From an uncultured cyanobacterium (GTDB lineage: Bacteria; Cyanobacteriota; Cyanobacteriia; Cyanobacteriales; Microcystaceae): a stretch of DNA of 16,125 nucleotides. The position numbers and the translations under genes were made by a program. The stretch covers positions 1-16,125 of the forward strand of contig CAWEDJ010000070.1 of the NCBI GenBank assembly GCA_963807635.1, written 5' to 3'. The notes beneath the pieces are model-generated. The model saw nothing but the letters and a program-made list of their open reading frames with translations. It did not search any database and had not been told where the DNA came from. Of this stretch, positions 1 to 16,125 are shown piece after piece (within the stretch, counting starts at the first letter, position 1; each line of letters begins with the position of its first letter).

Positions 1-504
1 ACTAAAATTGCTAATCGTCGCTGTTTTAATATTCGATTTAGACAGGAATGGAAAAGACTTTTTCGAGAACAAAAACCCCTATCTCTTGTCCTTTTTGATG
101 TAGATTATTTTAAAAATTATAACGACTGCTACGGCCATCCCCAGGGCGATTGTTGCCTCATTGAAATTGCTCAAACGGCCAAACAAACGGTGGGACGTTC
201 AAGCGATTTAGTCGCTCGCATTGGAGGAGAAGAATTTGCCGTCATTTTACCGAATACGAATTTAGAAGGAGCCAAATCTGCCGCAGAAAATATTCGTCTA
301 GCCATTGAATCTCTAAAAATTCCCCATCAAGATTCTCAGATTAATCATCAAGTCACGATTAGCTTGGGAATTATGAGCGTCATCCCAAAGTCGGGTCAAT
401 CTCCAACAATCCTGATAAATCAAGCCGATCAAGCCTTATTAGAAGCCAAAAGACGAGGAAAAAATCAGTCAGTTATCTTTTCTGCCATACCTGAACTATC
501 CTGA
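1..504 (+). CDS. Diguanylate cyclase (GGDEF domain), 5'-truncated by window edge
   Basis: Frame 1 is open from base 1: TKIANRR...LSLVLFDVDYFKNYNDCYGHPQGD...RSSDLVARIGGEEFAV...VTISLG...ADQALLEAKRRGKN. This shows the NRR, DxDxFK and NDxxGHxxGD motifs, an RxxD I-site and a GGEEF active site. The ORF-track start at 190 is internal. Confidence 0.95.
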   Translation, partial: TKIANRRCFNIRFRQEWKRLFREQKPLSLVLFDVDYFKNYNDCYGHPQGDCCLIEIAQTAKQTVGRSSDLVARIGGEEFAVILPNTNLEGAKSAAENIRLAIESLKIPHQDSQINHQVTISLGIMSVIPKSGQSPTILINQADQALLEAKRRGKNQSVIFSAIPELS

Positions 505-537
505 AAATTCTCAACCCGTTAAATTAAGGTATGGGCA

Positions 538-553
538 AAGGGCTTAAACCCCT
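538..553. repeat. Degenerate short GC palindrome (AAGGGCTTAAACCCCT) between convergent genes; possible REP-like element or weak terminator
   Basis: Two mismatches from the perfect palindrome AGGGGCTTAAGCCCCT; lies in the 106-bp gap between the convergent GGDEF and ffh stops. Confidence 0.35.
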
Positions 554-610
554 AATTACAAAACTTTCAACAGAATCCTTATGCAATCTACATTTGTGAC
601 AGCTTACAGT

Positions 611-2077
611 CTATAAAGTCCCAAAACCCTTTTTCTTTTTCTGTTTTTTCTGTTTGGTTTTACCGCCGCCCGTATAACTGCGAAAACCAGGTTGCGCTTG
701 CCCCCCCATTCCAGGCATTCCCATCCCAGGCATCCCCATACCCTGCATTCCTCCCATACCACCCATGCCAGGCATACCGCCGCCCCGTCCCATTTGTTGC
801 ATCATGGCTCGCATACGGGTGAAATTCGTTACTAACTTGGACACATCACTTTCACTGTGACCCGAACCTTTCGCAATCCGACGACGACGAGTAGGCATTT
901 TCGCGAGTAAATCAGGATTTTTTCTTTCTTCTACGGTCATGGAGCTAATCATCGCTTCGGTGCGTTTGAGTTCCTTTTCTCCCTTTTCAATATCCGTATT
1001 ACTAAGTTTTCCCATGCCAGGAATCATTTTTAGTAAACCGCCCAAAGATCCCATGTTTTTCATCAGCTTCATTTGCTTGAGAAAATCATCAAAATCAAAG
1101 GTAGCTTCCATGATCTTCGCTTGCATGGTTTCCACATCGGCAATGTCGATCGCTTCTTGAGCTTTTTCAACGAGGGTTAACACGTCGCCCATATTGAGAA
1201 TGCGACTGGCTAGGCGATCGGGATAAAACGGTTGTAGAGCCTCAACTTTTTCTCCTACCCCAACAAATTTAATCGGTTGACCCGACACCTGACGCACAGA
1301 TAAGGCCGCCCCGCCCCTGGTGTCCCCATCTAATTTGGTTAAAATTGCCCCTGTAATTCCAATTTCATCTTGGAAAGTACGGGTTAAATTGGCCGCTTCT
1401 TGCCCTGTCATCGCATCCACGACAAGTAAGGTATCATCGGGTTTAACGATCGCTTTAATGCGAGCTAATTCGGCCATCATTTCAGGGTCAATCTGCAAAC
1501 GACCCGCCGTATCAATCAGGACGGTATCAACCCCTAATTCCTTGGCTTTTTCCACTCCCAAACGGGCAATTTCCACGGGATCGGCATCTGCCCCCATTTC
1601 AAAAACAGGAACATCGATTTGTTTCCCCAGGGTAATTAATTGGTCGATCGCGGCGGGACGATAAACATCCGTCGCCACCATCAAGGCACTACGGTTTTCT
1701 TTTCGTAAAAATAACGCTAATTTCGCCGTTGCAGTGGTTTTTCCCGTCCCCTGTAACCCTGCCATGAGAATGACCGTGGGAGCCTTATCTGCCTGAGCCA
1801 GGGGAACATTGCTTTCCCCCATGACCTTAACCAATTCGTCATAGACAATTTTGATGAACTGCTGTCCTGGATTTACGCCCGAAATGACCTCTGCACCCAA
1901 CGCCTGTTTTTCGACTTCTGCAATGAAATTTTTAACAACTTGCAGGTTCACATCCGCCGACAACAAGGCACGACGGACTTCCTGTAATGATTCCTGAATA
2001 TTGTTAGCAGAGATTTTGTCCTGACCCCGAAGTTTTTTCCAGGCATCTTCTAGGCGATCGGCGAGAGCATCAAACAT
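611..2077 (-). CDS. ffh: Signal recognition particle protein Ffh (SRP54)
   Basis: [10 protein letters not shown]-terminus, [17 protein letters not shown] (G1), DVYRPAA, DTAGR (G3), TKLDGD (G4), GGAALS, M-domain [13 protein letters not shown] and [10 protein letters not shown], with a Gly/Met-rich tail ending KKKKGFGTL. Confidence 0.99.
700..790 (-). repeat. Gly-Met-Pro low-complexity coding repeat in the Ffh C-terminal tail
   Basis: Encodes [28 protein letters not shown]; on the + strand it appears as repeated CCCAT/CCAGGCAT units. Confidence 0.85.
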
Positions 2078-2171
2078 GGTCTTTCGGTTAGGGGGAGAGA
2101 TTGGGCAGTTTTTTTATCATAAACTGAATGCTGATACTGTGACAATTGCTTTGGGTCTTGGTTGGGGAAGG

Positions 2172-2303
2172 CGATCGTGTACTGCTGGACATTATTCGAG
2201 TAGTTCCCACTTTGGAGTAGAAGCGGCTGAATTGTATTGGCACTTTGTCGACGGGGTTTGGATTATTCTCTTTTTTTTGGTAAATTTTTTAGAGTTAAAG
2301 TGA
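2172..2303 (+). pseudogene. ctaE: 3' fragment (last TM helix) of cytochrome c oxidase subunit III (ctaE/coxC-like)
   Basis: [37 protein letters not shown] carries the COX3 C-terminal signature YWHFVD..W. Only ~44 codons are present, with no upstream COX3 sequence and no ctaC/ctaD nearby. Confidence 0.85.
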
Positions 2304-2366
2304 TGGTTTGGGAGGGGCGATCGCGTCAAAGCGTCAAATAAATCGATAATTGCGGATCACACTTCT

Positions 2367-2579
2367 TTACAGATCATCTGGTGTTAATCCCGTTTTTTTA
2401 GCGATACGAGCAAGCATTTTACTTCCGATTTCATCACTATCCCGAAAAGCAAACACATAGTCTTCTCCTCCTTCTTTTTTTAGGATTTTATGGGAGCCAG
2501 TCTGACGTTTTACCTGCCATCCAAGTTTTTCTAAGGCGGTCAAAACTTTTTTTGCTTTTGTTGATGGCCATTGAGTCAT
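2367..2579 (-). CDS. hicA: HicA-family type II toxin (mRNA interferase), 70 aa
   Basis: MTQWPSTKAKKVLTALEKLGWQVKRQTGSHKILKK...DEIGSKMLARIAKKTGL shows the HicA pattern with the GSH catalytic His. AGGAG lies ~10 nt upstream of the ATG at 2579, so this start is preferred over 2606. Confidence 0.9.
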   Translation of the reverse strand: MTQWPSTKAKKVLTALEKLGWQVKRQTGSHKILKKEGGEDYVFAFRDSDEIGSKMLARIAKKTGLTPDDL

Positions 2580-2592
2580 TTTGACAAAGCTC

Positions 2593-2817
2593 CTAAGCCG
2601 CAACAAATTTAAAATTATCTAAATTCGAGACAATTTCACCATTTTCTAATTTGTCAGCGAGAACTCGTAGGGCTAAGGCTTGGACTTTAGTAATGGCTTG
2701 TTTTTGACTATTACCATAAACTAATGTACCTGGAATCTCTAGAATTTCAGCAATCCATCGGCCATCTTCTTCTTGTTCGGTTTCAATAGTAAATTGATTG
2801 ATGAGTTGTTTTTGCAT
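2593..2817 (-). CDS. hicB: HicB-family antitoxin, short form without C-terminal DNA-binding domain
   Basis: FTIETEQEEDGRWIAEILEIPGTLVYGNSQKQAITKVQALAL matches the HicB partial RNase H fold pattern (E-x-D-G-x-W...P-G...G-x-T/S-x-x-E/Q-A). It lies 13 bp upstream of hicA. Confidence 0.88.
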   Translation of the reverse strand: MQKQLINQFTIETEQEEDGRWIAEILEIPGTLVYGNSQKQAITKVQALALRVLADKLENGEIVSNLDNFKFVAA

Positions 2818-2955
2818 GAGTTAGTTCTTTAAGATTAGTAAATAATTTTATTCTATAGTACTAACCAGTTTTTTGATTTAGATAGAATTATTTACAAAAA
2901 AATCTAGATGTTGAAAGTTGCGATCGCGTTTTGTTAAAAAAAATCAGAGTAAGTT

Positions 2956-3804
2956 TTATCTAATGGTAGGTTGTCCGACTTCTGCATTATCTATTCGATC
3001 TCTCATGATTTGGGCAAATTGTTCTGCTTTTTGAGGGTCTAAAAAAGAGGCGACTTGAATTGAAGTGATTCCTTTTTCTTTTCGATATTTAGGGAAGGCA
3101 TCTCTACAATAATCTCTGCGAACTAAAAAGAGATTTGCTTGACTATTGGTAATGAAAACAGGATACCAGGCATTTTTTCCACCAGGATCTAAATCACCAC
3201 AGGAGGATAAAGGAAAATTTGGTACAAAATCCGTTGTTGAAGAATCCGTATTGTTCTGAGAATTATTGGCAAATTGATTACGAAAGTTAGTCGAAAATTT
3301 GTTTCCTAGAATAAAACTAATAATCGTTATAGGAATAAGAATGATAATAATATTTCTGAGTTGATGAGTTTTGGGCGGTGGAAGATTTGTTGGGTTTGCT
3401 GTTGGGAGTTTTTGAGTAATTGGAGGAGTGACAGGGTTAACTTTTTTTGGAGACGGTTCTAATTCTTCTGTATCAATTTGTAGTAAATGAACGGAAAGAT
3501 CGTAATACCATTTTTGAAAAGGATCGGGTTGGCTTTCTGCTTTATCGTACCAGCGATCGCGTAAAGATTTTATAATTTCTCCATCAAACGGATCACAACA
3601 AAATATATTTTTTAGTCTTTCAGATTCGTTATCAATTTTAGGGTTTTGGCGAAGTAATTCTGATTTTGCTGACTTTAATTTCTCTAAACTCATTCCCTGA
3701 TTATCACAAAATTTTGCCCAATCTTCACGGCTGACAGTAAATTCGCGATCGCGGAGAAACTCAAACGCTTCATCCAGAAATAGCTGAACTTTTGTTAGGG
3801 TCAT
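2956..3804 (-). CDS. Hypothetical single-pass membrane protein (helical N-domain, Pro-rich linker, TM, small Cys-containing extracytoplasmic domain)
   Basis: 282-aa ORF with a P/T-rich linker, hydrophobic IIIILIPITIISFILG, an N/S-rich spacer and a C-terminal CGD...WYPVFI...YCRDAF...IQVASF...AEQFAQ domain. Confidence 0.8.
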   Translation of the reverse strand: MTLTKVQLFLDEAFEFLRDREFTVSREDWAKFCDNQGMSLEKLKSAKSELLRQNPKIDNESERLKNIFCCDPFDGEIIKSLRDRWYDKAESQPDPFQKWYYDLSVHLLQIDTEELEPSPKKVNPVTPPITQKLPTANPTNLPPPKTHQLRNIIIILIPITIISFILGNKFSTNFRNQFANNSQNNTDSSTTDFVPNFPLSSCGDLDPGGKNAWYPVFITNSQANLFLVRRDYCRDAFPKYRKEKGITSIQVASFLDPQKAEQFAQIMRDRIDNAEVGQPTIR

Positions 3805-4081
3805 TGGGGGAATCTCTTACACTTACTTGAAATTACAATACTGTAAAATTATTTTTAACACATTATTGACAAAAAAGATATGATTTAGAATTACAGATTT
3901 TATTTTAAGGATCGTTTGATTGATGGTTATTCGACCATAATCGTCATAAAATTAACAAATAACCTACAGTTTCTCGATTTTCCTAGCTATTTGCTCACTG
4001 GCAGGAGATTAAGATACACGGTAAAAGTTATGAAGCGATCGCGTAAGCTATCATCAGGACTTGTATTGCAGTCAAAAAATC

Positions 4082-4735
4082 ATGTTAATCACCGTTAACC
4101 CCGAAACATTAAGCCTAAGCCCAGGTAGCGAGATCATCCTCAGAAGTCAAAGCTGGCAAGATTACGAAAACCTTTTAGCAGTTCGTAAAGATAAAAAATT
4201 GCCAAAACTCTATTTCAATGCCCAAAACCAAGAAATTTATCTTATGTCGCCCCTGCCAAGTCACGGAAACCGTATTGATACGCTTAGAGATTTAGTTAAA
4301 AGTTTATTACGCTTTCAGCAAAAAGATTGGCAATCCTTTGATCCCATCACCCTTAAACAATTCAAACAAGCAGGGGTAGAACCAGATACTTGTTTTTATA
4401 TAGCAAACTATCAAGAAATTTTGGGTAAAGAACGGATTGATTTAAGCATTGATCCACCACCTGATTTGGCAATAGAAGTTGATCTAACTTCTCTGACTAA
4501 CTTAGAAACCTATAAACCGATAGGAATTCCTGAGTTGTGGATTTATAACTCTGGAGTCTTAAAAATTTATCTTTTTGTAGATAAAAATTATCAAGAAAGT
4601 TCCCAAAGTTTACTTTTTGAGACTTGGGATGTCAAATCTATTTTGCCTAAATATGTAGAGTTAGCTTGGAATCAAGGTTCTAGTTTTGCACTAAGACAAT
4701 TTGAGCAAGAGATTTTAAATCTATCAAAAGATTAG
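4082..4735 (+). CDS. Uma2/DUF820 family PD-(D/E)xK-fold protein
   Basis: SWQDYE, MSPLPSH, GVEPDTCFY, PPPDLAIEVDLTS, YKPIGIPELWIY. ATG at 4082 is preferred over TTG at 4061. Confidence 0.92.
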   Translation: MLITVNPETLSLSPGSEIILRSQSWQDYENLLAVRKDKKLPKLYFNAQNQEIYLMSPLPSHGNRIDTLRDLVKSLLRFQQKDWQSFDPITLKQFKQAGVEPDTCFYIANYQEILGKERIDLSIDPPPDLAIEVDLTSLTNLETYKPIGIPELWIYNSGVLKIYLFVDKNYQESSQSLLFETWDVKSILPKYVELAWNQGSSFALRQFEQEILNLSKD

Positions 4736-4787
4736 AGATTTAAGATTAAGTAAAAATACAATACTTCGTAGTTAAATTCTATACAGA

Positions 4788-4815
4788 ATAAAAACATAAT
4801 ATATTATGTCCCTAC
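4788..4815. repeat. Degenerate GTAG-type REP-like palindrome
   Basis: Perfect 16-bp palindrome ACATAATATATTATGT (4794-4809) followed by CCCTAC. The left arm ATAAAA differs from the expected GTAGGG only by G>A changes. Confidence 0.6.
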
Positions 4816-4833
4816 AAAAATTTTATGTTTCAT

Positions 4834-4883
4834 CATTAAAAATACTGTATTTTAATGGTCAAAAACTTATACTACTTTATAAT
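4834..4883 (+). promoter_or_regulatory. Inverted repeat (possible operator) and candidate -10 element upstream of the 4897 gene
   Basis: CATTAAAAATAC-T-GTATTTTAATG (4834-4857, one-base bulge); TATACT at 4868-4873 and TATAAT at 4878-4883. The AT-rich context weakens this. Confidence 0.3.
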
Positions 4884-4896
4884 TTAGATCATACTC

Positions 4897-6027
4897 ATGA
4901 GTGATAATACCCTAGATACTTTAAAATTTCTGCTCAAAGATAGCCGCAAACTAGCAGAACAATTTACTGAATTTAAAACCAGTTCTCAACAATCATTAGA
5001 ACAATTTATTGAGTTTAAACAACAATTAAATAATACGATCGCTGACTTAGAAGAACGGATAGAAAAAATAGAAGAAAGCCAATCTAATGTGGGAAATCTT
5101 GCAGTTAGTAATTTTTCGCAAAGTTTCTCTAATGAAGAAATTGAACATTTGCTCGATCTCCCTTTAGAGAAAATTTTAGACGTTTATAGTGAAGTTCCCC
5201 AACTCTTAGAGATTATTTGTCGTCGGGTTGCTGTCTCAATCAATGAGGATAGCTCTAACCCTATATTAGAGCGTAATAATCAAGGAAATTATTGGGTTTT
5301 ACAATTAAGAGAACAAGGATTTTTTCTGTTACCACGATTTGGTTCATTTGTGCGCATGACAGCCCTAGAAAGTTTGCAAAGACTTTTTGAGAGTGAGGGG
5401 AAAATACCCGATTCAGGAAATCATGAATTTTTATTAAAACAACCTGCCAAACTAGAATTACTCAAACGCAATCAACGCTGGCAATTAGCAGAAAAAGGAT
5501 TGATTCAGTTTGGAGAAGCTCCCCTTGAATTTCGTTGGCAACAGGAGATTCGTCAAATGCGCGATCGCTATCAAGAATTTACCAAAATGCTCGAAAAAGT
5601 CGGACAAGCGGGATTAGAAGCAACCGTTACAACCCAACGCTGGCAACAGGAATTAGAACAACGCTATGGCGAACCTGTTAGCATCATGATTAATACTTGT
5701 ATGCCCATGGCCTATGCGATTTATAAAGGGCCAACCCTAGTTCCTTGTCATGTCATTTTGACAAAAGGAATTTGTTTAGTTCAACCCGCCTGGGATCGGG
5801 GTGTTCCCTGGGATACTTCGATTTATGCAAAATCTCACAGTAGAAATGTACTGCGTTCGAGTCCCGATCATCCGATTTTGGCTAATCAGCCTTATTTTAA
5901 AGAGATTACCTATTTAAAAGAGCAAAAAAATCAGACCTGGGCGATCGCCAATACCTATCAAGAAGCTTCCCGTATTATTTCTTTACTGAATGGCAATTGG
6001 GGATCACTAGAAGACTTTCCGAGTTGA
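4897..6027 (+). CDS. Hypothetical protein: N-terminal coiled coil, unnamed 'PAKL..W..EKG' domain, unknown C-terminal domain
   Basis: 376-aa ORF with a heptad-like N-terminus containing a 14-aa duplication (EQFTEFK/EQFIEFK) and a central LERNNQGNYWVL...FFLLPR...LFESEG...KQPAKLELL...WQLAEKGLIQF segment. Confidence 0.85.
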   Translation: MSDNTLDTLKFLLKDSRKLAEQFTEFKTSSQQSLEQFIEFKQQLNNTIADLEERIEKIEESQSNVGNLAVSNFSQSFSNEEIEHLLDLPLEKILDVYSEVPQLLEIICRRVAVSINEDSSNPILERNNQGNYWVLQLREQGFFLLPRFGSFVRMTALESLQRLFESEGKIPDSGNHEFLLKQPAKLELLKRNQRWQLAEKGLIQFGEAPLEFRWQQEIRQMRDRYQEFTKMLEKVGQAGLEATVTTQRWQQELEQRYGEPVSIMINTCMPMAYAIYKGPTLVPCHVILTKGICLVQPAWDRGVPWDTSIYAKSHSRNVLRSSPDHPILANQPYFKEITYLKEQKNQTWAIANTYQEASRIISLLNGNWGSLEDFPS

Positions 6028-6283
6028 GGAGGTTTTCTGAAAAAAATCAGTAATTTTACGGTTGCAATTTGATTCTATTGCCCAAAAAAGTAGCTTTTAG
6101 GTTAAAAAAATCTCTTTAAATCGACAAGGCAATTATTAAAATTCTTTAATGCCTTGTAAAATCTCTATGAATGAGTTATGGTTATTAAAATTGAAATAAA
6201 TTTTTAAGTAGCTTGAATCCTTCATCAATATTTTTATTAGTTTTTGTTGTCTATATCTGTGTCATTAAAAATAGATTAACCTT

Positions 6284-7600
6284 ATGTCATTTTCGGGGTT
6301 TCGATTCGTAAGTCTTGGATTAATCACTATTTTACTAACTTCCTGTGGGGGAAAAGGTCTTCAGTGTGTGGACAAACCTCAAGCTGATTCAGACAAAGAT
6401 CCTTTCAAAAATGTAAAGGTGGAAGTTGGCATTGATGGAAGTGCTTCCATGTTGGGTTATGTCAAAAATCCAGGGACTCGTTATAGTCAGGCGATCGATT
6501 CCTTGAGTTCCGTACTTCAAAACAAACCTGCTCAATATTGGCGTATTGGTCGAGGCGAGAAAGTAAGCGAACCCCAAGCTCTGACGGCGAATGAATTTCT
6601 TAATGCCCGCAAAGAAGAATTTTATGATTGTAAATTGCCAGGCTCCAATTTTGCTTGTGTCAGCAGTTCTTTAGATCAAATTTATGCGATCGCGAAAGAC
6701 AATCCCAAAGAAGATGCCCTAAGAATTTTATTAACGGATTTGGAACCCGATCAATCGGCTATCACATCACTGTCGGGAAAAATTAGTGCGGAATTGAAGG
6801 CAAATCGAGGTTATAAAGCAGTTTTATTAGGTGTTCGGAGTGAATACAATGGCAATGTGTTTTCGGCAGAGACAGGTAATGTGGCAGTTCCTAACTACAT
6901 TTCAAATGATAAAGATGTTGATCAAAAAGGAAGACCTTTTTATGTCTTGATGACGGGGCCAGGTGCGGCGGTTGATGCGATTGTTACAAATTTGCGACAG
7001 TTACCCCTGGATGTTAATCAAGCTTTTCGAGCCTCTTCCTTTACCATTGGGGGAATTGATGCCATTACCTTGGATAAAACCAATCTTAAGCTGAAATTCA
7101 ATGAGTGTATGAACCAAACAGGTGCGATTAAGAAAACTCGTCCCCCAAAAAGTCAAATGGATCAATGGCTTTTATTGGAACAAAGTTGTATTAATAAACC
7201 GTTATCTTTAGAAATTCCTTCTGAACCAGCCGTAACTTTGGCAGGGGCAGAACTTACACCTGAAATGTTTAAAACTTCTAGTCCTGCCGTCAAATTGCAA
7301 TCAATTGCGGTGAGTGAGGATAAAATGAAATTGAGCTTAATTTTAGACGGTGAACAGATTCCCAAGAAAACAGGTCAAGAGATTTATATTAGCTTGCAAA
7401 AACGGGATTTGGATCAGGCACTTTGGAAAAATTGGGATACAACCGTCGCGGCTCCTGATGGAGCAAAAACTCAAAATCTGGCTCTTTTTATTAGTACGTT
7501 ACGTGGTGAAGTGGAGAACGCCGTTCAAGATCCCAAGAAAAAAGCCGCTACCCTAGAAGCGATTAAATATTGTTTGGGTTTAACTCGCACTGATAAATAA
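6284..7600 (+). CDS. Lipoprotein with vWA-like (MIDAS) domain
   Basis: Signal peptide with lipobox LTSC (Cys21, 6344-6346); beta-strand plus DGSAS (DxSxS, 6434-6448); later ILLTD (TD at 6734-6739); AVLLGVRSEYNG and RPFYVLMTG segments. Confidence 0.8.
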   Translation: MSFSGFRFVSLGLITILLTSCGGKGLQCVDKPQADSDKDPFKNVKVEVGIDGSASMLGYVKNPGTRYSQAIDSLSSVLQNKPAQYWRIGRGEKVSEPQALTANEFLNARKEEFYDCKLPGSNFACVSSSLDQIYAIAKDNPKEDALRILLTDLEPDQSAITSLSGKISAELKANRGYKAVLLGVRSEYNGNVFSAETGNVAVPNYISNDKDVDQKGRPFYVLMTGPGAAVDAIVTNLRQLPLDVNQAFRASSFTIGGIDAITLDKTNLKLKFNECMNQTGAIKKTRPPKSQMDQWLLLEQSCINKPLSLEIPSEPAVTLAGAELTPEMFKTSSPAVKLQSIAVSEDKMKLSLILDGEQIPKKTGQEIYISLQKRDLDQALWKNWDTTVAAPDGAKTQNLALFISTLRGEVENAVQDPKKKAATLEAIKYCLGLTRTDK

Positions 7601-7617
7601 TTTAGAGGTTAATTTCT

Positions 7618-8121
7618 ATGAAATCTAAAGACTTTTTCGCTTTGATAATTGCTTTCGCTATAGCAACAGGCTTTGTCTTATTACTCAAACCCTATCTTTT
7701 TAATGAGCCTATACTTCCCTTAACCATGAGTAGTAATGAAATAGAAGACTGGATGGGATCGATTTTTTGGCCCACTACTTTTATTCTTTATGGACTAGGG
7801 ACTTTATTCCTATTTATTTGGATTTTAAAGGCGGCTAGAACTCAGTTTATGACAGCAACAGAAGTACTTTCTAATCAAACTTTTTGGTGGATATTGTTGG
7901 CTGTTTACTGGATTTTAGGAATTGTTATTTTTATGTCGGTTTCTTTTTTTAGCGGTTGGATGGACGGCACAAAAAGTATTGAACCCCTATTCTGGTTTCC
8001 GCCTTTTGTGGTTCTTGATGGTATTTTCCTCTTTTGGCTACCGACTGCGATCGCCACTCCCCGATCCATGCGCTACGTTCCCCCCTTTGCCATGACTTTA
8101 CGCAAACTTTACGGAGGTTAA
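7618..8121 (+). CDS. Integral membrane protein with four predicted TM helices
   Basis: 167 aa with four long hydrophobic stretches; GAGG RBS upstream; 17 bp after the lipoprotein stop and 5 bp before the next start. Confidence 0.85.
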   Translation: MKSKDFFALIIAFAIATGFVLLLKPYLFNEPILPLTMSSNEIEDWMGSIFWPTTFILYGLGTLFLFIWILKAARTQFMTATEVLSNQTFWWILLAVYWILGIVIFMSVSFFSGWMDGTKSIEPLFWFPPFVVLDGIFLFWLPTAIATPRSMRYVPPFAMTLRKLYGG

Positions 8122-8126
8122 AAACT

Positions 8127-9622
8127 ATGAAAAAAATTTACGCGATCGGTGTGGGAGGCAGTGGAGCCAAATGTTTAGAATCCGCCATTTTTCTCCAGGC
8201 TTTAGGGATTTTTGGGAATGCTCGTTTGGGTCTTTTATTAGTTGATGCGGATGCGGCCAATGGAAACTCCCAACGTACCCAAATTAATCTCAAAAATACC
8301 CTAGAATGTTATCAACTTCTTAAGCCAAATTCAAACCAAACAAGCTCTTTTTTTTCAGGAGAATTAGCAGACTACGGCATTTGGAATCCTTTAGGAAAGG
8401 AAATTCATAGTAGCAATCTAAGCAAGATTTTTAATAAGCAAGGACTGGGGACAACTTCTCCTGCTTTGGCTAAACTTTTTGACGCGCTCTATAGTCCTGA
8501 TGAACAAGTCGCTGATCTCGCTGTTGGTTTTCGCGGTCGCCCTCCCATTGGTTCCGCCATCATGAGTCGTTTGGAATTAGAAACTCTCCAGAATGATCCT
8601 AATGATAATTGGCAACGCTTATTTAATAATATCCAGACCGATCGCGCTAACGGAGACGACGTTTCTATCCATCTTTTTGGCAGTGTTTTTGGGGGAACAG
8701 GGGCTTCTGGGGTTCCTACATTAGCGACCCTAATTTCTAAGCAACTTCGGGATAATAATTTACGGAATAATGTTCACCTTAATGCGTCTCTTTTATTGCC
8801 CTATTTTGGTTTTGAAAAACCTGATGAAGAGGAACAAAAAGTTTTTGCTGAAACACGCTTTTTTTCTTTTAATACCCAGGCGGCATTGCAATATTTGACA
8901 GAACATTCGGCGGGCGTGTTTGATACAGTTTATTTAATCGGGAATCAAGAAAAGAAAGATTATAAATCTTCTACGGGAGGAACTAAACAGCAAAATGATG
9001 CTCACTTTGTCGAACTTTATGCGGCTTTAGCGATTAATCATGGTTTCAGTCAAGCGATTGGCGCAAACCCAAGCGGCTTATATTAGTCGTACCAGTCAGG
9101 AAAATTTAACTTGGCAAGATATTCCCGATCGCGAAATTGTTAAAAAGCGATTAGCAAAAGGAGTAAGGTTTGCCTATGCTTGGTATTATAATTTTGCTTT
9201 GGAGTTAACATCTGCTCAGAAATTAGGGGCTAAAAAATTTGCGAAAGGGGCCCCTTGGTTTCGTTACTTTTTTAGTCTGAAAAAAGAAAGTGATGGAACC
9301 TTACCTACTTTGTCAGAAGAAGCTCAGAAAAAACAGGCGGAAGTGTTAGAGAAATGGACTCAAGGTTTTTTAATTTGGGCCCAACAAATTGCCCAATCCC
9401 ATCGCCAAGGCGAGCAATTATTCCGTCTTAAGACTCTTAATTTAAAAACCGAAAATCGTTCTCCCGCCGATCATTTAAGTGAATTGATCATCGATAGTCC
9501 TAAAAGCTCTAAGGAAAAAGACCGCGATCGCCTAGATACGTTTAAGAATGAATTAGCGGATCAGGGGCCAAAAAGATCAGGGCGTGTCGGGATTAGCCCA
9601 TGAATTATTTAATTTGATTTAA
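8127..9622 (+). CDS. Tubulin/FtsZ-like GTPase (Tubulin_2/FtsZ-like type), ~497 aa after correcting two apparent frameshifts (~9062 and ~9572)
   Basis: ATG at 8127 with GGAGG at 8113-8117. Motifs: IGVGGSG (G at 8148), LLVDAD, GFRGRPPIG, GSVFGGTGASG (tubulin signature, GGTGASG at 8691-8711), LLLPYF, NTQAAL. ORFs 8127-9086 and 9040-9603 overlap in +1 register. Removing one A from the A5 run at 9570-9574 gives ...PKDQGVSGLAHELFNLI* ending at 9622; this second correction is less certain. Confidence 0.85.
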
Positions 9623-9636
9623 TCTAGGAAAATTTC

Positions 9637-9966
9637 ATGCAGATTATTAAAACTCCCCTAAGCCAAACCCTAGACAAACTAAAGGAACAACTTTTTCGGC
9701 AGTATCAAGAAAAACTGAGTTCTCTTATTCTGTTCGGTTCCCAAGCTCGGAAAGAAGCAAATCCTGAATCAGACATTGATGTGTTAGTACTCCTAAAAGG
9801 TGAAGTAAATCCCTTAATAGAAATCAAAAAAAACAGTGTTTGGCTTGCCGAGCTTTGTTTAGAAACTGAAGCTTTAATTAACTGTATGTACTTATCCGAA
9901 GAACAATTTCAAATTCGGAATGATCCCCTATTCCGCCAGATTAAACAGGAAGGAATAATAATGTGA
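9637..9966 (+). CDS. Minimal nucleotidyltransferase (MNT), putative antitoxin
   Basis: ILFGSQARKEANPESDIDVLVLL is the Pol-beta-like GS...DxD motif; ends IKQEG; 109 aa; overlaps the HEPN gene by 4 bp (GTGA). Confidence 0.92.
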   Translation: MQIIKTPLSQTLDKLKEQLFRQYQEKLSSLILFGSQARKEANPESDIDVLVLLKGEVNPLIEIKKNSVWLAELCLETEALINCMYLSEEQFQIRNDPLFRQIKQEGIIM

Positions 9967-10364
9967 ATGAAAATCAAACCCAACTTTTTAAAAAAGCAGA
10001 ACAAAGTTTGGAAGTATCTCAATATTTATATCAAGGTGGTTACTATGATTTTGCGATGGCTAGAGCCTATTACACGATGTTTTATCTTGCTTCAGTGCTT
10101 TTGGAGGGCGAAAATCTCAGTTTTTCAAAACATTCTGCTGTTATATCTGCGTTTGGTAAAGAATTCGCTAAAACAGGTAAAATTCCCAAGGAGTTTCATC
10201 GCCATCTAAAAGAGGCACAAGATTTTCGTAACTTAGGAGATTATGGAGAAATGAATTTAATTACAGCAGAAGAAGCTGAATTACAAATAGAACGTTCAGA
10301 AACATTTTTAAGGTTTGTCAAGAATGCCTTAAAAAATTCAACCAAGATTATGGAGTCTAATTAA
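9963..10364 (+). CDS. HEPN-domain protein (UPF0332/COG1895-like), partner of MNT
   Basis: KAEQSLE...ARAYYTMFY...FSKHSAVISAFGKEF...FRNLGDY pattern; translationally coupled to the MNT gene. Confidence 0.9.
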   Translation: MNENQTQLFKKAEQSLEVSQYLYQGGYYDFAMARAYYTMFYLASVLLEGENLSFSKHSAVISAFGKEFAKTGKIPKEFHRHLKEAQDFRNLGDYGEMNLITAEEAELQIERSETFLRFVKNALKNSTKIMESN

Positions 10365-10368
10365 ATTA

Positions 10369-10932
10369 ATGGTTACAATTGCTCTTAAATCCTATAGTTT
10401 TGAAGAATATTGTCACTATAATGACAACACAGACAATCGTTATGAATTGGTTGATGGCCATCTGAAAATGATGACTCCTCCTAGTTTTCGCCATTTATTG
10501 ATTGCTGATAAATTAAAAGAAATTCTCAATCAAGAAATTAAACGTCAGCAAAAATCCCTCGTTTGTCTGTCTGAATTAGTAGTCCGAACGGGTTGGAAAA
10601 AATCTCGTATTGTGGATTTAGCGGTGATTTCTCGTAGTCAGGTTATCGACTCTTTAGAACAAACAGCGATCTGTGAAATTCCTTCTTTATTGGTCATTGA
10701 AATTGTTAGTCCCGATTCGATTCAACGGGATTATCGTTACAAACGCTCAGAATACGCGGCTGTGGGCATTGCTGAATATTGGATTGTTGATCCCCTGGAG
10801 CAAAAAATGACGGTATTAACCTTTAATGAAGGTCTTTATGATGAACAGATTTTCTTGGGAGAAACCGCGATCGCCTCTAACCAATTTCCTGAACTAAAAA
10901 TCACTGTCAACGAAATCTTAACTATCAATTAA
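10369..10932 (+). CDS. Uma2/DUF820 family PD-(D/E)xK-fold protein
   Basis: SFEEY...RYELVDG...MTPPSFRH...SRIVDLAVI...LLVIEIVSPDS..RDYRYKRSEYAAVGIAEYWIVDP. Confidence 0.93.
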   Translation: MVTIALKSYSFEEYCHYNDNTDNRYELVDGHLKMMTPPSFRHLLIADKLKEILNQEIKRQQKSLVCLSELVVRTGWKKSRIVDLAVISRSQVIDSLEQTAICEIPSLLVIEIVSPDSIQRDYRYKRSEYAAVGIAEYWIVDPLEQKMTVLTFNEGLYDEQIFLGETAIASNQFPELKITVNEILTIN

Positions 10933-10934
10933 CT

Positions 10935-13900
10935 ATGACTAACTCTAATACTAACTACCATCCTCTTTTACCCAAAACGACTCAAAATTTTTCTGGCGGC
11001 TCTGCGGCGGGGGAATGGAAAACGGATGGTGTGCCGCTTTTTAATCGTCTGGGGAATAGTCTCGATTTTGAATCGGGCAATCATAACGAAATTAATTCGA
11101 TTCCGAGTCCCTGGTCTCGCGCTTTACAATTTATTTCAGCCATGCGGAATGACAAATATCCCAGCCGTGAATGGTTGATCGCTCAATATCGGGGTTTCTT
11201 GGCCGCGATCGCGCTTTCAGAAAATCTCAAATTACCTTTACAGGCGATCAAAATTAATTTAAAGGATCATCAAAGGACAGAATTTGGGCGTTGTTTAGAG
11301 AAATTGAAGCCCAATGCTCAGGACAATGTTTTTGCAGTTGAATTAGAGGGCGGGCCTTGGTCTCAGCTTTATTTGTTTGAATCCGAGGGAACGGTGCTAG
11401 GTTTTACGAGTCCTGCGACCTTGGTTGTACCGACGGGTCATCTCAGAAAAAATCTGAGTCAACGGATTCCCTGGGTTAAGGGTAACTTTTTTGCTGATCC
11501 CATCAAAAATGGCTTAACCCAGACTCAAAAGGAAATTCTTGCGCCCTGGTTACAGAATTTACAAACGGAATTGCTCAAAAATCCTGTGAATGAGAAATTA
11601 GCGGGGGAAGTCGCTACCGAACTGGATCGATTTTTGCAAGATCTGGCGGTCTCAACAGTTGATATTTTTCAGCCAACGGAGAAGCCTTTTCCTTTTGGTG
11701 AGGCGTTGGCTCCTGCTCCTTTGACGGCGTTGATTCCTGCGAAGGTGGTAGAGCAAGAGTCTAATGTGAAGGTTTTGGCTTCTAAGGGTTTAAATCCAGC
11801 GAAACCGCTCTATATTATCGATTCCAATCAGCTTCCTGCCATGATGGGGCGAGATGTGCGGGATATTAATGTGATTGGTTCTTCTCCTTTGCCAATTTTG
11901 ATCGCAGTTCACACCAAAATGAAAACGGTCTGTTTTTGTTTCCCGATGAGTTATTTACCAAGGAGTTGTTTTATACGCGCAGTAAGGGTTTATTGCCTGG
12001 AACCTGGCTGGATCGGAAGTTAAATCTGGATAATTTGACGATTTTTCTGCCGTTGAATTCTATTTTGAAGGAGTATTTCACGAGTCAAGATCTGGAGACT
12101 CAGGTGCAATTTTCTTCCATTAATACCCCAGAAGGGCCAGGGGTCAAGGTTACTTTGGGTTTAACGTTGTCGGGTTTTAAGGAAACAACGGCATCGGGGC
12201 AAACTCAACAAAGAACGGTTAAGTATCAGGTGACTAAGGATTTTCCGCTCAGGGCGGAGAATGAAATCAAGACGGCGTTTCCGACCCTTGCCCTTTGGCC
12301 GAATGTGCCACCAGGAAAATGGAAGGAATATTTTATTTTGGTGGAAACTTCTGAGGATTTTGGCGGTTTGGCGTTTAAGATTGAGCAACCAACGGATAAA
12401 GCGACTCAGGAAACTCGCAAGTCTGGTCAGGAGAGTTATCAATATTGGAAGTGCGATCGCTATCCAGAGATTCTTTCGGCGATCGATGGGGATGCTCAGT
12501 TTTTGGGTTTATTGCCTTTGAGTATTCCGAAGGTTCAGGCAAGTGGTGCAGGAACTTGGACAGTCGGCGTTGATTTTGGTACTTCTTTTACTAATATTTA
12601 TGTCCGTAAAGGGAATGGTCAACCAGAACGCTTTAATTTACAGACTAATTTGTTGAAGATTACAAGAGGTTTAGAAGACATTCAGGCTGTCACCTATCGA
12701 GAATTTTTTGTTCCCGATGCTTTTTTACCAGAAGGAAAAAATCCCCCACTTTCAACAATATTGACAACTAGAGGATGGCAGGAAGTTGAAGCTCAAATTC
12801 CTACTCCAATTAATCATGCTCGCATCTATTTACCTCGTTTGGACTCTAGGCATATTGACAAAGACTACATTAAAACCAATATAAAATGGCAGCAAATCCA
12901 GTATCAACGCCCATTTTTGGGTCAGTTATTACGATTGATTTCGGCCCAGTCCGCTCAAGAAGGTGTACATACCTTAGAGTGGTCTTTTTCCTATCCTTCT
13001 GCTTTTTCTCAGGGGGAACAAAATCGCTATGAAGCTACTTGGCAAAACTTACTTCAAGATTTAACACAAATCTCAGGTCAGACTAATAGACAATTGGGTG
13101 GCCAAGCTCTTCGCACAGAAAGTATTGCATTTGCTCAATTTTTTGGAGATATTCTAGGTAAAGATTTAGTGCATACCACTTGCATTGATGTGGGGGGAGG
13201 AACTTCTGATATATCTATTTGGCAGGATAATAAATTAATTCATCAAGCATCTGTTCCCTATGCAGGACGAGAGCTGTTTCATCAAATTTTAAGATCCAAC
13301 TTAGCTTTTATTGGTGAAATTTTTGGTTTTTCTTCTCAAGGAGCTGAGACTTTACGTGAAAACTTCGCTAGTCGGCAAAATTTTAATTCAGCATTAGATC
13401 TCTATCTTCGAGGACAAGCAGATAACTTTCTTGCTAATGGTTACGTTATGAATTCTGATAAACAACGTAGTCGAGAGTTCCGTACTTTAGTTGCTTTTTC
13501 TTTAGGGGGTTTATACCACTATCTAGGATTAGTTCAAAAATATCTAAGCATAGAAGGAAAATTCAAACAAAAGGATTATCTGACTTCTATTTTGATTGGG
13601 GGAAATGGATCTCGCTTTTTAAATTGGCTAACCACCAGTGGCCGCTATACTACTAAATCTGAAATTAATGATCTCCTTAGAGGAGTATTGACACGAGCTT
13701 CTGGTTTACGAGCTAATCCTGATTTAATGTCTCTTTCTCCCCAACCCAAAGATGAGGCGTGTGGGGGATTAGTCGTTTTGCCTGATGGGGAAAAGTTGAC
13801 AGGATGGCAAGAAAAACGGAAGGATTGTCTTTTCTTAGGTGAAACTTGCACAATTAATGGCAAAACTTTTGCTCCCGACCAACGACTAGAACTAAACAAG

Positions 13901-14206
13901 GATTGGGAAAGCATTGAAGATTTTCGGATTACTTCTTTCAATGAATTAGAAAGCTATATTAATCACTTCAATACGATTATTGCGGATGAAAATATTAAAG
14001 AAATTGATCCACTTCGCAACTTTGAAAAGGGTGGTTTATTTACAATGACAGGTGATTTACAGACGCTTTTGGAAACCTCTGTTACCAAAGTTTGCCTCCG
14101 AAAGAAAGGCTCAGTAAATGAATTTGAACCCGAACCGCCATTTTTACTGGTTCTTCGGTGTTTTGTCAGTGTTCTCGCTAAAGAGTGGTCTAAAACAGCA
14201 AATTGA
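10935..14206 (+). CDS. Large actin/Hsp70-fold ATPase with ~540-aa unknown N-terminal region, ~1090 aa after correcting one apparent frameshift (~11890)
   Basis: The downstream frame is open from 11870 and overlaps ORF 10935-12023; joining gives ...VIGSSPL/ANFDRSSHQNENGLFLFPDELF... ASKHA motifs: VGVDFGTSFT (12563-12592), FSYPSAF, TESIAFA, CIDVGGGTSD (13181-13210), YAG, GGNGSR (13598-13615), PKDEACGGL. Confidence 0.85.
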
Positions 14207-14216
14207 GGAACCAGTT

Positions 14217-15289
14217 ATGAACAACAAGTTATCATCTACTCTGATCGTAGCTACTGTAATTATTGTACCTACCACGATTATCTTACTTAATCAAACGGCG
14301 ATACATAGTGCAGTTAATAAAAGTCAATTATGGTTATTTCCATCTCTATTGATAATAGGATTTGTAATCAATATTGTGATTCTAATATTGATTTATTATG
14401 GATTAAATAAAATATTAAAGTATTTCGGTTTACCACCTATTTTTAGAACAAGGCCAAAAAAGGTAATAATAGTAGTGATTTTAATCAGTATATTGAAAGC
14501 TTACTATCTGAAGAATTGAATCAGTTAGACTTACCACTTATTAAAATTCAATTGGATAAGTTACTAAATGATCTTGGTTTATCTATAGAAGATAAATTGC
14601 TACTTAACAATCAAGCTTCATATCCTTTTAAAACTCCAAAGAAACAAAAGAAAGCTACTGAGGAAAAGGAAACTACAGAACAAAAATTGTATCAAATTTT
14701 CAGTCAAATCAACAAATTAGTTGATGCTCAAAATCGACTTATAGTAGATTTTAAAAGCTTTTCTGAAGAGACAATAGATGAGATTTCTAAGCTGAGTCAA
14801 CAACCTCTTTCAATTTCAAATAAAGAAGATTCTTCTCAATCGTCTCAGGTTAATCAATCTTCAGATAACTTAACTTTTAATAAATCTGAAATGTCATCAG
14901 ATCTAATAGAGCTAGTTAAAGAATTTAACATTCCAAATATTGAGTATTTTCGTTATCCTTCTTTTATTCCTTTAGCTTTAACAAAACAATCTATTCAAGG
15001 AGATTTTGATTCAACTTTTAGTCGAATTATTCAGCTAGAAATTTCTTCAGATAGTTCTCAAGACTCCTACTATCTTAAAGTTGAGATAGATAGTGAAAAT
15101 TGGTTAATCCCAAATATAACTTCAAATCGTTTTCATACAATAATAAATAGTTTAAATGAAAATCCTGAGATTTTTGTCGTTCATCCTGGTTCAGGTACTT
15201 TGCAATTAGTCAAACCAGCCAAACTTAAAGAAGTTAGTTCAGGAATTTGGAACATTGAAGAACCTGGAGAATTTACAGAGCAACAATAA
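14217..15289 (+). CDS. Two-TM membrane protein with coiled coil and C-terminal 'KPAKL..W..EPG' domain, ~357 aa after correcting one apparent frameshift (A6 run at 14456-14461)
   Basis: ATG at 14217 with GAGGA at 14205-14209. The frame of ORF 14516-15289 is open back to 14447. Adding one A gives ...RTRPKKGNNSSDFNQYIESLLSEELNQLDLP... Confidence 0.75.
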
Positions 15290-15363
15290 ATAGATATTTG
15301 GAAGACTAGATTTAGTTTTTGGGTCTTAAAATTCAGAAACTAGATCAATTACTTCGATAAAAT

Positions 15364-16125
15364 ATGAAAAAACTTTCACGACTTATTCTCATTGTTATTA
15401 CAAGTATTATTCTACCAACTTTTTATTCTCCGAGTTGGGCAAAAGAGTGTCCTGCTATTCCTAAAACAATTAAAGTAGTGACAGTAAAAACTGATATCGC
15501 AAAGCTTCGGCAAAAACCAAATCAAAATAGTAAACTAGCCCCAAACTCTTTGCAAAAGACAAGCTCAAAGTGGTTAGTTTTAAGCCAATACTTCAGCAAT
15601 ATTGTTGGTATAAAGTTAGTCTTCTCAAGGATAAAAATAAAGGGCAGTACTGGATTGCAGACGTTGGAATTAGTGAATTTCCATTTGCCATCAAATCACC
15701 AAAGGTTACATCTTCTCCTTCTAAAAAAAATCAGCAAAATTCTTCTTCTAAACAGTATCAAGAAAATACTAATCAACCAACAAATTTTTCTATTTTAATT
15801 ATCTTTATTGGATTAGGAGCATTATCTATAAGTGGAATTGTTTTTTCACTATATTGTGTCTCTTTATTTAAAGAATATGACAAACAAATTGAAATTCTTC
15901 AAGAAACTTTAGAAGACTCTGAAAAGCAAATTAAAAATATTCAAAATACTGTAGAAAAATCAAAGCAACAAATAGAAAATCAATTTAATAATCAAATTTA
16001 TCTTAATACTCAGGTTAATCAGTTACTCGAAGTAATTAAAAATATTCTTCAATACAAATCACTTTTTTTATCCCCTCAAATTAAAGAACTTGTAACGCAG
16101 TTTAACCATCTCAATCGTGAGCTAT
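15364..16125 (+). CDS. Signal peptide, SH3b-like domain, TM and coiled-coil protein; one apparent frameshift (~15556); 3'-truncated by window edge
   Basis: Signal peptide ending SWA, then VTVKTDIAKLRQKPNQNS. The -1 frame is open from 15534 to the window end: DKLKVVSFKPILQQYCWYKVSLLKDKNKGQYWIADVGIS...FSILIIFIGLGALSISGIVFSLYCVSLF (TM)...coiled coil...IKELVTQFNHLNREL. Confidence 0.75.

Follow-up and report, generated by a model that had tools for sequence, protein, structure and literature searches.

What connects the variable, partly membrane-anchored proteins of this locus to its conserved pair of NTPases, one tubulin-like and the other of the actin/Hsp70 fold? We addressed this question in a stretch of 16,125 nucleotides from an uncultured cyanobacterium (the window), in which all features described below lie on the forward (+) strand. 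A preliminary description, made from the letters alone, had proposed that one unnamed domain stands behind different N-termini in up to three proteins of the locus and acts as a shared adaptor that docks interchangeable receptors onto a tubulin/actin core.

Core genes of the locus

The gene at 6284..7600 encodes a protein of lipoprotein type whose DxSxS..TD pattern resembles vWA/MIDAS; residues C21, D51, S55, T151 and D152 are invariant in 16 orthologues. The protein has no Pfam or PDB match, and its vWA label is our assumption from the motif. It is followed by a conserved small membrane protein with three to four transmembrane (TM) segments (7618..8121; hydropathy and synteny) and by a tubulin/FtsZ-like GTPase of ~500 aa (8127..9603) with GGGxG and GSxFGGTGASG motifs. 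The length of this GTPase is ~490-520 aa across 11 aligned orthologues, the alignment shows conservation of GS[IV]FGGTGASG, and the Pfam family Tubulin_2 is matched at E-values of 2e-4 to 5e-4, short of the cut-off. The actin/Hsp70-fold ATPase (10935..14206; ~1090 aa) has an N-terminal extension of ~530 aa and the motifs DFGT, TES, DxGGGTSD, GGNG and KxE. Promoter and terminator scans gave results at chance level.

A domain common to three proteins

Copy 1 of the domain (5143..5514; profile match E 3.2e-32, and a model) is of a soluble, internal type. It belongs to a soluble 376-aa protein (4897..6027) composed of a coiled coil, the domain, a further coil and, at the C-terminus, a conserved region without a name. 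The motifs GNYWVL (at 5284) and F.LKQPAKL..WQLAEKGLIQF (ending at 5511) are found where they had been reported; the position of the tail stands, but the domain starts earlier, at ~5143, and is internal, with ~170 aa after it. Copy 2 (14894..15280; profile match E 3.7e-25) is of a membrane-anchored, C-terminal type and ends a protein with two TM segments and a coiled coil (14217..15289; intact orthologue P0002, 357 aa); it contains LIELVKEFN at 14903 and LVKPAK..WNIEEPGEF at 15206-15274. The last gene of the window (15364..16125) encodes a signal peptide, a weakly recognizable SH3b-like ectodomain, a TM segment, a coiled coil and the start of copy 3 (from ~16070, with IKELVTQFN at 16080). For its SH3b N-terminus, we could find a Pfam SH3_3 match in one of five orthologues (E 0.016). 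An orthologue that is intact (P0006, 446 aa) aligns to two contigs in four pieces, residues 1-94 and 60-243 onto C70, and 243-331 and 329-446 onto the end of C41, placing the remainder of the gene at the reverse end of C41 (102941-102675 and 99371-99012). The C41 part reads LVRPAKLKAIGFDLWEIEEPGEF, and the gene extended in this way has the PA..W..G tail expected of a third copy.

Like the 14217 gene, the last gene carries the domain, as had been described, with the correction that both are frameshifted in the assembly (near 14414-14465 and near 15538, respectively) and that the last gene is also disrupted by two IS insertions. These insertions look real, with 6-bp duplications. Single-base indels also split the tubulin-like gene near 9063 and 9564, and an indel splits the ATPase gene near 11890; these three are absent from the contigs of all four runs compared, which represent related strains, not the same strain. 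The single-base frameshifts are probably assembly errors. Decay of the whole locus was rejected as their cause: 12 of 48 conserved genes outside the contig also change frame, including grpE- and psbA-like genes.

The ~125-residue alpha/beta domains of the three proteins are homologous, as confirmed by iterated profiles. Compared directly, the 4897-gene and 14217-gene proteins show no similarity in BLASTP (best E 3.8), and their families match weakly in hhalign (E 0.0033 and 0.00055). A profile of the 4897 family only, searched against 427 ORFs from such loci, retrieved the ORF at 14516 once relatives had been added in a single round (E 1.4e-4); with a member of that ORF's own clade included, the 4897-seeded profile reached 1.5e-9. 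Profile-profile alignment links the two segments through 57 intermediate copies matched by both families (probability 97.5, E 7.8e-12; probability 99.8, E 1.4e-27). Their predicted folds, compared by element order, agree rather than differ: the model of copy 2 (positions 14900-15286; pLDDT 93.6) runs E58-63, E66-71, H78-87, E92-95, E100-105, E107-113, E116-121, E123-128, and that of copy 1, covering the C-terminal half only, E3-8, E12-17, H25-34, E35-38, E49-53, E55-60, E65-70, E72-76. Conservation falls on structural columns (Y, F, P, A, W, G); since no polar residue is invariant, an enzymatic role was rejected. A coiled coil precedes all three copies in the window, as had been noted, the 14516 copy passing a crude heptad score barely. 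Among the 178 copies with enough upstream sequence, 127 pass this score, against none of 161 control segments from core proteins.

In a Prevotella locus and related metagenome loci, the gene that follows the ATPase ends in a divergent form of the domain, detected in 40 of 42 complete next genes with a profile built from those 40 after exclusion by eye of L269 and L277. This form matches the cyanobacterial domain with a probability of 71-80 (E 1e-5 to 4e-5); the maximum among 60 block shuffles was 6, and a reversed control gave 0.15.

The domain is spread over 1,291 clusters (near-duplicate copies were filtered from alignments A3, A6, A8 and A9), and named relatives were searched for widely. 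No family was assigned to it by Pfam in 43 cyanobacterial and 46 Prevotella-type copies or in 112 of the 150 listed representatives, nor by NCBIfam in 12 proteins. Component profiles of known anti-phage systems (PADLOC 2.0) matched none of 11 out of 12 proteins, the twelfth, P0006, giving three weak TM/coil matches (E 0.003-0.005). Neither PDB sequence profiles nor Foldseek searches of the PDB with the domain models returned anything significant. The best VIA-align score of the full model was Z 2.3, which is no proof of a new fold, and the ESM Atlas yielded only unnamed clusters, with a structural TM of 0.78-0.85 to three cyanobacterial ones. A tblastn search of phage sequences found nothing; the best viral-fold match is a phage polyvalent protein (E 0.1, TMq 0.46). 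A full-text search of openly accessible literature found no published description of the operon or the domain.

Proposed docking on the ATPase and other readings

About a tenth of the sampled cyanobacteria have the system, which also occurs on some plasmids and in no fewer than one Prevotella. Among the same 301 cyanobacterial genomes, the domain is found in 32, the ATPase in 30 and the tubulin-like GTPase in 28. The distribution of the domain tracks the NTPases, with 27 of the 32 domain genomes carrying the ATPase and 26 the tubulin, although related genomes are not independent. The five domain genomes without an ATPase match correspond to two weak fragments and three orphans or locus remnants (L100-L102); one further genome (G093) has kept the tubulin and a broken ATPase, and domain genes are absent. 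In 80 tubulin loci, the ATPase adjoins the tubulin in 75, and the domain is present in 58 of the 62 whose sequence extends 6 kb or more downstream. The gene directly after a full ATPase carries the domain in 55 of 57 loci. ATPase paralogues in L029 and L107 carry the domain fused at their N-terminus and do not have the first ~340 aa of the ATPase; L154 presents another fusion to an ATPase paralogue. The suspected tie of the 4897 gene to the system is supported by its orthologues, which remain in the locus while shifting between the upstream and downstream sides of the core. The N-termini are putative receptors. They include a TM or signal segment in 74 of 184 domain genes, and the majority (110) lack a membrane segment there; after the domain, one follows in just three of 223 copies.

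Taken by itself, this genomic context is compatible with a domain that binds the ATPase, the tubulin, the four-TM protein or itself. Binding that tethers the tubulin-like GTPase to the membrane, comparable to FtsA or ZipA for FtsZ, would fit the co-occurrence with tubulin and the succession of TM segment, linker and globular domain, which is the layout of ZipA; we consider it very improbable, as the domain adjoins and fuses to the ATPase and no tubulin fusion was seen among the loci read. Another reading is modelled on conflict systems, whose effector-associated domains are reported to show features implying homotypic interactions (Kaur et al., 2020; PMC7159879). Copies would then bind each other and so cluster sensors and effectors, and the ATPase would not be contacted directly. 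This would suit the abundance of copies (up to nine per locus and four per protein), the presence of both membrane and soluble carriers in 47 of 65 loci, the frequent within-locus clades and the fusions to WD40 and caspase domains. Loci with a single domain gene (e.g., L140, L170 and L175) and the weak heterologous complex prediction described below speak against it, and the paralogue fusions are compatible with both self-binding and docking; we regard it as improbable.

We think it somewhat probable that the domain has no enzymatic activity and serves as a cytoplasmic docking or regulatory module through which membrane and soluble proteins attach to the actin/Hsp70-fold ATPase. The adaptor role proposed earlier for the tubulin/actin core as a whole is supported for the ATPase by the next-gene position and the paralogue fusions; structural support is weak. 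Complex prediction of the ATPase (11948-14203) with the domain (14894-15280) scored 0.36, against 0.00 for the best of three controls; the individual runs of the complex gave 0.00, 0.36 and 0.67 (contact agreement at least 56%; partner pLDDT at least 79). Of 157 solved pairs, 116 reached the mark applied, as did 2 of 215 mismatched ones; at scores up to 0.60, it was reached by just 18 solved pairs and both mismatches. A pass of this kind is wrong in the majority of cases, unless the pairing is likely a priori. In the docking reading, the domain probably couples interchangeable membrane sensors to the ATPase. Copies with a membrane anchor, built from a signal peptide, a variable ectodomain, a TM segment, a coiled coil and the domain, would recruit the ATPase to the inner membrane and relay envelope signals; via the ATPase, the tubulin-like GTPase may be drawn there as well. 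The same plug may let soluble copies recruit cytoplasmic partners or tune the ATPase; examples are the 4897 protein, tandem arrays and forms linked to WD40, caspase or zinc-ribbon domains.

A more specific form of docking would make the domain a distant GrpE-like nucleotide-exchange factor. GrpE binds the nucleotide-binding domain of its ATPase and speeds ADP release; here, a coiled-coil dimer would present a GrpE-type beta-domain opening the nucleotide cleft, and membrane sensors would switch the ATPase via ADP release. With the C-terminal half-model, four GrpE entries rank in the top 50 of 48,161 chains: 9bls_B (Z 3.3, rmsd 3.3, 55 aa), 1dkg_B (Z 3.1, rmsd 3.6, 57 aa), 4ani_A (Z 2.4) and 3a6m_B (Z 2.3). 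Each overlay places model residues 7/8-77 on the C-terminal part of GrpE, and two of the four entries recur with the full model at Z 2.1. All these values are below 4, and propeller blades, which are unrelated, score on a level with them (best Z 3.9); Foldseek returned nothing, profile-profile comparison with GrpE was negative for both domain forms (hhalign), and Pfam GrpE (PF01025) matched none of the 43 cyanobacterial or 46 Prevotella-type copies. By eye, LFEC..KPA.V..E.G.L.F of the domain resembles HEA..RGY..LR.A.V of GrpE.

The overall design recalls DnaK-GrpE, with an actin/Hsp70-fold ATPase beside a partner whose long coiled coil ends in a small beta-rich domain. Compared with 15 motif-selected proteins of its own genome, the best matches of the ATPase are DnaK-like (E 2.5e-4), whereas among solved structures Hsp70 comes after actin-family, MreB and FtsA chains in the matches of its profile. 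Unlike DnaK, the ATPase has its large N-terminal extension, and its Hsp70 similarity is confined to the nucleotide-binding motifs; unlike GrpE, the domain has ~60 extra N-terminal residues, no similarity in sequence profile, and copies that are multiple, variable and membrane-anchored. The overlay is a weak lead suggesting nucleotide-exchange activity, and we hold the GrpE-like form of docking to be rather unlikely. Equally doubtful is the wider scheme in which a GrpE offshoot gave rise to transmembrane, sensor-coupled exchange factors, with the ATPase governing the tubulin, in an envelope-sensing machine common to cyanobacteria and Bacteroidota.

Related systems and significance

The closest known operons are those of FtsZl1 (Pfam Tubulin_2), a divergent tubulin-like GTPase with coiled coil and patchy spread, including cyanobacteria, and a proposed role in membrane remodelling; the cyanobacterial entries given in the consulted part of that work have 910-1127 aa and vWA, B7 and OmpA neighbours (Makarova and Koonin, 2010; PMC2875224). 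Our locus shares the divergent GTPase with its GGGTG(S/T)G-type loop (GS[IV]FGGTGASG), the membrane proteins, the patchy spread and perhaps a vWA-type neighbour, the candidate for which has DxSxS..TD-like invariants and no Pfam or PDB match. It differs in that FtsZl1, as far as described there, is ~1000-1100 aa long with an extended coiled coil and a helical C-terminal domain, as opposed to a GTPase of half that order that falls short of the Pfam cut-off and core segments that all fail the heptad score. Neither the 1090-aa ATPase nor the repeated domain is among the families named for FtsZl1 in the same part of the source. FtsZl2 is a proteobacterial stand-alone gene without conserved neighbours, in contrast to the ATPase-tubulin pairing observed here.

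DO-GTPase/GAP1-N2 conflict systems (Kaur et al., 2020; PMC7159879) combine a constant core with variable parts, as does this locus. Their neighbourhoods are reported to include tubulin, vWA, HSP70 with GrpE and membrane components; in these systems, which belong to firmicutes and actinobacteria, tubulin and HSP70/GrpE are distinct themes that do not overlap. Those systems are built on DO-GTPases and GAP1; no counterpart was noticed in the core here, and the scanned locus proteins gave no match to P-loop GTPase families.

Tubulin-like and actin/Hsp70-like NTPases in one conserved operon with swappable partners bearing a plug domain would constitute an undescribed machine, whose job may be envelope signalling, remodelling or defence. 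If the GrpE lead were true, nucleotide-exchange control would extend to receptor-like proteins. With the plug domain and its likely partner named, the system becomes directly testable.

Locus layout and assembly errors

The window corresponds to the whole of contig C70 in a cyanobacterial draft genome of 4.0 Mb, with the closest named homologues in Snowella and Synechocystis. An operon runs from position 4897 to the window end. It opens with the genes of a soluble coiled-coil protein, of a lipoprotein bearing a vWA-like motif and of a small membrane protein, and continues with those of a tubulin-like GTPase (8127–9603), a large actin/Hsp70-fold ATPase (10935–14206) and two membrane proteins (genes starting at 14217 and 15364). 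Uma2 genes flank or interrupt it (4061–4735 and 10369–10932), and Uma2-like genes occupy comparable positions in several relatives. A nucleotidyltransferase-HEPN pair (9637–10364) is inserted between the tubulin and Uma2 genes, so that the pair and this Uma2 gene together separate the tubulin from the ATPase; contigs from three of four runs skip this region (9622–10367). The one-TM protein encoded at 2956–3804 may be an accessory gene product of the operon, its homologues also being found upstream of the operon in the related loci L022 and L037, one of them with WD40 repeats. The minus strand carries at 2367–2817 a small gene pair that we take, by eye, to be a HicA/HicB-like toxin-antitoxin.

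Single-base frameshifts are present in four genes of the window, which are intact in relatives. Outside this contig, 12 of 48 conserved genes of the source genome, grpE- and psbA-like ones among them, show frame changes too, indicating many indel errors in the assembly. As the three core-gene indels are moreover absent from related contigs in all four runs, the window frameshifts are most likely assembly errors.

The last gene (15364–16125) is truncated by the contig end. An intact orthologue maps gap-free up to residue 243 on C70 and from residue 243 on the reverse end of contig C41 of the same genome, and the C41 part contains the PA..W..G tail expected for this gene. The gene is broken by two insertions of one IS with 6-bp TANNTA duplications, the window end falling within the first duplication; thus, one of the three domain copies described below is apparently dead in the source strain. 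This abundant IS of ~1.65 kb with inverted ends, presumably IS5-like, is nested within itself on C41 (99371–103129) and is present on many other contigs; many contigs terminate in it. Orthologues of the last gene (P0003, P0004, P0006; C41 99012–99200) have an additional C-terminal segment of ~70 aa that, by eye, resembles a winged helix.

A domain common to three genes

The preliminary description quoted motifs whose positions in the window were confirmed, and its proposal that up to three genes, the 4897 gene, the 14217 gene and the last gene, share one domain is borne out by profiles, intermediates and predicted folds, the domain being an alpha/beta unit of ~125 aa. Pairwise BLASTP between the window proteins carrying it detected no similarity, and hhalign between the two narrow families gave only E-values of 5e-4 to 3e-3, a gap that is closed by intermediates existing in related loci. 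A HMM seeded solely on 4897 orthologues retrieved the 14516 ORF of the 14217 gene after one round (E 1.4e-4, among 427 ORFs), and each window family matched 57 other copies with probabilities of 97.5 and 99.8. Strands, helix and bulged hairpin succeed one another in the same way in the AlphaFold2 models of the 14900 copy (pLDDT 93.6) and of the 4897 copy's C-terminal half (pLDDT 83.5). A second conserved unnamed region, with NTCMP, PAWD.G and HTWAIA motifs and without Pfam or PDB match, makes up the last ~130 aa of the 4897 protein (~5640–6024).

The domain is real, unnamed and widespread. Searched against 1.84 billion representatives, a 43-copy profile retrieved 1,291 clusters at 50% identity (E ≤ 0.001); no family of Pfam, NCBIfam or PADLOC covers the domain, and PDB gave no clear match. 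The phage polyvalent protein A0A7M1RZK7 (BFVD) is a weak structural match to the domain model (E 0.1, prob 0.89, TMq 0.46). The residues conserved are Y, F, P, A, W and G, a pattern pointing to a role in structure or binding rather than in catalysis.

Carriers are of the signal peptide-ectodomain-TM-coil-domain type, soluble coil-domain proteins or tandem arrays of up to four copies, with fusions to WD40, zinc ribbon, peptidoglycan-binding, TM2, RTX and caspase domains. A hydrophobic segment precedes the domain in 74 of 184 genes and follows it in 3 of 223 copies; membrane and soluble carriers are both present in 47 of 65 loci. In a FastTree phylogeny of the 223 copies, whose deep branches are weak, one supported clade takes 42 of the 61 soluble internal copies, and the two full window copies fall in separate clades. 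Many Synechococcus/Cyanobium-type loci (L133–L147, L153, L171) have a compact version composed of a post-ATPase membrane domain gene and a convergent soluble domain gene.

Association with the tubulin-like and actin-like NTPases

The domain is tightly bound, genomically, to the tubulin-ATPase operon. The co-occurrence that the preliminary description proposed to test was found in a single sample of 301 cyanobacterial genomes, which yielded 32 genomes with the domain, 30 with the ATPase and 28 with the tubulin; 27 combine the domain with the ATPase and 26 combine it with the tubulin. The exceptions inspected comprise orphans, remnants and a broken locus; in one ATPase-only genome (G086) the domain appears with a deeper profile. 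In the 80 best-scoring loci out of the 517 tubulin matches listed, the ATPase is found in 75 and the domain in 65. Where 6 kb or more of downstream sequence is available, the domain is present in 58 of 62; the gene directly following a full ATPase carries the domain in 55 of 57 cases. The 4897 gene is also tied to the system, as had been supposed, since its orthologues precede the core in some loci and lie downstream of it in others. Three loci have a second ATPase paralogue with the domain fused to its N-terminus (L029:15750–18863, L107:4949–7879 and L154:16922–19906); in L029 and L107 the domain replaces the first ~340 aa.

Other neighbours were observed in related loci. L101 and L111 represent the same chromosomal site: the full operon is present there in one of the two genomes, and just the lipoprotein gene and a domain gene fused to a caspase in the other. 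At L022:14048–16732, a pair of MotA-like and OmpA-like genes comes after the operon (OmpA E 5e-4; MotA labelled by eye), and a group of DnaK-like, J-like and GrpE-like genes adjoins a broken operon copy at L038:12780–19257.

The tubulin is present in six plasmid-collection records, five cyanobacterial and one from Prevotella. The Prevotella locus has identical gene order and a homologous full-length ATPase (prob 98.9). Together with 80 taxonomically unassigned metagenome loci, it forms a second set. The ATPase motif occurs in 47 loci of this set; the next gene is complete in 42, and in 40 of the 42 it terminates in one domain of ~115 aa. This domain matches the cyanobacterial one with probabilities of 71–80 over the last 38 columns (shuffles at most 6). 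The presence of a related domain in the next gene of Prevotella-type loci suggests that the domain-ATPase pairing is old.

Possible function and known systems

The docking onto the core envisaged in the preliminary description gained a weakly positive result for the ATPase: the complex predicted for the 752-aa window ATPase with the 14894 copy scored 0.36 (best control 0.00), with at least 56% of contacts agreeing and a pLDDT of 79 or more for the partner. In the calibration, only 18 of 157 solved pairs scored at this level, as did both of the mismatched pairs, out of 215, that passed. More specifically, the domain might act in nucleotide exchange like GrpE, which we consider rather unlikely. 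Its coil-plus-domain layout adjoining an actin/Hsp70-fold ATPase fits such a role, and the half-model can be aligned with four GrpE structures over their C-terminal part (Z 2.3–3.3, 55–57 residues), but propeller blades reach equal scores and all sequence-profile tests against GrpE were negative, making nucleotide exchange a lead only.

FtsZl1 operons (PMC2875224) also have a divergent tubulin, and their vWA neighbour may correspond to the lipoprotein with the vWA-like motif; however, their tubulins are coiled-coil proteins of ~1,000 aa and, as far as the FtsZl1 listings of that paper go, neither such an ATPase nor the domain is included. In the GAP1-N2 systems, as outlined in part of PMC7159879, tubulin or HSP70-GrpE are separate themes around DO-GTPases. 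The portion of PMC9871819 dealing with Tubulin_2 proteins sets them aside, their context not being described there. Our literature search for this operon found no paper.

A role in defence fits the uneven distribution, the occurrence on plasmids and the variable set of partners, and one in envelope remodelling fits the lipoprotein, the transmembrane segments and the cytoskeletal-type core. As to mechanism, we infer that, in the simplest reading, the domain would be a plug binding the ATPase from the cytoplasmic side. Such a plug would allow many front ends to share one core, within a tubulin-ATPase operon that is apparently undescribed so far.
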